Below the pieces are notes generated by a model. That model worked only from the letters and a program-made list of their open reading frames with translations. It was not told the origin of the DNA and did no database searches. Source: Dehalococcoidia bacterium (GTDB lineage Bacteria; Chloroflexota; Dehalococcoidia; Plut-88900). Taken from it: DNA of 64,000 nt. The DNA lies in NCBI GenBank assembly GCA_965197585.1, contig OZ240215.1:1056001-1120000 (forward strand), written 5' to 3'. Shown one piece after another: positions 1-64,000 of this stretch (position 1 is the stretch's first letter; each line of letters begins with the position of its first letter). The position numbers were made by a program, and so were the translations under genes.

Positions 1-44
1 AGGTGCTATAAAGCGGCTACTTGAGCCCCTTATAGTACGGTTTC

Positions 45-2339
45 TTAGGAACTGCCGTTCCCACCGTTCTTCTTCTGAAGGGCATCCGTGATCGCCCCCG
101 GGTTCATGGGTGTCGAATTGAATCGTATCCCTGTGGCCTTGTGTATTGCGTTGGCAATTACCGCAATCGGAGGAACGATGCTTGCCTCGCCGACTCCCCT
201 GACTCCGAAAGGATGCCCAGGGTTGGGGCACTCCACGATGACCGTGTCGATCATCGGGAGATCGAGGGAGGTGGGCATCCTGTAGTCCAGGAAGCTGCTG
301 TTGGTGAAGTCTCCGCTGTCGTTGTAGTAGTACTCTTCGTTGAGTGTCCAGCCGATACCCTGGACTGCCCCACCCTGCATCTGTCCTTCGACATAGCTGG
401 GGTGTACAGCCTTTCCGGCGTCCTGGAATGCGGTGTATCGGAGCAGTTCAACCTTGCCCGTCTCGGGGTCCACTTCCACGTCGGCAATGGCGCCGGCATA
501 GGAGCCGCCGATACCGGAGGGATTAACCGTGGCGCTGCCCACTACGGCTCCACCCACTTCCCGGGCTCGACCGGCCAGCTCTTTGAAGGTCAGCTTCAGT
601 TCGGAGTCAGACGTAGAGCTGATGACGCCATTTTCGTACTGTACGCTGCTCTCATCGGCTTCCCATATGCGGGCTGCCCGCGCGATCATCTGCTTTTTCA
701 CGCTCTCGGCGGCCTCGCAGGCGGCCAGTCCGGTGGCGAAGGTGGTCCGACTGCCGTCCGATTGGGCGGTATAGCCTATGGAGTCTGTGTCCACTACGGC
801 TGGGTTCACGTCTTCCGCCTGGATACCGAGGACCTCGGCGGCCTGCATGGCGATGGAAGCCCTGGTCCCACCGATGTCAGCGGAGCCTTCCAGGAGGTTT
901 ACGGTACCGTCGTCGTTGACGCTGATCGTGCAGGCCGAGGGCTCACCAATGTTGAACCAGAAGCCAAGTCCCACCCCGCGGCCCCGGTTGGGTCCTTCCA
1001 GGGGAGCCGAGTAATGGGGGTGGCTCTTTATTGCCTCCATGATTTCCATAGAACCAATTTGCGGGTTGATGGGACCGTCTATCCGACGGGTACCCTCCTT
1101 GGCGGCGTTGGCCAGGCGCAACTCAATGGGCTCCATGCCGAGCTTTTCAGCCAGCTGGTCCACAAGTTGTTCACTGGCGAAGGTCGCGTTGGGCGCCCCC
1201 GGGGCCCGGTAGGCCGCCGACTTGGGCTTGTTGACCACAACGTCGTAACCTTCGGACATCTGGTTCGGGATGTCGTAGGCGGCGAAAATGCACATGGTGC
1301 CGCAGATAACCAGGGCGCCGGGGTAGGCGCCTGCATCGTAGGCCAAGTAGGACTCGCAGGCGACCATCTTTCCGTCTTTGGTTGCGCCGAGCCTCGCCTT
1401 TACATAAGAGGCGCAAGTCGGGCCCGTTGCCTCGAATACCTCTCGGCGAGACATCACTATCTTGACCGACTGACCAGACTTCTTCGACAACAGGGCGGCT
1501 ACCGGCTCAATGTAGATCTCGGTCTTTCCTCCGAAGCCGCCACCGATCTCCTGGGTCATTACTTTGACCTGGGATACGGGAATGCCAAGGATGTCTGCGG
1601 TGCGGTCTCTTACCAGGAATCCGCCCTGGGTGCTGCACCATACATGGACACGTCCGTCTTCGTTCCAGAGGGCAGTGCAGGGGTGAGGCTCAATGTAACC
1701 CTGGTGGACGGTCTGGCAGGAGTATTCGCCTTCGACAATGACGTCGGCTTCGGCGAAGCCCTTCTCTATGTCTCCCTGGTCCAGTTTGTAGTAGCTGGCG
1801 ATATTGCCCGGCTTTTCGGCCGGCGCACCACCGATGTCAGCGTACATGTCCTCGTGGAGAAGAGGCGCACCCTCTTTCATGGCCTCTCGGGCGCTGAACA
1901 CGCCCGGCAGGACTTCGTAGTCGACTTCTATGAGCTCAACCGCTTCCTCGGCGACGTGGGCGCTCGTGGCGGCCACGGCTGCTATAGCATGGCCCTGGTA
2001 GAGGGCCTTGTCTCCGGCGAGTATGTTGTTCCTTCGCCACCGCAGTCCCCGGTCGTCTCCCGGATCGGGAAAGTCTTTTCCGGTCACGACGGCCTGCACC
2101 CCTTCCAGGGCTTCGGCTTTACTGGTGTCAATAGACTTGATCCGGGCATGGGCGTGGGGGCTGCGCAGGATCTTCCCTTGCAACGGCGAGGTCTTCGGGA
2201 AGTCGGCGCCGTAATTGGCCCTTCCCGTCACCTTGTCGGCCCCGTCGTGTCGAATGGGCCTTGAGCCTATCACGTCGAATTGCGTGTTCGACAATACGAC
2301 GTTAGGCTCATAGTCCTGCTGCGGTTTCGTTGTGGTCAT
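45..2339 (-). CDS. Xanthine dehydrogenase/CoxL-family molybdopterin-binding large subunit
   Basis: 764 aa with RSPHAHARI, GGGFGGK, GQMQGGAVQGIG and GVGE motifs. Active-site loop is AYRAPGAP, not a CO dehydrogenase motif. Confidence 0.92.
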   Translation of the reverse strand: MTTTKPQQDYEPNVVLSNTQFDVIGSRPIRHDGADKVTGRANYGADFPKTSPLQGKILRSPHAHARIKSIDTSKAEALEGVQAVVTGKDFPDPGDDRGLRWRRNNILAGDKALYQGHAIAAVAATSAHVAEEAVELIEVDYEVLPGVFSAREAMKEGAPLLHEDMYADIGGAPAEKPGNIASYYKLDQGDIEKGFAEADVIVEGEYSCQTVHQGYIEPHPCTALWNEDGRVHVWCSTQGGFLVRDRTADILGIPVSQVKVMTQEIGGGFGGKTEIYIEPVAALLSKKSGQSVKIVMSRREVFEATGPTCASYVKARLGATKDGKMVACESYLAYDAGAYPGALVICGTMCIFAAYDIPNQMSEGYDVVVNKPKSAAYRAPGAPNATFASEQLVDQLAEKLGMEPIELRLANAAKEGTRRIDGPINPQIGSMEIMEAIKSHPHYSAPLEGPNRGRGVGLGFWFNIGEPSACTISVNDDGTVNLLEGSADIGGTRASIAMQAAEVLGIQAEDVNPAVVDTDSIGYTAQSDGSRTTFATGLAACEAAESVKKQMIARAARIWEADESSVQYENGVISSTSDSELKLTFKELAGRAREVGGAVVGSATVNPSGIGGSYAGAIADVEVDPETGKVELLRYTAFQDAGKAVHPSYVEGQMQGGAVQGIGWTLNEEYYYNDSGDFTNSSFLDYRMPTSLDLPMIDTVIVECPNPGHPFGVRGVGEASIVPPIAVIANAIHKATGIRFNSTPMNPGAITDALQKKNGGNGSS

Positions 2340-2365
2340 AGGTCCAACTCCTTATCAGTGTGGGA

Positions 2366-4054
2366 TCAGGATACCATGTCACAACTGCGGAGGAGCTTAC
2401 CCGGAAGGGCGCCCGTGCAGTCGTTTCCTTCGAATGTAACTGCGCCGTTCACTAGTGTGTAGCGCAGACCCGTTGGTTTCTGGATGATGCGGCGTTCGCC
2501 GCCGGGGAAGTCGTGGGCGTAGATCATTTTGTCGTGCTGGAACCCGAGTTCGTCCAGATTATAGACCATCACGTCAGCCCAGTCTCCGACCCTGAGGGTG
2601 CCCCGGTCCTTAAAGTCGGCAAACCAGCCGGGAAGAGCGCTCATCTTGTAGTGGCCCTGTTCCAGGCTCATGATCTGTCTGTCCCTGATCCAGTAGGTCA
2701 GGAACTCTACGGGCCAGGTGCTCGTGGTGAGGTATCGGGTGTGGGCGCCGCCGTCGGACACGGAGACGTGACCGTAGGGGCTCAGGATGTTCTCGTCGAG
2801 AGGCCGGGGGTCGACGGGGTGGGCGAAGACGGTTTCAAGACCTTCGTCCAGGGCGAGGTCCAGGAAGGCGTCGACCGGGTGCTTGCCCTGGGCGGCGGCA
2901 ATCTCGGCTATGGTGCTGCCGTCGTACTTGTAGTTGCGCTCGTGCATGGTCTCCAGGACGGTGACCCGGGACCAGTCTGTGCGAAGGAGCTGCCGGGCGT
3001 CGGCGTCCCTCTTCATTTCGTCACGAATGTCGGGGTCCTTCAGCTTTAGGGTGCGCTCCTCTATGGAGCCAACAAGCGGGTTGACCCAGCCGGGCAGCGA
3101 GTCGAAGAGGTTGTACTCGGAGAGCTGGAACTCGGCGTTGACTTCCATCACCAGTTCCTGGGTGAAGAGGGGAAGGCCCTCAGCCCGCATCTGGGCGACC
3201 CACTCGTCCCGAGCAGACTCCTGCTCCAGGAGGACGTGAAGGGGCCGGCCACTGGTCCGCATCATCTGACTCAGGAGTTCACGCTGTTTGGCCGGGCTCT
3301 TTTCGGGGGGAAGGCCGCCGGACTGGGCTATGGTCCAGCCGATGTGGCCCACGCCGAACTCGCTGAGAACCTCGGACAGGCCGAGGTATTCCTCGTTGGA
3401 GGCTACGTGGCTGGGGAGCCAGGATCCGTCCTCGGGGCGGTCGCCGGTGTTCATGTCGGCGGAAAAGCCGAAGGCGCCGGCCTGCATGGCTTCGTAGAAG
3501 ATACGCTTCATCTCGTTCAGTTCGACGTCGGTGACGGAGGTGCGCTCCCTGGAGGCCATCATACCGATGACGTAGGCCCTCAGCGGCGAGAAGGGAAATA
3601 CGGAGCCGACGTTAACGCCGAGCCCCTGGTTGTCCAGGCTGTCCAGGTACTCGGGAAAAGTCTCCCAGTCCCAGCGCATCCCGAGCCGCATAGATTCCAG
3701 CGGAATCGCCTCGATGCGATTCATCATGCGCATGTTGAGTTCCCGGTCCTCGGGACGGGTGGGTGCGAAGCCGAAGCCGCACTGCCCGATGGTCAGGGAA
3801 GTGACCCCGAACCAGCCGGAAAGAGTGGCGTAGGGGTCCCAGTTAAGCTGGGCGTCGTAGTGGGTGTGGAGGTCGATGGCCCCTGGAGCGACGATACACC
3901 CCGAGGCGTCGATCTCCTTGGCGGCGCCTACAGGGATACGCCCGCTTATGCGGGCCACGCGCCCGTCCTTAATGGCAAGGTCTCCCCGGTACCGAGGGAT
4001 GCCGGTCCCGTCCACGATGGTCCCGCCTCTAATGACAACGTCGAACTCATTCAT
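2366..4054 (-). CDS. N-acyl-D-amino-acid deacylase family amidohydrolase
   Basis: IDLHTHYD metal motif, GTIVDGTG N-terminus, SDGGAH. Start moved to ATG at 4054 (MNEFDVV), which has GGAGG upstream. Confidence 0.88.
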   Translation of the reverse strand: MNEFDVVIRGGTIVDGTGIPRYRGDLAIKDGRVARISGRIPVGAAKEIDASGCIVAPGAIDLHTHYDAQLNWDPYATLSGWFGVTSLTIGQCGFGFAPTRPEDRELNMRMMNRIEAIPLESMRLGMRWDWETFPEYLDSLDNQGLGVNVGSVFPFSPLRAYVIGMMASRERTSVTDVELNEMKRIFYEAMQAGAFGFSADMNTGDRPEDGSWLPSHVASNEEYLGLSEVLSEFGVGHIGWTIAQSGGLPPEKSPAKQRELLSQMMRTSGRPLHVLLEQESARDEWVAQMRAEGLPLFTQELVMEVNAEFQLSEYNLFDSLPGWVNPLVGSIEERTLKLKDPDIRDEMKRDADARQLLRTDWSRVTVLETMHERNYKYDGSTIAEIAAAQGKHPVDAFLDLALDEGLETVFAHPVDPRPLDENILSPYGHVSVSDGGAHTRYLTTSTWPVEFLTYWIRDRQIMSLEQGHYKMSALPGWFADFKDRGTLRVGDWADVMVYNLDELGFQHDKMIYAHDFPGGERRIIQKPTGLRYTLVNGAVTFEGNDCTGALPGKLLRSCDMVS

Positions 4055-4143
4055 CTCTAATCCTCCACTACATGCACTTCGGCTAGGCTGGGGACTCCTC
4101 GGCATTATACAGAGGTTTGCGCTTCTCTGCCTTTATTTTCTGC

Positions 4144-6165
4144 TCAACCCCAGACCTTCCACCAGGGACGTTCGGGGCTGAGGCGCGTGCCTAAGAATTC
4201 CTCCAAGCTTTTGCGGTTCAGTACCGTGCGTCCTCCGCTGCTGGCATCTTCGTCTATAAGAGTCGAGGGGACGTCATCCCAGTCAAAGCCTCGCCTGCCA
4301 AACGCATCCCGAGGCTCCCAAACGATAATTCTGTCGCCATCCGCGGTCCAACCGTTAGGCGCCTCTCCCTCACCTTTAGCGTAGGCTGATTTTCTTAGTA
4401 GGTTTTTTAGGCGTGCCTTGACCCGGTCGTACCGTTTTTCCGCATAGGAGAGCCAAGTTACTGAGTTAAGCCATTTGGGAGGGGTACCGGTGATGGATTC
4501 TGCGAGGATGGCGCTTATAACGCCCGAAGATAGGGCGAGCCAGTCCGGCGGGAGTCGGTCTTTCTCCAACAGGTCCATAACCTCCGCCAGGTAACGGCGG
4601 TACAAATGGCCCGTGAGTGCTCTGCGCATCTCTTGTATCCGACCCTGCAGCTTTTGGCGTAACTCCTCGTTGTGGGCAGGCAAAGCCGTTGTTGTGTATA
4701 TCATCAAACTGCGCTTGACGACTTCATCGGGAAAGGACTGCGGCTCTGCGTTCATGGAGAGAATGAAACCCGGATGCTCCTCGGTGTCGGGATGGAGCTC
4801 ATTCTTGATCATGTCTCGGCCGTGACGGTTGAAGGCGTTTCGTCCGATATCGTCGAATACGACGGGAAATCGCTTGTATCCGTATTGGAGCCCGCGTAGC
4901 TGTGAAGTGGTAAAGCTCCGCTTGTCCAGCGTATGAGCTATGCCGAACATGGACGTCATAAGGGTATCCACCAAGGTAGTCTTTCCGCAGTTGGATTTAC
5001 CAAAAACGATGGCAAACGATGGATAGCGGATTACGTCACTGTCCTGTAGCAGCGCAAGAGAGCGCATGTCGCAAATGAACGGCGAGAAGTAGAGCCACGA
5101 GGCCAGTATGAAGTAGTCTCGTTGCAGGCGTGACACGTCGCCTTCAAATGCTCCTTCATAATTCTGGAAGTACTCCAATATCAACTTTGCGTCGCGTTCA
5201 ACTAGTCGAGTGTCCCATTCCAGGGGGAAGAGTTCGCCTGACAGCGAGGCGGTGCGGTTGGCCCTGTCGATGGAGAAGTAGCGGTTGTCGGCCTCCTCCG
5301 CGGACTTGACCAGCTTGATGCGGCTTATCTCCCGCTTCACCTCGGGGGTGATTCTTTGGATGCCGTTGCTGATGGCGGGAGCCGCCGCGGACAAGCGCGG
5401 GGCCAGGACGGCTGCTACTTTTTCTACCCGTTGAATCTGCACCGGCATCGTTGTATGAGACTCGGCGGGCTTGGGCGCTTCTATTATGAGGGTTCCTGAT
5501 ATATCGGACAGTACGGGAGTGTCCGGCACCTCGATTTCTGCCTTGGTTATGTGATCCTCGGGCAGCTTGATTTCGTCGGACGCCGAGTCCCTGATTGCCT
5601 CGTACATTCGGTTGTAATGAGCCCACGCGGCTTCGTCATCATCGAAGATGACCAAGGTCTCGGGCTGCCTGCCTGAGAAGGCTTGCTCGGAGAGGTTGGC
5701 AGACCCGACGATTACGCGGTTGTGGCCTTCAGCGTTGGAAAGCAGGTAAATCTTGGCGTGAGCGATGGCCTTTCGAAGGACCCGGAATCGGGCCTGTCCA
5801 GCGTGCACCTTTTCGAGAATGTGAACGTGCCTGTCATCCTTCAGGCCCATGATGGCGGCACGCGTATCACCTACCACCACCTTCTGAAAAGCGAGGATAT
5901 TCTTGATGTCCCTCAGCGTCCCTTCATAGCCAAATACGCACTCGAAAGAGTTGAAGGAATAGTTATCCAGCATCCGCACGATTGCATTGACGCTTGCGGA
6001 GTAGGTGAGGACCCGCAGCTGGTCATAACTTTCAAAGAGGGACCAATCGAACTGCCGCTCGCTCAGGAATCGGGCGTTGACGACACGCAAACCGGAACCG
6101 TCGTCCAACTTAAGTATGGACTGGCTCGCGTTATCGCCGTTGGGTTCAGGCGTGAACATGTCCAT
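4144..6165 (-). CDS. PLD-family (NgoFVII-like HxK) nuclease fused to a P-loop NTPase domain
   Basis: HAKIYLL...GSANLS PLD half-site in the N-terminal part; Walker A GKSNCGKTT and Walker B-like VVFDD in the C-terminal part. Confidence 0.75.
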   Translation of the reverse strand: MDMFTPEPNGDNASQSILKLDDGSGLRVVNARFLSERQFDWSLFESYDQLRVLTYSASVNAIVRMLDNYSFNSFECVFGYEGTLRDIKNILAFQKVVVGDTRAAIMGLKDDRHVHILEKVHAGQARFRVLRKAIAHAKIYLLSNAEGHNRVIVGSANLSEQAFSGRQPETLVIFDDDEAAWAHYNRMYEAIRDSASDEIKLPEDHITKAEIEVPDTPVLSDISGTLIIEAPKPAESHTTMPVQIQRVEKVAAVLAPRLSAAAPAISNGIQRITPEVKREISRIKLVKSAEEADNRYFSIDRANRTASLSGELFPLEWDTRLVERDAKLILEYFQNYEGAFEGDVSRLQRDYFILASWLYFSPFICDMRSLALLQDSDVIRYPSFAIVFGKSNCGKTTLVDTLMTSMFGIAHTLDKRSFTTSQLRGLQYGYKRFPVVFDDIGRNAFNRHGRDMIKNELHPDTEEHPGFILSMNAEPQSFPDEVVKRSLMIYTTTALPAHNEELRQKLQGRIQEMRRALTGHLYRRYLAEVMDLLEKDRLPPDWLALSSGVISAILAESITGTPPKWLNSVTWLSYAEKRYDRVKARLKNLLRKSAYAKGEGEAPNGWTADGDRIIVWEPRDAFGRRGFDWDDVPSTLIDEDASSGGRTVLNRKSLEEFLGTRLSPERPWWKVWG

Positions 6166-6444
6166 GAGGCAACTTTACGGATCGCTCGCAGACATGTCCA
6201 CCCTGAATGTGGTCGATCAGTTGTAGGCGAGTCGACTCAATGGCTGATGTCTCGTGAGCATGGAACTACGCCCCCTTGTACAGCAAGTGCAGGTCGAAGG
6301 GCGGAATCCCAATCTCCAAGTAGTGGAGGGGCATCAGGCGCTGTCTCGACATTCTGTCCACCAGGGCTCGGCTAGCCTGACACCTCATGCACTCAACTTA
6401 ATGTAGATAAGTTCCAGGGCAGGCGGCTCCTGGACACTCCGAGG

Positions 6445-7617
6445 CTAAGCCCCCTTCACGTTGACGAACTGGCTGAAGCGATGGACAACCGACACCAGCT
6501 CGGCTGATTGCTCCATGACGAGGTCTATGTCCTTGTAGGCGCCGGGCAGCTCATCCAGGAATGCCTCCGACCTCTTCACTTCGATTCCCTCCATCAGCCG
6601 GTCAAAGTCATCCATGCTGAATAACTCTCGGGCCCGCCTCCGGCTGAACCGGCGTCCCGCTCCATGTGGAGAGGTCGACATCGCCGGAACACAACCCTTG
6701 CCCTTCACGACGTACGACGCCGTTCCCATTGACCCGGGTATCAGGCCCATCTGCCCCTCCTTCGCCATGATGGCGCCCTTCCGGCTGACCCACAGGTCTC
6801 GCCCAAAGTGCTGCTCCTTCTGGGTGAAGTTGTGATGGCACTGAATCGTATCGACGACCTGCATCTGCGGAACCCGGTGACCCAACAGCCCGATGAGCCG
6901 GTCCATCATTTCTTGCCGGTTGAGCAATGCAAAATGTTGTGCCCACATCAAGTCCTGATGGTACGCGTCGAACTGCGGCGTCCCCTCCGTCAGATAGGCC
7001 AGGTCGAGGTCTTCAAGCTGAATGTGGGATTCGGTCATCAGGTCGCGCGCCACTCGGATGTGGAACATCGCCAACTTGTTGCCGATGCCCCGAGACCCGC
7101 TATGAAGGAACAGCCACACGCTTTCGTGCTCGTCCGTCACCAGCTCGATGAAGTGGTTGCCTGAGCCGAGCGACCCTAGCTGGGGACGCCATCTGGGCGC
7201 TATCTTTGTGTACTCCGCCAGACGCTCACCGGCCAGACGTTCCAGCTCCAACACCTTCGAGACGGCCGTCCGCTTGATGGACCGATTGTACTTTCCGGCG
7301 CTTAACGGAATCTGATGTTCGATGGCCTCACGGATTTCGACCAGGTCGTCAGGCACGTCGCCGCGTACCAGCGACGTCTTGACGGCAATCATACCGCATC
7401 CGATGTCCACCCCTATCGCCGCCGGAATCAGCGCCCGTTCGGTCGGGATGCAGCTTCCAACCGCCGCACCCTTACCCAGATGGCAGTCGGGCATCACGGC
7501 AACATGCGGCTGAACGAACGGCAGCCTGCTGATGCGCTTAACCTGCTCGACGACATCGGGCTCCAGCTGGGCTTCCGGCACCCAGCTCAATACTTTGTCC
7601 GCTATCTTTTCCGGCAT
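6445..7617 (-). CDS. rtcB: RtcB family RNA 3'-phosphate/5'-OH ligase
   Basis: MPDCHLG, GVDIGCG, GSGNHFIE, HSGSRG, HHN, RKGA, PGSMG, HGAGR and DELPGAYK motifs. Confidence 0.95.
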   Translation of the reverse strand: MPEKIADKVLSWVPEAQLEPDVVEQVKRISRLPFVQPHVAVMPDCHLGKGAAVGSCIPTERALIPAAIGVDIGCGMIAVKTSLVRGDVPDDLVEIREAIEHQIPLSAGKYNRSIKRTAVSKVLELERLAGERLAEYTKIAPRWRPQLGSLGSGNHFIELVTDEHESVWLFLHSGSRGIGNKLAMFHIRVARDLMTESHIQLEDLDLAYLTEGTPQFDAYHQDLMWAQHFALLNRQEMMDRLIGLLGHRVPQMQVVDTIQCHHNFTQKEQHFGRDLWVSRKGAIMAKEGQMGLIPGSMGTASYVVKGKGCVPAMSTSPHGAGRRFSRRRARELFSMDDFDRLMEGIEVKRSEAFLDELPGAYKDIDLVMEQSAELVSVVHRFSQFVNVKGA

Positions 7618-7646
7618 ATCTTCCTCTTAATGGGTGGACCTAATCT

Positions 7647-8384
7647 CTAAGGCAAGGCCGCGGGCCCTGACAGCAACCTTCCGAAACCCTCGATTGGGTT
7701 GGTTAGTCCCAACTTGCCGAATATGGCCCAGATGTTGGCCTGGTTCGACGTGACTGCAGATTTGCCCGTCTTCCGCTCCAGCCGGTCGACCATCTCCAGG
7801 GCTCGCCACGCGGTGCAGGAGCAAAAGATGCCGTCGGCCTCGCGGCTGAGGGACTGGGCGGCGAACTCCAGGATGTCTTCGGGTTCCCGGTCGTTGATCA
7901 TCCGGTCGGGGCCTTCCCGTGTCCAGTTATCGGCTTCCAGGTTCAACACCTCGAACCCCGACTTCTCCATGTAGTCCCATAGCCTGTCGTTGTTCCATTT
8001 CGGGTACGGCGTGGCGATGGACAACTTACGAATGCCCAGCGAGCGAAGGGCCATTGCCACCGAGTGTGTGGTCACAGCCGCCGGCAGCCCCGACTCCCCC
8101 TCGATCATGCGAATCAACTCTTCATCCCAGCCCGGGCCTTTGTAGAAGCTGGACGTTGTGCCTCCGTAGGCAATGGCATCCATACCGGCGGTACAGAGAT
8201 ATCGGACGGCATTTAGGACTTCCGAGTTCATGCGGTCCATCTGGTCCTGCCCGAGATCATTTTCCGGAAGCCACATGCGGTGACTGTGGAGCGTGACGTT
8301 GGAAGGGGCAGCCATGTAGAAGTCCGGCTCATATGTCGCGTCGGATGACGGGACAATCAGGCCTATTCTTATTCGACGTGACAT
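7647..8384 (-). CDS. Asp/Glu racemase superfamily (maleate isomerase/arylmalonate decarboxylase-like)
   Basis: IGLIVPSS, ATPYP, FCSCT and VTSNQA motifs. The first catalytic position is Gly (AYGGT). Confidence 0.85.
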   Translation of the reverse strand: MSRRIRIGLIVPSSDATYEPDFYMAAPSNVTLHSHRMWLPENDLGQDQMDRMNSEVLNAVRYLCTAGMDAIAYGGTTSSFYKGPGWDEELIRMIEGESGLPAAVTTHSVAMALRSLGIRKLSIATPYPKWNNDRLWDYMEKSGFEVLNLEADNWTREGPDRMINDREPEDILEFAAQSLSREADGIFCSCTAWRALEMVDRLERKTGKSAVTSNQANIWAIFGKLGLTNPIEGFGRLLSGPAALP

Positions 8385-8632
8385 CGCACACTCCCTTCGA
8401 GCCTAGACAAGCGAATACCGGGAAACCCAGGTCTACGTGGCTGTCCACCAGAACGCCAGACTCAATTGTGTTCGGCAGCGAACACGTGAGTCGCCCCAAC
8501 CTTATAGGCGGCGGCTGGATAAGTCTATCGTAGAGATGCCTCTGCATCTATGCGGAACTGTGAGAGGGGAGAACCAGTGAATGTTAAGATAGGCTATGCT
8601 GCAAGCGTCGTAAGTCGTGTTGATGGGGAAAT

Positions 8633-8863
8633 GTGATGCAGAGGACTATAAGGGCGAAATACAAAAATGGACATATTGTCCCCGTAGAACCGTTGGACAT
8701 GGAGGAGGGTAGAGAACTCCTGGTGACTGTGGAAGAACCGACTCATGAGAATGCAGATGCAGAGGACGCGGCCTTGGCTCGGGCGATAACCGAGGGCCTT
8801 GAAAGCGCGCCTGTCGACAAGGCGGAGGTAATAGGAATCTTGCAAAGCCCGGGTGAGGCTTGA
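8633..8863 (+). CDS. Antitoxin, AF2212/DUF104-like
   Basis: TIRAKYKNGHIVPVEPLDMEEG N-terminus typical of DUF104; overlaps the start of a RelE-like ORF. Confidence 0.7.
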   Translation: MMQRTIRAKYKNGHIVPVEPLDMEEGRELLVTVEEPTHENADAEDAALARAITEGLESAPVDKAEVIGILQSPGEA

Positions 8864-9014
8864 GTTCCGAAGCGGTTTCAGCCGGGACTTAAGGCGCATA
8901 CGCAACGCTGAGGTACTGGACAGAGTCCTGTCAGTAACCGAGGAAATGGAAGCGGTGTCGATGTCACCGAGATTCTGGGTGCCGGCAAGTTTGCTACTAG
9001 TGACCGCTAATTAA
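8853..9014 (+). pseudogene. Truncated/frameshifted RelE/ParE-family toxin
   Basis: GTG at 8853 gives MRLEFRSGFSRDLRRIRNAEVLDRVLSVTEEMEA, a RelE-like N-terminus. The frame closes after 53 codons with no YRxRxG-type catalytic C-terminus. Not in the ORF track. Confidence 0.6.
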
Positions 9015-9105
9015 CCCCTAGCGTAAATCTAGGACATTTGATCTTTAAAAGGCGTGCCAAGATTAATTTCCCGCAAGCGGAGGATGGTCTGGCTTGGGTA
9101 GCCTT

Positions 9106-9837
9106 TCATCCTGAGGGAATGATGGGGGAGTAGCTACACCGGCACCAACCGCCATTTTCGTTGCGGTCGGCCCACGTCTGGCAGGTGTGCACAGGAATCG
9201 GCATGAGTTCCAAGGCTTGGTCGATTTTAAACACTCTTCCCTCTAGCTGCACGCATTCGGGGCAAGAGGCTTCTCCGCTTGTCATGATCGTAACTTCGGT
9301 TACCCCCATGCGCTGATAGCTTTCCATGAGCTGGTAATAGCGAAGTTCAGATTTCCGAGATTCGTACGCTAGCTGTTGATGATCACGGCCCTTTTTAAAC
9401 AGCATAAGGGCTTGTTTGAAGTGTGCCATTTTCACCTGGTGCCAATCCCCGGAACGGATGCCACCAAGTACTTGCGAGTTAAGGAAGGTCCATTCAGTGT
9501 CCCATTCCTTCCGCATGATACGGGTGTGGTCTTTGTTGGTCACCAGGTACTTTAGGCGAGCTTCCTTGTCGGTCCACGTGTAGATTGTCTCCTTGCAATC
9601 CTGACATTTCTTGCGTCTCGTGGGTGCTGGATCTTGGACTGTGCCGCAATAGGGGCAGGCAGCACTGTCAAGAACTATTGGTGGTAGTGGTTCGGGATTA
9701 GAAAAGTCAGGATACGTTAGAGAAACGGACAAATTGACTCCCGGACCCTTAACAGACACTTGGCCCGGTGCTTTTTCCTCGATTACTATTTCTGTGGTGG
9801 GTTTACCACTCAATTTTTGACGTAACTTTCTAAACAT
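9106..9837 (-). CDS. Hypothetical protein with multiple Cys pairs (putative Zn-binding)
   Basis: 243 aa with CPYC, CQDC, CPEC and H-x-C...CRC; visibly more AT-rich than the flanks. Confidence 0.7.
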   Translation of the reverse strand: MFRKLRQKLSGKPTTEIVIEEKAPGQVSVKGPGVNLSVSLTYPDFSNPEPLPPIVLDSAACPYCGTVQDPAPTRRKKCQDCKETIYTWTDKEARLKYLVTNKDHTRIMRKEWDTEWTFLNSQVLGGIRSGDWHQVKMAHFKQALMLFKKGRDHQQLAYESRKSELRYYQLMESYQRMGVTEVTIMTSGEASCPECVQLEGRVFKIDQALELMPIPVHTCQTWADRNENGGWCRCSYSPIIPSG

Positions 9838-9999
9838 TTCAGCCTCAACGCGGTTATGAAGTATCAGTGGACGCCTTACACTTCTTTGATGCTTAGAGTA
9901 CCCCTACACAAAAAGAGGGCTACTATAAATGAGCCCGAATACGCTTAGGACACTGTAATATTGACGTCCCCTTTCATTGCACTTGGGATTGATAGTTGC

Positions 10000-11031
10000 T
10001 TACACCCCCGACGGCAGCCTATACACCTTCGCTGCTGTGTCGTGGAACATGGCCTGCCTCTCCGTTGGAGAGTATTCCTTCGATAGCCGTTTGAAAGTGT
10101 TGAAGACAACATTGTAAGAAAATGACCATTTGTCCACGGGGAAGTTGCTTTCGAACATGCAGCGCTCGGGTCCAAACTTCTCGATGCAGTAATGCATGAA
10201 CGGGGCCATCTCCTTGGCTGCCTCCTCGGACCCGACCGGTTTGTCGCGGGTGTGCCAGTCAAAACCGTTGTTGATCATCCCCATCCCCCCAAGCTTCATG
10301 TAGACGTTCGGACACTCGGCCACGGTGGCGATGTCACGCTTCCACGCCGACACTACCTCTTCGGACCGGGCAGCATATGGCCCGATTCGCATGAGGCCTC
10401 CTATATGGTCCGAAATTATCGTTAGATCGGGTACGGCCCGCGCCAGTGAGGCGAGTTCCGGCAGCTGGGCTGAATACATCCAGGACTCCATGGTTAGCCC
10501 GCGGCTGGCCAGCACCCGGGCCCCGGCCCTATAGCTGTCGCTCATCATCTGATGGGGAATCTTATAGAGCGCAGAGTTGGGTACGCTGGGATCGTCGTCC
10601 CACGTCACTGAGTGCCGGATTCCACGAAATCGATTTGGACTGGCCGCTTCCAGCCGGTCCAGCACCCTGCCTACGTCATCTCCCAGGTTCAGGTTGGCGT
10701 GCCCGACAATGCCATCCGCCATTCGGCAGAGTCCATATAGCCCACTGGCGCTGGCCGCGGCGAGACCCTGGGCAAACTCAATTTCTCCAACGGGCCGCAT
10801 CTCTTCGGGTACGTTGGCCCGGTACATGGCCCGGGCCTCGACGAAGACTGTTGCCACTATGTTGTGCCCGGAGCTTATATCGTCCAACAGCTCGGGAAGG
10901 AGATAGCGCTGGTAAGGCATCCTTTCCATCTTGTAGTCCCAGAAGTGATGGTGGGGGTCGATGATGGGGAGGTCGGGTTCCAGGGTGGGTTCCGGGGTAA
11001 GGGCGAGCCAGTCGTTGCTTCCAAAGGGCAT
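10000..11031 (-). CDS. Amidohydrolase_2 family (lactonase-like)
   Basis: IIDPHHHFWD, FRGIR, DHIGG and FESNFPVD motifs. Confidence 0.9.
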   Translation of the reverse strand: MPFGSNDWLALTPEPTLEPDLPIIDPHHHFWDYKMERMPYQRYLLPELLDDISSGHNIVATVFVEARAMYRANVPEEMRPVGEIEFAQGLAAASASGLYGLCRMADGIVGHANLNLGDDVGRVLDRLEAASPNRFRGIRHSVTWDDDPSVPNSALYKIPHQMMSDSYRAGARVLASRGLTMESWMYSAQLPELASLARAVPDLTIISDHIGGLMRIGPYAARSEEVVSAWKRDIATVAECPNVYMKLGGMGMINNGFDWHTRDKPVGSEEAAKEMAPFMHYCIEKFGPERCMFESNFPVDKWSFSYNVVFNTFKRLSKEYSPTERQAMFHDTAAKVYRLPSGV

Positions 11032-11094
11032 GGGTTATCCTCCGAGGTGGGGTGCGGTCGGGACTCATGATACCAGACCCGCCGAAGGTCTCGA

Positions 11095-12342
11095 TCAGGT
11101 GTCTCGAGTCTCTCTGACCATGAGAACGATGGGTACCAGGAGAGCGGCGACGGCTGCCGTCATCAGGAAGCCCGGCCCGAGGGATGCGTAGGAATCTCGC
11201 AGCTCACCCATGATGTAGGGTCCGAAGAATCCGCCCACCTCCGCCGCGGCGAAGAACATTCCCGCCGCCACCCCCATCTTCGCCGCCCCGACACCCCGCG
11301 TCTCCATCAGCAGCAGTGAACACATTGGCAGCATCGGCTGTGCCGCAAAGGTAAGCGCCATCAACGCGGCCACCGCACCTGTGCCGGGAAGGTATACCAT
11401 TGCCGTGGCTGCGACCGCGCAGACCACGAGCTGCAGGCTCGTCACCGGGACCCGGTAACCTCGCTTTACGAAACCCGGTATGGCCAGCAGGCCAATGAGC
11501 CCCACACCGGTCGCGAGCGCCGCCCACAACCCTCCCGCATCCAGCGACATGCCTTTCTCCTCCAGGAGGGCGGGCGCCCAGCTGGAGTTGCCCACGTGAA
11601 CCACGAAAGTTCCCGCCGCCAGAATCAAGATGATCTTCACGTTCCGAAGCCGGAGCATGGACGTGAACTCGCTGATGGCGAGGGACCGGGTGGCGAGGGG
11701 AGCGCTGGCAGGCCGGGTCTCCGGTTCGCGTGCGAAAAGGACCCAGGCCACGGCGATGAGAGCCACGAGGATGCCGTAGACAAGGGAGATGCCTCGCCAC
11801 GACCCGGTTAGAGGTTCGACCACAGTGTTTGCGGTGGCGAAGGCCAGGGCTATCCCCGATGCAGGACCCGTCGAGTAGATCCCCGTTGCTATACCCCGCT
11901 CTCGGCCCTCGAACCAGACCGACACCAGCTTGGGAGAGCCCACGGAGATCAGCGGTCCACCAAAACCGAACAGGCCCACGGTCAAGAACAGCTGTAGGAA
12001 GTTCTGGGAGAGGCCACGGGTAACCAGGGAAGCCAAGATTATCAGAACACCCAGGCCCAGCGACTTTCGCAACCCCAGGCGGTCCACCAAGAGGCCCACG
12101 ACTGGCGCGAAAAAGATGTAGACCACGTGCCAGCTCCCGTGCACCAGGCCCATCTGCGCCGAGGTCATGTTCAGATCTTCCTGGATAGGCGTGACCAGGG
12201 GTGAGATGGTGCCAAAAGTCAGGCCGAAGGAGAAGTAGAGGGACCAGCACAGGCCGACCATGAGCCATCGGGCTCTGGGTTTTGACTTAGGGATGGGATA
12301 GAGCGGAGCTGTCGCGACGGGGGTGGGGGGCGATGGAGGCAT
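11095..12342 (-). CDS. MFS transporter
   Basis: About 12 hydrophobic segments; motif A GLLVDRLGLRK. Confidence 0.88.
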   Translation of the reverse strand: MPPSPPTPVATAPLYPIPKSKPRARWLMVGLCWSLYFSFGLTFGTISPLVTPIQEDLNMTSAQMGLVHGSWHVVYIFFAPVVGLLVDRLGLRKSLGLGVLIILASLVTRGLSQNFLQLFLTVGLFGFGGPLISVGSPKLVSVWFEGRERGIATGIYSTGPASGIALAFATANTVVEPLTGSWRGISLVYGILVALIAVAWVLFAREPETRPASAPLATRSLAISEFTSMLRLRNVKIILILAAGTFVVHVGNSSWAPALLEEKGMSLDAGGLWAALATGVGLIGLLAIPGFVKRGYRVPVTSLQLVVCAVAATAMVYLPGTGAVAALMALTFAAQPMLPMCSLLLMETRGVGAAKMGVAAGMFFAAAEVGGFFGPYIMGELRDSYASLGPGFLMTAAVAALLVPIVLMVRETRDT

Positions 12343-12500
12343 GGGAACATGATAGTAACAGGGGAGACATTGCTAGTCTATGAATGGGAGCGTGGTAGAG
12401 GGTTGGGTGGAGCCATATCTGATATGATGCGCGCTGCCCACTGGAGAACGTGAGAAATGACGCGAACAAACACGCTAGTCATGCCTGAGGAGGTTACATA

Positions 12501-13181
12501 ATGCTTACGTACAAGGGTCGGGAGATACCCGAGACCTTCGCCGAGATAGTCGACCCGAAGCACACCGTTTTGATAGTCCACGAGATGCTAAACGACTTCC
12601 TTAACCCGAACGGCGAGTTCGCCAAGACCATCCCCGACAACGGGCTGGTGAAGTGCCTTCCCGAACAGATTGGCCCGACAGTTAACCTGCTCAACGAGGC
12701 CCGGGCCGCCGGTGTGAAGGTTATATACGTCGGCTGGACGAACTACCCCGACAACAGCACCCGTGCGGACCCCGAGATCCGGCTCGCCTACGATCAGATC
12801 ATGGACGGGACCTACGTCATGCAGCGGTGCCTGATGGAAAACACCTGGGGCCACGACGTGATAGACGAACTCAAGCCCGCGCCCGGAGACCTTGTCATCA
12901 ACAAATACAAGAGAGACGCATTTGCAGGCACCAGCCTCGAAGCGATATTGCAGTGGAACCGGATCAAGACCTTCATAATCGTGGGGATAGGCGTGCACGT
13001 CGGAATCATCCCGACGGTTAGCAATGGGATGAACAAGGGCTACTTCACGGTTGCACCTGAGGACTGCATGATCTCCCACGAGCCGGAGTGGATTGAAGCC
13101 TCGATGAAGTTCTTCAACATGTGGGGCTTCACAAACCCTTCTACGGACCTGATCGCTGCTTGGAAGGGTGAGGGGAGCTAG
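12501..13181 (+). CDS. Isochorismatase/cysteine hydrolase family protein (non-canonical active site)
   Basis: ENTWG, INKYKRDAF, GTSLE and PEDC motifs; strong RBS GAGGAGG upstream. Confidence 0.85.
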   Translation: MLTYKGREIPETFAEIVDPKHTVLIVHEMLNDFLNPNGEFAKTIPDNGLVKCLPEQIGPTVNLLNEARAAGVKVIYVGWTNYPDNSTRADPEIRLAYDQIMDGTYVMQRCLMENTWGHDVIDELKPAPGDLVINKYKRDAFAGTSLEAILQWNRIKTFIIVGIGVHVGIIPTVSNGMNKGYFTVAPEDCMISHEPEWIEASMKFFNMWGFTNPSTDLIAAWKGEGS

Positions 13182-14785
13182 GCGGAACGCGAGGCCTCTC
13201 CCTGGAGCATAGTCTCCAGGACGTCGTTGGGGCCTACGGAGCCGAGGAGAGCCCCGGACTCGCGGTCTACCACCGGGAATACCGAGATGGCGTGCTCTGC
13301 CATCTGCTCCAGGAAGTCGTCGAGGGGTTCGTCGGGGTAGGTGAGGACAGGACTGCGGTTCAGCAGGCTGCCGATACGGATGTTCGGCCAGGTATCTTGC
13401 GGCAACCGGCGCACCCTGCGAAGCGAGAGGGTCCCGGCCAACTTCCCCTGACCCTCGGTGATTACGTAGTCCTGGCGTTCATGTCCTGCCCACAGCTCCA
13501 TGAACTGCTGCACCGTCAGGTTGGCATTGGCGAAGCGCCGCCCCTTTTCCAGGATGTTGTTGACGGTGAGTCCCTGGAGAGAGAATCGGGCGAAGGAAGG
13601 CACGATTGAGGTCGGGAGGGTTGCCCGTTGGGTTTCGTCTGTTCTCCTAATGGTAAGTCCCATGAGTGGAGGCACTACAAATATGAAGGCGATCATGAGG
13701 AGCGTTAGCAGGGAGAACATCTCCCGCGAAATCACTTCGTGTTCCAGGAGAATGTGAAGGAAAGCTATTTCGATCACTCCTTTCCCCATGATGCCGGAAG
13801 CCACCGCGAGTCGACGCGACAATCGGGCCACCGTGACTCCCATCAAAGACCCTGCGGCTTTGGCAAATATCACCACTGGGATGACGGTTGCAAGGGTCGA
13901 GGCGGGCAAATTGGTGAAGGAAAGGTCCACGTGAGTCCCGGCCGAAGCGAAGAACAAGGGAATGAATACGCCTTGGGACAGGCCGCGAATCGAGGGTAGG
14001 ATTTCGTTACGGAGTCGGCGGGGAAGGCCCGAGTTGACCATGCCGAATACCAGGGCGGCCAAGGCCTCGTCCATCCCGATCTCGTGGGCGCCCCAGACCA
14101 CTATGAACAGGCTGCCTACCATAAGTGCAGAGGCAAGCTGGGGCGCTCCGATAATCCTTCTCAAGGAGACAAGGACCCGCGGTACAACCTTCGCTGATAG
14201 CACCCATGACGCAACTACAAACAGAATGATCTCTCCGAGCAGGACCGCTATTTTCCAGCCCCCCAGCCCGCCGGGATGCGACGATTCCTCTAGCGCGAAA
14301 CCCGCAACCAATAGGCCGACAATCTCGACAATTACCACGGTGGTGAAGATTTCCAGGCCAACTGAGTCTTTCAACTTGCCGAGGTCTCCCAGCACGCGGG
14401 CCGCAATGCCCAGGCTCGAGAGTCCCATCAGGGAGGCCAGGGTGACGGCGTTGGGTGCGGAGAGGTCTATCAGGTAGAGGAAGACCAGCAGGTTGGCGGT
14501 AAATGGGACGGCGAAGCTGATGAGAGCAGCGACGAAGAAGCGGCCACGCAGGGTCCCGACGAAACCGGATATGTCAATCTCATCGATTCCGATGAGGAAG
14601 AAAAGAAAGAGGACCCCAACCTCGAAGAAGAGCTTGGCTTCCTCGCCGGGCTCAAACCAGATGCCCAATATGATGCCCACGACGAGGTAGGCCAAGAGGG
14701 AGCTCTGTTTGAAGCGGACAGCCGCGCCCTCCAGCAGTTTGGCGCATACCAGGACGAGGCCAATGATCAGGAAATCGCTGGTCAT
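13178..14785 (-). CDS. Cation:proton antiporter (CPA2) with C-terminal CBS pair
   Basis: Multi-TM N-terminal region with PLFFASAG; C-terminal CBS-like segment (FPVVD...LLGSV). ATGA overlap with the upstream gene. Confidence 0.85.
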   Translation of the reverse strand: MTSDFLIIGLVLVCAKLLEGAAVRFKQSSLLAYLVVGIILGIWFEPGEEAKLFFEVGVLFLFFLIGIDEIDISGFVGTLRGRFFVAALISFAVPFTANLLVFLYLIDLSAPNAVTLASLMGLSSLGIAARVLGDLGKLKDSVGLEIFTTVVIVEIVGLLVAGFALEESSHPGGLGGWKIAVLLGEIILFVVASWVLSAKVVPRVLVSLRRIIGAPQLASALMVGSLFIVVWGAHEIGMDEALAALVFGMVNSGLPRRLRNEILPSIRGLSQGVFIPLFFASAGTHVDLSFTNLPASTLATVIPVVIFAKAAGSLMGVTVARLSRRLAVASGIMGKGVIEIAFLHILLEHEVISREMFSLLTLLMIAFIFVVPPLMGLTIRRTDETQRATLPTSIVPSFARFSLQGLTVNNILEKGRRFANANLTVQQFMELWAGHERQDYVITEGQGKLAGTLSLRRVRRLPQDTWPNIRIGSLLNRSPVLTYPDEPLDDFLEQMAEHAISVFPVVDRESGALLGSVGPNDVLETMLQGEASRSA

Positions 14786-15696
14786 GCTGCGAGGCAGGGC
14801 AATGCAGCAGCCAGGGCATTAATGTGGTCGGGCGTGGTGCCGCAGCACCCACCTATGGCCCGCGCTCCGAGCCCACTCCACTCCTTGGCGTAATCCAGAT
14901 ATTCCTCGGGGGACATCGACTCTTCAAAGTCCCATCCCACGCCTTGATACACGGCGCCCTGTGCGTAGGCGCCTATTGGCATATTGTGGTGTCCGGCCAG
15001 CTGATTGAGGGCAGCCGTGACGTACGGGGCCTGGCAGCAGTTGAGGAATAGCACCGACGCGCCCGCATCTCTAACCGCGGCCTGAGCGTCCAGGATGCTT
15101 TCCCCTGACTTGACCCGGCCCTCCTCGTCGACCACGAATCCGGCCCAGGCAGGCATCCCGGCCTCAACGGCGGCCTTAACCCCCGCGACAGCCTCGTGGA
15201 TTTTGGTGCATGTCTCGACGAGGATTACGTCGACACCCGCTTGAGCCAGGACACGGACCTGCTCCCGATAGGCGGACAAGCATTCATCGTAAGACAGTAC
15301 GGCGTCGGGATTGTAGGACTGGCTGAGGGGGCCCAGGGAGCCGGCGACGATTACTTCACGGTCGGGGGCTGCGGCCCGGGCCTCTAGGGCGGCCTTTGCG
15401 GCCAGCTCGTTGATCCGTACCATCTCCGCCTCTGCCTTCGCCTTGGATATCCAGCCGATGTGGGTCAACTTGCCGGTGTTGCAGTTATAAGTGTTGGTAA
15501 TTGTTACTTCAGCCCCGGCACGGATAAAGTCTTCGTGGATCTCCCGAATGCCTTCCGGGGACTCCAGCATCGCCGCTACCGAGAGCTCCGACGACCCTGC
15601 AGCGATGCCATGCCTTTTGATTTCGGTGCCCATGCCGCCGTCGAGGATGACGGCGTCGCCCCGGGCCAGTTTGGCGGTCAACGTAGCGAGGCTCAT
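14782..15696 (-). CDS. Homocysteine S-methyltransferase family protein
   Basis: ILDGGMGTE, TNTY, GSLGP, LNC and GGCCGTTP Zn-ligand motifs. Confidence 0.9.
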   Translation of the reverse strand: MSLATLTAKLARGDAVILDGGMGTEIKRHGIAAGSSELSVAAMLESPEGIREIHEDFIRAGAEVTITNTYNCNTGKLTHIGWISKAKAEAEMVRINELAAKAALEARAAAPDREVIVAGSLGPLSQSYNPDAVLSYDECLSAYREQVRVLAQAGVDVILVETCTKIHEAVAGVKAAVEAGMPAWAGFVVDEEGRVKSGESILDAQAAVRDAGASVLFLNCCQAPYVTAALNQLAGHHNMPIGAYAQGAVYQGVGWDFEESMSPEEYLDYAKEWSGLGARAIGGCCGTTPDHINALAAALPCLAA

Positions 15697-15714
15697 TGCG
15701 GCACCCCCTATGTG

Positions 15715-16416
15715 CTAGTCTCTCATCCCTTCCAGTACGGTCGCGATACCCTTCTGCAGGTCCTCGAACACCTCGCGGACGCTGCGCCGTGCGTCGATGG
15801 TCTCAAAATCGTACTGTTTGGAGAGGCTGCGAAATTCCTCGATGAGCGACCCCTGGTAGCGGACGAAGCTGGCGTAACGATCGGGCTCCCGAAGGAAGTC
15901 GTGCCCCGACTCCCAGTGATCGAGCTCTCGATTAGCCATGACGCGGGGAATCAGGTGCACCAAGTCCACGTCCAGGAAATAGATTTTATCCGGTACCATT
16001 GCGAACTCCAGCACGTCGTCGAGCCATCTGGCGGGGACGCCTCGAACCCTGGCACGCGCCATTATGGAGAAGATGTAACGGTCGCCCAGGATGACCATTC
16101 CGGCCTCCAGCGCTGGCATAATGCTCCTCTCCATTCGGTCCCAGAAATCGGTGGCGTAAAAGAGGTTAAGGGTAAGGTAGTCAAGGATATGTCCCCGCTT
16201 GGCGCGGTCTATCCCGCTGCCCGTCAGCGAGGAACGCCTGAATCCCGTGTCGGAAACGGCAAAACCTTCTGTCTCCAGCCATTCCTTGAGCAGCGCTATC
16301 TGGGTGGACCGCCCGACACCGTCGGTCCCTTCGATCACGATGAGGCGGCCCGGCAGCGGTTTCTCCGCCAGCTTGAGGGGGGTGTGACCGTAGAATGTTG
16401 GAATCTTCATCAGCAT
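15715..16416 (-). CDS. Thymidylate-kinase-like protein B with degenerate P-loop; candidate polyphosphate kinase subunit
   Basis: LIVIEGTDGVGRST (Lys to Arg), GDRYIFS, dTMP kinase fold features. Confidence 0.8.
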   Translation of the reverse strand: MLMKIPTFYGHTPLKLAEKPLPGRLIVIEGTDGVGRSTQIALLKEWLETEGFAVSDTGFRRSSLTGSGIDRAKRGHILDYLTLNLFYATDFWDRMERSIMPALEAGMVILGDRYIFSIMARARVRGVPARWLDDVLEFAMVPDKIYFLDVDLVHLIPRVMANRELDHWESGHDFLREPDRYASFVRYQGSLIEEFRSLSKQYDFETIDARRSVREVFEDLQKGIATVLEGMRD

Positions 16417-16459
16417 ATCCTCATAGCGGTATGATCGCGCAAGTGGCTGTAGTGGGAGG

Positions 16460-17284
16460 CTACCCCTCGGTAAGAATGGGATCGGTCAGGCGCTGATATC
16501 CAGTGGGGGGCAAATAGCGGCCTGTTAACCCGGTGCTGGACAGAGCGTCAGGTACGCTGTGGCTGTCGAACTGCATAATTCCCGGGAGCAGGGGCTCGAC
16601 GTACTTTCTGACCTTTTGTTGCTGCGCGGCTATCGTCTGAGTGGCGTCTATGGTTACTAGGCCGTACTCATCCGTGAGCCTGCCGTATTCCTCCAGGAGG
16701 CGGCCCTGAAACTTGCGGAAAGACTCCTCTCGGCTGGAGGAGAGCCCTAGGTCCTGCCCCGACTCATAGAAGCCAAGCTGGTCGCGGCCTGTGACTATCC
16801 GGCGGATCGATTCGTCCAGGGGAACTTTGAAATAGAAGGCCAGGGAGGGCCGGATAGCGAAAGAATAGACGCGGCGCAGCCATTCTCCGTTGACCCCGCG
16901 GGCTGTGTCCCTGGCAAGGGCGGTGTAGACATAACGGTCGGCTAGAACTATGGTACCCGACTTCAGGGCGGGTATAACCTGCGTGTAGACGCGGTTGGCG
17001 AAGTCAGCGGCGTGGATCAAGCTGAAGGACATGGGAGTCAGCATTCTCTCCTGCTTGCCCCGTTTGGTAGTCCGCTTGACGATTGGTGAGGAGTTCCACT
17101 CCGTGAAAATAGTGACGTAACCAAGCCGCTTCAGCCATTTGCCCAGCAGATCAATCTGGGTGCTCTTGCCGGAGCCGTCTATGCCCTCGACGATGATCAG
17201 GCGGCCAGGGTACTTGCCATCTTGTGGATGATTCCCGTACCTCTGGCCCATTTGGAAGTTCGCGCTCAGGTCGTTATCCGTCAT
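16460..17284 (-). CDS. Thymidylate-kinase-like protein A with intact P-loop; candidate polyphosphate kinase subunit
   Basis: IVEGIDGSGKST, TEWNSS, ADRYVYT. ATG at 17284 lies 2 nt after the ppx stop. Confidence 0.82.
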   Translation of the reverse strand: MTDNDLSANFQMGQRYGNHPQDGKYPGRLIIVEGIDGSGKSTQIDLLGKWLKRLGYVTIFTEWNSSPIVKRTTKRGKQERMLTPMSFSLIHAADFANRVYTQVIPALKSGTIVLADRYVYTALARDTARGVNGEWLRRVYSFAIRPSLAFYFKVPLDESIRRIVTGRDQLGFYESGQDLGLSSSREESFRKFQGRLLEEYGRLTDEYGLVTIDATQTIAAQQQKVRKYVEPLLPGIMQFDSHSVPDALSSTGLTGRYLPPTGYQRLTDPILTEG

Positions 17285-17286
17285 CT

Positions 17287-18909
17287 CTACCCTCGTACGA
17301 TGTGCAAAGGTTGGTTGAACTCTGCATTCCAGCGTTCCTGAAGATGCGGGGCTGAGGCCCGGGCCCAAGCCGGGGTGACTATAGTGACTAATTCCTCCCC
17401 GGAAGCGTTTGGAGTCTCACTTTTCTCCGGCGAAATGGTAACACATTCCGGCGAAACATCAGGCGGCAAACGGCGCTCGATTTCGTCGGTAACCAGCAGG
17501 ATGGCAGCTGCCTGTCCTACAAACCGCTTGTCGGTTGGTGTCAACGCATCCGAACGTAGGAAGGGCCTTATAAGAATCTTGTCCTCGGCAGCTAGCAGTA
17601 TTGCGGCTATCTGGGCGCATTCCCTGTGGGTAAACCCTGGCAGATCAGACCGGGTGACCAGGGCGGCGGCCCTGTCGTACCGGTTATAGAAATCAATTGA
17701 GCTGCCTACGTCCAGAAGAAGGGCAGCGCATCGGAGAGACGAGGTTAGACGGCGGTGGCGGCCCTGCCATACGGCCTCTGCGATACGGCCACTGATGTTG
17801 GCCCTCCGTGCCCCGCGCCGGGAGAACCGAGGAGCGAAGCGCTGGGTCAGGTCGCGTAGGCCCTCGGATCGGATCTTGGAGCGTTTCGGCAGAGAGATAG
17901 TCTTGCCCGTTGGTATAGGGCTTGGATGCCGAGCCAGACCCTCCCGCAACCCCTGCCCCGATACGATTATCCCCTTGGCTCCTGTGTGGGATATAAGAGT
18001 TTGTGCTATCAACGCACCCCCGACAATAGAGTGGATCCGCCTGCGGTTCATGCCGGAGATGAGCGCTCGCTCCTCTCTCGTTGAAGAGGCCATCATATCC
18101 ATGAGAATTGCGAGCCCGTTGGCGCTGATGTAGTAGCCGTGCATTTTGGGAACAGGATGGGCAGTCCGGCGGCGGTCCAGCTTCGCCAGGAGTCTCATAG
18201 AGCCTCCGGACCCGACCAGCGCTCCTCCCTTGGAGAGAGGCGGGATTTTGGCCTCGGAGAAAAGGTCTGCGGCGTGTTGGGCGGCAGCGGCCAGGTCTTC
18301 CGGCGAGGGTTTGTCGGTCAGCCGGAACAGGTTGGCAAAACGCAAGCTGCCGAGCCGCAGGGAATCGAGAGTCTTCAGAGAACGGCGGGCGAATTGCACT
18401 ATCTCGGTGCTGCCGCCGCCCAGGTCCGCGAGGAGACCCCGGGCCACGGGCAGCCCGTGAATGGCACCGATGAAGCAGTAAGCGGCCTCCTCATATCCCT
18501 CGATTATTCGAAATGCGACGCCGTGCTTTTTGGTCGCGGCCTCTGTCACTTGGAAGGAATTGAGAGACTCCCGTAAGGCCGCCGTGCCCACACCATGCAC
18601 TTCCGTGATGCCGTATCCCGAACAGACTTGGGCAAAGTCCTCGATTGCGTCTATGACCCCTGAAACACCTTCTGAGTCCAGAGTCCCGTCGGCGTCGACG
18701 TGAGACATCAGGTTCAGGTTCAGTACTTGCTGGGCTATTGGTTCTATGCCCCCGCCGGGATTCAGGCGAATGATCTCGGCCCTGGCCGAGCCCGACCCTA
18801 TGTCGATAACAGCGGTCAGGGAGTCGTTGGATAGAGGGGTCGGGCCATGCGCCTCGGCGTGGAGGTCATGACGCGGCCGAGTTTGGAAGGAGCGAAGTTC
18901 AGGAACCAA
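17287..18909 (-). CDS. ppx: Ppx/GppA exopolyphosphatase family protein
   Basis: VIDIGSGS, GTAALRE, GYEEA, DLGGGSTE and GLREG motifs, plus an HD-like C-terminal helical domain. Start codon uncertain. Confidence 0.9.
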   Translation of the reverse strand: MVPELRSFQTRPRHDLHAEAHGPTPLSNDSLTAVIDIGSGSARAEIIRLNPGGGIEPIAQQVLNLNLMSHVDADGTLDSEGVSGVIDAIEDFAQVCSGYGITEVHGVGTAALRESLNSFQVTEAATKKHGVAFRIIEGYEEAAYCFIGAIHGLPVARGLLADLGGGSTEIVQFARRSLKTLDSLRLGSLRFANLFRLTDKPSPEDLAAAAQHAADLFSEAKIPPLSKGGALVGSGGSMRLLAKLDRRRTAHPVPKMHGYYISANGLAILMDMMASSTREERALISGMNRRRIHSIVGGALIAQTLISHTGAKGIIVSGQGLREGLARHPSPIPTGKTISLPKRSKIRSEGLRDLTQRFAPRFSRRGARRANISGRIAEAVWQGRHRRLTSSLRCAALLLDVGSSIDFYNRYDRAAALVTRSDLPGFTHRECAQIAAILLAAEDKILIRPFLRSDALTPTDKRFVGQAAAILLVTDEIERRLPPDVSPECVTISPEKSETPNASGEELVTIVTPAWARASAPHLQERWNAEFNQPLHIVRG

Positions 18910-19178
18910 GACGCTGTAGTTTTCTCAGAAGACTTGATCCTTGTCGTACACAGAATGGCGGGCTTGCGAGCATGGCTCAGATAAAGGGTGCGTGTTTCAG
19001 TTCCGATGATAATACAGGCCTTCAAAGGGGCGCAATGTGTCGGGACGCCCCCCGGCTTTCGAATCATCGCCTTGCCCTTGATTCCTATACACACGACTGA
19101 CAATGTCATTCATATACGCTAATTCAGTACAATGCCCATAAATGCATTAGTTCAAACATGGCATAGGCATATGACTCT

Positions 19179-22100
19179 TTGACTCCTTCATACAATCCCC
19201 GAATCGGAGCAGCGCTGGCCGTTCTCGTCATTGCGGCGAGTGTTTTCCTGGGATGGCCGGGATTACCCCTGCCCGCATGGGCGAATGGGGATGACTGGGG
19301 GATGGTCAAAATAAGTGAGGTCACCAAGACCGAGGCCAAGGTCACGATCACCTTCGTCGACGAAACCGCAACCGGTCTTGTTCATTGGCGATACCGCAAC
19401 ACCATGCCCGAGGGACAATGGCTCGGACTTGACGGGGTCTCGGTCATCGGCGGTATCTCCGTATTCGATATTGCTATGCTGAGCCCCGGGACCGATTATG
19501 AGTTACAAGTGTCTCTCGACGGGGATTTTTTGCAGACTGACATCCTATCTAAGAATTTCACAACCCTACCCCCCGACCCATCCGTTTCTGAAGTGATTGT
19601 TGAGAACGTCACCCTGACGGAGGCGACCGTCGTTATAACCATTGCCAACCCAGGTACTTCTTCCAAGACGGTACACATCCAATACCGCACCGACGACACC
19701 CAGCCCTGGAGCGATCCGCCAATCACCATAACCACCTCTACCGATACAGCAACGAAAACGCTGCTCAGCCTAAATCCCGGTACCCGCTACGAAGTGGAGG
19801 CCTCCCTGGGAGTCGGTTTCCTGTCCACCGAGACTGAATCCACGACTTTCACCACCCTCCTCCCAAGGGTCTCGGGTGTGAGCCTAGAAAATGTCACCAC
19901 TTCCAAAGCTACAGTCACGGTAACCATCGCCGAACCGGGGCCCGGTGAAAACAAGGTCTACTTGCGTTACAGCATCGTGCCTTCAACACAGATCTCTTGG
20001 ATTATCCCTTCTCCGAAGTCGGTGGTCGGAGATACAACAACCTTCGCGCTGACAGGTCTGGCCCCGTACTCCGAATACGAAGTGCAGGTGTCTCTGGATG
20101 GCTCATTCACCTCAGAGGTCGAGTCCGCCACCTTTACAACGGCAGCTCCCCCGAGCATCGGTTCGGTGAACATGGCAGATGTCGAGCAGAATTCAGCCAG
20201 TGCTATTGTGAGCATCTTCGACTCGGATGGGACCGCCGTAACCGTCCACCTGCGCTACCGCGAGACACCCTCTGGAGCTTGGATTGCGATCCAACACGAG
20301 ATAACTACGACTGAAGCTGCGGAATTCTCATTGTCGGGCCTGATGCCGGACACAGAATACGAGGTGGAAGTGTCGCTGGATAACGGCTTCTCTCTGGGTC
20401 GGTCCGCCACTTTTACTACCGAAGCAATGACGTCCAGGCCATCCTCACCAGTGGTTCGGGTCTCCGGGCTCTTCACAGAAGACATAACGCCTGGCTCGGT
20501 GACCGTGGTTGTATTGATCGCAGGCCCGGAAAACCGAGTAACGGTGAATTTGCGGTATGGGATCGAAGGCACGAATACGTGGAGCCGTACACTTCGCCGA
20601 ACCACCGCTACGGACACCGCTCCATTCGAGCTTGGAGGGCTGACGGCCGCCACGACTTACGATATAGAAGCGTCCCTATCCCCTGACTTTCCGGTCCACG
20701 AATCCGCGTACGATATCTTTACAACTGCCGCAATTAGTGTTTCGCGGCTCAGGCTGGTAGACATAACCGACACAGAGGCGACCGCGATTGCAGAGATTGA
20801 AGATCCCCAAGGCCAGACTACGGTCTTCGTGCGCTACATAGCCTTGGGAACGGGGGCTTGGAGCGAACCTCAAAGCCGAATTACTAGCTCCAATACGGTG
20901 CGTCTTTTCCTAGCGGGCCTCCTGCCGGATACTCAATACGAGGTGGAGGCCTCTTCAGAGGAGAGCTTCCCCGGTGATAACTCGGCACTCGAGACATTTA
21001 TCACCGAGCCCGCGCCCAGGGTCTCTGAGGCAAATGTGGAGGGCATCACCAATGTGTCCGCCACAATTGCAGTGGACATTGACAGCCCACAGGCTCAGAT
21101 GAAGGTATATCTGCGGTTCCGTGTCGAGGGTACAGGGACCTGGAGTACGACCAGAACCCGTACTACCTCCATACCCAGCGCTCGGTTTTCCTTAGCGGAC
21201 CTGAAGTCTGATACGGGATATGAAGTCGAGACGTCCCTTGACAAGGACTTCCCAGCAGACAGCACTGTATCTGTGGTCTTTTCTACGCAACCGAATCCCA
21301 AGGTCTCAGACGTGACAGTCGAGGACATAACGGAAAAGAGCGGGACTGCAATTGTGAAGATTAACGGGCCACAACCCCGGACAACGGTCTATCTGCGCCA
21401 CCAAGCCCATGGAGACTCGGCTTGGAGCGTGCCTCAAACCCGAACAACCTCTTTGGACACTGCGCGATTTACTTTGTCGGGTCTGATGCCGGACACCGAG
21501 TACGAAGTAGAGGTTTCACTGAATCACGACTTTGAGGAGCTTATTTCTGAGACCTTCCTTACGGCTGCAAAAAGGCCGAAGCCATCCTCCGTAACAGGAG
21601 GGCCTATTACGCAGACCACGGCCTCTATCATTGTGCATATAGACGACCCTCAAGGCAGTTTGACAATCCATCTGCGTATCCGAATTTGGGGCTCAAATAC
21701 TTGGAACAATCCTGAAACCCTCGTAACGTCGGCCTCCGCCGCTCCCTTCGACCTGAAACGCCTTACAGGAGGCACAACCTACGAAGTCGAGGTGTCCCTT
21801 GAATCAGCCTTCCCTCCTGCGGATACTGTTTCGGCCATCTTCACGACCACCCCTGCGACTAAGGTGTCGGGGGTGAATGTCGGAAGTGTTGCTGCAATAG
21901 AAGCCACCGTCACGGTCACAATTTCTCACTCTGAAGGGAATATCCGGACGGTCTATATGCGCTACCGCGGGCTGCCTGAGGGGGACTGGAGTGCAAGCCA
22001 AACGGAAACGGATGCGTCAACAGTGGATGCCCTGTTACCGGGCTTGATTCCCGATACTGAATACGAGGTACAGGCTTCGTTGTATGAGACTTTTCCGGCT

Positions 22101-22589
22101 ACCGACACCCAAGTACAGAGGTTCAATACTCTTTCCGCACAGCCCACGGAAATGCCAACCCCCGTGCCCGCAGCAACACCCACTCATACGCCTACCCCCG
22201 AACCCACATCAACACCCGAGCCCATATTTACCCCCGAACCAACCCCCACATCCACACCCAAGGCCGAGCCCACCATGACCCCCACTCCTCCACCCTCCCC
22301 AACACCCACGCCTCCACCGTCTCTCACCCCCACTCCCACGGCAACTCCCAGCCATACCTCCACCCCGACCAATACGCCCAAACCCGCCGAGACGCCTGCT
22401 CCCACGCCTACCACAATCCTAACTGCACCTGCACTATTTTCACCCACCTCTGCCCCTACCTCGACATCTCAGGCGGAGGAAGAAGAGACCGGGACAGACT
22501 TAGCCCTCGTGATCACCATAGTTACATTGGTCATTGCCTTTGCTATGGTGCTCGGCTTCTTCGTATACCGTCCGAGAACGGCGAGTTAG
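19179..22589 (+). CDS. Large surface protein: signal peptide, 10 fibronectin type III-like repeats, Pro/Thr linker, C-terminal TM anchor
   Basis: About 95-aa repeats of the form A-x-V-x-V-x-I...YLRY...W...GLxPxTxYEVEVSL...FTT; (PT)n stretch; hydrophobic C-terminus followed by RPR. Confidence 0.85.
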   Translation: MTPSYNPRIGAALAVLVIAASVFLGWPGLPLPAWANGDDWGMVKISEVTKTEAKVTITFVDETATGLVHWRYRNTMPEGQWLGLDGVSVIGGISVFDIAMLSPGTDYELQVSLDGDFLQTDILSKNFTTLPPDPSVSEVIVENVTLTEATVVITIANPGTSSKTVHIQYRTDDTQPWSDPPITITTSTDTATKTLLSLNPGTRYEVEASLGVGFLSTETESTTFTTLLPRVSGVSLENVTTSKATVTVTIAEPGPGENKVYLRYSIVPSTQISWIIPSPKSVVGDTTTFALTGLAPYSEYEVQVSLDGSFTSEVESATFTTAAPPSIGSVNMADVEQNSASAIVSIFDSDGTAVTVHLRYRETPSGAWIAIQHEITTTEAAEFSLSGLMPDTEYEVEVSLDNGFSLGRSATFTTEAMTSRPSSPVVRVSGLFTEDITPGSVTVVVLIAGPENRVTVNLRYGIEGTNTWSRTLRRTTATDTAPFELGGLTAATTYDIEASLSPDFPVHESAYDIFTTAAISVSRLRLVDITDTEATAIAEIEDPQGQTTVFVRYIALGTGAWSEPQSRITSSNTVRLFLAGLLPDTQYEVEASSEESFPGDNSALETFITEPAPRVSEANVEGITNVSATIAVDIDSPQAQMKVYLRFRVEGTGTWSTTRTRTTSIPSARFSLADLKSDTGYEVETSLDKDFPADSTVSVVFSTQPNPKVSDVTVEDITEKSGTAIVKINGPQPRTTVYLRHQAHGDSAWSVPQTRTTSLDTARFTLSGLMPDTEYEVEVSLNHDFEELISETFLTAAKRPKPSSVTGGPITQTTASIIVHIDDPQGSLTIHLRIRIWGSNTWNNPETLVTSASAAPFDLKRLTGGTTYEVEVSLESAFPPADTVSAIFTTTPATKVSGVNVGSVAAIEATVTVTISHSEGNIRTVYMRYRGLPEGDWSASQTETDASTVDALLPGLIPDTEYEVQASLYETFPATDTQVQRFNTLSAQPTEMPTPVPAATPTHTPTPEPTSTPEPIFTPEPTPTSTPKAEPTMTPTPPPSPTPTPPPSLTPTPTATPSHTSTPTNTPKPAETPAPTPTTILTAPALFSPTSAPTSTSQAEEEETGTDLALVITIVTLVIAFAMVLGFFVYRPRTAS

Positions 22590-22611
22590 GGGGAAGGCGT
22601 AGGCGTGAGTG

Positions 22612-22641
22612 TATAATGTGACCACAAGAGTTCTTGTGGTC
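22612..22641 (+). promoter_or_regulatory. -10 box plus inverted-repeat operator of the vapBC operon
   Basis: TATAAT at 22612-22617, then the perfect palindrome GACCACAAGA-GT-TCTTGTGGTC (22620-22641), then a GGAGG RBS. Confidence 0.65.
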
Positions 22642-22652
22642 GGGAGGCTGCA

Positions 22653-22928
22653 ATGCCGAGGATACAACTGATACTCTCCGACGAAGAGCGAGAGCTGTTC
22701 AAGGCTCAAGCACATCGAGAGGGCAAGCCCCTTGATGAATGGCTGAAGGCTGCCGCTCGCCAGCGTCTCGGGTGGGCACCCCCTGCAACCAGGCCTGGCA
22801 GAATTGAAGACCTTGACGCGTTCTTCCGTAAGTGCGATGAGATTCCAGGACCCGAACGTGAACCCGACTGGGAGGAGTACAAGAAGCTGATTAATGAGGT
22901 GCGTCCGTCAGTAGCGGACGCCTCGTGA
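22653..22928 (+). CDS. Putative VapB antitoxin (RHH/CopG-like)
   Basis: 91 aa with an RHH-like N-terminus; GTGA overlap with the PIN gene. Confidence 0.75.
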   Translation: MPRIQLILSDEERELFKAQAHREGKPLDEWLKAAARQRLGWAPPATRPGRIEDLDAFFRKCDEIPGPEREPDWEEYKKLINEVRPSVADAS

Positions 22929-23308
22929 TTTTCGTCGACACCAACGTCTTCATTTATGCTGTGGGAAGCAGTCATCCGTTGAAGAGTCCAGCGGAGGAGT
23001 TTTTCCGTAGCGCTCGGGACAGCGGCACGTCCCTAGTTACCTCTGTGGAAGTACTCCAAGAGTTGCTCCACGTCTATCGACGCACTGGTAGACTTCAACA
23101 ATTGGATGATGCGATGTCACTGGTCACAAGTGACATCGCACAAGTGTGGCCTTTGGAGTGGGCGGATGTGGACAAGGCCCGACAACTCCACGATAGCTAT
23201 CCTGGACTGGCGACTCGAGACCTCTGCCACCTGGCAAGTTGTAGGAATCGGGGCGTTGAGACGATTATGACCTTCGACCAGCCTCTGCTTTCGGCGGCTA
23301 GCGCCTGA
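22925..23308 (+). CDS. vapC: VapC PIN-domain toxin
   Basis: IFVDTNVFIY, EVLQE, RDLCHLA and TFD acidic PIN residues. Confidence 0.9.
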   Translation: MIFVDTNVFIYAVGSSHPLKSPAEEFFRSARDSGTSLVTSVEVLQELLHVYRRTGRLQQLDDAMSLVTSDIAQVWPLEWADVDKARQLHDSYPGLATRDLCHLASCRNRGVETIMTFDQPLLSAASA

Positions 23309-23370
23309 TTATGCTAATCTGCGTCCAATAGCGCCACCTTGTTCTCCAACGTTCAATAAGGCTAACGCGA

Positions 23371-24486
23371 ATGGACGACGTCGAGACCCTCACCCGTAAG
23401 CTGATCGCAAACGATTCCCAGAGCCACGTTAGCAACGCACCCCTGGCCGAGTTCGTCTCCGATATCCTCACACCCTTCGCCGACGAGATTGAGCGAATCG
23501 AGTACACAGACCCCGGTGGCCGTCATAAGGTCTCGGTTGTAGCGCGGGTAGGCAAGGGGAGCGGAGGCTTGGCCCTCTCCGGGCACATGGACACGGTGCC
23601 AGGTCTGGGCTGGGATGCCGATCCCTTCGAGGCGAGAGTTGAAGACGGGAAAATGTACGGGCTGGGGGCGGTGGACATGAAGGGTGCCATTGCCGGAACA
23701 CTGGTTGCCGCCGAGACATACGCCAGACTTGGGACTCAGGCGCCGTTGACCCTCATCTACACTACCGACGAGGAAACCGACACTCAAGGCGCTCGCAGCA
23801 TAGTCGATGAATCGGAAATCCTACGGTATGTCGCGCCTCGGTACTGCATAGTCGCCGAGCCCACAAATCTGCAAGTGGTCAACGCACACAAGGCGGCTAT
23901 CACATTCAGCGCGACGGCTCGGGGCAGGGCGGCCCACAGCTCCAGTGGTAAGGGACTGAATGCCAACATAGCCATGATCCCATTCATCCACGAGATGGGC
24001 CAACTCTACGCCGAATTGGTGGAAAACGAGGCTTACTGGGACCCGAGCTTCGAGCCGCCTTTCCCAGACTGGAACATCACCATCGACAATCATGGAACGG
24101 TGGCCAACGTAACCGTTCCGCTCAGCATCTGCCGGGTGAATTTCCGTTATACACCCACCCTGGACCCGGGCCCCGTGCTGGCTCGAGTGCAGGAGTCGGC
24201 GGATAGGGCGGGGCTGGAGTTGGAATCGTGGAGCAGCGGACCGCCCCTCTACATTGCGCCCGACTCTGAATTGGTCCAGCTGGCACTGGAAATTACCGGC
24301 GAGCAGGCGCCAATCTCGGTCCCGTATCGCACCGACGCATGCATCCTTAGCGAGGCTGTTCCGTGCATAGTGGTCGGGCCGGGAGACCTGCGGCAGGCCC
24401 ACACCATTAACGAATGGGTTAGCGTTGAGCAGCTTCACCAGAGCGTCGACCTATACTTGAAGTTCATACAGGCCGTCTGCAGTTAG
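23371..24486 (+). CDS. M20 family peptidase, acetylornithine deacetylase (ArgE)-like
   Basis: SGHMDTVP, GAVDMKG, DEE, AEPT and AHTINE motifs. Confidence 0.88.
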   Translation: MDDVETLTRKLIANDSQSHVSNAPLAEFVSDILTPFADEIERIEYTDPGGRHKVSVVARVGKGSGGLALSGHMDTVPGLGWDADPFEARVEDGKMYGLGAVDMKGAIAGTLVAAETYARLGTQAPLTLIYTTDEETDTQGARSIVDESEILRYVAPRYCIVAEPTNLQVVNAHKAAITFSATARGRAAHSSSGKGLNANIAMIPFIHEMGQLYAELVENEAYWDPSFEPPFPDWNITIDNHGTVANVTVPLSICRVNFRYTPTLDPGPVLARVQESADRAGLELESWSSGPPLYIAPDSELVQLALEITGEQAPISVPYRTDACILSEAVPCIVVGPGDLRQAHTINEWVSVEQLHQSVDLYLKFIQAVCS

Positions 24487-24515
24487 TCCAGGCCCGAGCC
24501 TTAAGGAGGCCCACA

Positions 24516-25619
24516 GTGTGCGCTATGCGATACCCGACCTGGGAAGAGTTTATGGGGGATTGGGAGGAGTTCATCAAGGGTAGCTTCGGGGACAGGCCTA
24601 TGTTCCCCACCCTCGCCCCCGAGACTCCAACCTTCATGGGATTGCCCGAGGCCAAGACGCCGGAAGACTTGAAGGGCGTTGACGCGGCGATAATCGGCGC
24701 GCCCTACGTGGCCACAACCCACGATACCTACGCGGGTGTGGACCGAAACGAGTGGCTTTCGGCGCCGAAGAGGGTCAGGCAGCAGTCGGCGCGATACCAG
24801 TCGGGGTACATCCAGGAGTTCCGGATGGACGTGTTTGATCACCTGAAGGTCGTTGACTACGGTGACGCTCCCATACCCGCCGAGGTTATGAGAGACCAGT
24901 CCCCCGAGAACATACTAAAGGCCCAGGCGGCCGTAGAGATGAAGGTGGGACAGGTGTTGGATGCAGGGGCCATTCCGGTGGTTATCGGGCAGAATTCTCC
25001 GTGCGGGTCCTATGCCATTGCCAAGCCGATAGCCGAACGTACCGACGGCTCCGTGGGATGCGTCAGCCTCGACACGCACTGGGACATCCAACCGATAGAC
25101 TTTCTGTCCCAGGACCCGAGAATCGCCGGCTCTGCAAGCTGGAAGCACAAGATGTACGAGTTCCACGAAAACATGCATCCCCAGCATCTGGTCGAGATTG
25201 GGGAGCGGGGGATGCTGGAGAGAAAGGATCTCGTCGAATCATATACCGACCGTGGGGCTCGGTTCATCTCCTCTTGGGAGGTGCGCGACGAGCTCGGCAT
25301 GAAGGGCGTGGCCCACGAGCTGGACCGGGCTTACAACGGCACGAAAGCCGTTTACGTACACTTCGACATGGACGTGATGGGCGGCGCGGGGCCCGCGCCC
25401 GGGGACATCCTCGGAGAGGCGGTGGAGCCCATAGGCCTATCCGACTTCGAGATCATCAAGATAGCCCATGAGGTGGGGAAGCGGGGGGTGTCGGGATTTT
25501 CCTTCATCTGCATCCCGCCCGGGTCCGCAGTGGTCTATCGGGTGATCGTCTACGTCATCATGTACATGCTCGCCGGGGTGGCGATGGCCAAGAGAGACGG
25601 GACTTACTTACTGAAGTAA
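24516..25619 (+). CDS. Ureohydrolase (arginase/agmatinase) family protein, divergent metal site
   Basis: TFMGLP, VVDYGD, DTHWD, EIGER and HFDMD motifs; GQNSP replaces GGDHS. Confidence 0.85.
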   Translation: MCAMRYPTWEEFMGDWEEFIKGSFGDRPMFPTLAPETPTFMGLPEAKTPEDLKGVDAAIIGAPYVATTHDTYAGVDRNEWLSAPKRVRQQSARYQSGYIQEFRMDVFDHLKVVDYGDAPIPAEVMRDQSPENILKAQAAVEMKVGQVLDAGAIPVVIGQNSPCGSYAIAKPIAERTDGSVGCVSLDTHWDIQPIDFLSQDPRIAGSASWKHKMYEFHENMHPQHLVEIGERGMLERKDLVESYTDRGARFISSWEVRDELGMKGVAHELDRAYNGTKAVYVHFDMDVMGGAGPAPGDILGEAVEPIGLSDFEIIKIAHEVGKRGVSGFSFICIPPGSAVVYRVIVYVIMYMLAGVAMAKRDGTYLLK

Positions 25620-25645
25620 GATATGGAAATGCCGCGCCCGGCCTC

Positions 25646-26461
25646 TCACCGACCCGGCGGCCGCTGATCGGCTGGCAGTTCGCTTCCGCCGGTCCCGTGG
25701 GTGAAATCTTCACCCCATTCGTAGGGCAGGTCGGTGATCCGGCCCGGCTCATCGAGCGTGTTCAGAGTGCCGAGAGCGTCCTTGATGATGTTCATCTGGA
25801 GCTCTCTGTCGAACGGCTTGCCACATTGATGTCCCAAGGGGAAGTTGACGAACACCGGCCGGGGTGGCTTCACCTGAGCCATCATATCCCTGACCGAGCC
25901 TACGTACACGGTGCTAACGCCTACCTCTTCAACTACCCTCGCTAGCAGTCCAACGGACTGGTGGTCCAGCGGTCAGGCAGGTACACAGAAGAGGACGTCA
26001 ACCTTGGCCTCCTTGAGTTTTCTGGCGATCTCGGCCGCCAACTGTGTCTGGAGAGCTGTACGCTTGTACATTCTCCCCATTCCGAGTCCGTAGTTGATTT
26101 CGGCCAGTTCCCCTATATAGCCCTCCTGCTCCAACTCCCGGAATCTGTCTAAAGGCAAGATGACGTTGGGGTCCCGGTCGGCGTCACGGTGGTCATAATA
26201 GTTGTAGTTGATTATCAGGTCTTCGGTCGGGGTGTCTTTGGGGATCTCCCGGTAGCTTAGCTCGCTTCTGGCCAAGGGGTCGAAAGGCTCCTGGTCCCTG
26301 CGGGACATCCCGGAGGAGCAGAGCAGCGCCACCTTCGCCTGGTCGAGCGGCTTCTCGAACGGGCTCCAGGTCGTGGTGCGGAACACTGACCACTTGTAGG
26401 GTGGAAACCCGTGGCCTTGATAATAGGCGTTGAGGTTGGCTACGTAGTCTATGGGCTTCAT
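25646..26461 (-). CDS. Selenoprotein of the glycine/sarcosine/betaine/D-proline reductase B (GrdB/PrdB) family, 271 aa with Sec at UGA 25973-25975
   Basis: ORFs 25973..26575 and 25646..25909 are in frame across one TGA: ...DVLFCVPA-U-PLDHQSVGLLARVVEEVGVSTV...PPR...FPLG. Also DRDPNVILPLDR. AGGAGG RBS before ATG 26461. Confidence 0.85.
25940..25972 (-). promoter_or_regulatory. Putative bacterial SECIS hairpin
   Basis: After the UGA: CGCUGG/CUAGCG lower stem, CAGUCC/GGACUG perfect upper stem, GUU loop starting with G 19 nt after the UGA. Confidence 0.7.
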
Positions 26462-26754
26462 CCATGACCTCCTTGTTATAGGGGCAATCCCCGCTCCGGC
26501 CTTTGCAGCCGTTTCAGCTTCTCTGGGGCCACCTCGACTGCTCCGGGGCTCCGTCAGCCTCACATTGACGACCATTTGCCGCCCGAGGCATCCCGGAACC
26601 GTTTGAGGGTCTACTCACTGAGGTTGTCGGGTCGATGTTAGCGACGAGTGTATCATTCGGAGTACCCTGCTTCAAACAATCCGGACACGGGCAACGTCCA
26701 TCTTCAACTACAGACGTAGCGCCTACTGTTCCGTCTAGCTCACCCCACCAGGGA

Positions 26755-26846
26755 CTAGACTGTCATGTCGTAGCTGCGGCGCACCTTGTCGGGCAAGGCT
26801 CCAGAGCATTCCTGGCCCTCGAACGTGATGGTCTCGTTCACGATGG
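26755..26846 (-). pseudogene. 3'-terminal remnant of an N-acyl-D-amino-acid deacylase paralog
   Basis: Translates IVNETITFEGQECSGALPDKVRRSYDMTV*, which aligns with the C-terminus of 2366..4054 (LVNGAVTFEGNDCTGALPGKLLRSCDMVS*). Confidence 0.75.
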
Positions 26847-26901
26847 CTAAGAAACACGGGACTTACTTACTGAAGTAGGGCGTCCTGGCAGAGCAAAAGA
26901 T

Positions 26902-26930
26902 TCGGGCGGTTGGCTTAGCCAACCGCCCGA
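26902..26930 (-). terminator. Intrinsic terminator downstream of ssrA
   Basis: Perfect 13-bp stem TCGGGCGGTTGGC/GCCAACCGCCCGA, followed on the minus strand by ATCTTTT. Confidence 0.8.
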
Positions 26931-26943
26931 GTGTCTTCTTACT

Positions 26944-27296
26944 TGGTGGAGACGGGGGAGGGTCGAACTCCCCGTCCAGAAGGTGGCCCCAGAGCGTCTA
27001 CAGGCTTAGACGGCACTTAAATTTCGCCCGCCGTATCGCAGCCGACGACGACAACGGAAGGCTAGCTGAATAGTCTTAACCTGTCCCTCACAGCATTAGG
27101 GCAGGAGCACCTCGATTTGCGTCGCCCTGAGACGGCCTTCGAGGAGAGGCCGAACAGGACGGGTTACCTAGTGTCTAGGCAGCCAGTGCGTACTGACGTT
27201 TGCCAGTTATGTTTTTGCCGCTGGTTTTACGAGTCCCACGGCGCCTCGGCCTGCAACCCTGGGTTACCGTGACTCCTGTCGAGCCCACGCGTCCCC
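26944..27296 (-). ncRNA. ssrA: tmRNA; tag peptide (A)GKRQYALAA*
   Basis: 5' GGGGACG pairs with 3' CGTCTCC-ACCA including G3:U; T-loop GTTCGA; ATAACT-GGC resume context; directly downstream of smpB. Confidence 0.95.
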
Positions 27297-27355
27297 AAGC
27301 TGTAGGACTTTATTTTAACATAACGTCTTGCTTGGGGCTCGGGACCCGAAGAGCG

Positions 27356-27817
27356 TCAGCTCCGTCTTATGCCGATTTCTTTGAGGACCGCCCGCTGCAT
27401 CTGCCTATCGGCCTCCCGACGTGCGATGGCCGCTCGCTTGTCATAAAGTTTGCGGCCGCGTGCCACCCCGATCTCTATCTTCGCCTTATGGTTCTTGATG
27501 TAGAGCCTGAGCGGAACCAGGGTTAATCCCTTTTCCTGCACCTTGGATGAGAGGTAGTCGATCTGGCCGCGGTGCATAAGCACCTTTCTAGGGCGCATGG
27601 GCTCGTGGTTCGAACGATTGCCGTTGGAGTAAGGCGAAATGTGGGCGCCGTGGAGCCAAAGCTCGTCGTCTTCGGGGCGTGCGAATGCATCCCGGATATT
27701 GACCTTGCCGTCCCGGATCGACTTGATCTCCGTTCCCGTAAGCACGAGTCCTCCTTCGAACGACTCCAGGATGTCGTACTCAAAACGGGCCTTGCGGTTG
27801 ACGCTGATGGTTTTCAT
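27356..27817 (-). CDS. smpB: SsrA-binding protein
   Basis: NRKARFEY, GLVLTGTEIKSIR, GLTLVP and GRKLYDKR motifs. Confidence 0.97.
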   Translation of the reverse strand: MKTISVNRKARFEYDILESFEGGLVLTGTEIKSIRDGKVNIRDAFARPEDDELWLHGAHISPYSNGNRSNHEPMRPRKVLMHRGQIDYLSSKVQEKGLTLVPLRLYIKNHKAKIEIGVARGRKLYDKRAAIARREADRQMQRAVLKEIGIRRS

Positions 27818-27831
27818 GAGAGGTACAAACG

Positions 27832-29286
27832 TTATCCCGATATCGAAAGCACGTGCTCGATGGCGGCTTCCAGCTGGACGTCCTTCTGGGCCGCGAGATC
27901 AGCTTCGGTGAAAGACACCAGGATGTCAGGTTCGATGCCGAACCCCTCGATTACGTCGCCGTCGGGGGTGAGCCAGCGGGCAAAGGTGACATTCAGCCCC
28001 GACCCGTCCGACAGGTTGTATAGCCGGGTGACGCTTCCCTTGCCGAAGGTCGGGAGCCCGATAAGCTGGGCCCGGCCCCGGTCCTGCAGTGCGCCCGCCA
28101 GCACCTCTGCGCCGCTGGCGCTGTGCGCGTCAACCAGGACGGCAAGGGGCACGTCCAGGGCTACGCCGCCGCCGTCAGCATCCCAGTCGGTCCTGCTGCC
28201 GTTACCTTCCATCTCGATTAGCACCAGGCCGCCGTCCAGGAAGAGGTCGGCGACCTGGACGGTCTCCCGCAGCAGCCCACCCGGATTCTGGCGCACGTCC
28301 AGGATGATTCCCTTAGCTCCTTGGGACAGAGCTTCTTCCAGGAACGCCTCTGTCTCACCGGGGGTGCGGCGGGTAAACAGGTGGATCCTGATTCGATATA
28401 TGTCGTCGTCGAGAGATTCCATACTGACACTGTCGATTGGAATATTGCCGCGCACGATGACCACTCGCTCAGGGTCATGGTCCAGAAGGTGCTGGATCAG
28501 GAGCTCTACAGGCGTGCCTTCCGGCCCCCGGATGCGCAGTATCGACTCCCGCAGGGTGATGGAGTTCGCCTCGATTCCGTCGATCTCCAGGATGATGTCG
28601 CCGGCCAGGATTCCGGCGGCCTCGGCGGGAGAGTTTTCCATCGGGGATATGATTATTGGGTACCCCTCGCTATTGGTGCCCACGTAGGCCCCGATCCCGT
28701 GGAACGAACCCTCCAGGTCCGCCTGGTCCAACCTCAGGTCTTCCCGGGACAGGTAGGCTGTATACGGATCGGCCAGGGCCCCCACCATGCCTCGGATGGC
28801 GGCGGTGTTCAGGTCTTCCAGTCCCAACGCGGTATTGGAGGGTTGGGTGTATGCGTACGCGAGGACCTCGTAGGCCTCCTCCAGTTCGTCCCCTCCCGGC
28901 ACCGAGAAATAGTTCTCCTCCAGCTCCAGGTCGTATTCCAGGGCCCGAGCCTCGGCTATGGAGAGGGACGTGTCTTCGGTAGCTTCCAGGATGCCGAATA
29001 TGGCCCCGTCGCTCAGCACGCGCGCGTCTACGTTGTCGATATCCACGTACTCCCGCTGGACTATGCGCCAAACTTCGTAGAGGGCGCGGGCTTCGTCTGG
29101 CAGGCTTATGGTGAGCGGCTCCTCATTAGGTTCCGCAGTAGTCGTGGATTGGGGGCTGGCATCGGAGGTGGACTCATTGGGGGTCGAGTCCACGGGGGTT
29201 ATGTCCCCGCCGCCCCGGCAGGCGAACACGAGGGCGATAACGGAGATGAGAAGAATGACTGTAGCGAGCCGTTTGCAAATGGGCAA
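27832..29286 (-). CDS. ctpA: S41 carboxyl-terminal processing protease (PDZ), probable lipoprotein
   Basis: Lipobox-like FAC, DPYT, GIGA (PDZ), DVRQNPGG, SASGAE and TFGKG motifs. Confidence 0.9.
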   Translation of the reverse strand: MPICKRLATVILLISVIALVFACRGGGDITPVDSTPNESTSDASPQSTTTAEPNEEPLTISLPDEARALYEVWRIVQREYVDIDNVDARVLSDGAIFGILEATEDTSLSIAEARALEYDLELEENYFSVPGGDELEEAYEVLAYAYTQPSNTALGLEDLNTAAIRGMVGALADPYTAYLSREDLRLDQADLEGSFHGIGAYVGTNSEGYPIIISPMENSPAEAAGILAGDIILEIDGIEANSITLRESILRIRGPEGTPVELLIQHLLDHDPERVVIVRGNIPIDSVSMESLDDDIYRIRIHLFTRRTPGETEAFLEEALSQGAKGIILDVRQNPGGLLRETVQVADLFLDGGLVLIEMEGNGSRTDWDADGGGVALDVPLAVLVDAHSASGAEVLAGALQDRGRAQLIGLPTFGKGSVTRLYNLSDGSGLNVTFARWLTPDGDVIEGFGIEPDILVSFTEADLAAQKDVQLEAAIEHVLSISG

Positions 29287-29391
29287 TGTACTCTAGCCTC
29301 AATGGCGGAACGAAGATAGTAACATTTGTTTCCAGAGCTTAAGGAAATTTTATCATAGCCATAGGGCGCCTCCAATTCGGAATCGGAGACG

Positions 29392-29421
29392 TTGACACAT
29401 CGGAAGGCGTGTCCATAGAAT
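29392..29421 (+). promoter_or_regulatory. sigma70-type promoter for the Zn-ribbon-rnhA operon
   Basis: TTGACA-18 nt-TAGAAT. Confidence 0.65.
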
Positions 29422-29471
29422 CGTAGTCCCCGCGCCCCGGAACCCGAGTTGATCCCATTAGTGAGGCTGGT

Positions 29472-30173
29472 ATGGCGGTCGGAAGGCAAATTTACGAACT
29501 GCATCAGCTGGATGCTTCAATCCTCGATACGGACGCCGCCCTGGCTCTCGTCAACCGCAAATTGACGGACGATTCAGAGCTCCGGAAAGCCGAGGCAGTC
29601 CTTAGTCGAGCCCAGGAAAAGCTCGCGGGTGTGGAGCGGCGTCAGCGTGAAGCAGAGGCCCTTATGAGCGACATCCAGGCGCGCCTCGGGCCACTGGAGA
29701 CAAAGACCTACGACGGCTCCGTCGGCAATCCCCGCGAACTCCAGAGTATGGAACGGGAAGTGGAAAACCTCAAAAAGCGGCTTTCCGAAGCGGAAGACAG
29801 CTTTCTCAATATTCTTGACGAGCACGATGCTGCATCAAAAGTTGCTGCTGAAAAAGAAGCCCAGCGTTCCGCCGCCAAGAAAAATAGGAAGACCGAGCTA
29901 AAGGACCTGTCTAACGAGAAGGACAAGCTGGAGTTCGATCTTCTGGAGCTTTCCGAAAAGCGTGACGGTAGGGCCTCTGCGTTAGACGCGGACCCGAAGA
30001 ACCTGTACGAAACTCTTCGACAGTCGCTGGGAGGGTTGGCCTTAGCGACCATTGGGCGCGGAATGTGCAACATTTGCCGCATATCCTTGCCAATGAACGT
30101 GGTCCAAAAAGCGAAGGCCGGCAGAGAACTGTCCCAATGCCCTACCTGCTCAAGGATCCTGTGGGTCGAGTAG
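29472..30173 (+). CDS. Coiled-coil protein with C4 Zn-ribbon (DUF164-like)
   Basis: ATGGCGGTCGGA (MAVG) reads on the + strand at 29472, with TAG at 30171-30173, so the ORF track strand label is wrong. CNIC and CPTC motifs. Confidence 0.9.
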   Translation: MAVGRQIYELHQLDASILDTDAALALVNRKLTDDSELRKAEAVLSRAQEKLAGVERRQREAEALMSDIQARLGPLETKTYDGSVGNPRELQSMEREVENLKKRLSEAEDSFLNILDEHDAASKVAAEKEAQRSAAKKNRKTELKDLSNEKDKLEFDLLELSEKRDGRASALDADPKNLYETLRQSLGGLALATIGRGMCNICRISLPMNVVQKAKAGRELSQCPTCSRILWVE

Positions 30174-30222
30174 TTCACGTCCACCCCACCTCCCCCAGCC
30201 TCACTTTGAAAGGAGTGACGGC

Positions 30223-30627
30223 GTGATGAGCAAAGCTATCATCCAGACTGACGGCGCTTCCCGCGGAAACCCGGGGCCCGCGTCCATCGGCGGCGTGATA
30301 TGGGACTACGAAGGCCAGGTCATCGCCGAGGTCAGCAAGGCCATAGGCATTGCCACCAGCAACGTGGCGGAGTACAGGGCACTGGTTGAGACACTGGCCA
30401 AGGCCCTGGAATTGGGTGTCGAGTTTGTCGACATCCGTCTTGACTCGGAACTGATAGTCAGGCAAGTCAACGGCAGTTACCGGACCAGGAAACCCAAGTT
30501 GAAAAAACTCCTCTCCCAGGTCCAGGGACTACTGCGATCATTCGATGGGTACGTTATCCAGCACGTGCCTCGATGGGACAACCGCCACGCCGACGCCCTC
30601 GCCAACCGGGCTTTGGACGCTCGCTGA
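30223..30627 (+). CDS. rnhA: Ribonuclease HI (archaeal/actinobacterial-like type)
   Basis: TDGASRGNPG, NVAEY, DSELIV and ADALAN motifs. Confidence 0.93.
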   Translation: MMSKAIIQTDGASRGNPGPASIGGVIWDYEGQVIAEVSKAIGIATSNVAEYRALVETLAKALELGVEFVDIRLDSELIVRQVNGSYRTRKPKLKKLLSQVQGLLRSFDGYVIQHVPRWDNRHADALANRALDAR

Positions 30628-30629
30628 AT

Positions 30630-30658
30630 TTGACCTCCCCGTTAGGGTGGCATAGTCT
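30630..30658 (+). promoter_or_regulatory. sigma70-type promoter of rnpB
   Basis: TTGACC-17 nt-TAGTCT just upstream of the RNase P RNA. Confidence 0.6.
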
Positions 30659-30670
30659 TGAATGGGACTT

Positions 30671-31005
30671 GGAGACCGGGTGGCCGCCCGCCTCGGCGGG
30701 AGGAAAGTCCGAGCTCCACCGGGAAGGATGCTGGGTAACTCCCAGGAGGGGAAACCCTACGGAAAGTGCCACAGAAACATACCGCCCGCCCATGGCGGGT
30801 AAGGGTGAAATGGCGAGGTAAGAGCTCACCAGTAGTCGGGAGACCGGCTAGCTGGGCAAACCCCATCCGGAGCAAGGCCAAATAGGAGGACAATGGGACC
30901 CGGCCCGTCCTCGGGTTGGCTGCTCGAGCCCGGCGGTAACGCCGGGCCCAGATAGATGGCCACCGTCCGCCTCAGGCGGATACAGAACTCGGCTTATAGG
31001 TCTCC
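30671..31005 (+). ncRNA. rnpB: RNase P RNA (type A)
   Basis: GAGGAAAGTCCGAGCTC, GAAAGTGCCACAGAAA, GAGCAAGGCCAAATAG and ACAGAACTCGGCTTA; terminal GGAGACC/GGTCTCC P1 pairing. Confidence 0.97.
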
Positions 31006-31016
31006 GCAGGTCTCGG

Positions 31017-31052
31017 TGGGGCGGCGGCGCGTGCGTCGCCGCCCCATTCTTT
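31017..31052 (+). terminator. Intrinsic terminator after rnpB
   Basis: TGGGGCGGCGGCGC...GCGTCGCCGCCCCA stem followed by TTCTTT. Confidence 0.7.
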
Positions 31053-31120
31053 GTTGAAGGCATCGTGTGCCGACATATATACTGGGCTATCGCCCTCGTT
31101 TAGCCTTGCCGGAGGTATCT

Positions 31121-33091
31121 ATGACCACCTTGAAGAAGGCCCCCGAAGCCGCCGAGACTCGGTCCCCGACCGCCCATCCCCTCGACCCCCTCACCCCTGG
31201 TGAAATAGTCCGCGCCGTGGAAATACTGAATCGGGACCAGGACATCGGGCCGCGAGTGAGGTACGAGACCGTCGTCCTCAACGAACCGCCCAAGGACGAC
31301 GTCCTGGCCTACGACGGTACGAAAGCGCTACCTCGTGAGGCTTTCATCTGTATCCTGGACAACGACTCCCGCCGCACTTACGAGGCCGTCGTCTCTCTCT
31401 CCGAGGACCGCGTGAAGTCATGGAATCACATCCCCGGAGTCCAGCCCAAGATCATGCTGGACGAGTTCTACGAGTGCGAGCAGGCCGTCAAGGCCGACCC
31501 GGCATTCCGAGAGGCCCTCGCCCGACGGGGAATCACCAACGTGGACCTCGTGATGGTTGATCCTTGGGCTGCAGGCAATTACGGGTATGAGGGCGACAAC
31601 GGAATGCGGTTGTCCTACTCGCTCTGTTGGCTTCGCTCCAGCCCCAAGGACAACGGCTATGCCCGACCCATTGAGGGCGTAGTCCCAGTGGTCGACCTTA
31701 ATGAGATGAAGGTACTTCGGGTTATCGACCACGGCGTTGTGCCCCTCCCTCCGACCGACGGCAACTACTCCCAGAATTTCATTCACGAGTTCCGGGAAGA
31801 CCTTAAGCCCATAGAAATCACCCAGCCCGAGGGCCCCAGTTTCACGGTGGACGGGTGGCACGTTGCCTGGCAGAAGTGGGACATGCGTCTCGGGTTCACT
31901 CCCAGGGAGGGCCTGGTCCTCTATGACATCGCTTACACAGACCAGGGGCGTCGACGCCCGATTATCTACCGGACCTGTCTTTCCGAGATGGTTGTCCCCT
32001 ACGGCGAGCCTAATTCGCCCCACTTCCGCAAGAACGCCTTTGACGCCGGAGAGTACGGCATCGGCAACCTGGCCAACTCCCTTACCCTGGGGTGTGACTG
32101 CTTGGGCGAGATTCGCTATTTCGACGCCGTGACAAATGACACCCAGGGCGGCGTAATGGAAATACCCAACGCCATCTGCATGCACGAAGAGGACTTCGGG
32201 ATACTCTGGAAGCACGTCGACTGGCGGACCGGAGAGACCGAGGTGCGGCGCTCCCGCCGATTGGTCGTCTCGTTCATCTCCACGGTTGGAAACTATGAAT
32301 ACGGGTTCTTCTGGTACTTCTACCAGGACGGGACGATCCAGTACGAGGTCAAACTTACCGGCGTATTGAATAACGCCGCCGTTCCCCCGGGCCACGTGCC
32401 CGAGCACGGGACTTTGATTGCACCTCAACTCGCGGCCCACATCCATCAACACTTTTTCAACGTCAGGATGGACATGGCGGTGGATGGGCAGAAGAACTCA
32501 GTCTACGAGGTCAACAGCTACGCCTGCCCCGCTGACGAAAACAACCCCCACCACAACGCCTTCTATGCAGAGAAAACTCAGCTGAAGACCGAGTCCGAAG
32601 CCCAGCGCAACATCGACCCATACTCGGCCAGGTATTGGCTTATAACCAGCGAATCGGAGACTAACTACCTTGGGCAGAAGACCTCCTACAAGCTGATACC
32701 GGGAGAGAATGTGTTGCCCTTTGCCCACGACGACGCCTCGGTCATCAAAAGAGCGGGGTTCATGACCAAACACCTCTGGGTCACGCCCTACGACCCCGCG
32801 GAAATGGACGCCGCAGGCGACTACCCCAATCAGCATCCGGGTGGGGCCGGACTTCCGGCTTACACGAAGGCCAACCGGAGCCTCGACAACACCGATCTCG
32901 TAGTCTGGTATACCTTCGGACATCACCACGTCCCCCGCCCCGAAGACTGGCCTGTCATGCCGGTGATGTACACCGGGTTCAGCCTGAAACCCGTCAGCTT
33001 CTTCGACCGCAACCCCGCCCTGGACGTGCCCCCCTCCAGCCACGGGAACGGTCATCACTGCAGCGGCCACAATGGCTCGTGCCACGTGTGA
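31121..33091 (+). CDS. tynA: Copper-containing primary amine oxidase (TPQ)
   Basis: HPLDPL, LGCDC, TVGNYEY (TPQ consensus), HIHQH, HHVPRPEDWPVMP. GGAGGT RBS before ATG 31121. Confidence 0.95.
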   Translation: MTTLKKAPEAAETRSPTAHPLDPLTPGEIVRAVEILNRDQDIGPRVRYETVVLNEPPKDDVLAYDGTKALPREAFICILDNDSRRTYEAVVSLSEDRVKSWNHIPGVQPKIMLDEFYECEQAVKADPAFREALARRGITNVDLVMVDPWAAGNYGYEGDNGMRLSYSLCWLRSSPKDNGYARPIEGVVPVVDLNEMKVLRVIDHGVVPLPPTDGNYSQNFIHEFREDLKPIEITQPEGPSFTVDGWHVAWQKWDMRLGFTPREGLVLYDIAYTDQGRRRPIIYRTCLSEMVVPYGEPNSPHFRKNAFDAGEYGIGNLANSLTLGCDCLGEIRYFDAVTNDTQGGVMEIPNAICMHEEDFGILWKHVDWRTGETEVRRSRRLVVSFISTVGNYEYGFFWYFYQDGTIQYEVKLTGVLNNAAVPPGHVPEHGTLIAPQLAAHIHQHFFNVRMDMAVDGQKNSVYEVNSYACPADENNPHHNAFYAEKTQLKTESEAQRNIDPYSARYWLITSESETNYLGQKTSYKLIPGENVLPFAHDDASVIKRAGFMTKHLWVTPYDPAEMDAAGDYPNQHPGGAGLPAYTKANRSLDNTDLVVWYTFGHHHVPRPEDWPVMPVMYTGFSLKPVSFFDRNPALDVPPSSHGNGHHCSGHNGSCHV

Positions 33092-33094
33092 CCC

Positions 33095-35437
33095 GTGGAT
33101 GGTTTAAGCACAACCGAAATCGGAGCGGGGGACCTGAAGGCCGTACTGCCCGACCTGACCGGGACGCTCAACCTTGCCGGGCTGGATGGTACGGTCACCG
33201 TCTACCGAGACCGGTCGGGCATACCCCACGTCCAGGCTTCCTCTCTGCAGGACGCGTTCTTTGCACAAGGATTCGTAACGGCTCAGGACCGGCTTTGGCA
33301 CATGGACTGGGATCGGCGCCGGGCCTTGGGCAGATGGGCCGAAATAGCAGGGCCCGCTGGCGTTGAGCAGGACAAGCTGATGCGGAGGTTTCGGCTCGGG
33401 GCAAGTGCAAAAGCCGACTTCGAAGTCGTGAGCCCGGATACCGGGGCCATGCTCGAAAGCTATGCCAGGGGCGTCAACGCATTCATTCAGACCGCCTCCG
33501 AGTTGCCCATCGAATACCGGATCATAGGCTCGGGCCCCGAGCCCTGGGAACCCTGGCACTCGATGGCCGTTTTCAAGGTGCGCCACATCCTGATGGGCTC
33601 CTTTGAGCGGAAGCTGTGGAACGCGCGGATGGTCGGACGGCTCGGCTACCAGAAGGCACAGGAAGCGATGCCCGAGTCCCGGCCCGGCGAGCTGCTTATC
33701 GTGCCGCCGGGAGGCGAATACTCAGGCCCGACGGATAAGTCGCTGCCTGACTTCCTTGAAGGCGCGGAGTGGCCTGGACTCCCTACAAGGGAAGAGGGTG
33801 GAAGCAATAACTGGGCGGTGCATGGGAGCCGGACTGCCTCCGGCGCACCTCTCCTCGCAGGAGACCCACATCGGGGGCTTGATGCGCCCAGCGTTTACTA
33901 CCAGAACCACATAGCGTGTGACGAGTTTGATGTTGTAGGGCTCTCATTCCCCGGCGTGCCGGGGTTTCCGCACTTTGGACACAACGCTCACGTAGCCTGG
34001 TGCGTAACCCACGCCATGGCCGACTACCAGGACCTCTTCATCGAGCGATTCAAGGACGACGACTCCCGATTCTATGAATTCAAGGGTGAGTGGGCACCTG
34101 CCGAGGTCTCGACCGAAGTCATACAAGTGGCAGATGGGCCTTCGGAGGAATTCGAAATCATCTCCACCCGACACGGTTCTATCGTGGCAGGAGACCCGGC
34201 CAAAGGGACAGCCTTAGCTCTCAGGTATACCGCGACCGTCGAACCCATCAAGGCCTTCGACTCGATAAGTCAGATGCTCACTGCCACGTCGGTTGACGAG
34301 ATGGACGAGTCGATGCGGGACTGGGTTGACCCAGCCAACAACTTCGTCTGCGTAGACGTGCAAGGCGACATAAAGTATCTGACCCGTGGCCGACTCCCGA
34401 TCAGGCCCAAGGCCAACGGATGGGTCCCGGTTCCCGGCTGGAGTGGAGACTATGAGTGGTCCGGCTACGTCCCATTCGAGGAAATGCCAAGGTCTCGGAA
34501 CCCCGAGACCGGTTTTATCGTCACTGCCAACAACCGCATCGCCGACGAGGACTATCCTTACTACATCGGCCTGGACTACGACGGCGAGCACCGAGCCAGG
34601 TGTATCTATCAAGCCCTCGAAACACTGGCCGCGGCTTCTGTGGAAGACATGGCCTCTGTGCACGCGCTGCGTACGTCGATACCGGCCCGGGAGTTGTGTG
34701 AGCTGCTGAACGATGTGGAGATGCGTACCGAAGCGGCCACAGAAGCAAAGCGCATGCTCCATTCATGGGATCGCCGGATGGACAGAGGCCGTCCGGAGCC
34801 AACTATCTTTAGCGCTTTCCACGATGCCCTCGCCGAGGCATATTCCTCGTCCATCCTCGGTCCCCTGGCTGAAGAAATGGCAGGTGAGACGGGACGGGGA
34901 GCGCCGTCCTGGTACGGGCGCACAAAGTCGAGTCTGCACGACCAGCTCAAGTCGCTATCCTCCTTCGGCGAGATGACTGAAGTTCACTCTCTTCTCGCCG
35001 GGGCCCTGGAAACAGCAGTGGCTAAGCTGAAGGCTTGGCTCGGTGGGGAGATGTCTGAGTGGACCTGGGGCCGAGTTCACAGAACGAGTCCCAGGCACGC
35101 CCTGTCCGCTGCCTTCCCCAATCTGGCCCAGGAACTCAATCCCCCGTCTGTGGGCACACACGGAGACGGTTTTACGCCCCTGGCAGGCTCCTACTCGGCT
35201 GCGGAGCCATACATACTAACGTCGGCTTCCATGGCCCGGTACGTGTTCGATGCGTCGAACTGGGAAAACTCACGCTGGGTCGTGCCCCTGGGAGCGTCCG
35301 GGCATCCGGGAAGCCCTCACTACTCCGACCAGTCCGAGACATGGGCCAACGTCGCCCTCCTACCCATGCTCTACGACTGGGAAGCGGTCTCCCTGCAGTC
35401 CGAGACCCATCAGTCCCTGTTGCCGGCGACCGAATAG
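33095..35437 (+). CDS. Penicillin acylase/AHL acylase family Ntn-hydrolase
   Basis: GIPHV, AQDRLW, GSNNW (N-terminal Ser nucleophile), DPH, TANN and GASGHPGSPHY motifs. Confidence 0.93.
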   Translation: MDGLSTTEIGAGDLKAVLPDLTGTLNLAGLDGTVTVYRDRSGIPHVQASSLQDAFFAQGFVTAQDRLWHMDWDRRRALGRWAEIAGPAGVEQDKLMRRFRLGASAKADFEVVSPDTGAMLESYARGVNAFIQTASELPIEYRIIGSGPEPWEPWHSMAVFKVRHILMGSFERKLWNARMVGRLGYQKAQEAMPESRPGELLIVPPGGEYSGPTDKSLPDFLEGAEWPGLPTREEGGSNNWAVHGSRTASGAPLLAGDPHRGLDAPSVYYQNHIACDEFDVVGLSFPGVPGFPHFGHNAHVAWCVTHAMADYQDLFIERFKDDDSRFYEFKGEWAPAEVSTEVIQVADGPSEEFEIISTRHGSIVAGDPAKGTALALRYTATVEPIKAFDSISQMLTATSVDEMDESMRDWVDPANNFVCVDVQGDIKYLTRGRLPIRPKANGWVPVPGWSGDYEWSGYVPFEEMPRSRNPETGFIVTANNRIADEDYPYYIGLDYDGEHRARCIYQALETLAAASVEDMASVHALRTSIPARELCELLNDVEMRTEAATEAKRMLHSWDRRMDRGRPEPTIFSAFHDALAEAYSSSILGPLAEEMAGETGRGAPSWYGRTKSSLHDQLKSLSSFGEMTEVHSLLAGALETAVAKLKAWLGGEMSEWTWGRVHRTSPRHALSAAFPNLAQELNPPSVGTHGDGFTPLAGSYSAAEPYILTSASMARYVFDASNWENSRWVVPLGASGHPGSPHYSDQSETWANVALLPMLYDWEAVSLQSETHQSLLPATE

Positions 35438-35694
35438 AAGACACGCCTCGCGGGCTCAGGCGATCCTTCCTCTGGCTATGTGCTCCAGTGCTTTGAAACC
35501 TGCAATAGGGGTGCTCAGACGGCCTTGGGACGCCTAAATTGAATTCCAAGCCCTAAAAGAGCCCCCATTGTCTATTGACCGCAGGGCAAGACCTATGAGA
35601 TGCTTTTAAGCGTGCTACGTGGGCCGTTGAGCGCGTCTGATATTAGAGCGTCAGAATGGCCCGCAACATTCTCATTCTAAGGTAGGGGAAACAA

Positions 35695-35838
35695 ATGCAA
35701 GGATATTGCGTAAAGTGTCGAGCCTCCCAGGAGATCAAAGACGCCGAGCAGATCACGATGAAGAATGGTCGGCCTGCCACCCGAGGCATCTGCCCGGTCT
35801 GCGGAACAAAGATGTTCCGCATCGGCAAGTCCAGTTAG
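35695..35838 (+). CDS. Small Zn-ribbon protein, DUF5679-like (47 aa)
   Basis: MQGYCVKCRASQEIKDAEQITMKNGRPATRGICPVCGTKMFRIGKSS*; AGGGG RBS. Below the ORF-track length cutoff. Confidence 0.85.
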   Translation: MQGYCVKCRASQEIKDAEQITMKNGRPATRGICPVCGTKMFRIGKSS

Positions 35839-35909
35839 CTAACGTTTCAGCCTCGGGCCTTCCGGCGCATAGTTGGCCCGAGGCAAAACCCGCTCCCGTA
35901 TAACACCAT

Positions 35910-35930
35910 CAGGCCTGGCGGCCTGTTTTT
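35910..35930 (+). terminator. Putative intrinsic terminator
   Basis: CAGGCC-TGGC-GGCCTG followed by TTTTT. Confidence 0.5.
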
Positions 35931-35988
35931 GATAAAGCGGGAGCGATATCTTATATACCCGTCTTCCAGTCAACGATAGCGAGTGCTT

Positions 35989-37932
35989 TTAGCGTACGTT
36001 GATCGTTGTTGCCACTGGGAAGTGATCAGATACTTGACTCTGGGTGGATGAGTATCCCGTTGACTCCAGGTCAGGGCTCGTCCACACATAGTCGATGCGC
36101 TGGTGTGGCCCGTCCGACGGGGAAGTGAACCCCTTGCCTTGGGTCCCTGAGTCTACGAAGGAGTCCAGAAGCCCGGTTTCCTCCAGCAGGGTAATTTCCG
36201 GGTCTCCCGGCCTGCCGTTGAGGTCGCCCAGGAATACGGTTCGAGATAACCCGTCCCACCTTTCGAATATCGCCTCCGACTGAGGTATCCGGTGTTCACC
36301 CTCGTCCCGTCCCGCGTGGAAGTGCGTGGCGATAATCCGCAGCGGCTCCTCGTCCCCGATGTCTATTTCCACCCAGAGGAACCCTCTGTCCAGGGACAGG
36401 TCGTCGTTGTTGGGCATCTCGTGGTTTTCTGAAAGGACGATAGGATAACGGCTGAACACCGCGTTGCCCCATACGGAATCGGCGGCGGGCCCCCAGGCGT
36501 AGTCCATGTCGAGCCGCTGGGAGAGCCATGTCAGGATGTCGACGGACCCGTCTACCAGCCAGCCCCGAGACACCTCCTGGAGAGCAACAATGTCGGGATT
36601 CTCAGCCTCGATCACCCGCGCTATCTCCTCTAGCTCGAAGCCGCCTTCAGTGCCGAATCCCTGGTGGATGTTGTAGGCCATCACCCTGACGGGAAGGCCG
36701 TCCCCAGCCTCGACCTCCGGCTCGGCCCATGTAATGGTCAGGATTAAGGGAGACAGCATTAGCAGGGCCGCCACCCGTCCTGCCCATATGAAAGGCGCCC
36801 GGGGCCTTTCCACCGACTTCCCCCAGGTCCCCACCCAGACCGTTACGCCAATGAATACCGCCGCCCCGATAATGATCGCCCGTTGAGGCACGCCGACGCT
36901 AATGTCGTAGGTGGCGTAGTAGAGGAAAACTGCGCCGAGAAAGATCAGCATCCCCACACCCGAGAAGACCGTGACCGACGTAAACCTCCTGCCTTGTAGT
37001 TCGGGGCCATTCCGGGAAGCCAGGGACGCCATCAGCAATACCAGCATTAGGTGCCCGACAGGCATGACGGTCGCGGCAAGGGCCCCGGTCTGTTCCGCCA
37101 GCAAACCGACTATCAGCACGACGGTCGCGGCCGGAACTAGGGTGAGTGCCAAGGGTCGGCGCAAACCCATGACTATGGCTGCCAAGGCGAGGCCCACCAG
37201 ATTGGACGCCACGATCAACGCCAGGACCCCGGGCTGGTCCCACCCGATTAGCGCCGTCTGCTGCCCGATGTTCTGAAAATAGAGCATCTCCAGGAATAGG
37301 AACGGGCCGATTGCCAGAAGGAGCAGGGAGCCACGATTACTCGGCGGTAGCGCCTTCTGGCCTCGGCTGCGCATTGAGATGATCTTCGCCGATCCTGTCA
37401 GCCCTCCCGCAAGAATTACCGCAATAACGTCGGCGCCCACATTGTTCTGCCATGATAGATCGACAGTGCCGAAGCCACCCTTGATTGCCGTGTCCAAGGC
37501 CACTCCGACCAGGAGCCCCAGCAACCACGTTCCGCCATCTATCCTCTTGCCGTTCGATACGAGGGAAGCGCTGGCGGGGATCGCCCACAGAAACAGTACC
37601 GCACCCGCAATCGACAACGCGAAGTCTACGACGGCTACGTCTACGAACTGGATGATGATTCGAGCTGCCCATAGTCCTGCGGCGCTTAACTGCAGCACTC
37701 CCCCGGGGCCCATGACCCGAGCCAGGACAGGCGCCAGGAACACCATCAGGAAGCATACAAAAGCCACTCCCCCAACCCCGACTGTCGAGACTTCCCGAGC
37801 CTCGCGCAGGTAGAAAAGCAGGCTCGACATGAACAGCCGCAGCATCTCGATGCCAACGGCAAAGAGTAGGGTGATGAAGATGAAATGCCAGATGCTGGAT
37901 CGGGCGCCGGTGTTCTTTTCTCCGGTGGTCAT
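35989..37932 (-). CDS. Polytopic membrane protein with C-terminal endonuclease/exonuclease/phosphatase (EEP) domain
   Basis: About 13 TM segments, then MAYNIH, LQE, THF, GDLN, RIDY and SDH motifs. Confidence 0.88.
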   Translation of the reverse strand: MTTGEKNTGARSSIWHFIFITLLFAVGIEMLRLFMSSLLFYLREAREVSTVGVGGVAFVCFLMVFLAPVLARVMGPGGVLQLSAAGLWAARIIIQFVDVAVVDFALSIAGAVLFLWAIPASASLVSNGKRIDGGTWLLGLLVGVALDTAIKGGFGTVDLSWQNNVGADVIAVILAGGLTGSAKIISMRSRGQKALPPSNRGSLLLLAIGPFLFLEMLYFQNIGQQTALIGWDQPGVLALIVASNLVGLALAAIVMGLRRPLALTLVPAATVVLIVGLLAEQTGALAATVMPVGHLMLVLLMASLASRNGPELQGRRFTSVTVFSGVGMLIFLGAVFLYYATYDISVGVPQRAIIIGAAVFIGVTVWVGTWGKSVERPRAPFIWAGRVAALLMLSPLILTITWAEPEVEAGDGLPVRVMAYNIHQGFGTEGGFELEEIARVIEAENPDIVALQEVSRGWLVDGSVDILTWLSQRLDMDYAWGPAADSVWGNAVFSRYPIVLSENHEMPNNDDLSLDRGFLWVEIDIGDEEPLRIIATHFHAGRDEGEHRIPQSEAIFERWDGLSRTVFLGDLNGRPGDPEITLLEETGLLDSFVDSGTQGKGFTSPSDGPHQRIDYVWTSPDLESTGYSSTQSQVSDHFPVATTINVR

Positions 37933-38405
37933 GGGTGAGCCTCCCCCATCAGCTGGTCCAGTCGTTCGTCGCTTATCCCGAAGAAGTGCCCGACCTCGTG
38001 GATTACCGTCTGTCTGACCTGCTCTTCTACTTCCTCGTCGGTCTCACAAATCGCTTCTATGGGCCTCTGGAAGATGAATATCCGGTCGGGTTGGACGCCC
38101 GTGTGGAAGACGCTGCGTTCCGTCAGAGGAATGCCGTCGTAGAGGCCGAGCAGCTCCAACGGATGGTCGAGCCCGACAGAATAGAGCTGCTCATCAGACG
38201 CGTAGTCTTTGACGACGCGTGCCACGTTGCCTTCGCCGAGGATCTCGGCAAACTCGGGCGGAAGGTCCGCCAGGGCCTTTTCAACCAACTCGTCAAACCG
38301 GCTATGCTCGATGATATCGCCTCCAGGGGTCGGGTCCGAGGCCATTATAAGCCGCGCCGACATGCAAAGCTCGGCATGAGTCGGGCTGTTGAGTGGTGGG
38401 GGCAC
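37929..38405 (-). CDS. Zincin-like minimal metallopeptidase (DUF1025)
   Basis: LLGLYDG, PDRIFIFQRP and HEVGHFFG motifs; true start probably downstream of 38405. Confidence 0.88.
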   Translation of the reverse strand: MPPPLNSPTHAELCMSARLIMASDPTPGGDIIEHSRFDELVEKALADLPPEFAEILGEGNVARVVKDYASDEQLYSVGLDHPLELLGLYDGIPLTERSVFHTGVQPDRIFIFQRPIEAICETDEEVEEQVRQTVIHEVGHFFGISDERLDQLMGEAHP

Positions 38406-38691
38406 TAGGCATTACACTGTATCGCCGACAGGCTACCTAACTAAGGAGAGCGACTACGACATTGTCGGCTTGACGGGGCTCTACGCGCACCAAATGTGGG
38501 CGCTCCCGGTTTTAAGTCGATTAAATCCGAACCACCGGCAAGATTGCCAGGTTAATGAACATCCAGCACAAGAAGTTTGCCGCCATAGTTTGCGCGATTC
38601 CAGCCACACCGTGCTCTATAGATGCAGCATATCCAAACTGGCCAACGTGCTGAACTTCCTGGCAGGCTAACCATGACCGCGGGAGAATTAC

Positions 38692-40392
38692 ATGACCATA
38701 GGCCACGAAATGATCGCCGACGTGCTCCAGGAAGCAGGCATAGAGTACGTTTTCGGCATACCCGGCGGAAGCACCGGCGCCATCTACGATTCTCTTTATA
38801 GCCGACCGGGTGTCAAGGCGATTCTCGCCCGGCACGAGCAGGGCGCTGCCATCATGGCCGACGCTTATGGCCGCGCCACGGGCCGACCCGCCGTGGTCAT
38901 GGGCCAGGGCCTCTTTATTGGCTCAAATGCATCCTTCGGCATCATGGAGGCCCAGCTAAGCAGCTCTCCCATGGTTGTCCTCACTGACACCTCGGACGGG
39001 GACATGGCCCAGCACCCTGCCAACCAGTCGGGGTCGGGCGAGTACGGCAGCATTGACCTGTTGGCCATCTTTCGCTCCATGTCCAAGTACACAACCCTTG
39101 CCACGACTCCCAAGGAGGCCGTAATAGGGCTTCAGCTGGCGATGAAGCATTCACTAAGCGGGAGGCCGGGGCCCGGGGTTGTGCTCATGCGCAGCCGAGC
39201 GCTTGTGGGAGAGGTGGACGTCGAGTCCCCACCCTTCATACACCCGACCCAGGGCTATCTGAACACCAAGCCCTCCGTAGCTCGCCCCGAGGACGTGGAG
39301 AGGACGGCATCCCTCCTCGCCGATTCCAAGTACCCGGTGATAGTCGCGGGCAACGGTGTCCACATGGCCAACGGTCATTCAGAGTTGCAGCGCCTCGCCG
39401 AGATGCTTGGCGCGGGTGTCGCCACCTCCTACAAGGGAAAGAGCACCCTCCCCGAGACCCATCCCCAGGCCCTCGGCATGGTGGGCCAGTACGGCCAGCA
39501 GGCCGCCAACACCGCGGTTGGTAGGGCTGACGTCGTGCTGGTGGTCGGGGCTAAGCTCTCCAGCCAGGAGACCGTCGGAGAGACACCGTCCCTTTTCAAC
39601 CCCAAGAGGCAGACTATCATCCAGATCGACGTTGAGGAACGTAACGCCGGCTGGTCCTTCCCAATTGATATTGGACTGATCGGGGACGCCAAAGAAGTAA
39701 TGGCCCAGCTCATTGAGGCCCTTGACGGCAGCGACAAAGACACCAGCGAGAGAGTCAAAGGCCTCGCCGCGCTGAAAAAGCATGCCTCCTACTACAACGA
39801 TCCTGAACTTTTCATGGACTCCTTTCCCGTTATGCCCCAACGCCTTGTTCGGCTGCTGCAGGAGACCCTGGACCCCTCGACAATTATCAGCTTGGACGCG
39901 GGCAACAACAGGGTCTGGATGTGTCACCACTTCCAGTCTCAGGGAGCCAAGACCATATACGCTCCCGGCGGTATGGCGGGGATGGGGTGGAGCCTGCCTG
40001 CGGCCCTCGCGCTCAAGCTCGTCCATCCCGACCGACCCGTAGTCGGGGTCACGGGGGACGGGGGCTTCATGATGTCCGTCCACGCACTTTCGACCGCCGT
40101 CCAGTACAATCTTCCCGTGGTCTACGTGGTGCTGAACGACTCCTCGTTGGGTATGGTGAGGCACCACCAGGGCGAAAAGAGCATCTCATCGGAGTTTGCA
40201 AAAACTGATCACGGGGCCATATGCCGCTCGATGGGTGGCTACGGCGTCCAGGTCAGCGATTCCAGGGAGGTGCCGGACGCGTTGAGAGAGGCTTTTGCCT
40301 CGGGAAAACCCGCCGTCGTGGACGTGCTCATCGACCGACGCCCCAACCCCGACGACTTCCGTGCCACCGCGCGGAGGTTGACGGATACATAG
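38692..40392 (+). CDS. Thiamine-pyrophosphate-binding protein (acetolactate synthase large subunit-like)
   Basis: FGIPGG, RHEQGA and GDGGF...LND TPP motifs. Confidence 0.9.
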   Translation: MTIGHEMIADVLQEAGIEYVFGIPGGSTGAIYDSLYSRPGVKAILARHEQGAAIMADAYGRATGRPAVVMGQGLFIGSNASFGIMEAQLSSSPMVVLTDTSDGDMAQHPANQSGSGEYGSIDLLAIFRSMSKYTTLATTPKEAVIGLQLAMKHSLSGRPGPGVVLMRSRALVGEVDVESPPFIHPTQGYLNTKPSVARPEDVERTASLLADSKYPVIVAGNGVHMANGHSELQRLAEMLGAGVATSYKGKSTLPETHPQALGMVGQYGQQAANTAVGRADVVLVVGAKLSSQETVGETPSLFNPKRQTIIQIDVEERNAGWSFPIDIGLIGDAKEVMAQLIEALDGSDKDTSERVKGLAALKKHASYYNDPELFMDSFPVMPQRLVRLLQETLDPSTIISLDAGNNRVWMCHHFQSQGAKTIYAPGGMAGMGWSLPAALALKLVHPDRPVVGVTGDGGFMMSVHALSTAVQYNLPVVYVVLNDSSLGMVRHHQGEKSISSEFAKTDHGAICRSMGGYGVQVSDSREVPDALREAFASGKPAVVDVLIDRRPNPDDFRATARRLTDT

Positions 40393-40456
40393 AGTATCTA
40401 AGCCCACCATGCACCTAAAAGATTGAGGGTGTATTGTTTCAGAAAATATATGAGAG

Positions 40457-40768
40457 GTGGCAATCATGGGAGACAACGGTAGCACAACCTACAAATACGG
40501 AGATGAAGAGTTTCAGATTGTCAGGATTGACAGACTTTCGTTACTTGTCAAAGACAAAGAAAACATCGTTACAATCAAGGTTGATAGAACTGAAAACTAT
40601 GACGTCCGCCGAGAGGACGGCTGGGGAGCCTGGCATACAAGCTTGGACGAAGCATTGCGGTACGCGTGTCGCCTTCTAGTGGGAGCTCGCAACCAGCTAT
40701 CCAAAGACCAGCGAGTTGGCGAAATCGACAAGTTATTCAATGAGGTTTTAAGCAAGGAGAGGCACTGA
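40457..40768 (+). CDS. Hypothetical protein
   Basis: AT-richer ORF with an RBS-like GAGAGG (ATG 40466 is the likely start); TGATG coupling to the next ORF. Confidence 0.6.
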   Translation: MAIMGDNGSTTYKYGDEEFQIVRIDRLSLLVKDKENIVTIKVDRTENYDVRREDGWGAWHTSLDEALRYACRLLVGARNQLSKDQRVGEIDKLFNEVLSKERH

Positions 40769-40965
40769 TGCCTGAAGTCCCAACCTTAATCACGACTGAA
40801 GGGCCTCGCTTCATCACCATGGAAGAAGCCAAGGAACTCTTTGCAACTAAAGTTGATCTTGCCAACATGGAAACTCGAATTATCAAGTGGACGGCAGGCA
40901 TGATGATAGGTGGCATAGCAGTTGCAGCCGCTGTTGTGTCGGTATTGATCAAACTCCTAGACTAA
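40768..40965 (+). CDS. Small coiled-coil/TM protein (DUF1640/CCDC90-like)
   Basis: ATKVDLANMETRIIKW followed by a hydrophobic C-terminus; AGGAGAGG RBS. Confidence 0.65.
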   Translation: MPEVPTLITTEGPRFITMEEAKELFATKVDLANMETRIIKWTAGMMIGGIAVAAAVVSVLIKLLD

Positions 40966-41006
40966 CTGACGAGACACCCACTAACGCCCTACAAGTTGCA
41001 CAAATC

Positions 41007-42548
41007 ATGAACAACGATTTCGACGTAATAATCATCGGTGGGGGCCACAATGGCCTCGTAGCCTCAGCTTACATGGCCAAGGCAGGAATGAGCGTGTTGG
41101 TTCTTGAACGCCGACACCTGGTCGGTGGCGCCTGCGTAACCGAGGAGCTTATCCCCGGCTTCCAGTTCTCTTCATGTGCCTACCTCTCGTGGCTCCTTCA
41201 GCCCAAGGTCGTCAAGGACCTGGAGCTTCACAAGCATGGTCTCGAGTTGTACAGGCTCGACCCCCATTCCGCCCGGCCCTTCCCGGACGGGAGCGGCATG
41301 CTGTTCTGGGACGACGAGGAGCGGACTAAAGAGTCTGTCGGCAGAATCAGCCCGGAAGATGTCGAAGGGTACACGGCGTGGTCGGAGTTCTGGGACAAAG
41401 CAGCCGAAATCATGCAGCCGTACATGCTCCAGCCGCCGCCCACCATGGAAGAAGTCGTGGAGCGTGTACGAGGCACCGAGCACGAGGATGTCCTCAATAC
41501 CCTTGTCACGGTCAGTATGGGCGAGCTTCTGGACCGCTATTTCGAGTCCGAGAAGATCAAGTCCTGCATGGTCTACTCCCCCGACCCCAGAGGCCTATGG
41601 GTCGTCGGCAACGCTCTTCCGTCCGCGTACTACGCCTGCAACCGCTACGTGGACCCTGCGGACACCGGACTGCCGAGAGGCGGAATGGGCGGCCTCACCC
41701 GTGCGATGGCTGCTTCAGCACGTTCCAGTGGGGTCTCCATATGGACCTCGGCCAAGGTAAAGAAGGTGATCATTAGGGAAGGCAAGGCTATAGGTGTAGA
41801 ACTCGAGGACGGGGAGCAGATCGAAAGCGCGATAGTAGTTTCCAACGCCGACCCCTTCCAAACTTTCCGCCACCTGGTCGGCCTCGAAAATCTTGATTCC
41901 GCCTTCTCAGATGCTCTGTCCAAGGCCAAGACCAACTTGACCCACCTGAAATTCCACTGTGCGCTGCGGGAAGCCCCCGACTTCTCCCGCCACTTCCCTG
42001 ACCAGGAGTCGAACAAATACATGGGTATGATGGACATATGCCCATCCCCTGAATACTTCCAGAACAGCTGCCGGGACACCGCAGAAGGCCGCTTCACCGA
42101 TTCTCCCATTCTGGAGTTTCAAGTTCCTACTGTACTCGACGACTCCCTTGCACCGAATGGCAATCACATACTCTCGGCCTTCATCTTACACGCCCCCCGT
42201 GTGTTGGCCTCCGGGTCCTGGGACGACGCCCGTGAAGAGACCGCCGAGAAGCTCATCAATAAGATCACCGAGTACGCTCCCAACTTCCGGGATTCCGTCA
42301 TCGACTGGCGGCTGATCACCCCTGAGGACATGGAGAGCAGGGTCGGGCTGACAAACGGCAACATCCATCACCTGGACCTGGTGGATTCCCAAATGCTCTC
42401 CAACCGCCCCCTTCCCGGCTGGTCCGACTACCGGACGCCGATAGAGGGGCTATATCTCTGCGGGGCCGGGACCCATCCGGGCGGTGAAGTCACGGGGGCC
42501 CCAGGGCACAACGCGGCCCACCAGGTTATAAAAGACTGGGCCTCCTGA
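41007..42548 (+). CDS. Phytoene dehydrogenase-like FAD oxidoreductase
   Basis: IIGGGHNGL, LERR..VGGA, GGMG and LYLCGAGTHPGG motifs; start set at ATG 41007. Confidence 0.9.
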   Translation: MNNDFDVIIIGGGHNGLVASAYMAKAGMSVLVLERRHLVGGACVTEELIPGFQFSSCAYLSWLLQPKVVKDLELHKHGLELYRLDPHSARPFPDGSGMLFWDDEERTKESVGRISPEDVEGYTAWSEFWDKAAEIMQPYMLQPPPTMEEVVERVRGTEHEDVLNTLVTVSMGELLDRYFESEKIKSCMVYSPDPRGLWVVGNALPSAYYACNRYVDPADTGLPRGGMGGLTRAMAASARSSGVSIWTSAKVKKVIIREGKAIGVELEDGEQIESAIVVSNADPFQTFRHLVGLENLDSAFSDALSKAKTNLTHLKFHCALREAPDFSRHFPDQESNKYMGMMDICPSPEYFQNSCRDTAEGRFTDSPILEFQVPTVLDDSLAPNGNHILSAFILHAPRVLASGSWDDAREETAEKLINKITEYAPNFRDSVIDWRLITPEDMESRVGLTNGNIHHLDLVDSQMLSNRPLPGWSDYRTPIEGLYLCGAGTHPGGEVTGAPGHNAAHQVIKDWAS

Positions 42549-42588
42549 CCGGGGCCGGACAATTCTGATGAAACGGAGACCTAGTTAG

Positions 42589-43719
42589 ATGGCCAGAAAC
42601 GGGTTCAAAGTGTTGGACAGCGACATGCACGTCATGGAACCGTCAGACCTGTGGCAGACCTACACCGATCCCAAATTCCGAGACCGCGCACCAGTGTTTC
42701 GCGGCGTGGAAACGAGCCACGGGTTCACCAACAAGTGGATAGTCGAAGGCAGGATTTTCCCCGCCCATTCCGACAGGAAACCTCGGACAGAGGTGCTCTC
42801 CGGTCGGCATGAGGCGATAACCGACAGGTTCGCCAAGGCCCGTGCCGCCAAGTTCGACAACGTCACCCAGTTGGAAGCCCTCAAGGTTGAAGGAATCGAC
42901 ATAGCCGTGCTGTTCCGCACATTCGGGGCCCACGTCATTGCTCTCGACGGCCTGGACCCCGACCTTGCTCTCGCCATCTGCGCCGCCTTCAACGACTGGC
43001 TGCATGACTTCTGCTCCGCCGACCCGTCTCGACTCAAAAGCGCCGCCCAGATGCCCATGCACGACGTCGAGAAGGCCACTCAGGAGGCCCGGCGCGCCGT
43101 GAAGGAGCTGGGCATGGTGGCACTCGTTCTACCCTCAAATCCTGTAAATGACCGGCCCTGGTACGACCCCTATTACGACCCGTTCTGGCAAGAGGCAGAA
43201 TCATTGGGAGTACCGGTCTGCTTTCACGGGATACAAGGAGCCTACCAACAGCATATCGGGACCCGGTTCCTGGATTCCTTCGTCATAGCCCACGCTGCCA
43301 CACACCCTATGGAGTTGATGATGGACGTCGGCAGCATGATCGGTGGAGGTGTTCTTGAGCGATTCCCGACCCTCAAGGCCGGGTTCCTTGAAGGCAATTG
43401 TAGCTGGCTTCCCTGGTGGCTCTGGCGGCTCGACGAGGAGTGGGAGACCTTCGGCCCGTGGGAGAGGACAAAGCTAGAGGGCCCACCCTCCGACTACTTC
43501 CGCCGCCAGGGCTTCATCTCCGTCGACGTGGACGAGTTCATGGTCAAGAACGTCATCGAAACCGTCGGGGACGACAATATTGTCCTCTCCACCGACTACC
43601 CTCACCACGACTCCAAGTACCCCGACGCCCTGGCCACATTCCTGGAGATGGACGTCGTACCAGAGCCTTCGAGGAAGAAAATACTCTGGGACAACTGCGC
43701 CAGGCTCTACGGCATATAA
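42589..43719 (+). CDS. Amidohydrolase_2 family (decarboxylase/hydratase-like)
   Basis: DSDMHVME, FNDW, FH, FLEG and STDYPH motifs. Confidence 0.9.
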   Translation: MARNGFKVLDSDMHVMEPSDLWQTYTDPKFRDRAPVFRGVETSHGFTNKWIVEGRIFPAHSDRKPRTEVLSGRHEAITDRFAKARAAKFDNVTQLEALKVEGIDIAVLFRTFGAHVIALDGLDPDLALAICAAFNDWLHDFCSADPSRLKSAAQMPMHDVEKATQEARRAVKELGMVALVLPSNPVNDRPWYDPYYDPFWQEAESLGVPVCFHGIQGAYQQHIGTRFLDSFVIAHAATHPMELMMDVGSMIGGGVLERFPTLKAGFLEGNCSWLPWWLWRLDEEWETFGPWERTKLEGPPSDYFRRQGFISVDVDEFMVKNVIETVGDDNIVLSTDYPHHDSKYPDALATFLEMDVVPEPSRKKILWDNCARLYGI

Positions 43720-43766
43720 ACGTTTTACATAAGCACACCGAATCATTAACATAAAGAAAGGCATAC

Positions 43767-44924
43767 ATGGACGTTATCAAGATCAGGTCGCAAATTCCCG
43801 TCTGTAGCAACCTTATCTACCTGAACACCGGTTGGTCGGGACCGTCTCCCGAGCCGGTCCTCGACGCCATCAAGGCGAGGATCGACTACGAGTCGGCGGA
43901 AGGGCCGGTCAGCAAGCCGGTTCTTGAGTCGGGCCACGAAATCGAGGACGGCACACGGCAGGCCGTGGCTAGCCTTCTGAACGTTGCCCCGGACGAGCTT
44001 GCCCTGACCCAGAACACCACCGAGGGCCTGAACATGGTGATGGCCGGCTTCCCCTGGCAGGAAGGCGACGAGATCATCACCTTCGACATTGAGCACCTGT
44101 CCGTAATGATCCCCTGTCTGTACGCCGAGAAAAGGCACGGGGTCAAGGTTCGGGTCGTCGAGCTAGGCACCAACGACGAATGGGACACCATCCTTAGCAA
44201 AGTCGAGGCGCAGATGAATCCCCGAACTCGGATGATCGCCTTCAGCCACATCCAGTTTTCCTGTGGCCTGCGCATGCCTCTGGAGGGAATCCGATCCCTG
44301 ACCAAGGACAAGGGGATCTACATGCTGGTGGACGGGGCCCAGACCCCCGGACACATAGCGCTGGACCTTTCGGGGGTGGGCGTGGACTTCTACTCGACCC
44401 CCGGCCACAAGTGGATACTCGGGCCGGAGGGCACGGGTGCTCTGTTCATCAGGCGAGACCACATCGAGATGATCAACCCCTCCTACGTCGGCCACAGCGC
44501 CGTCGACACGGAGAAAAAGCCCCTCGAATTCGATCTTTCCGGGATGAACAAGTTCAAGGTGAGCACCACCAGCGCAGCTCTCGCCGCGGGATACGGAGCC
44601 GCCATCGGCTTCATCAACGATGCCGGCCCCGCGGACATTGAGGCCCGTAACATCGCCCTGTCCAGCTACTTGAAAGCTAAACTGCTGGAGCGTGGCGGCT
44701 ACGATGTTCTCTCGCCGCTGGAAGGCCCGGGCCTCTGCGGTCTCACTTCCTTCCGCGCCGAGGGCGCGACATCCCAGGAAATAGTAGATCGGTTGTGGGA
44801 AGACCACAGGATCGTGGCCCGCTCGGTGGGCGGGGTAGACTGTGTCCGAATCTCATCCGACTTCTACAACACGGAAGAGGAGCTCGACCGGTTCATGGAG
44901 GCACTTTCAGCTATCGTAGCCTAG
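43767..44924 (+). CDS. Class V PLP aminotransferase (C-S lyase/CefD/EgtE-like)
   Basis: YLNTG, NTTEG, EH, DGAQ, GHKW (PLP Lys), RIS..FYN; no SufS-type RxGxHC loop. Confidence 0.88.
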   Translation: MDVIKIRSQIPVCSNLIYLNTGWSGPSPEPVLDAIKARIDYESAEGPVSKPVLESGHEIEDGTRQAVASLLNVAPDELALTQNTTEGLNMVMAGFPWQEGDEIITFDIEHLSVMIPCLYAEKRHGVKVRVVELGTNDEWDTILSKVEAQMNPRTRMIAFSHIQFSCGLRMPLEGIRSLTKDKGIYMLVDGAQTPGHIALDLSGVGVDFYSTPGHKWILGPEGTGALFIRRDHIEMINPSYVGHSAVDTEKKPLEFDLSGMNKFKVSTTSAALAAGYGAAIGFINDAGPADIEARNIALSSYLKAKLLERGGYDVLSPLEGPGLCGLTSFRAEGATSQEIVDRLWEDHRIVARSVGGVDCVRISSDFYNTEEELDRFMEALSAIVA

Positions 44925-46186
44925 GCTGTCAGCCTGCGCTCGACCAACCGGCCCCGCTTGAATACGGCAGCCACGTCCGCCAAGGCGGATGGATTCTTGG
45001 TGGGGTCGCCGTTCGCCACCAGGATGTCTGCCTGCTTCCCTGCCTCCAGGGTCCCGACTCTGTCGGAGACTCTGAGAGCCCTTGCCGCTTCGCTGGTTCC
45101 CGACATCAGGGCTTCCATAGGGGTCAGCCCAGCCTTGGCTAAAGCCTCGATTTCCCGGGAAAAGTAACCGAACGGATATGCGCCCCAGCCGCAGTCGGAA
45201 CCGGCCACGAACTTGGCCCCCATTTCCCGTAGGCGGCTGCACTCGTCTATGCGTTCCTGCACGGCTCGCTCGCCCTTGGCCACTTCCTGCTTGTCCTCGT
45301 CGGTGAGTTCCTGGGCCTCGGCTTTCTCCTGCAGCAGCCTGAGCCTCGACTGCCACATAGCGAGAGTTGGGTTGTTCCGCACACCCTTCGATACCAGCCT
45401 CTCAGCCAACTCTTCATTGAATTGGTAGCTCTCGTCGGGAGCGGCGAATACGCAGTGTGCGATCATGGAAAACCCTGCGTCAACGGCCATCTCTATCCCC
45501 GCTGAGCATCGCGCATGTCCAAAGGTGGGTACGCTCTTCTCTCTCGCTGCGCCCGTGATGGCTTCCAGCTCTTCCAAACGGAAAGCTGCGGCGTAGGGCC
45601 GGGTCCCGAGGGTGCTGCCTCCGGTGGTCATTGCCTTCAGGAAATCGGCGCCCGCGTCCAGGTGCTCCTGGGCCTTGGCCCGCGCCTCCTCGGGCCCCGA
45701 GACCTCGGAGCCCATGAACCAGCAGTGCCCCCTGTGGATGGTGATGGGGTTGCCGCAGGCCAGCACGTCCGCCCCTATTACCGTTCCCTTCTCCAATTCA
45801 GCCTTCAAACGAAAGCCGAGATCATTCCACGCCCCGAGGTCGCACACGGTAGTGACCCCGGTTTCCAGGGCTATGCGTACGTTCCTGAATGAGCGGGTCA
45901 GGCGAATTTCGTCGTCATCCTCGGCGTTGACGTCTTCGCCCTTGCGGCTGTTGCCGGGCATGTTGGTGTGGGTATGGCAGTCTATCAGCCCGGGAACGAT
46001 TGACGCTCCGGGGTATTCGAGCACGGGCCCCGTGCCCCCGTCTCGGGCCTGGGCTTTCGGAATTACCCCTTTGATCAGCCCATCTTCAAGAACGAGGGCC
46101 GACCCCTCGTCCACATCCCCTCCCAGGCCGTCGATGATCCTGTCCGCTATAAGTATTGATGTCCCAGATCCGTCATGTTCAGGCAA
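44921..46186 (-). CDS. Amidohydrolase family (prolidase-like)
   Basis: PGLIDCHTH, KAMTTGG, GHA, AHC, GSDCG and GTLEAGKQAD motifs. Confidence 0.9.
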   Translation of the reverse strand: MPEHDGSGTSILIADRIIDGLGGDVDEGSALVLEDGLIKGVIPKAQARDGGTGPVLEYPGASIVPGLIDCHTHTNMPGNSRKGEDVNAEDDDEIRLTRSFRNVRIALETGVTTVCDLGAWNDLGFRLKAELEKGTVIGADVLACGNPITIHRGHCWFMGSEVSGPEEARAKAQEHLDAGADFLKAMTTGGSTLGTRPYAAAFRLEELEAITGAAREKSVPTFGHARCSAGIEMAVDAGFSMIAHCVFAAPDESYQFNEELAERLVSKGVRNNPTLAMWQSRLRLLQEKAEAQELTDEDKQEVAKGERAVQERIDECSRLREMGAKFVAGSDCGWGAYPFGYFSREIEALAKAGLTPMEALMSGTSEAARALRVSDRVGTLEAGKQADILVANGDPTKNPSALADVAAVFKRGRLVERRLTA

Positions 46187-46218
46187 TAGGTGCTCCCTTC
46201 GGAGAATTCTGCTGGGCG

Positions 46219-46377
46219 CTAGTCCTGCTCATTCTGCATTTGCCGGTTCTTTGCAGCGTTCATTTGCCACTGCCGATCCTGGAGCCATAGTATCACCACG
46301 GCTGTGGCAGCCACCCCGACAACCGATAGCGTAATGAACCCAATAGAGGCCAAGAAATATAAGATCAATCTGCCCAT
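46219..46377 (-). CDS. Small single-TM protein (52 aa)
   Basis: MGRLILYFLASIGFITLSVVGVAATAVVILWLQDRQWQMNAAKNRQMQNEQD*; strong GGGAGGT RBS. Not in the ORF track. Confidence 0.6.
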   Translation of the reverse strand: MGRLILYFLASIGFITLSVVGVAATAVVILWLQDRQWQMNAAKNRQMQNEQD

Positions 46378-46441
46378 GCTATTACCTCCCGGAAACCCCG
46401 CGGCATCGGGGCCTATTGCGGCATCCCGGCCGTTGAAATGA

Positions 46442-46516
46442 TGGTCGGGGTGGCCGGATTTGAACCGGCGACCTCATGGTCCCAAACCATGCGCGCTACC
46501 CCTGCGCTACACCCCG
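46442..46516 (-). tRNA. tRNA-Pro(UGG)
   Basis: CGGGGTG acceptor stem, anticodon arm CATGG-TTTGGGA-CCATG, GGTTCAAATCC T-arm, encoded CCA. Confidence 0.95.
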
Positions 46517-46524
46517 ATGGTCAA

Positions 46525-46553
46525 ATCATATTCCGGGCCCGTATGCCGGTCAA
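46525..46553 (-). promoter_or_regulatory. sigma70-type promoter of tRNA-Pro
   Basis: Minus strand TTGACC-17 nt-TATGAT. Confidence 0.7.
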
Positions 46554-46635
46554 GGAAAACGGCTCGGTACACGGTTCCGGAATGGACAATCCCCACCCCC
46601 CAAACTAGACTTCCCACCTGCCCGGAGATCTTTTC

Positions 46636-46773
46636 ATGAACAACCGTAAGACGATATTACTGATAGGGGCCTTTCTACTCGCAGCAGGCCTGAGCCTCTT
46701 GGCCCGACTGCTTGACGATAGGAAGAAGGCACGCACCCCTGAGTCGAGGCCTGGCCCCGATTCAGACGGATAA
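46636..46773 (+). CDS. Small single-TM protein (45 aa)
   Basis: MNNRKTILLIGAFLLAAGLSLLARLLDDRKKARTPESRPGPDSDG*; GGAG upstream. Confidence 0.45.
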   Translation: MNNRKTILLIGAFLLAAGLSLLARLLDDRKKARTPESRPGPDSDG

Positions 46774-47481
46774 GTCCCTGCGGGCGAATATCGCCAGCGC
46801 AGCCAGGTGCCCCCCTACTACGATTCCCCCCAGAATCCCTATTCCCATCCAGTCTACAGTCCCGCTCTGTAGCAGTTCGGACGGGTCGTAGTAGTGGAAG
46901 ATGGATACGGACGCTAGCCACTTCAGTCCCTCGTAACCCGACCCTATCACCTCGGCCAGGTAGGCAGCAAAGGTTATGACGGAGGTGAGGGCCAGGGCGG
47001 TTCTCTGGTTCGAGCACATTGCAGAGGCAATCAGCGTATAGCTGAAGACCGTCATCACCAGCAGATAACCCACTACGGTTGAAAGGGCCAGACGCTCAAT
47101 GCTGATATCCGCCTCGACTATGGCCACTGCCAACGCGCTTGAGGCCCAACCGACAAAAGCCAACCCTGCCACAGCCAGCGCAAAGAACATGGATTTCCCT
47201 AGAGCCGTGTGTCGGCGGCGCAGAGGCAGGGTGCCGAGCGTCAGGAGCATATTGTCCCTCTGGTTGTTGGACAGGCAACCGGATGAGAAGATCAGGGCAT
47301 AGACTATGAGGTAGAAGACAAGGGAGCCTGTGGCGGGCAGAGGGAGATGAGCGGGACCGTACGCGGGCATTTCCGGAACCCAGAAAACCGAGAGCGCTCC
47401 TAATACGAACAGGGCCAAGGCCCACGAGACCAGAGCCAATCGACTCATCTTGAAATGGAGATGCAGAAGACGGCTGGTCAT
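46762..47481 (-). CDS. ABC-2 type permease
   Basis: About 6 TM segments; LPLRR...GK, SIFHYY and FARRDL motifs; ATGA overlap with the ATPase gene. Confidence 0.85.
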   Translation of the reverse strand: MTSRLLHLHFKMSRLALVSWALALFVLGALSVFWVPEMPAYGPAHLPLPATGSLVFYLIVYALIFSSGCLSNNQRDNMLLTLGTLPLRRRHTALGKSMFFALAVAGLAFVGWASSALAVAIVEADISIERLALSTVVGYLLVMTVFSYTLIASAMCSNQRTALALTSVITFAAYLAEVIGSGYEGLKWLASVSIFHYYDPSELLQSGTVDWMGIGILGGIVVGGHLAALAIFARRDLSV

Positions 47482-48386
47482 ACGTACGGGCCCGGGCCAT
47501 AGCCCTTCATCATGTCCATCAGTATGTTCTCAACCGCATTGTCAATGACCTCGACGTCCTCCACCGAGTACCTGCCGAGCCTCTTCAACAGGCTTCCCGC
47601 CTCCCCGTCCAGCGTTACTACCCACTCTCTGCCGTTGCGGCTGACCACCGACATGTTGTGAGTGATGATGTCCTGGAGCTCTACGTCTTCCCGAAAAATT
47701 ATCTTCACCCGCCTGCCGAGCTTCCGGTTCAATGTGGGCATTTCCCGGATGAAGTTCATATCGCCGTTAACGAGCGTGCCCACTCTATCGCTGACCTTGG
47801 CGGCCGTACGCGGTGAGTCGGTCGAGATGACGATGGTCGTGCCTTTCCGTCGCTCCTCATCTACCAGGTCGTACATTACACGTTGAGAGGACTCGTCCAG
47901 GTTGTGAAAAGGGCTGTCCAGGAGAAGTATGGGTGGATTGTGCTGGAGAGCCAGCGCCCACGCCAGCCGCACCATCTCACCCCGTGAACAGTTGCCAATC
48001 TTCTCGGATTCGTTGATCTTGAGCCGCTCCATCAATTCTTGGCGCCTGGGGGCCCCTGCCTTTCGGGCTGCGGCGCTCAGGTCTATATATTCCCGCCCCG
48101 TTAGGTCCGGGTGGAACCGTTGGTCGCCGAATACACACCCCATCCTCTCTCTGACCCGGTCGGACTCCGATGCGCAATCGTAGCCCAGGACTTCTGCCGT
48201 GCCACGCGTGGGCCGTTTCAAGCCTAGGAGGATGTGCATTAGCGTTGTCCTCCCGGAGCCGCTCGGGCCCAGGATAGCAAAGGTCTCACCTTCACCAACG
48301 TCGAAATATACGCTCTCCAATGCCACGGTGTTGCCGTAGTGTTTGGTGAGGTCGGTTACTTGGATGAAGCGCTCTTTCCTGAACAT
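47478..48386 (-). CDS. ABC ATP-binding-like protein with degenerate catalytic motifs
   Basis: Walker A GPSGSGRTT, signature CSRGE, Walker B LLLDSP, H-loop ISTD. Confidence 0.85.
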   Translation of the reverse strand: MFRKERFIQVTDLTKHYGNTVALESVYFDVGEGETFAILGPSGSGRTTLMHILLGLKRPTRGTAEVLGYDCASESDRVRERMGCVFGDQRFHPDLTGREYIDLSAAARKAGAPRRQELMERLKINESEKIGNCSRGEMVRLAWALALQHNPPILLLDSPFHNLDESSQRVMYDLVDEERRKGTTIVISTDSPRTAAKVSDRVGTLVNGDMNFIREMPTLNRKLGRRVKIIFREDVELQDIITHNMSVVSRNGREWVVTLDGEAGSLLKRLGRYSVEDVEVIDNAVENILMDMMKGYGPGPYV

Positions 48387-48453
48387 GCCAGCGCGATTCT
48401 ACCCCTTTTGCGCTCCCCTCGCCCCTCCGCACCCCTCCCAACTTGCCGGTCTT

Positions 48454-51027
48454 TCAGTTGATGGAGAAGACGGACCCCTGCTCGGTTTTTGTGACCTGGA
48501 TGCGGACAGGGAAGGCCTCCTTCAGTTCGTCGATGTGGGTGATGACGATTATACGGTCGAAGTCTTCCTGTATCGAGTATATGGTGTCCAGCAGCTTTTC
48601 GCGCCCTGCCCCGTCCTGCGTCCCGAACCCCTCGTCGATGAACAATATGCGCAGCGGCGCTCCGGCCCGCCGAGTCAGCAGCCGGGAAATTGCCACCCGT
48701 AATGCAAAGTTGATGCGGAACGCCTCGCCGCCGCTGAACATCTCGTAGGGCCGAGCCCCGAGCTCATCTGCAATGTTGATGTCCAGCGTCTCAATTGAGC
48801 CGCCGGTGCGCTTCTCCCGCTGTGTCTCGATTTTGACGTGCATCCGGTTGTCCGTCATGCGGCTGAGGAGCCGATTTGCCTCATCTTCGATCTCGGGCAG
48901 GACGGTCTCGATAATCAGGGCCTGGACTCCGCCTTTGCCAAACGCCCGAGCCAACTCTTCGTAGCTCCCCTTCTCCCGATTGGCGCGGTTGAGCTGGACC
49001 CTCTGGACTTTGGCCCGCGCCTCAAGCTCGCGGATGGTCTGGAGCCGCTCCCGCAGACCGGCGAGCCGGTCCCGACGCTCCCTCAAATTTCGGCCAACCC
49101 CTTCCAACGATGATTGAACCTCCCTCAACCTCCGGGCCAGGCCGGGTAGTTGATTTGCCTGCTCTTCGATTCCTTGAAGACTGGTCCGTTCGGCTTCAAT
49201 GCGGGATTGCAGTTCGGTGCTGCGGACCTCTGCCAAGCGAAGGTCGTCCCGTGCCTCATCACTGCGGCTCCTAGCCTCCTGCAGCTTCAACCAGGCGAGG
49301 TCCGAGCCTTGAAGGGATCGTACCTGCTCGGAGACCTGCTGGTGGGAGTCGGGATCGTACGCCAGGGCCCCGAGCCGGCGATTCACCTCAGACAGCTGGC
49401 CTCGCATTTCCTGATTGAACATGTCTTCTTCCAGGAGCGCCGATACCGCAGTCCGCTCCTCTTGTAAAGGCACTAGCAGACCCGCCGCCTCCTCACCTTC
49501 TCTGACGTCCCGTTCCAGTACCACAACCCGAGCCTGCAGGTCCCTCCGCTCCTTCTCTGCTTCGGCTTGTGCCTTCTGTGTGTCCGTCTTCGCCCTGTCC
49601 CGCTCAGCAGTCATTTCCGTGACCTGACGACGATTTTCATCGTACTTACGGCGTCGTTGTTCACCCTCGGAATTCAGCGCCGACCGAACGTGCTCGATAC
49701 CCGCCTCCGCCAGTGAAGTCCCACACGTCGGGCACTGGGACACACCTTCGGTAAGCAGGTCCACCTTCTTGCGCAGCTCCTTCATCTCTTCGACCAGGTT
49801 GCGATTATCGGATTCCAGGCTGCGTATGGCTACGGACATCTCTTCCTGACAGCGGGACTCCTCATTCAGTTCGAGGAAGAGCTCGTCCAGGGCCGCGAGC
49901 CTCTCGGCGCTCTGGGCCAACCTCTCCTCCGAGACCTCTATCCTGGACTGCTTCTCTTCCAGCGCCCGACACTCGGCCTTGAGCCGTTCCAGCTTGGCAT
50001 TGAGCTGGACACGCTCGGCATCCAATTGCCGTTCTAACTTATTGCACTGGTCGGTGAGCCGGCTGTGCTCCCTCAATCCGTCAGCGAATTCCTTTTCCGC
50101 CTCGACTGCGTGGCGAAAGCGTGCATACCGATCTTCCAGAGCATCGGCGTCCTGGAGCAGGCGGTCATAGTCTGCCAGCTGAGACTTGTGCCTCTCCACG
50201 TCTCCTCGGGTGCGCGACAAGTCCTCCTCCAGCACGCGCAGCCGAGTCCTAAGTGAGTCCAGTTCCGAAACACTGGATTCGATGCGGATCTTCCGGGCCG
50301 TCAACTCTTGAACGACCTCGTGCCGCCTGCTTTCCTCAGTTTCCAGTCCTCCCACTTCTTCCAAAAGGCGGCTGACATCGGCCTCCAAATCCGGCCTTTT
50401 CTCAGATTCCCTTTCGATTTCGGCCAAAGAATGCTCAAGTTGCGTCGACTCCCTTTCCCTCGTACGCGCCTTCTGCCTCGACAACTCTTCAAGGGTGTCG
50501 TAGTAGGAAAGGTCCAGTATGTCGGCGAGGACTTCCTTGCGCTCCTTGGGGGTACGGAGGGTGAACTCGTCGGCCCGGCCCTGGCGGAGAAAGGCGCTGT
50601 TGACGAAGGTCTCGTATTCAAGGCGCAGGAGTTGGCTGATCTGGGCCTGGGTCTCGGCGATTGTGTTCCCGGTGATGGGCCTGAACTGCCCTCCGCCCCC
50701 CGACCCCGCAATCTGAAGCTCCAGCACGCTCGCCCCCGACCCCCGGCCCCTGGCCCTTTTCCGCTTCCTTATCACCCGGTACGCGTCCTCCCCGTTGGAG
50801 AATTCCAGCTCCACCTCCATGTCCGATTCACCGATGTGAATAAGGTCGTCGACTCCCCTTCCCCTCGCCTTTCCCCACAATGCCCAGGTCATTGCGTCCA
50901 GCAGCGCCGACTTGCCGTGGCCGTTGTCACCACAGATACAGGCTACGTGGATGCCTTCCAGCGTCAGCGGTTCCGGGACGTCCCGGTAGCACATGAAATT
51001 CTTGAGGCGCAGCCGGAGGGGAATCAC
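48454..51027 (-). CDS. sbcC: SbcC/Rad50 SMC-family ATPase
   Basis: GDNGHGKS, long coiled coils, CPTC zinc hook, FSGGE, FIDEGFG and ITH motifs. Confidence 0.93.
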   Translation of the reverse strand: MIPLRLRLKNFMCYRDVPEPLTLEGIHVACICGDNGHGKSALLDAMTWALWGKARGRGVDDLIHIGESDMEVELEFSNGEDAYRVIRKRKRARGRGSGASVLELQIAGSGGGGQFRPITGNTIAETQAQISQLLRLEYETFVNSAFLRQGRADEFTLRTPKERKEVLADILDLSYYDTLEELSRQKARTRERESTQLEHSLAEIERESEKRPDLEADVSRLLEEVGGLETEESRRHEVVQELTARKIRIESSVSELDSLRTRLRVLEEDLSRTRGDVERHKSQLADYDRLLQDADALEDRYARFRHAVEAEKEFADGLREHSRLTDQCNKLERQLDAERVQLNAKLERLKAECRALEEKQSRIEVSEERLAQSAERLAALDELFLELNEESRCQEEMSVAIRSLESDNRNLVEEMKELRKKVDLLTEGVSQCPTCGTSLAEAGIEHVRSALNSEGEQRRRKYDENRRQVTEMTAERDRAKTDTQKAQAEAEKERRDLQARVVVLERDVREGEEAAGLLVPLQEERTAVSALLEEDMFNQEMRGQLSEVNRRLGALAYDPDSHQQVSEQVRSLQGSDLAWLKLQEARSRSDEARDDLRLAEVRSTELQSRIEAERTSLQGIEEQANQLPGLARRLREVQSSLEGVGRNLRERRDRLAGLRERLQTIRELEARAKVQRVQLNRANREKGSYEELARAFGKGGVQALIIETVLPEIEDEANRLLSRMTDNRMHVKIETQREKRTGGSIETLDINIADELGARPYEMFSGGEAFRINFALRVAISRLLTRRAGAPLRILFIDEGFGTQDGAGREKLLDTIYSIQEDFDRIIVITHIDELKEAFPVRIQVTKTEQGSVFSIN

Positions 51028-51073
51028 TTCGCTGCTCCCGAGCCCTTCATCGGAAACGTGGAAGCGGAGTCCA

Positions 51074-51757
51074 TCAGTTGGGCTTGACGATGATCTTGCT
51101 GGCCGTTTCCGTGCTTATCACTATTTCGTGCTGGTCCACTTCCAGCGTGATGGTACCCTTGAAGCCGGCCACGTCCAGCACCTTCATCGTCCAGGAGGGC
51201 GAAACGTTATGCTCTTCCAGGTACTGGAGCAGTTCCTCGTCTTCTTCCGGTACACGTTTGACTGTGACGGCCATGCCTGCCGGGACCTCGTGAAGAGACT
51301 TGAGGTGGGAGCGCACGTGGCGTGCCCTGGCATATCCCTCGCTTCCCGGTATCGGATACCCATGAGGGCAGGTGGTCGGGTTGTTCAGCAGGTTTACGAG
51401 GCGGTCGGCAACTTCCTGTGAAATGCCGTGCTCCAGCCGATGGGCCTCCGAGTAGGCCTTATGCCAGGCCAGGTCCAGCACGTCGGTCAAGAAGCGCTCC
51501 GCCAGACGATGCCTGCGTATGACCTCCTCAGCAATCTTGTTGCCGGCCACCGTGAGCGCTATCTCCTTCTTCCGAGAGACCTTGATGTGGCCATCCCGGG
51601 CCATCCTGCGCACCGTCCCGAAGGCCGTGGCAGGAGACACGCCCAGGGTCTCTGCAAGCCGGGCCGAGATAACGGGCTTACCTTCCTCGACAAACCTGAA
51701 GATGCTGGTCAGGAAATCGTCCGTCGCCACCGATGTCGGTTTTGCTATTCCCGGCAT
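51074..51757 (-). CDS. DtxR/IdeR/MntR family metal-dependent repressor with FeoA domain
   Basis: RRHRLAERFL, EAHRLEH and CPHGYPIP motifs. Confidence 0.93.
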   Translation of the reverse strand: MPGIAKPTSVATDDFLTSIFRFVEEGKPVISARLAETLGVSPATAFGTVRRMARDGHIKVSRKKEIALTVAGNKIAEEVIRRHRLAERFLTDVLDLAWHKAYSEAHRLEHGISQEVADRLVNLLNNPTTCPHGYPIPGSEGYARARHVRSHLKSLHEVPAGMAVTVKRVPEEDEELLQYLEEHNVSPSWTMKVLDVAGFKGTITLEVDQHEIVISTETASKIIVKPN

Positions 51758-51851
51758 TGTAAAGCCTTATTTGTGCACTGGTTCTCAAGCGTATTCATTA
51801 TTTGTCACATGCAATCGCGCAAATTCGCACGAAATTTGCTCAAAAAAGGTA

Positions 51852-51882
51852 TTGACAGGTCTTATTTGTTAGCCTACCCTAA
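51852..51882 (+). promoter_or_regulatory. Promoter of the Fe3+ ABC operon with overlapping DtxR/IdeR box
   Basis: TTGACA(51852)-17 nt-TACCCT(51875). ATTTGTTAGCCTACCCTAA (51864-51882) matches 15/19 of the DtxR consensus TTAGGTTAGCCTAACCTAA. Confidence 0.75.
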
Positions 51883-51954
51883 CGCCCAAGTTTCTCTTTG
51901 TGAAGCCACCCTCATGGTGAAACGCAAATCAAAGGAATTATAACACGAGCCCTT

Positions 51955-53085
51955 TTGACGAACCGAAGTGAAGAAGGAACGGCAAACCGAGTGAATCCTT
52001 TAGGGTCCAAAAAATCAATCTTTCCCCTGACCGCCTTGGCTCTGGTTTTGGTGCTTCTGTCGACACTAGCTTTGGCATGTGGCGCCGAACCCACTCCTAC
52101 GCAGGCATCTCAGCCAAGCCCCACGCAACCCCCCACAATAGATGAAGGTCAAGATGACCCCGGAGAACTCGTCATTTACTCCGGTCGGGAAGAAGACCTC
52201 ATAGGCCCGATCGTCGAGCAGTTCGCCACGGCCACCGGAATTGACGTCAAGGTCAACTATGGTTCTAACGCTGCTCTTGTAGCTACCATCCACGAAGAGG
52301 GCCAGAACAGCCCCGCCGACGTCTATTACGGCTCCGACCCCGGCTCCTTGGGCGCTCTGGAGTCGAGACTCCAGGCACTGCCGGACTCAATATTGGAGAA
52401 AGTTGACCCGAAACTTGCTTCCAGGCAGGGCAAGTGGGTCGGCATTTCCGGGCGCGCTCGGACCGTCGTTTACAACACCGACGCCCTTTCCGAGGCGGAC
52501 CTTCCGTCCTCAATCCTGGACTTCACTGATCCCAAGTGGAAGGGCCGCATAGGCTGGGCCCCGACAAATGGCTCCTTTCAAGCCTTTGTGACCGCCCTGC
52601 GATTGACAGAGGGAGAGGACGTGGCGAAGGCGTGGCTGGAGGGTATCCAGGCCAACGAGCCCAGGGTCTACCCAAAGAACACCCCCACAGTCCAGGCGGC
52701 TGCCGATGGCGAGATCGACGTAGGATTTGTGAACCATTACTACCTGTTCAGGTTCCTCGCCGAAGAGGGCGAGGGGTTCAAGGCAAGAAACTACTTCCCA
52801 ACGGGAGGCGACGTTGGCGCTACGATCCTGGTTTCCGGAACCGGTATCCTGGATACTTCCGGGAACGAGGAGAACGCGGTACGGTTCATCGAATTCCTGC
52901 TCTCCACCGTGAGCCAGCAATACTTTGCAAGCCAGACCTTTGAATACCCGGTAGTGGAGGGAGTGAAGACTCACCCTGAACTGCTACCTCTATCCGAGAT
53001 AGACGTCCCGGACGTCGACCTCGGCTCCTTGCAGGATCTGGAAGGGACATTAAAGCTGTTAAGGGACACAGGGATAGTCCCATAA
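51955..53085 (+). CDS. Fe3+ ABC transporter substrate-binding lipoprotein (FbpA/FutA family)
   Basis: Lipobox LAC, YSGR, SPADV and NHYY twin-Tyr Fe ligands; start may be GTG 51991. Confidence 0.92.
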   Translation: MTNRSEEGTANRVNPLGSKKSIFPLTALALVLVLLSTLALACGAEPTPTQASQPSPTQPPTIDEGQDDPGELVIYSGREEDLIGPIVEQFATATGIDVKVNYGSNAALVATIHEEGQNSPADVYYGSDPGSLGALESRLQALPDSILEKVDPKLASRQGKWVGISGRARTVVYNTDALSEADLPSSILDFTDPKWKGRIGWAPTNGSFQAFVTALRLTEGEDVAKAWLEGIQANEPRVYPKNTPTVQAAADGEIDVGFVNHYYLFRFLAEEGEGFKARNYFPTGGDVGATILVSGTGILDTSGNEENAVRFIEFLLSTVSQQYFASQTFEYPVVEGVKTHPELLPLSEIDVPDVDLGSLQDLEGTLKLLRDTGIVP

Positions 53086-53092
53086 GCTTTCC

Positions 53093-54757
53093 ATGAGGGT
53101 AACGCGGGCAGCCGACAGCACAGCGTTCCTCCCAGGTCCCGTAGCCGGGGCCCTAAGGCAAATCATGCCTGGGGCCCCGGCCTTTATCTGGCTTCCGGCT
53201 CTCCTGATTGCCGCCGCCCTCGCGCTGCCACTGGTCTACCTAATTCTGCGGGCCCTTGGCACGGAGAATGGCATATGGGAAGTGCTGGTCAGATGGCGCA
53301 CCCTGCAAATCCTGGGACGCTCCGCGTTGCTGGCCGCATCGGTGACTGGGTTGAGTATTGCGTTGTCCGTGCCCCTGGCCTGGCTCACCGTCAGGACCGA
53401 CCTCCCACTGAAACGGTTCTGGTCGGTTGTTACGGCTCTTCCCTTGGTCATACCAAGCTATCTGGGGGCCTTCGCCCTCATAGCAGCCCTCTCGCCGCGA
53501 GGAATGTTCCAGCAGCTTCTCGGGGGTGTCTTTGGCATTGACCGCCTCCCCGATATTCACGGGTTTTGGGGCGCAACCCTGACTCTGACAGCGCTCAGCT
53601 TTCCATATGTACTGCTCCCCGTGCGGGCGGCAATGCGAAACCTGGACCCTGGAGTTGAGGAATCAGCCCGGGTGCTCGGTCACGGGCCCTGGTCGGTGTT
53701 CTACCGCATCACCCTGATGCAGCTCCGCCCTGCCATTGTCGCTGGCGCTCTCCTCGTATCACTCTACACCCTAAGCGATTTCGGGGCCGTGTCCCTCCTC
53801 CAATACGAGACCTTCACTTGGGCCATATATCTCCAGTTCAACTCCGCTTTCGACCGTGGCATAGCCGCAAGCCTTTCTCTGGTCCTCGTTGGTATGGCTC
53901 TGGCGATACTGCTTTTTGACTCGTACACCAGGGGCCTCGCCCGGTACTCAAGTAAGGGTGTGGGTGGCAAGAAACGCACTCCAATGGTGAGCCTTGGCAG
54001 GTGGAAGTGGGTCGGTGTAGGGTTCTGCTCTCTCGTCGGGCTGGTGAGCATCGGCATGCCTCTATCCGTCCTCTCTTACTGGCTGGTCAGAGGCCTGGCT
54101 GCCGGCGAGCAGATTAGTTCTTTCTGGGGCACCGCCGCAAACTCAGTCTACGTATCGCTCCTGGCCGCGGCCGTGTGCGTGCTCGCTGCGGTACCCGTTG
54201 CCATGCTCAGCGCCCGATACCCGAGCCGCTTCTCCTCAATGGTCGAACGATTCAGCTATCTGGGATTCGCGTTGCCCGGGGTCGTGGTCGCCTTGGCCCT
54301 CGTCTACTTTGGAGCTAACTACGCACTGCCTCTCTACCAGACCCTCGCCATGCTTATATTCGCCTACGCAATCCTCTTTCTACCTCCGGCCGTTGGTGCG
54401 ATAAGGGCCCAACTGCTTCAGATTGACCCGAAAGTCGAGGAAGCAGCCCGTGGCTTGGGCCTTTCACCTCCGAGAGTCTTCCTGTCGGTAACTCTACCCC
54501 TCATCAGGAGTGGTGTTCTGGCGGGGGGCGCACTGGTGTTCTTGATCACCATGAAGGAGCTTCCGGCCACCCTCCTGCTAGGCCCTATCGGCTTCAAGAC
54601 CCTGGCAACCAGCGTCTGGGGTGCCTCCGAGGCTGCTTTCTTCGCCAAGGCCGCTCTTCCCGCCCTGCTGCTGGTGCTCCTCTCCTCCGTGCCGATGGCT
54701 CTGCTGGTGCTCGCGGACAAAGGACGAGACCAGACCCTCCAGCGGGCCAAACGGTGA
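53093..54757 (+). CDS. Fe3+ ABC transporter permease (FbpB family)
   Basis: Two EAA loops (EESARVLG, EEAARGLG); KELPATL motif. Confidence 0.92.
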   Translation: MRVTRAADSTAFLPGPVAGALRQIMPGAPAFIWLPALLIAAALALPLVYLILRALGTENGIWEVLVRWRTLQILGRSALLAASVTGLSIALSVPLAWLTVRTDLPLKRFWSVVTALPLVIPSYLGAFALIAALSPRGMFQQLLGGVFGIDRLPDIHGFWGATLTLTALSFPYVLLPVRAAMRNLDPGVEESARVLGHGPWSVFYRITLMQLRPAIVAGALLVSLYTLSDFGAVSLLQYETFTWAIYLQFNSAFDRGIAASLSLVLVGMALAILLFDSYTRGLARYSSKGVGGKKRTPMVSLGRWKWVGVGFCSLVGLVSIGMPLSVLSYWLVRGLAAGEQISSFWGTAANSVYVSLLAAAVCVLAAVPVAMLSARYPSRFSSMVERFSYLGFALPGVVVALALVYFGANYALPLYQTLAMLIFAYAILFLPPAVGAIRAQLLQIDPKVEEAARGLGLSPPRVFLSVTLPLIRSGVLAGGALVFLITMKELPATLLLGPIGFKTLATSVWGASEAAFFAKAALPALLLVLLSSVPMALLVLADKGRDQTLQRAKR

Positions 54758-54833
54758 CTTGAGTGGACAAGTTGATATGGAATGGTGGGCGTGAGACACT
54801 GAGACCGCGCAAAGCGAAAGGACGCCGCCGCCC

Positions 54834-55952
54834 TTGTCAGCCAACTCTCATACGGCAAACTCAGTCGTAGAGCTAAGAAACACCTCGAAGACCTACCCGG
54901 GCACCACCTTCCCAGCGGTTAGCGAACTTTCTTTCTGTTTGGCCGAGGGCGAGATCTTGTCGATCCTCGGGCCCAGCGGTTGCGGTAAGAGCACCACTCT
55001 CCGGCTGATAGCCGGGTTCGAGGCGCCCGACTCCGGAGAAGTCTTCTTACGAGACAGTCGTGCATCCGGACAGGGTTGCCACGTTCCCCCCGAGAAGCGA
55101 GGCGTGGCGATGGTCTTCCAGGACTACGCCCTGTTCCCCCACCTGTCCGTCGCCAAGAACATTGGCTTCGGCCTCAGGAACATGAAATCCAGGGAGCGGG
55201 CGCAGCGGGTAAAAGAGGTCTTGGACATTATAGAATTGTCCTGGCTGGCCGACCGATACCCGCACCAGATATCGGGTGGGCAGCAGCAGAGAGTCGCGTT
55301 GGGTCGGGCCCTGGCCCCCCGGCCCGTGGTGGTCCTCCTCGACGAGCCCTTCAGCAATCTGGACAACGCCATGCGAGGCCAGATGAGGCGGGAGGTGCAA
55401 GCTATTCTTCGGCGGGAAAGGGCCACGGCCATCCTCGTCACCCATGACCAGCAGGAGGCGCTATCCTTCGCCGACAGAGTGGCAGTGATGCACCGGGGGA
55501 AGCTGGAGCAGATGGGGACGCCGGAGGAGATATTTCGCAAGCCCGCCACCTCCTTTGTCGCAACCTTTGTCGGGCACGCCAGCTTCATCTCCGGCCGGGT
55601 GGACGGTGAAGAAATAGACACGGAGATCGGCAGTTTGGCGTATAACGGAGACCATCTGCTCACCGAGGTCATCGTCATGATCCGACCCGATGACGTCAAA
55701 CTCCTCCCCGACGCCGCAGGACAGGGAACTATCATGTCCAGGGAGTTTCACGGTTCCCGAAACTTCTATTTCGTAGAACTCGATTCCGGGACGACGATTC
55801 GGAGCAGACAGCCGTCTGGGACAATATATCCTCCCGGTATGAAGGTCAGGGTGTCTCCGAAAAAGTCGGCGGACATCGTGGTATTCCCCCAAACCCAGCG
55901 TGGCCTGATACCGAGAGACCTGCCCATATCTGACCCAGACTTGAATCCCTGA
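54834..55952 (+). CDS. Fe3+ ABC transporter ATP-binding protein (FbpC family)
   Basis: GPSGCGKST, ISGGQQQR, LLDEP and VTHD motifs; TOBE-like C-terminus. Confidence 0.93.
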   Translation: MSANSHTANSVVELRNTSKTYPGTTFPAVSELSFCLAEGEILSILGPSGCGKSTTLRLIAGFEAPDSGEVFLRDSRASGQGCHVPPEKRGVAMVFQDYALFPHLSVAKNIGFGLRNMKSRERAQRVKEVLDIIELSWLADRYPHQISGGQQQRVALGRALAPRPVVVLLDEPFSNLDNAMRGQMRREVQAILRRERATAILVTHDQQEALSFADRVAVMHRGKLEQMGTPEEIFRKPATSFVATFVGHASFISGRVDGEEIDTEIGSLAYNGDHLLTEVIVMIRPDDVKLLPDAAGQGTIMSREFHGSRNFYFVELDSGTTIRSRQPSGTIYPPGMKVRVSPKKSADIVVFPQTQRGLIPRDLPISDPDLNP

Positions 55953-55978
55953 CCCCGAGACCCATAACCACTCAAGAC

Positions 55979-56668
55979 ATGCCCGAAAGCGAGTCGACTA
56001 TCGCAATTGACGGCCCCGGCGCGGTGGGCAAGACTACCGTCGGTAGAATGCTTTCAGAGCGCATCGGCTTCCTTTTTATTGATACGGGAGTAATGTACCG
56101 GGCAGTGACTGCCGAGGCGATTCAAAGGGACGTAGACACGGATGACGAGGATGCCGTCACCTGTCTCGCAAGGTCGGTCGACATCCGTATCACCGGGGGC
56201 CCGAGGCCGCACTCCCAGAGGGTGATGGTGGACGGCGGTGATGTAACGAACAGCATCCGCTCCCAGGCCGTCGACAGGCGCGTCTCTGCCGTTTCCAGCT
56301 ACTCAGGTGTTCGAGAGGCGATGGTCGACCAGCAGCGTGCCTTGGCGGCTCAGGAGAGAGTTGTGATGGTGGGCCGGGACGTCGGCACCGTCGTCCTGCC
56401 CGATGCAAAGCTCAAGATTTACCTGACAGCCTCTGCAGAAGCCCGAGCCAGGCGGCGTTACGCCGAGCTGCCGGATGCAGGTTCTGACGTGAGCTTCGAA
56501 TCCGTTCTCCAGGCCCTTGAACGCAGGGACAAGACCGACTCCGAAAGGGCCCATTCGCCCCTGAAACCTGCACTCGACTCCATAATCGTCGACACTTCCC
56601 ACCTCACTGCCGATCAGGTCGTCGACCGTATCATGGAGCTCTGGCGCACCGTAAACTTACAAACCTAG
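55979..56668 (+). CDS. cmk: Cytidylate kinase
   Basis: IAIDGP..VGKTT, DTGVMYRA, GRDVGTVV and RD..DS.R..SPL motifs. Confidence 0.95.
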   Translation: MPESESTIAIDGPGAVGKTTVGRMLSERIGFLFIDTGVMYRAVTAEAIQRDVDTDDEDAVTCLARSVDIRITGGPRPHSQRVMVDGGDVTNSIRSQAVDRRVSAVSSYSGVREAMVDQQRALAAQERVVMVGRDVGTVVLPDAKLKIYLTASAEARARRRYAELPDAGSDVSFESVLQALERRDKTDSERAHSPLKPALDSIIVDTSHLTADQVVDRIMELWRTVNLQT

Positions 56669-56671
56669 TCT

Positions 56672-58516
56672 ATGTGTGGAATCGTAGGATACGTGGGCAA
56701 CCGCCCCGCTGGGCCGATACTGTTCGATGCCCTCAGCCGCCTTGAATACCGAGGCTACGATAGCGCGGGAATCGCTGTCATCGACGGTACGGGCAGGGCC
56801 GTGGTGCAGAAACAGGCCGGCAAGCTGGGAGCCTTAGTAGCTAGCGTCGGAGCCCGGGTCCCTGACGGTTGTACGGGTATTGGTCATACCCGCTGGGCCA
56901 CCCACGGTAAACCAACGACCCCAAATGCCCACCCCCACTCCGACTGTACCGGTCAATTCCTGGTCGTACACAACGGCATTATCGAAAACTACCGCGTCCT
57001 TAAAGAGAGGTTGATCAAGTCTGGGCACAAGTTCACCTCGGAGACGGACTCGGAGGTGATAGCTCACCTGGTTGAGGAGAATAGGAGCGCGGGCATCGGG
57101 CTAGTGGAGGCCGTAAGGAAGAGCCTCGACCTCCTGGAAGGCGCGTTCTCGGTAGCCGTAACGGCAGCTGACGAGCCAAGCAAGATAATAGCAGCGCGGG
57201 TGGGCAACGGCGGTGGGATAGTTGTCGGCTATGGCGAGGGCGAGATGTTTCTCGCCAGCGATCTCCCAGCCATATCATCCTACGCCCGGGTCGCGGTCTA
57301 TCTGAAAAAAGGAGAGCTGGCCCTCGTCGAGCCTGATGGCGCCCGCTACTTCGATCAAATCGGCGTTCAGCTATCCCGCGTCCCCGTCCCCGTCTCCCGG
57401 GGCGACATGGTTTTTGCCAAGGGCGGCTACAGGCACTTCATGCTCAAGGAGATAATGGAGCAACCGGAGTCGCTAACCAACCTTCTCCGGGGACGCATCA
57501 ACTTCGACCCCGCAGACATCCTTCTCCCCGAACTGGCTGACGCCGCCGAAATGCTTGCGAAAACCGAACGGGTAATCATCGTAGGCATGGGCACTAGCTT
57601 GCACGCCTCCGCCGTGGGAGCCCGCATGTTCGAGGCACTGGCCCGCATCCCCGCCGAGGCGGAGAACGCCTCCGAGTTCCGCTATCGGGACCCGGTAATC
57701 AGCCCTTCAACGCTCGTGATATCCGTGTCACAGTCCGGCGAAACCGTGGACACCCTCGCGGCGATGGAGGAGGCCAAGTCCCGGGGCGCGGGCCTTGTCG
57801 CCGTAACCAACAACGAGCTGAGCCAGGCCGCCGTCCTCGCCAACGCAACGCTCGACATAAGAGCCGGTGCGGAGATCGGAGTTGCCAGCACAAAGTGTCT
57901 AACCAATTCCATATTGGCCCTTTATCTGGTAGCCTCTTACATGGGACGGGCGCGGGGCCTGATTTCCGGCGGACAGGTCAACCAAATGGTAGATGATCTG
58001 GCCAGGCTCCCGAGCCTCATAAGCCGAACCCTGGAGACTGACAACGCGGTCCGGCAAATAGCCCGGAGGCTACACAGGACCAACAATTACCTCTACCTGG
58101 GGAGGGGAATCAGCTATCCCGTAGCCATGGAAGGTGCGCTCAAGCTGAAAGAGATCAGCTACTGCCACGCCGAGGGTTACCAGGCCGGGGAGATGAAGCA
58201 CGGGCCCATAGCCCTAATTGATGAGGATATGCCCGTCGTAGCCCTGGCCCTGCAAGACCGCCTATACCCGAAAATGCTGGGCAACATCGAAGAAGTGAAG
58301 GCGCGCGATGGTAGGGTAATAGCAATCGCGACCGAAGGCGACGAGGACATAGCGGCGAGGGCCGACCACGTCATACACGTACCCCCCACCCCCGAACTTC
58401 TTTCGCCTCTCGTGTCCGTGATTCCCCTGCAGCTGTTTGCCTATCATGTCGCCGTGACCCGGGGCTGTGACGTAGACCAGCCCAGAAACCTCGCAAAATC
58501 CGTGACCGTTGAATAA
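56672..58516 (+). CDS. glmS: Glutamine-fructose-6-phosphate aminotransferase
   Basis: MCGIVG, GHTRWATHG, SQSGET and PRNLAKSVTVE motifs. Confidence 0.97.
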   Translation: MCGIVGYVGNRPAGPILFDALSRLEYRGYDSAGIAVIDGTGRAVVQKQAGKLGALVASVGARVPDGCTGIGHTRWATHGKPTTPNAHPHSDCTGQFLVVHNGIIENYRVLKERLIKSGHKFTSETDSEVIAHLVEENRSAGIGLVEAVRKSLDLLEGAFSVAVTAADEPSKIIAARVGNGGGIVVGYGEGEMFLASDLPAISSYARVAVYLKKGELALVEPDGARYFDQIGVQLSRVPVPVSRGDMVFAKGGYRHFMLKEIMEQPESLTNLLRGRINFDPADILLPELADAAEMLAKTERVIIVGMGTSLHASAVGARMFEALARIPAEAENASEFRYRDPVISPSTLVISVSQSGETVDTLAAMEEAKSRGAGLVAVTNNELSQAAVLANATLDIRAGAEIGVASTKCLTNSILALYLVASYMGRARGLISGGQVNQMVDDLARLPSLISRTLETDNAVRQIARRLHRTNNYLYLGRGISYPVAMEGALKLKEISYCHAEGYQAGEMKHGPIALIDEDMPVVALALQDRLYPKMLGNIEEVKARDGRVIAIATEGDEDIAARADHVIHVPPTPELLSPLVSVIPLQLFAYHVAVTRGCDVDQPRNLAKSVTVE

Positions 58517-58528
58517 GGAGAACGCCTG

Positions 58529-58744
58529 ATGGACATTTCCAAGTTCGGCATATACGTCAATGCCAGTGAGAAGAAGGCGGTGAGAATCAACTCACCCTAC
58601 TGGATCCCGCCCGCCGAGGAATGGACCTACCTGACCCCCGAAGTGAACATGACACTGCTAAAGATACGAGACCTTGCCAAGGAAAAAGGCCTGTCTGATT
58701 CCCCGGACGAGATAGTCTGGACCTCCATTCCCTTGCTGGACTGA
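58529..58744 (+). CDS. Small hypothetical protein
   Basis: 71 aa; AAGGAG RBS directly after glmS. Confidence 0.7.
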   Translation: MDISKFGIYVNASEKKAVRINSPYWIPPAEEWTYLTPEVNMTLLKIRDLAKEKGLSDSPDEIVWTSIPLLD

Positions 58745-58794
58745 GGACTGGCCATGATTGTGGACGTAGGAGATGATGGCGTGAGTAAAGTCGG

Positions 58795-59178
58795 GTGAGG
58801 TCGGCAAGCGGCCCGGAACGCCTGTGCCCCCGCTGCAAGGGCGGTGAGTTCAGACGAGGATTCAGCTCGGTTACCGGGTACTGGGCCGGCCAGGTTCTGG
58901 TGCCCGTAATATGCTCTCGCTGCTACTACAACGTCGGTTTCGGAATCCAGACTGCGCTTCCCCGCTTCGAACCGGCGGAGGCTGGGACACCGCAGGCTGC
59001 GGGACGAGTGCACTCGCCGGGCCCGACTCAAGACGATGGCCCACGCATGGTCTGGAGCGGAGGCCGGGTCGTCGGGCCCCTTCGCCGAGGAGCGATTCGG
59101 GACTGGGTGGTACTTGGGGCGGCTGCGCTCATAGTTGTCGGGATATTCTTCGTGTTCAGGTCTATCGGTTCAGGATAG
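58795..59178 (+). CDS. Hypothetical Zn-ribbon protein with C-terminal TM
   Basis: CPRC...CSRC; hydrophobic C-terminus; fills the gap before pckA. Confidence 0.55.
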   Translation: MRSASGPERLCPRCKGGEFRRGFSSVTGYWAGQVLVPVICSRCYYNVGFGIQTALPRFEPAEAGTPQAAGRVHSPGPTQDDGPRMVWSGGRVVGPLRRGAIRDWVVLGAAALIVVGIFFVFRSIGSG

Positions 59179-59196
59179 GAATGAGGGGAGAACTTC

Positions 59197-60756
59197 ATGA
59201 CCCAAACACCCTTGCCGAATCGTCTGGAGCGAGTAAACAGGGATGCTATCGACCGATTGAGCGAACGGGCATCTTACCTAACCCCCGAGGCTCTATGGGA
59301 AGATGCGGTGCGACACAGGGAGGCTACCGTGGGCCAAGGTGGAGTTCTGGTTGTTAGCACAGGCAAATATACGGGCCGCTCCCCCAAAGATAAATTCATC
59401 GTCAGGGAGCCAGGCTCGGAAGCCAACATATGGTGGGGCCCGGTCAACCGCTCCATGGAACAGGACACGTTCAATCGGCTGCTTACCCGTGTCCTCAATC
59501 ATCTCCGGGCCCGAGACGTCTACTACCGAGACTGCTGGATCGGCGCCGACCCCCGCCACCGGCGTCGGCTTCGCATTTTCACTGAAACTGCCTGGCACAA
59601 CCTCTTTGCCGCAAACATGTTCCTGCCCATGCCTCGGGAACAGGTGGGTCTCTCCGAGTCCGACTTCACCTTTATCCACGCCCCGGGCTTCGCCGCTGAG
59701 TCCGACAGGGACGGCACAAACTCCGAGGCCTTCATCATCATCGACTTCGGGCAGCGAATCGTCCTTATCGGTGGCTCCAGCTACGCCGGTGAAATCAAGA
59801 AATCAGCCTTCACGGTGATGAACTACCTGCTCCCCAACGAGGGCGTCCTCCCGATGCACTGCTCCGCCAACGCGGGCCCCGATGGCGACGTGGCCTTGTT
59901 CTTCGGGCTGTCAGGCACCGGAAAGACCACCCTGTCCGCCACCTCCGACAGGATGCTCATCGGAGATGACGAGCACGGCTGGACCGACGATTCGGTCTTC
60001 AATTTCGAGGGCGGCTGCTACGCCAAGGTGATCCGACTCTCAGAAGAGGCCGAACCCGAGATTTACGCCACCACCCGCCAATTTGGCGCCATCCTCGAAA
60101 ACGTGACCATAGACCTCGACACCCGCGCCCTGGACCTCGACGACGACTCTGTTACCGAAAACACCCGAGGCTCGTACCCTCTCTCCAGCATTCCTAACGC
60201 CGACCCCACGGGCGTCGCCGATGCGCCCAAAAACATCTTTTTCCTGACCGCCGACGCCTTTGGCATCATCCCTCCCATCTCCCGTCTCACTCCCGAGCAG
60301 ACCGAATACCACTTCCTGTCTGGCTACACGGCCAAGGTTGCGGGCACGGAGAGAGGGATAGTAGAGCCCGTGGCCACATTCAGCCCATGTTTCGGCGCAC
60401 CCTTCATGCCCATGCCGCCCCGAGTCTACGCCGGGATGCTGGCCCGCAAGCTCGAAGGCTCCAGCGTGAACGTCTGGCTGGTCAACACCGGCTGGACGGG
60501 AGGCCCCTATGGAGTGGGGCATCGTATGAAGATCCAATACACCCGGGCGATGGTGCGCGCCGCCCTTAACGGCGCCCTTGCTTCTGTCCCGACCGAGGTC
60601 GACCCCGTGTTCGGCCTGCAGGTCCCGGTTAGCTGCCCCGGCGTACCCTCGGAGGCGCTCCGGGCTCGGGACACCTGGGCCGACCCTCATGCCTATGACC
60701 GGCAGGCTCAGAAGCTTCTAGCCATGTTCAACGACAACTTCCGCAAGTTTGGCTAG
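59197..60756 (+). CDS. pckA: Phosphoenolpyruvate carboxykinase (ATP)
   Basis: TGRSPKDK, YAGEIKK, MHCSAN, GLSGTGKTT, IGDDEHGW and FEGGCYAK motifs. Confidence 0.97.
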   Translation: MTQTPLPNRLERVNRDAIDRLSERASYLTPEALWEDAVRHREATVGQGGVLVVSTGKYTGRSPKDKFIVREPGSEANIWWGPVNRSMEQDTFNRLLTRVLNHLRARDVYYRDCWIGADPRHRRRLRIFTETAWHNLFAANMFLPMPREQVGLSESDFTFIHAPGFAAESDRDGTNSEAFIIIDFGQRIVLIGGSSYAGEIKKSAFTVMNYLLPNEGVLPMHCSANAGPDGDVALFFGLSGTGKTTLSATSDRMLIGDDEHGWTDDSVFNFEGGCYAKVIRLSEEAEPEIYATTRQFGAILENVTIDLDTRALDLDDDSVTENTRGSYPLSSIPNADPTGVADAPKNIFFLTADAFGIIPPISRLTPEQTEYHFLSGYTAKVAGTERGIVEPVATFSPCFGAPFMPMPPRVYAGMLARKLEGSSVNVWLVNTGWTGGPYGVGHRMKIQYTRAMVRAALNGALASVPTEVDPVFGLQVPVSCPGVPSEALRARDTWADPHAYDRQAQKLLAMFNDNFRKFG

Positions 60757-60800
60757 CCGGTGCCCCGAGCACGAAACCCAATGAACCGGCGAGTCCCGCA

Positions 60801-61706
60801 GTGATGGGCCAACTGGTAAGCCTCCTCGCCGCGATGCGGCCCAGGCAGTGGACCAAGAACTTTGTTGTCTTTCTGCCCATGGCCTTCACCATCAACCTGG
60901 CCTGGGACCCGGGCAACGTCGGCGAAGTGCTCGACATCCTCGCTTCAGCGGCGTCGGCCTTCGGCCTGTTCTGCCTCCTCTCCTCCGCCGTCTACCTACT
61001 CAACGATCTCGCCGACGCCGAGAAAGACCGCCTTCACCCGAAGAAAGCCTCGAGGGGCGTGGCCTCGGGCCGGTTGTCCAAGGGGCTTGCCGCATTCGCT
61101 GCGATGCTCTTTGTCGGTGCGGCGTTGCCCCTCGGCTTTCTTGTCGAAGTCAGCTACGGCTGGGCCCAACTCGCCTATGTGGGGATATCTGTCGTTTACA
61201 TAAGCATAGTGCGTCAGCTGGTAATTCTTGACGTGTTCGCAATATCGGCGGGGTTCATTGTGCGTGCCGCCGCCGGGGCCCTGGTCATTTCCGCCGACCC
61301 TTCACCCTGGCTATACATCTGCACGGGGCTCGGGGCCCTGTTCATCGGGTTTGCCAAGCGGCGGCAGGAGATGCTGACGCTGAAAGAAGATGGAACAGAG
61401 CATCGGGCCAGCCTGGGCGGCTACTCCCTCCCGATGCTCGACCATCTCATCACTATGCTCATGGCCTCCACCCTCATCGCATACATCCTCTACACCTTCA
61501 CCGCCGACAACCTGCCTCCCAACGATGCCATGATGTTCACGATCCCTTTCGTGGCCTTTGGCATAGCCCGCTATTTCTACCTGATTCACGCCAAACAGGC
61601 GGGCGGCAACCCCGAGGATATCCTGCTCAAGGACGTGCCGATTTTGCTGTCGGTGGCGGGCTGGCTGGCGGCAACTGTGGGCATCCTGCTGGCCTACCGG
61701 GAGTGA
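60801..61706 (+). CDS. UbiA prenyltransferase family (decaprenyl-phosphate phosphoribosyltransferase-like)
   Basis: RPRQWTKN, YLLNDLAD...DRLHPKK and KRRQE motifs; multi-TM. Confidence 0.9.
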   Translation: MMGQLVSLLAAMRPRQWTKNFVVFLPMAFTINLAWDPGNVGEVLDILASAASAFGLFCLLSSAVYLLNDLADAEKDRLHPKKASRGVASGRLSKGLAAFAAMLFVGAALPLGFLVEVSYGWAQLAYVGISVVYISIVRQLVILDVFAISAGFIVRAAAGALVISADPSPWLYICTGLGALFIGFAKRRQEMLTLKEDGTEHRASLGGYSLPMLDHLITMLMASTLIAYILYTFTADNLPPNDAMMFTIPFVAFGIARYFYLIHAKQAGGNPEDILLKDVPILLSVAGWLAATVGILLAYRE

Positions 61707-61791
61707 GGTGATCCCCCACCCCCGCGCCTCGCTCGACCCTCCGATGCTCTCGGCCAAAGGCGGACTCACAGCCCGATCGGGGCCGGGAATG

Positions 61792-61808
61792 ATCCGCCTG
61801 AGGCGGAC
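61792..61808. repeat. Short palindromic REP-like element, also present inside rnpB (30965-30981)
   Basis: ATCCGCCTGAGGCGGAC is the exact reverse complement of GTCCGCCTCAGGCGGAT in rnpB. Confidence 0.5.
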
Positions 61809-61828
61809 AGGCTCCCCTCGGGGGGGGG

Positions 61829-63217
61829 TTATTCATAGCCTTTTCTGAGGCGGCCGGTGGCGCGGCGGGGGATGTAGTGGGAGGCGTGGACGAGGAGGGC
61901 GAGGGAGGATAGGAAGTCATCGTGGCCTTGGGATGGTTCTACGAAGAAGTTGATGGTCTGGTTGGGTCTGATTACGCTCCTTGCCTTAGAGATTTGGGAC
62001 CAGAATTCTTGGGACTCGGGGGAGCCGTCGGGCTTGTAGATTTGGAGCCTGCCGGAGTTGACAGAGGCCAAGAGGTCAAAGCCGAGGTCGGACTTGCTGC
62101 GGGCGGTGAAGGTGAAAGGTTTGACGATGGAAGATCCTAGACGTTTGCGCAGGAAGGCGGCGACGCCTGCGCCTATACCGGTGGCGTCGACGATAACTCT
62201 GCGGCAGCCCCATTTTTCTTTGAGGATGTGGACGAGGGACGAGAAAATCTCGGTATGGGGCCTGCCCGTCCACCAGTGGTGCTCGACTACCCGAAGGGAG
62301 GGGAGCACGAACCCGCTTCCGTCGTCGAGCGAACAGAGTTCGCCAATGGTGACGACGGTGGAGTCCCGTAAGGGCTCGTTGGCCCTGAGCCCGCCGTTAG
62401 CGGGCCCGTCTGACTCGCCAGCAAGGTCTATGCCGGCGACGTATGTGCGCTGAGCAAGGGGAACGCGTAAGCGGCAGTGGTTGCCTTGGAGAAGGGCCAG
62501 CCGCGTATTATCCAGGAACCTTCCATCGTTGGAGACGGGAGTGAGGCAGTACTGGGAGAGGAAAAGGGGGTGATCGCTACCGAGGCGGACCCGTTCAGCC
62601 TCGACGTAGCGTTTGTAGTGAGGGTTGAATTTGGCGACGGCCTGCCAGTCGAACTCGAAGTGGCGGCGGATGCCGTCTGAGCGTTGGAGTTCGAGGTTTG
62701 ACTGCTTGGACTGTTCGAGGAGGGAGTCTTCGTCCCAGGCGGTGCCGTAGTGGACGGTGGTGACGTTGGAGGATGCACCCATAGGCATGAAGTCTCGGTT
62801 GAACTTATCAGGAGATACGTCCTGGGATTCATCTACTTCCAATAGTGTGTCGGCGGTGTTGCCGACGACGTTGCTGGAGGGGTGGGCACTGAGAAATAAC
62901 TGGCGGGCGCGGTGTAAGTGAAAAGTGCGGCCGAGCTTGGAGTAATAGGGGGCTAGGCAGGCGCGGTCCATGACCTGTTGGAGGCGAGAGATGCTGATGT
63001 TGACCTGCGGGTCAAAGGTAGGTGCGGCCTTGATGGCGGCACCACCGACCTGGGAGAAGGCAGTAAGCAGGTAAGCCTCAATATGGGCGGATAGCTCGTT
63101 CTTGCCGCCCTGTCGGGCGATCATGACGGAGAAGGATAGGCCCTTGCGATGGCGGACGCTATCGATGACGGCAGTGGCTATCTCCTGCTGGTAGGGCCTG
63201 AGATCGTGAAGGGTCAC
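61829..63217 (-). CDS. Phage terminase large subunit-like protein
   Basis: LRPYQ Q-motif, ARQGGKNE Walker A, LEVDE Walker B, YGT coupling motif; RNase H-like nuclease GIDLA, VDATGIG, HDD. GTG 63217 overlaps the upstream stop. Confidence 0.85.
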   Translation of the reverse strand: MTLHDLRPYQQEIATAVIDSVRHRKGLSFSVMIARQGGKNELSAHIEAYLLTAFSQVGGAAIKAAPTFDPQVNISISRLQQVMDRACLAPYYSKLGRTFHLHRARQLFLSAHPSSNVVGNTADTLLEVDESQDVSPDKFNRDFMPMGASSNVTTVHYGTAWDEDSLLEQSKQSNLELQRSDGIRRHFEFDWQAVAKFNPHYKRYVEAERVRLGSDHPLFLSQYCLTPVSNDGRFLDNTRLALLQGNHCRLRVPLAQRTYVAGIDLAGESDGPANGGLRANEPLRDSTVVTIGELCSLDDGSGFVLPSLRVVEHHWWTGRPHTEIFSSLVHILKEKWGCRRVIVDATGIGAGVAAFLRKRLGSSIVKPFTFTARSKSDLGFDLLASVNSGRLQIYKPDGSPESQEFWSQISKARSVIRPNQTINFFVEPSQGHDDFLSSLALLVHASHYIPRRATGRLRKGYE

Positions 63218-63435
63218 CAAGGGGTGACTCCGGCGATGCCGAATACGAACTGGAGCATGGCGGCGACCATTACGAAGAAGAAGAGGATGTTGATGCGGCC
63301 CTTGACCTCGGCGACCTGCTGTTGAAGTTCTGCGAGACGCATTTCAAGGACGGCGTCGAAGGTGGATTCGGGCCGGATGGCGGGAGGCGCGACGGTGTGG
63401 GGTTTGCGGTTGAATATGTTCATCGGGTTAATCAT
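63214..63435 (-). CDS. Small coiled-coil + C-terminal TM protein (holin/hemolysin XhlA-like architecture)
   Basis: RLAELQQQVAEVKGRIN followed by a hydrophobic helix; coupled to both neighbours by 4-nt overlaps. Confidence 0.65.
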   Translation of the reverse strand: MINPMNIFNRKPHTVAPPAIRPESTFDAVLEMRLAELQQQVAEVKGRINILFFFVMVAAMLQFVFGIAGVTPW

Positions 63436-63830
63436 GCGTTTTCGTTCCAGGGGATTCTGTCGAGTCCCAGAGTGTCGGTGGCTTCTCTGAGCATGTTCTC
63501 GATGGCCTTGCCGTCAGGGTCCTGGGAGTCTCCAGAGGCACGTATCTTGGCGGCGTAGGCGCGGATAAGGAGTTCGATAACCTTGAGTATTCGGGGCTCG
63601 TTTTTGACTATATTGACAAGGAGTCCTCTGAGGCGAAAACGGAGGAAGGCGACTTCCTGGTCGATTCCTTCGATCACCCCTGCTTCTGCGAGGACTTCTC
63701 TCATTTCATCGATCAACACAGAACCGTAGAAGGAGTCACCCGGGACGCCGGGATTGCGGGCGCGGCGACCCCGGGGTTCCTTGGACTCGGGGCGCGGGTT
63801 GGGTAGGGGGTTGGGGGTCTTTCTGGTCAT
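63432..63830 (-). CDS. Putative terminase small subunit
   Basis: Basic N-terminus (RGRRARN...FY), then helical GIDQEVAFLR; sits upstream of the large subunit; GAAAGGA RBS. Confidence 0.55.
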   Translation of the reverse strand: MTRKTPNPLPNPRPESKEPRGRRARNPGVPGDSFYGSVLIDEMREVLAEAGVIEGIDQEVAFLRFRLRGLLVNIVKNEPRILKVIELLIRAYAAKIRASGDSQDPDGKAIENMLREATDTLGLDRIPWNENA

Positions 63831-63912
63831 TCGGCAGTCCTTTCGATCTTTTCGTCAATTCAGCTTGTTCCGGCAAGGGGCCCGGCCCTTATGCGGGCCC
63901 GAGTCGGAGTGC

Positions 63913-63942
63913 AATATAGAATATGTGTACTAGGTTAGTCAA
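63913..63942 (-). promoter_or_regulatory. sigma70-type promoter of the terminase operon with LexA-like box in the spacer
   Basis: Minus strand TTGACT-18 nt-TATATT. AGAAT-ATGT-GTACT (63918-63931) resembles the Gram-positive/Chloroflexi GAAC-N4-GTTC box, with 2 core mismatches. Confidence 0.55.
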
Positions 63943-64000
63943 TGGGTCCGTGTCACTTTTGGGTGGCGGGCTCGCGCGAACCGATCCTACGGGAGGAGAG

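Follow-up and report, generated by a model that had tools for sequence, protein, structure and literature searches.

A ppx-linked pair of thymidylate kinase-like genes in a Dehalococcoidia bacterium resembles the PPK3-type polyphosphate kinase module

The closest described system is the heteromeric polyphosphate kinase PPK3 of Sulfolobus acidocaldarius, which is encoded beside ppx by Saci_2019 (catalytic) and Saci_2020 (regulatory) (PMC12995831). As reported there, Saci_2019 forms polyphosphate (polyP), an activity that Saci_2020 stimulates at a 1:1 ratio, and dTDP was formed by neither protein. Saci_2020 by itself is described as having no PPK or dTMP kinase (dTMPK) activity, with trace ADP formed, and the replaced arginine of the DRX motif in rPPK3 is offered as the reason for its inactivity; the enzyme (SaPPK3) prefers ADP and shows reduced activity with GDP (PMC12995831). 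The PPK3 clade is presented as consisting mainly of bacterial dTMPK paralogues in polyP operons, bacterial operons have been predicted already, and Nitrososphaerota are listed among PPK3 holders (JBC, PMC12995831). The authors also liken the PPK3 gene neighborhood to that of PPK1 and compare PPK3 with two-domain class II PPK2, in which an active unit is joined to an inactive paralogous oligomerization unit (PMC12995831). STK_15430, the S. tokodaii cPPK3 homologue, was initially reported as an unusual thymidylate kinase in an assay that, as a preprint describes it, tracked ADP formation only. Among the PPK3 papers listed in a literature search, none gave activity data for a bacterial member. 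The initial annotation of the DNA analyzed here had pointed to a Sulfolobus polyphosphate kinase made of two ‘thymidylate kinases’ encoded beside ppx, and Saci_2019/Saci_2020 are that pair (PMC12995831).

Here, we describe a locus in which ppx and two thymidylate kinase (TMK)-like genes probably constitute a PPK3-type polyP turnover module, with activities predicted from sequence comparison and by analogy with the Sulfolobus enzyme. It lies in the window, that is, the whole 64,000-nucleotide stretch that was analyzed, which carries the bacterial host markers SmpB, tmRNA and bacterial RNase P. All three genes are on the minus strand, and the layout first described, with ppx followed after 2 nt by TMK-like A, was confirmed. 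The ppx gene (17287..18909), encoding a Ppx/GppA-family exopolyphosphatase, spans 540 aa from TTG 18909, the sole start candidate before codon 68. TMK-like A (16460..17284; 274 aa), the predicted catalytic, cPPK3-like subunit, starts at ATG 17284, 2 nt past the ppx TAG, with GAGGG immediately upstream. It is followed by TMK-like B (15715..16410; 231 aa), the predicted regulatory, catalytically impaired, rPPK3-like subunit. The 43-nt gap originally given between A and B holds from the first ATG of the B reading frame (16416; 233 aa); ATG 16410 is the likelier start, because GAGGA (16418-16422, within the A-B spacer at 16411..16459) lies 7 nt before it and the majority of homologues have a length of about 231 aa; the gap is then 49 nt.

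Farther along the same strand, a homocysteine S-methyltransferase gene (14782..15696; Pfam S-methyl_trans, 7.3e-64) begins 18 nt after the stop of TMK-like B, and a gene for a Na+/H+ exchanger with a CBS domain (13178..14785, minus strand; Pfam Na_H_Exchanger, 1.1e-28; CBS, 4.8e-09) overlaps it by 4 nt. No terminator-like site was seen between TMK-like B and the methyltransferase gene, a promoter/terminator scan of 12300-19400 gave no signal above shuffled expectation, and the methyltransferase gene is probably co-transcribed with TMK-like B. Both flanking genes were nevertheless rejected as module members because neither is conserved next to the pair: no methyltransferase homologue adjoins it in 80 related loci, where only distant MetH-like genes were found (L002, L020 and L025), and the exchanger had no match in any of them. 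Within the 64-kb window, there was no third TMK-like gene, a scan revealed no PPK1, and no CHAD or SixA gene was present among the ORFs scanned.

Both TMK-like proteins matched Pfam Thymidylate_kin (PF02223; 3.8e-22 for A and 1.1e-20 for B), which was their sole Pfam match at E ≤ 0.01; Pfam PPK2 (PF03976) matched neither. The best PDB match of TMK-like A was STK_15430 (2plr/5h70; 3.5e-52, 180.6 bits), at about 43% identity (90/207 positions, counted by hand from the alignment), with canonical Tmk next at 56.3 bits. TMK-like B gave the same best match (2.2e-32, 115.8 bits), the next scoring 43.3 bits. On the TIGR00041 dTMP kinase model, A reached 82.9 bits, 0.35 below the cut-off of 83.25, and B 71.6 bits, also below it. 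The paralogy of A and B asserted at the outset is, judged by sequence, far beyond chance (35% identity over 224 aa, E 1e-47), and A is 25% identical to E. coli Tmk. Profiles of catalytic-type (c) and regulatory-type (r) proteins, built from the related loci with the window excluded, assigned A to c (342.9 bits versus 229.7 for r) and B to r (321.3 bits versus 183.8 for c), while E. coli Tmk scored 48 bits on each. Searches with A returned five plasmid records, all of them canonical-like tmk at 30-36% identity with no PPK3 pair, of which two went into the tree as outgroups, and a single phage record, whose thymidylate kinase is 31% identical to A.

In a tree of 64 rows (IQ-TREE), the PPK3 group stood apart from the three annotated Tmk proteins on which the tree was rooted (support 100/97), two of these three being atypical-looking plasmid ‘tmk’ genes. 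TMK-like A fell into the c clade (28 rows, support 95/83) as sister to L001_c (100/98), and TMK-like B into the r clade (26 rows, 97/82) as sister to L001_r (96/85); both clades also contain Nitrososphaerota genes. P0358, a representative of Sulfolobales type (295 bits against 2plr), was placed outside both clades, and in AU tests joining it to c (p 0.274) and joining it to r (p 0.248) both went unrejected. Hence, the case for A being an orthologue of the assayed enzyme is built on signatures and not on tree position. Identities computed pair by pair for c and for r are correlated across 62 loci (r = 0.85), which suggests that the two genes are co-inherited.

The motifs of both proteins read as originally claimed, with P-loops GIDGSGKST in A and GTDGVGRST in B and with DRY and ESGxD in both. 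TMK-like A has Walker A Lys40, TEWNSS, D116-R117-Y118, and lid Arg162 and Arg167. The Walker A lysine, the DRX arginine and the lid arginines are kept in A and in all 73 aligned c proteins; for the 8 c and 10 r genes outside the main alignment, motifs were checked separately, and GK[ST] and DRY/F were also seen in the 8 c genes. K77, R98, R125, R129, R162 and R167 of A are candidate polyP-cleft positions, and position 171 is Gly in A versus Lys in 70/73 c proteins. At the positions of E. coli Tmk F74, R78, T105, Y108 and Q109, which we take to be those contacting thymine/dTMP, A shows H, F, A, a gap and R, and B shows Y, F, I, a gap and R; by this sequence comparison, neither protein conserves the residues with which dTMPK binds dTMP.

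TMK-like B carries arginine in place of the Walker A lysine, as do 77 of 78 partner genes, and keeps the DRY arginine, as do 72/72 aligned r rows (6 Nitrososphaerota r genes included) and another 6 r genes whose sequence spans this position. Because Nitrososphaerota, which the PPK3 study counts in the family (PMC12995831), keep this arginine, we treat DRX Arg loss as a trait of Sulfolobus-type r and not of the whole PPK3 family. Also missing from TMK-like B are the second lid arginine (R167) and TEWNSS, which is specific to c, and Asp stands at the position of c Lys171. In P-loop kinases, replacement of the Walker A lysine by arginine usually abolishes phosphoryl transfer. Together with the other losses in B, this argues against an alternative to which we give some weight but do not favor, namely that B is no silent scaffold but a subunit that binds nucleotide or has weak activity, with both proteins taking part in chemistry or sensing. 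Such a role would fit the retention in B of the P-loop Glu, Asp and Gly, of DRY and of Arg125, Arg129 and Arg162, and the conservative, nearly fixed nature of the Lys-to-Arg change. The data described for Saci_2020 point both ways, as it formed trace ADP but showed no PPK or dTMPK activity alone (PMC12995831).

Conservation of the pair extends well beyond the window. A second TMK-like gene directly follows c on the same strand in 76 of the 80 related loci, which come from archaea and from no fewer than 14 named phyla of bacteria; two loci have the order r-ppx-c, and in two no second TMK-like gene was seen, one of these lying at a contig end. In relatives, ppx was present in the examined DNA of 48/80 loci, and in 28 loci no more than 300 nt separate it from the pair; it was absent from the examined DNA of 32, including Chloroflexota relatives L003-L006 with full 10-kb flanks. 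In the Dehalococcoidia loci L001 and L002, the ppx that immediately precedes the c gene shares 55% and 50% identity, respectively, with the window ppx. Neighbor clusters within 4 kb comprised CHAD (22 loci), SixA-like (18), PstB (8), PhoU (4) and PPK2 (3). Natural c-r fusions occur in at least 22 clusters covering at least 81% of the 464-aa fusion P0019, which lends indirect support to the predicted c+r hetero-oligomer, and c-r-Ppx domain III fusions also exist.

Enzymes of the Ppx/GppA family can act on pppGpp, a substrate that would suit a second alternative: the pair may be a polyP-linked phosphotransferase whose acceptor or role is unlike that of SaPPK3, such as a polyP-dependent GDP/NMP kinase or a participant in (p)ppGpp turnover via a GppA-type neighbor. 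The ppx product matches Pfam Ppx-GppA (6.2e-46), and its best NCBIfam model is TIGR03706 ‘exopolyphosphatase’, at 225.8 bits versus 99.8 for the GppA model; the higher score speaks for polyP, although neither model's cut-off is reached (307 for TIGR03706). The limited identity of A to STK_15430 and the fusion of c-type domains elsewhere to NUDIX, pyrophosphatase-like and SPX domains leave room for a different acceptor, but the CHAD, PstB, PhoU and PPK2 neighbors indicate polyP and phosphate, and SaPPK3 is described as favoring ADP over GDP (PMC12995831). We consider this alternative improbable.

It is very unlikely that A is a real dTMP kinase (housekeeping or second copy), with B a decaying duplicate and ppx an incidental neighbor: the Pfam family, the narrow TIGR00041 shortfall of A, the naming of homologues, the first report on STK_15430 (preprint) and the lack of another tmk within 64 kb would agree with it, but the thymine-contact positions are replaced in A and B, many phyla conserve the pair and its polyP-linked neighbors, B shares 67-99% identity with homologues in 120/120 clusters among the matches listed and is thus not decaying, Saci_2019 is described as yielding no dTDP (PMC12995831), and the earlier STK_15430 assay, according to the preprint, measured only ADP formation.

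The reading of ppx, A and B as a PPK3-type module, already put forward in the initial annotation, is supported at the sequence level, where A and B match PPK3 by structure hits, tree, profiles, residue signatures, gene order and polyP-linked neighbors. That bacteria carry such an operon likewise found support, although it is not new, bacterial PPK3 operons having been predicted before (PMC12995831). To what is observed, namely how the genes are arranged, where A and B fall by family, which residues they carry and how widely the pair is conserved, we add, by analogy with SaPPK3, the activity of A and its preferred direction, an A+B complex and the inactivity of B. In the proposed mechanism, A would be the catalytic subunit, reversibly transferring phosphate between ATP/ADP and polyP and favoring ADP + polyP(n) -> ATP + polyP(n-1). 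TMK-like B, a conserved paralogue stripped of key catalytic residues, would activate A via a hetero-oligomer (alpha2beta2 in Sulfolobus), and Ppx, putatively translationally coupled to A, would hydrolyze polyP to phosphate.

Both PPK3 as a family and its spread among bacteria have been published, and the locus adds a member and some detail. In database sources, close homologues go under ‘dTMP kinase’ or ‘thymidylate kinase’, much as the initial annotation had expected of standard annotation (‘tmk’). Two genes with such labels are most likely a polyphosphate kinase, as predicted here, which would mean that phosphate and energy-storage metabolism is mis-annotated in many uncultured bacteria, Dehalococcoidia-like ones among them. 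More speculatively, and only as a tentative proposal taken as a whole, PPK3 may be mainly a widespread bacterial enzyme and not an archaeal one with ‘a few’ bacteria; the partner of its main clade (bacteria plus Nitrososphaerota) may be a distinct pseudokinase, with the Walker A Lys-to-Arg change and the DRY arginine kept, that may retain adenine nucleotide binding and adjust the enzyme to the ATP/ADP ratio; and the pair may be the only polyP kinase in Dehalococcoidia-like genomes, hidden as ‘dTMP kinase’. The locus provides a non-thermophile-derived bacterial pair with which PPK3 could be tested biochemically for the first time beyond Sulfolobus, and the near-universal Lys-to-Arg change in the partner subunit poses a concrete, testable question about partner mechanism.

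Compared with known systems, the locus resembles the E. coli-type ppk1-ppx operon in that a predicted polyP kinase gene adjoins ppx, but the PPK1 fold is unrelated and the window scan revealed no PPK1. With canonical Tmk (E. coli b1098; TIGR00041), A and B share the PF02223 fold family, the P-loop, DRY and a lid arginine; they differ in falling under the TIGR00041 cut-off, in their replaced thymine-contact positions and in a 10-14-residue insert with a [YW]E[SA]GxD motif after the lid, and canonical tmk is a single gene, in contrast to the conserved pair here. The combination of a predicted active and a predicted inactive paralogous unit recalls two-domain class II PPK2 (P. aeruginosa PA3455), whose layout the natural c-r fusions mimic, although A and B give no match to Pfam PPK2. 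The closest likeness is to SaPPK3 and its operon. The window pair differs in its bacterial host, in a B subunit that keeps the DRY arginine and has the Walker A Lys-to-Arg change instead, and in the conserved N- and C-terminal tails of A, which are absent from the 213-aa archaeal STK_15430. It shares with SaPPK3 the ppx-c-r order, in which ppx is followed by neighboring paralogues of the dTMPK fold, one partner with full catalytic motifs and the other degenerate, and STK_15430 as the best match of both proteins, and its relatives have CHAD and SixA-like neighbors, as does the Sulfolobus operon (PMC12995831).

Our ORF reading places three genes in tandem on the minus strand: ppx (17287-18909; 540 aa), TMK-like A (16460-17284; 274 aa) and TMK-like B (15715-16410; 231 aa). 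The ppx gene starts at TTG 18909, its sole start candidate ahead of codon 68, and its product matches Pfam Ppx-GppA at 6e-46; A, preceded by GAGGG, begins with an ATG 2 nt past the ppx TAG, the spacing first reported. The 43-nt A-B gap of the initial annotation holds for the first ATG of the B ORF (16416); we set the start at ATG 16410, because GAGGA lies 7 nt upstream and the resulting 231 aa is the usual homologue length, which widens the gap to 49 nt. A and B both match Pfam Thymidylate_kin and are 35% identical across 224 residues (E 1e-47), bearing out their proposed paralogy. ORFs, Pfam matches and A/B identity confirm the claimed arrangement of ppx plus two tandem TMK-like genes, and no third TMK-like gene was found within the 64-kb window. 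A 324-aa ORF at 15460-16434 (plus strand), antisense to B and a methyltransferase gene, is taken to be a high-GC artefact and no gene.

Downstream, a homocysteine S-methyltransferase gene begins 18 nt past B and overlaps a Na+/H+ exchanger-CBS gene by 4 nt, and no terminator-like site was found between B and these two genes. Among the relatives' loci, no methyltransferase or exchanger homologue adjoined the pair, and both genes were therefore left out of the module. Scanning of 49 window ORFs revealed no CHAD, SixA, PPK1 or PPK2. Divergent from ppx, 19179-22589 (plus strand) encodes an 1136-aa protein that has a signal-like N-terminus and a hydrophobic C-terminal anchor, together with about a dozen FN3-like repeats and a Pro/Thr-rich linker; at 22653-23308 (plus strand), a small ORF and a PIN-domain gene share 4 nt, an arrangement like that of VapBC-type toxin-antitoxin systems. 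The window is bacterial, as SmpB, tmRNA and bacterial RNase P RNA are all present: the tmRNA (tag GKRQYALAA) adjoins smpB, and close by is the RNase P RNA, of bacterial class A (26944-27817, minus strand, and 30668-31013, plus strand).

The heteromeric polyphosphate kinase of Sulfolobus encoded beside ppx, cited in the initial annotation, has indeed been published (PMC12995831; J Biol Chem 2026, with a preprint). According to the accessible text of that paper, S. acidocaldarius Saci_2019 (the catalytic subunit, cPPK3) synthesises polyP and Saci_2020 (the regulatory subunit, rPPK3) stimulates it at a 1:1 ratio, the preferred direction being ADP + polyP -> ATP; neither protein forms dTDP, the true dTMPK being Saci_0893, and the operon order is sixA-ppx-c-r-CHAD. 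It describes the PPK3 clade as made up mainly of bacterial dTMPK paralogues in polyP operons, although its abstract and discussion mention 'a few' scattered bacteria. Among the papers listed from 2023 on that name both PPK3 and polyphosphate, none was a biochemical study of PPK3 from a bacterium. Several of the listed titles use 'PPK3' in enzyme-cascade work, where we take it to denote a PPK2-type enzyme. Homology and gene context support the reading of ppx-A-B as a candidate polyP module that belongs, in a bacterium, to the published PPK3 family.

As anticipated in the initial annotation, named homologues of A and B carry 'dTMP kinase' or 'thymidylate kinase'. Both nevertheless stand apart from ordinary thymidylate kinases. 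Against the dTMP kinase model TIGR00041 (curated cut-off 83.25 bits), both score below the cut-off, A at 82.9 and B at 71.6. E. coli Tmk residues F74, R78, T105, Y108 and Q109, presumably the thymine contacts, correspond to H/Y, F, A/I, a gap and R in A/B, and an insert with [YW]E[SA]GxD after the lid is common to c and r proteins. Among all PDB sequences, the best match of A (3.5e-52, 180.6 bits) and of B (2.2e-32, 115.8 bits) was 2plr/5h70, with the best canonical Tmk at 56.3 and 43.3 bits, respectively. This entry is S. tokodaii STK_15430, treated as a cPPK3 homologue in the accessible text of PMC12995831; A shares ~43% identity with it (90/207 positions, hand-counted on the search alignment). 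Residues 1-26 (17206-17284) and 235-274 (16460-16580) of A form tails absent from the 213-aa archaeal protein and strongly conserved across 115 close homologues (MGxRYGxHPxDGxYPG; SVPEAL..GLTGRY..RR).

Relatives are numerous, with thousands of protein matches each for A and B. Among the best 120 clusters, identity to A was 63-91%, with a lower 54-58% for six longer fused forms, and identity to B was 67-99%; 309 of 1.84 billion cluster representatives matched A at E <= 1e-30. A scan of species-representative genomes with an alignment of c-type proteins matched at least 600 stretches, at least 548 of which encode a relative, some possibly canonical Tmk. Of these relatives, the best 80 formed our locus set: bacteria account for 69, spread over at least 14 named phyla (Acidobacteriota 24, Verrucomicrobiota 11, Chloroflexota 10, Planctomycetota 5, Nitrospirota 5, and others), and 8 are archaeal, including 6 Nitrososphaerota. 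Within this set, identity is highest in Dehalococcoidia MAGs (74, 70 and 66%).

We built a tree (IQ-TREE, LG+C20 PMSF, 64 rows) from c and r genes at 29 selected loci together with A, B, eight cluster representatives and an outgroup of three annotated Tmk (E. coli, an Agrobacterium plasmid and a Vibrio plasmid). This tree set A and B apart from canonical Tmk, the PPK3 group splitting from the outgroup at 100/97, but left P0358, which is closely related to STK_15430 (295.5 bits), outside both clades along with six other deep representatives. A fell in the c clade (95/83, 28 rows) as sister to the c gene of L001 (100/98), and B in the r clade (97/82, 26 rows) as sister to that locus's r gene (96/85). 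Nitrososphaerota genes occur in both clades, and Chloroflexota group alike in both. P0358 is c-like by signature (TEWNSS, K77, R98, D126, R167, K171) and by profile (245 vs 192 bits); AU tests rejected its grouping neither with c (p 0.274) nor with r (p 0.248). With profiles derived only from the loci (72 c, 70 r), A scored 342.9 bits for c and 229.7 for r, B 183.8 and 321.3, and E. coli Tmk 47.7 and 48.0. Across the 62 loci with both genes, mean pairwise identity was 0.567 for c and 0.478 for r, and the correlation between the two (r = 0.85) shows co-inheritance, not interaction.

The second TMK-like gene directly follows c on the same strand in 76/80 loci; two show the order r-ppx-c, and in two no second gene was seen, one ending 39 nt past c and the other having 1727 nt of room. 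In two Chloroflexia MAGs, the r gene lies in two or three frame-shifted pieces (L029:10717-11345, L036:10771-11521), which may reflect a pseudogene or assembly error. As to linkage with ppx in relatives, the DNA retrieved contains a ppx homologue at 48/80 loci, at a distance from the pair of up to 300 nt for 28 loci and of 300-3000 nt for 20; none was seen at the other 32, some on short contigs, though L003-L006 (Chloroflexota) have full 10-kb flanks. Neighbouring ORFs lying up to 4 kb from a pair (537 in total) were clustered, and for each of the 11 largest clusters one representative was scanned. The families so identified were Ppx-GppA (42 loci), CHAD (22), SixA-like histidine phosphatase (18), PstB (8), ROK kinase (7), PhoU (4) and PPK2 (3), and by the same count one or more neighbours linked to polyP or phosphate occur at 51/80 loci. 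At its seven loci (L065, L067, L072, L073 and three others), the ROK-family sugar kinase gene is separated from the pair by a median of 35 nt, and it matches the polyphosphate-glucose phosphotransferase model weakly (35.5 bits, cut-off 250).

Natural c-r fusions keep the gene order, and at least 22 clusters cover at least 81% of the 464-aa c-r fusion P0019. In other representatives, the c-type domain is joined to Ppx domain III/HD, NUDIX, inorganic-pyrophosphatase-like, SPX, or MFS and APH/DUF2252 domains. The sets P0246, P0250, P0254, P0268 and P0309, P0359, P0361, P0372, P0382 include single c+r+Ppx domain III/HD proteins, the others being NUDIX plus c-type; these c-r-Ppx and NUDIX-c fusions are a further link of the family to phosphate-anhydride metabolism. 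P0296, P0375, P0317, P0323, P0325, P0387, P0300, P0332 and P0334 carry a c-type PPK3-like domain (T[ERS]WNSS and DRY-type motifs) with SPX, MFS transporter plus APH/DUF2252, inorganic-pyrophosphatase-like or ART-PolyVal partners; we found no literature joining an SPX domain with thymidylate kinase.

Finally, we aligned 73 c rows, from 72 loci and A, with 72 r rows, which comprise those of 70 loci, that of B and the odd second gene of L074. The Walker A Lys is present in all 73 c rows and in 8 c genes examined separately, and is replaced by Arg in 71/72 r rows and in 7 further r genes covering the site; in all, 77 of 78 partner genes have the Arg, the exception being L074. The c-specific E62-W-N-S-S66, K77, H91, R98, D126 and R167 occur in 71-73 of the 73 c rows and K171 in 70, A having Gly at 171. 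The r rows are marked by G62, R65, Y91 and lack of R167, with Asp at 171 in 56/72. The second TMK-like gene of L074 (10666-11307; a Gastranaerophilales MAG) branches at the r-clade base and keeps the Walker A Lys and EW-K-T-S, yet has Tyr91, no Arg167 and Asp171, and so resembles an intermediate between the two types.

The DRY Arg is retained in 73/73 c rows and 72/72 r rows. The accessible text of PMC12995831 states that the DRX Arg is replaced in rPPK3s; the r rows here, including B, differ from that description in keeping it. Among the deep representatives, the r-like P0344 retains the Walker A Lys and has NKY in place of DRY, which is the pattern given there for rPPK3. The PPK3 family is already published; as far as that text goes, the main new detail added here is that the partner-subunit defect, as predicted from the alignments, is Walker A Lys->Arg rather than loss of the DRX Arg.

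Follow-up and report, generated by a model that had tools for sequence, protein, structure and literature searches.

A three-gene terminase operon of a Dehalococcoidia bacterium as a probable spare cassette of a chromosomal, phage-derived head system

What does a phage packaging motor do in a bacterial chromosome where no phage surrounds it? The question is raised by a three-gene operon at the end of the 64,000-nucleotide stretch of Dehalococcoidia DNA analysed here (the window). A preliminary description of this DNA had seen a stand-alone terminase operon and inferred a motor that is host-maintained and inducible by DNA damage, with its structural genes elsewhere, or alternatively a repurposed nuclease/ATPase. 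The best reading of the genes is that the operon would be a spare terminase cassette of a head and packaging system that appears to be host-maintained, similar to a gene transfer agent (GTA) and probably under SOS control.

The operon and its large terminase

By open reading frame calls, the operon contains, on the minus strand, the genes for P132 (63432..63830), TM73 (63214..63435) and TerL (61829..63220). The proposed coupling of the three genes is borne out by overlaps at both junctions: the P132 stop and the TM73 start share the motif ATGA, and the TM73 stop overlaps the TerL start (TTG at 63220, or GTG at 63217). The operon ends head-on, as described, against the plus-strand gene of UbiA (PF01040; 60801..61706), which lies 122 nt away, and the convergent spacer between them (61727..61828) carries REP-like short repeats at 61727-61823. 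The operon −35 lies 58 nt from the end of the window. Past this end only housekeeping genes are found, a PQQ-like beta-propeller gene, YidC and Jag, with no tRNA in that region and no ordinary prophage; there is thus no prophage on either flank of the operon. No att-like repeat or nearby integrase was found at the window locus, which agrees with the preliminary description, and no long inverted repeats surround the cassette, just local hairpins, and an invertible cassette was rejected on this ground. The base composition is host-like, as had also been noticed, with a GC content of 0.588 vs 0.593 for the genome (39th percentile among 2.1-kb windows) and a tetranucleotide distance at the 25th percentile of the genome.

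TerL is an intact protein of 463 aa with an ATPase and an RNase H-like nuclease domain. The best Foldseek matches of its AlphaFold model (pLDDT 87.7) are the terminases of HK97 (E 1.3e-17), T4, D6E and Sf6, with both domains covered. Residues R36, Q37, G39 and K40, D130 and E131, and further Y158, G159 and T160, D265, D345, D434 and D435 are invariant in 14 TerL sequences of different families. The invariant residues, among them those that we take to be the Walker A and Walker B motifs of an ASCE ATPase, and the full-length alignment to terminase folds define the N-terminal ASCE ATPase domain, and the C-terminal nuclease domain contains the invariant acidic D265, D345 and D434/D435. The TerL profile matches the nuclease domains 5tge and 5m1f (E 3.5e-4 to 7e-4), for which the Foldseek TM-scores are 0.71–0.77. 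No Pfam or NCBIfam model matches the window protein above cut-off; among PHROGs the best match is phrog_5909 (E 7.1e-6), and the homolog at locus L037 passes Terminase_6C (33.9 bits vs a cut-off of 22.6). In isolated phages the closest TerL, that of Bacillus phage vB_BboS-125, is 33.8% identical. Judged by its sequences, the family is a divergent member of the large terminases; on its predicted structure the window protein is a real large terminase, and the open frame, the invariant motifs and the terminase fold bear out the intact TerL-like gene described at the outset.

P132, of 132 aa, is modelled as a basic, disordered N-terminus and four helices. In 37 of 60 loci a homolog directly precedes TerL, and the protein evolves fast (dN/dS 0.43–0.96). 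It has no match in Pfam, PHROG or NCBIfam, its profile has none among PDB sequences, and its model gave no fold match at E ≤ 1e-3 in Foldseek searches of the PDB and BFVD. The earlier label “TerS-like” was therefore not confirmed, and by its gene position P132 is a putative small terminase or recognition subunit. TM73, of 73 aa, is indeed a small membrane protein: its N-terminal part is coiled-coil-like, and a single hydrophobic helix at the C-terminus would anchor it by the tail. It has homologs in 28 of 60 loci, and a holin-like role for it would be a guess.

The head genes and their descent

The operon is stand-alone at the window locus but not in the genome. A second copy was found at genome positions 2872262–2874517, 1.75 Mb from the window copy, 81–83% identical in DNA, 77% in TerL protein and 90% in TM73; the homology stops in the convergent spacer, 13 nt beyond the TerL stop codon. 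This second copy adjoins genes for a portal (phrog_64, E 1.9e-27), a scaffold, an epsilon15-like capsid (phrog_212, E 8.9e-75; NF045672 (MCP_gp7_epsi_15), E 4.5e-62), an SU10-like adaptor, which matches PF24175 (SU10_adaptor) above cut-off, and p662, a tail-like protein of 662 aa whose resemblance to a “phage tail protein” cluster and to Sipho_Gp37 (Atlas score 0.93) is a lead only. The structural genes predicted to lie elsewhere are thus found at 2.86 Mb. Just the adaptor and p662 follow the capsid gene, and no tail tube, tape measure, fibre, nozzle, core or lysis genes were recognised in the head cluster, which is interrupted by host genes and followed beyond p662 by housekeeping genes. The hallmarks of an ordinary prophage (integrase, att, lysogeny and replication modules) were not found beside the structural genes at the loci of this genome (G000). 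A terminase operon thus belongs to the head locus itself, which makes the window copy a genus-specific duplicate rather than the sole motor.

The head genes are under purifying selection. On a codon alignment, dN/dS is 0.057 for the portal, 0.081 for the capsid, 0.14 for p662 and 0.23–0.27 for TerL, a range of 0.06 to 0.27 over these genes. In another genome of the genus, G001, the portal-linked TerL gave two matches that raised the suspicion of a frameshift; what it contains is an in-frame tandem duplication of 20 aa.

At a threshold of E ≤ 1e-20 the TerL profile has matches in 276 of 401 Dehalococcoidia genomes, spread over 146 of 207 genera, and in most of these genomes there is a single, stop-free match. 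In other Chloroflexota classes TerL is found in 56 of 178 genomes. A capsid match, mostly a single one, was obtained for 232 of the 401 Dehalococcoidia genomes, and the family tallies of TerL and capsid run in parallel, with 0/34 in f22, 21/23 in f6 and 31/34 in f16 for both. In family f41, which has small complete genomes, TerL is present in 8/8 sampled; G055, listed as the one capsid-less genome of genus g45, contains TerL and gives no match to the capsid profile. An upstream HIT gene, with or without HD, was seen at 18 of 60 loci, which represent 8 families. The TerL tree (70 rows) follows host families: its 26 family labels need 26 changes, the minimum being 25, and shuffled labels need a mean of 49.7, none of 200 shuffles being as low as observed. 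When this genome is compared with G005, its closest relative, cluster genes and flanking genes have equal dS (0.09–0.32 and 0.19–0.40). Capsid and terminase genes are far apart yet intact in G001, G037, G062 and family f6, and the distance between them ranges from tens of kb to Mb in other lineages, a dispersal of intact genes such as the preliminary description had envisaged for a dispersed GTA. The head gene set therefore appears as vertically inherited, integrase-less chromosomal genes in Dehalococcoidia and several other Chloroflexota lineages.

A common promoter module with LexA-type boxes

One promoter module is common to both terminase operons, the scaffold-capsid operon and a third P132 homolog. 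In the window it contains the sigma-70-type promoter described earlier, TTGACT-18 nt-TATATT (63942..63913, minus strand), with 10 of 12 matches. Taken alone this match is weak, since the promoter scan gave 2 promoter-like sites per 3.4 kb vs 1.0 ± 0.9 in shuffled sequence; the −35 and −10 are kept in all eight aligned genus copies, which upholds the assignment. About 10 nt upstream of the −35, also on the minus strand, lies a GTGACA element (63951..63956), a part of the module that recurs in the aligned genus promoters, in 36 module copies in this genome and upstream of P132 homologs in other families. The 5′ leader (63831..63912, minus strand), conserved between the copies, has a GC hairpin at about 63900–63884 and the ribosome-binding site GAAAGGA at 63844–63838.

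The promoter spacer is filled by a LexA-type operator-like box, TAGTACACATATTCTA (63917..63932). The LexA-like box noticed earlier does lie between the −35 and the −10, but it is degenerate: its core, GTAC-N4-ATTC, has two mismatches to GAAC-N4-GTTC, and the box has two to TAGAACNNNNGTTCTA. It is present in five of eight genus promoters and missing from the other three. The sequence GAAC-N4-GTTC is given as the Bacillus-type LexA operator in PMC4234289; Dehalococcoides appears in PMC3289957 in the protein table only. The lexA promoter box is a perfect match to GAAC-N4-GTTC, and the own operator of lexA is GAACGCCCGTTC in five of six genus genomes and a GTAC variant in G008. The window box shares 14 of 16 bases with the distal box upstream of recA, and an exact box lies upstream of a TIGR03916-like DNA-repair gene, so that the scan of recA and lexA promoters suggested in the preliminary description yields related operators at all three genes. 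Near-perfect versions of the box flank the cluster across the class. Of 60 loci from other genomes, 48 have the palindrome TAGAAC-N4-GTTCTA (0–1 mismatch) near cluster promoters, and boxes with at most one mismatch to TAGAACNNNNGTTCTA total 69 over 1.16 Mb of cluster loci vs 3 in the whole 3.43-Mb genome G000, where sites with up to two mismatches occur at about chance frequency, the expected number being a rough estimate. The LexA of Dehalococcoides reportedly binds a box of the Gram-positive type. Taken together, the boxes suggest that the cluster is probably controlled by LexA (SOS).

A mechanism may be proposed on these grounds. The three cassette genes would be co-transcribed from the module formed by GTGACA, the −35, the box and the −10. 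DNA damage would remove LexA, and the terminase and head operons would then be switched on together. Either terminase could load DNA into procapsids made from the 2.86-Mb locus, where the cassette of the window would add a second enzyme with a divergent P132, and the outcome would be a GTA-like or PBSX-like particle.

Competing explanations and known systems

The window operon is, in our judgement, rather likely to be an intact packaging cassette, an extra genus-specific paralog within a host-kept, vertically inherited, integrase-less head system derived from a phage. Host maintenance, as first proposed, agrees with the intact operon and with its position, a cassette being present at the site between UbiA and YidC in seven of nine genus genomes. 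Compared with the syntenic copy of G001, the window TerL has a dS of 0.48 (flanks 0.35–0.78) and a dN/dS of 0.25, which exceeds the 0.07–0.16 of the flanks; at this divergence, and with an open frame, the gene is too diverged for one without constraint. The full-length terL copies in the genus are all open, none being listed with stops and no stop being found in the 10 genus loci checked; TerL is broken in G010.

The same cassette could also be a selfish or neutral duplicate, spread by recombination at short repeats, in which case the window copy would be a by-product without a role and heading for decay. Each genus genome contains 2–4 full copies and 10–36 partial matches, and in the genus there are dozens of decayed terL fragments, which differ evenly by codon position (0.26, 0.23 and 0.28) and in which 59 of 70 indels have a length not divisible by 3; six of them retain the cassette promoter. 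Copy type and locus type are intermixed on the TerL tree. The cassettes at the UbiA-YidC site in G000 and in its closest relative G005 are non-orthologous, with opposite orientations and a TerL dS of 0.64 vs 0.06–0.18 for the flanks, and TM73 is absent from the cassettes at this site in five other genus genomes. P132, moreover, changes rapidly. The site is mostly occupied in the genus; the cassette turns over between close species, and many fragments have decayed. Decayed fragments and cassette turnover fit selfish duplication as well as a host function. Against the former stand the open full-length copies with invariant catalytic motifs, the constraint on the window TerL relative to G001 and the occupation of the site, and we regard selfish duplication as unlikely.

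A repurposed ATPase-nuclease acting without capsids, for instance in defence or in repair after damage, would account for the lack of structural genes at the window locus and for the SOS-type box in the promoter. However, PADLOC gave no match for six proteins scanned, P132, TM73 and TerL included, and a defence role of the operon was rejected on that ground; TerL shows no sign of a new domain and falls in the same genus clade as its close, portal-linked counterpart, and the capsid operon is under the same promoter module. This second alternative of the preliminary description found no support and is very improbable.

Finally, an active temperate phage or a capsid-forming satellite could occupy a conserved site and owe its distribution to infection. 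Relatives are encoded on 360 IMG/VR contigs, at 49–57% identity and in compact gene order; an integrase match was found in 42 of 80 IMG/VR loci and, among genomes, in G401, and in L193, L221 and L259 P132 and TerL are closely preceded by a tyrosine integrase, which lies further away in L238. In contrast, an integrase-like match neighbours 1 of 60 genomic loci and none of 11 further loci from the genus, no integrase families were found among 123 ORFs scanned in six loci, and matches to the IMG/VR integrases come no closer in G000 than those at 0.76 and 0.89 Mb, which are far from both copies. With no tRNA or att-like repeat found, just three genes at the window, a cluster interrupted by host genes and widely separated in many genomes, dS values equal to those of the flanks and a tree ordered by host family, this is the least likely of the explanations.

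The preferred reading, a spare cassette of a host-kept head system, can be extended tentatively. An ancient, vertical, LexA-controlled, podovirus-derived GTA-like system may exist in Chloroflexota, with parts that can be scattered and, in this genus, interchangeable cassettes whose fast-evolving P132 would choose the DNA; as a whole this is possible but somewhat unlikely. As the phage-derived capsid genes are chromosomal and apparently controlled by DNA damage, they may form an undescribed GTA-like machine. Two features of GTAs are present, namely phage structural genes without integration and replication genes, and vertical inheritance with purifying selection. To our knowledge, GTAs come from few lineages: Alphaproteobacteria, Bartonella, Brachyspira, Desulfovibrio and Methanococcus. 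Our literature searches found no GTA description in Chloroflexota and no report of the Dehalococcoidia head cluster in sources other than the provirus supplement of 10.64898/2026.09.15.751708, which they did not cover; the IME1 elements of Dehalococcoides, as presented in that preprint, are a different, filamentous-type element. If particles form, they would let genes pass between members of a large phylum, mostly uncultured, to which organohalide-respiring bacteria belong, and the system would be a clean example of SOS-linked domestication of a podovirus. If the genes are silent, they are a case of phage head genes staying intact for long without known use. How packaged DNA is chosen becomes a question in a system with several terminase cassettes and a hypervariable small protein.

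Regarding known systems, the capsid (NF045672) and adaptor (PF24175) families are those of epsilon15/SU10-like podophages, unlike which the Chloroflexota set has no recognised nozzle, fibre or core genes. The cf-PICIs encode their own terminase, portal, capsid and connector without tail genes, have integrase and replication modules and occur sporadically. They share with our cluster a small tail-less packaging and head set, and the integrase-bearing IMG/VR relatives look similar to them, whereas 59 of the 60 genomic loci have no integrase and their genes track host phylogeny. PBSX of Bacillus subtilis is a DNA-damage-induced, non-replicating chromosomal phage remnant that packages host DNA. 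The Chloroflexota cluster is likewise a chromosomal, non-replicating phage remnant, for which damage induction and packaging of host DNA are proposed here; PBSX, however, is myovirus-like, with a full tail and a lysis module, and is found in close relatives only, whereas the cluster is phylum-wide and without those modules. RcGTA of Rhodobacter capsulatus consists of phage-derived, siphovirus-like head and packaging genes controlled by CtrA or quorum sensing. The Chloroflexota set differs from it in being podovirus-like, in the tail tube, tape measure and lysis genes not found, in its probable control by LexA and in the several terminase cassettes per genome of this genus. Like RcGTA, it comprises genes for head and packaging but none for integration or replication, and it is chromosomally fixed, passed on vertically throughout a large clade, kept by purifying selection, dispersed in parts over several loci and apparently regulated by the host.

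The terminase operon and its surroundings

The preliminary description of a three-gene terminase operon proved correct, and its reading as host-kept, with structural genes elsewhere and an SOS-type box, was right in spirit; it missed that the operon is a duplicate cassette belonging to a far larger system found across the phylum, whose function we infer. The operon comprises three genes on the minus strand, encoding P132 (132 aa, 63830..63432), the tail-anchored TM73 (73 aa, 63435..63214) and the large terminase TerL (463 aa, 63220..61829). As read from the sequence, every stop overlaps the start of the next gene. The upstream promoter located by promoter scanning, TTGACT-18-TATATT (63942..63913), keeps its hexamers in all eight aligned genus copies. 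UbiA (PF01040), preceded by PEP carboxykinase, converges on the operon across 122 nt. The window spans G000:C1:1056001-1120000 of G000, a 3.43-Mb genome in one contig, and the operon does not stand out from it in GC content or tetranucleotide usage, all in agreement with the head-on arrangement and host-like composition already proposed. The stretch past base 64000 contains REP-like hairpins, a PQQ-type beta-propeller gene, YidC and Jag, with no tRNA past the window end, and the nearest G000 matches to IMG/VR integrases are at 0.76 and 0.89 Mb; therefore, as had been supposed, no prophage flanks the operon on either side. A perfect TTGACA-17-TATAAT promoter just past the window end (genome 1120156-1120184; L001 3828-3856, plus strand) faces the beta-propeller gene, away from the operon. 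On both sides (window 61727-61823 and genome 1120000-1120071) the duplicated cassette is bounded by REP-like repeats, short palindromes rich in GC, which are also found at very many other places in G000.

TerL falls below the curated thresholds of Pfam and NCBIfam, and terminase PHROGs match it weakly (best E 7.1e-6). The ATPase and nuclease motifs are invariant in an alignment of 14 TerL homologs from different families, a TerL profile search found solved TerL nuclease domains, and the AlphaFold model (pLDDT 87.7) matches the HK97, T4, D6E and Sf6 terminases across both domains, among 97 structure matches at E <= 1e-3. The open frame, motifs and fold bear out an intact TerL-like gene. P132, which contains four helices and a basic, disordered N-terminus, resembles nothing in the PDB or BFVD; its proposed small-terminase identity is therefore putative, drawn from its position before TerL. 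TM73 has a single C-terminal hydrophobic helix, predicted from sequence, and no family match.

The portal-linked copy and the genus cassettes

The structural genes were indeed found elsewhere, at 2.86 Mb, adjoining a second P132-TM-TerL operon (copy 2; genome 2872262-2874517). Copy 2 shares 81–83% DNA identity with the window operon, promoter included, and TerL is open in both. Downstream of it are an SPP1-type portal, the scaffold-like p161, an epsilon15-type capsid gene, an SU10-type adaptor and a 662-aa protein (p662), which Atlas places near phage tail proteins, a lead only. The window operon is stand-alone at its own locus but not within G000, which has copy 2. Only one portal gene and one capsid gene are present in that genome. 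A comparison of the window operon with copy 2 gives dN/dS values of 0.27 (TerL), 0.34 (TM) and 0.87 (P132).

Between its portal and scaffold genes, the head cluster of G000 also contains a cupin gene, flanked by a duplicated C-terminal fragment of the portal (genome 2868388-2868567). Genes for an ECF sigma factor and its anti-sigma partner of the zf-HC2 type lie between portal and scaffold as well (L009 10048-11626; G000 2866048-2867626), an insertion found at the same place in G004–G008 and G011, throughout this family. A divergent N6/N4 methyltransferase gene is located upstream of copy 2.

All 18 genus TerL copies form one fully supported clade in the TerL tree, and the extra copies therefore arose inside the genus. 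In seven of nine genus genomes a cassette, in either orientation, separates UbiA from the beta-propeller/YidC genes (from G003 and G006, the portal-linked copy alone was fetched); TM73 is absent from five cassettes at this site. Compared with its relative G001, the window TerL shows a flank-like dS of 0.48 (dN/dS 0.25), whereas against the closer G005 its dS is 0.64 and that of the flanks 0.06–0.18, so the cassette was exchanged between G000 and G005. P132 evolves fastest everywhere (dN/dS up to 0.96).

Dispersed repeats that originate from the central part of terL (about aa 195–375; 65–76% nucleotide identity to the gene) occur at about 15 places in G000, outside the window, for example at 504616-505506, 1445662-1446645, 3022210-3023283 and 3034007-3035107, and each genus genome has 10–36 partial matches. 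They are non-coding, since the three codon positions differ about equally and 59 of 70 indels have lengths not divisible by three; some copies contain internal tandem duplications. The portal-linked TerL of G001 (L056) carries an in-frame 20-residue tandem duplication (RHFEFDWQAVAQHNPHYQ...), exactly where the dispersed fragments begin. In the region G000 1867758-1869774 (L011, L180), a third P132-family gene (117 aa) stands alone behind the cassette promoter module, beside a gene for a 453-aa protein in which a DNA methyltransferase is fused to an IscB/Cas9-like HNH domain.

LexA-type boxes and the promoter module

The LexA of Dehalococcoides reportedly binds GAAC-N4-GTTC. This motif is the SOS box of Bacillus (PMC4234289). 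The lexA box GAACGCCCGTTC directly follows the -10 element in five of six genus genomes, with a GTAC variant in G008, and an exact box lies upstream of a TIGR03916-like DNA-repair radical SAM gene. In both G000 and G005 the distal recA promoter bears TAGAACACATATCCTA, and G001 has a close variant of it; upstream of recA in G007 and G008 there is no LexA-type box, and tandem TTCAATCAA(T/C)G repeats take its place (L168, L169). The LexA-like box noted earlier in the window promoter, TAGTACACATATTCTA, shares 14 of 16 bases with the recA box; a similar box is found in five of eight genus terminase promoters. In relatives, 69 sites within one mismatch of TAGAACNNNNGTTCTA precede P132/TerL, portal or scaffold genes and are spread over 48 of 60 loci; in all of G000 there are three sites within one mismatch of TAGAACNNNNGTTCTA.

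The repeated module consists of GTGACA, TTGAC, the box and TATATT/TATTAT, then a conserved leader with AAGGAGG. A regular expression (GTGACA/-35/box/-10) yielded 37 sites in G000, or 36 once 989388, which lacks the GTGACA element, was left out; examples outside the window are 671192, 889255, 1286499 and 2184843. Four modules are the promoters of real genes (both terminase operons, the scaffold–capsid operon and the third P132 homolog at 1.869 Mb), six precede decayed terL-fragment repeats, and the remaining 26, with no recognisable gene downstream, may be dead cassettes or drivers of small RNAs.

Distribution, inheritance and mobile relatives

TerL was matched in 33 of 41 genomes of a first sample (same family 11/11, other families 21/29). 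Across Dehalococcoidia genomes at least 90% complete, profiles at E <= 1e-20 found TerL in 276 of 401 (146 of 207 genera); for the capsid gene the figure is 232 of 401. The tallies of the two genes run parallel by family, and most genomes have one copy. Among other Chloroflexota classes TerL is present in 56 of 178 genomes, whole families being positive (f100 12/15, f94 6/7) or negative (f87 0/14, f91 0/14). The unpublished G214 and G433 are counted in these tallies. Mean column identity of the capsid alignment across families is 74%. Possession of the head cluster characterises the clade.

Of the 60 loci fetched from relatives, 49 have a portal gene near TerL, and HIT, with or without HD, is upstream in 18 (eight families), mostly in the same orientation. 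The 70-row TerL tree requires 26 changes for 26 family labels (minimum 25); shuffled labels require 49.7 on average, and none of 200 shuffles was as low. Between G000 and G005, cluster-gene dS equals flanking-gene dS, with dN/dS values of 0.057 (portal), 0.081 (capsid), 0.14 (p662) and 0.23 (TerL). Housekeeping genes follow p662, and in several genomes capsid and terminase genes tens of kb to Mb apart are still open.

TerL proteins at 49–57% identity are encoded on 360 IMG/VR contigs with a compact gene order, four scanned contigs having tyrosine integrases close by. Integrase matches occur at 42 of 80 IMG/VR loci vs one of 60 genomic loci (G401) and none of 11 further genus loci. The closest TerL from an isolated phage is 33.8% identical. 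These findings fit a scenario in which small, integrative, podovirus-like elements of one family were domesticated, and they imply that some genomic copies may still be prophages.
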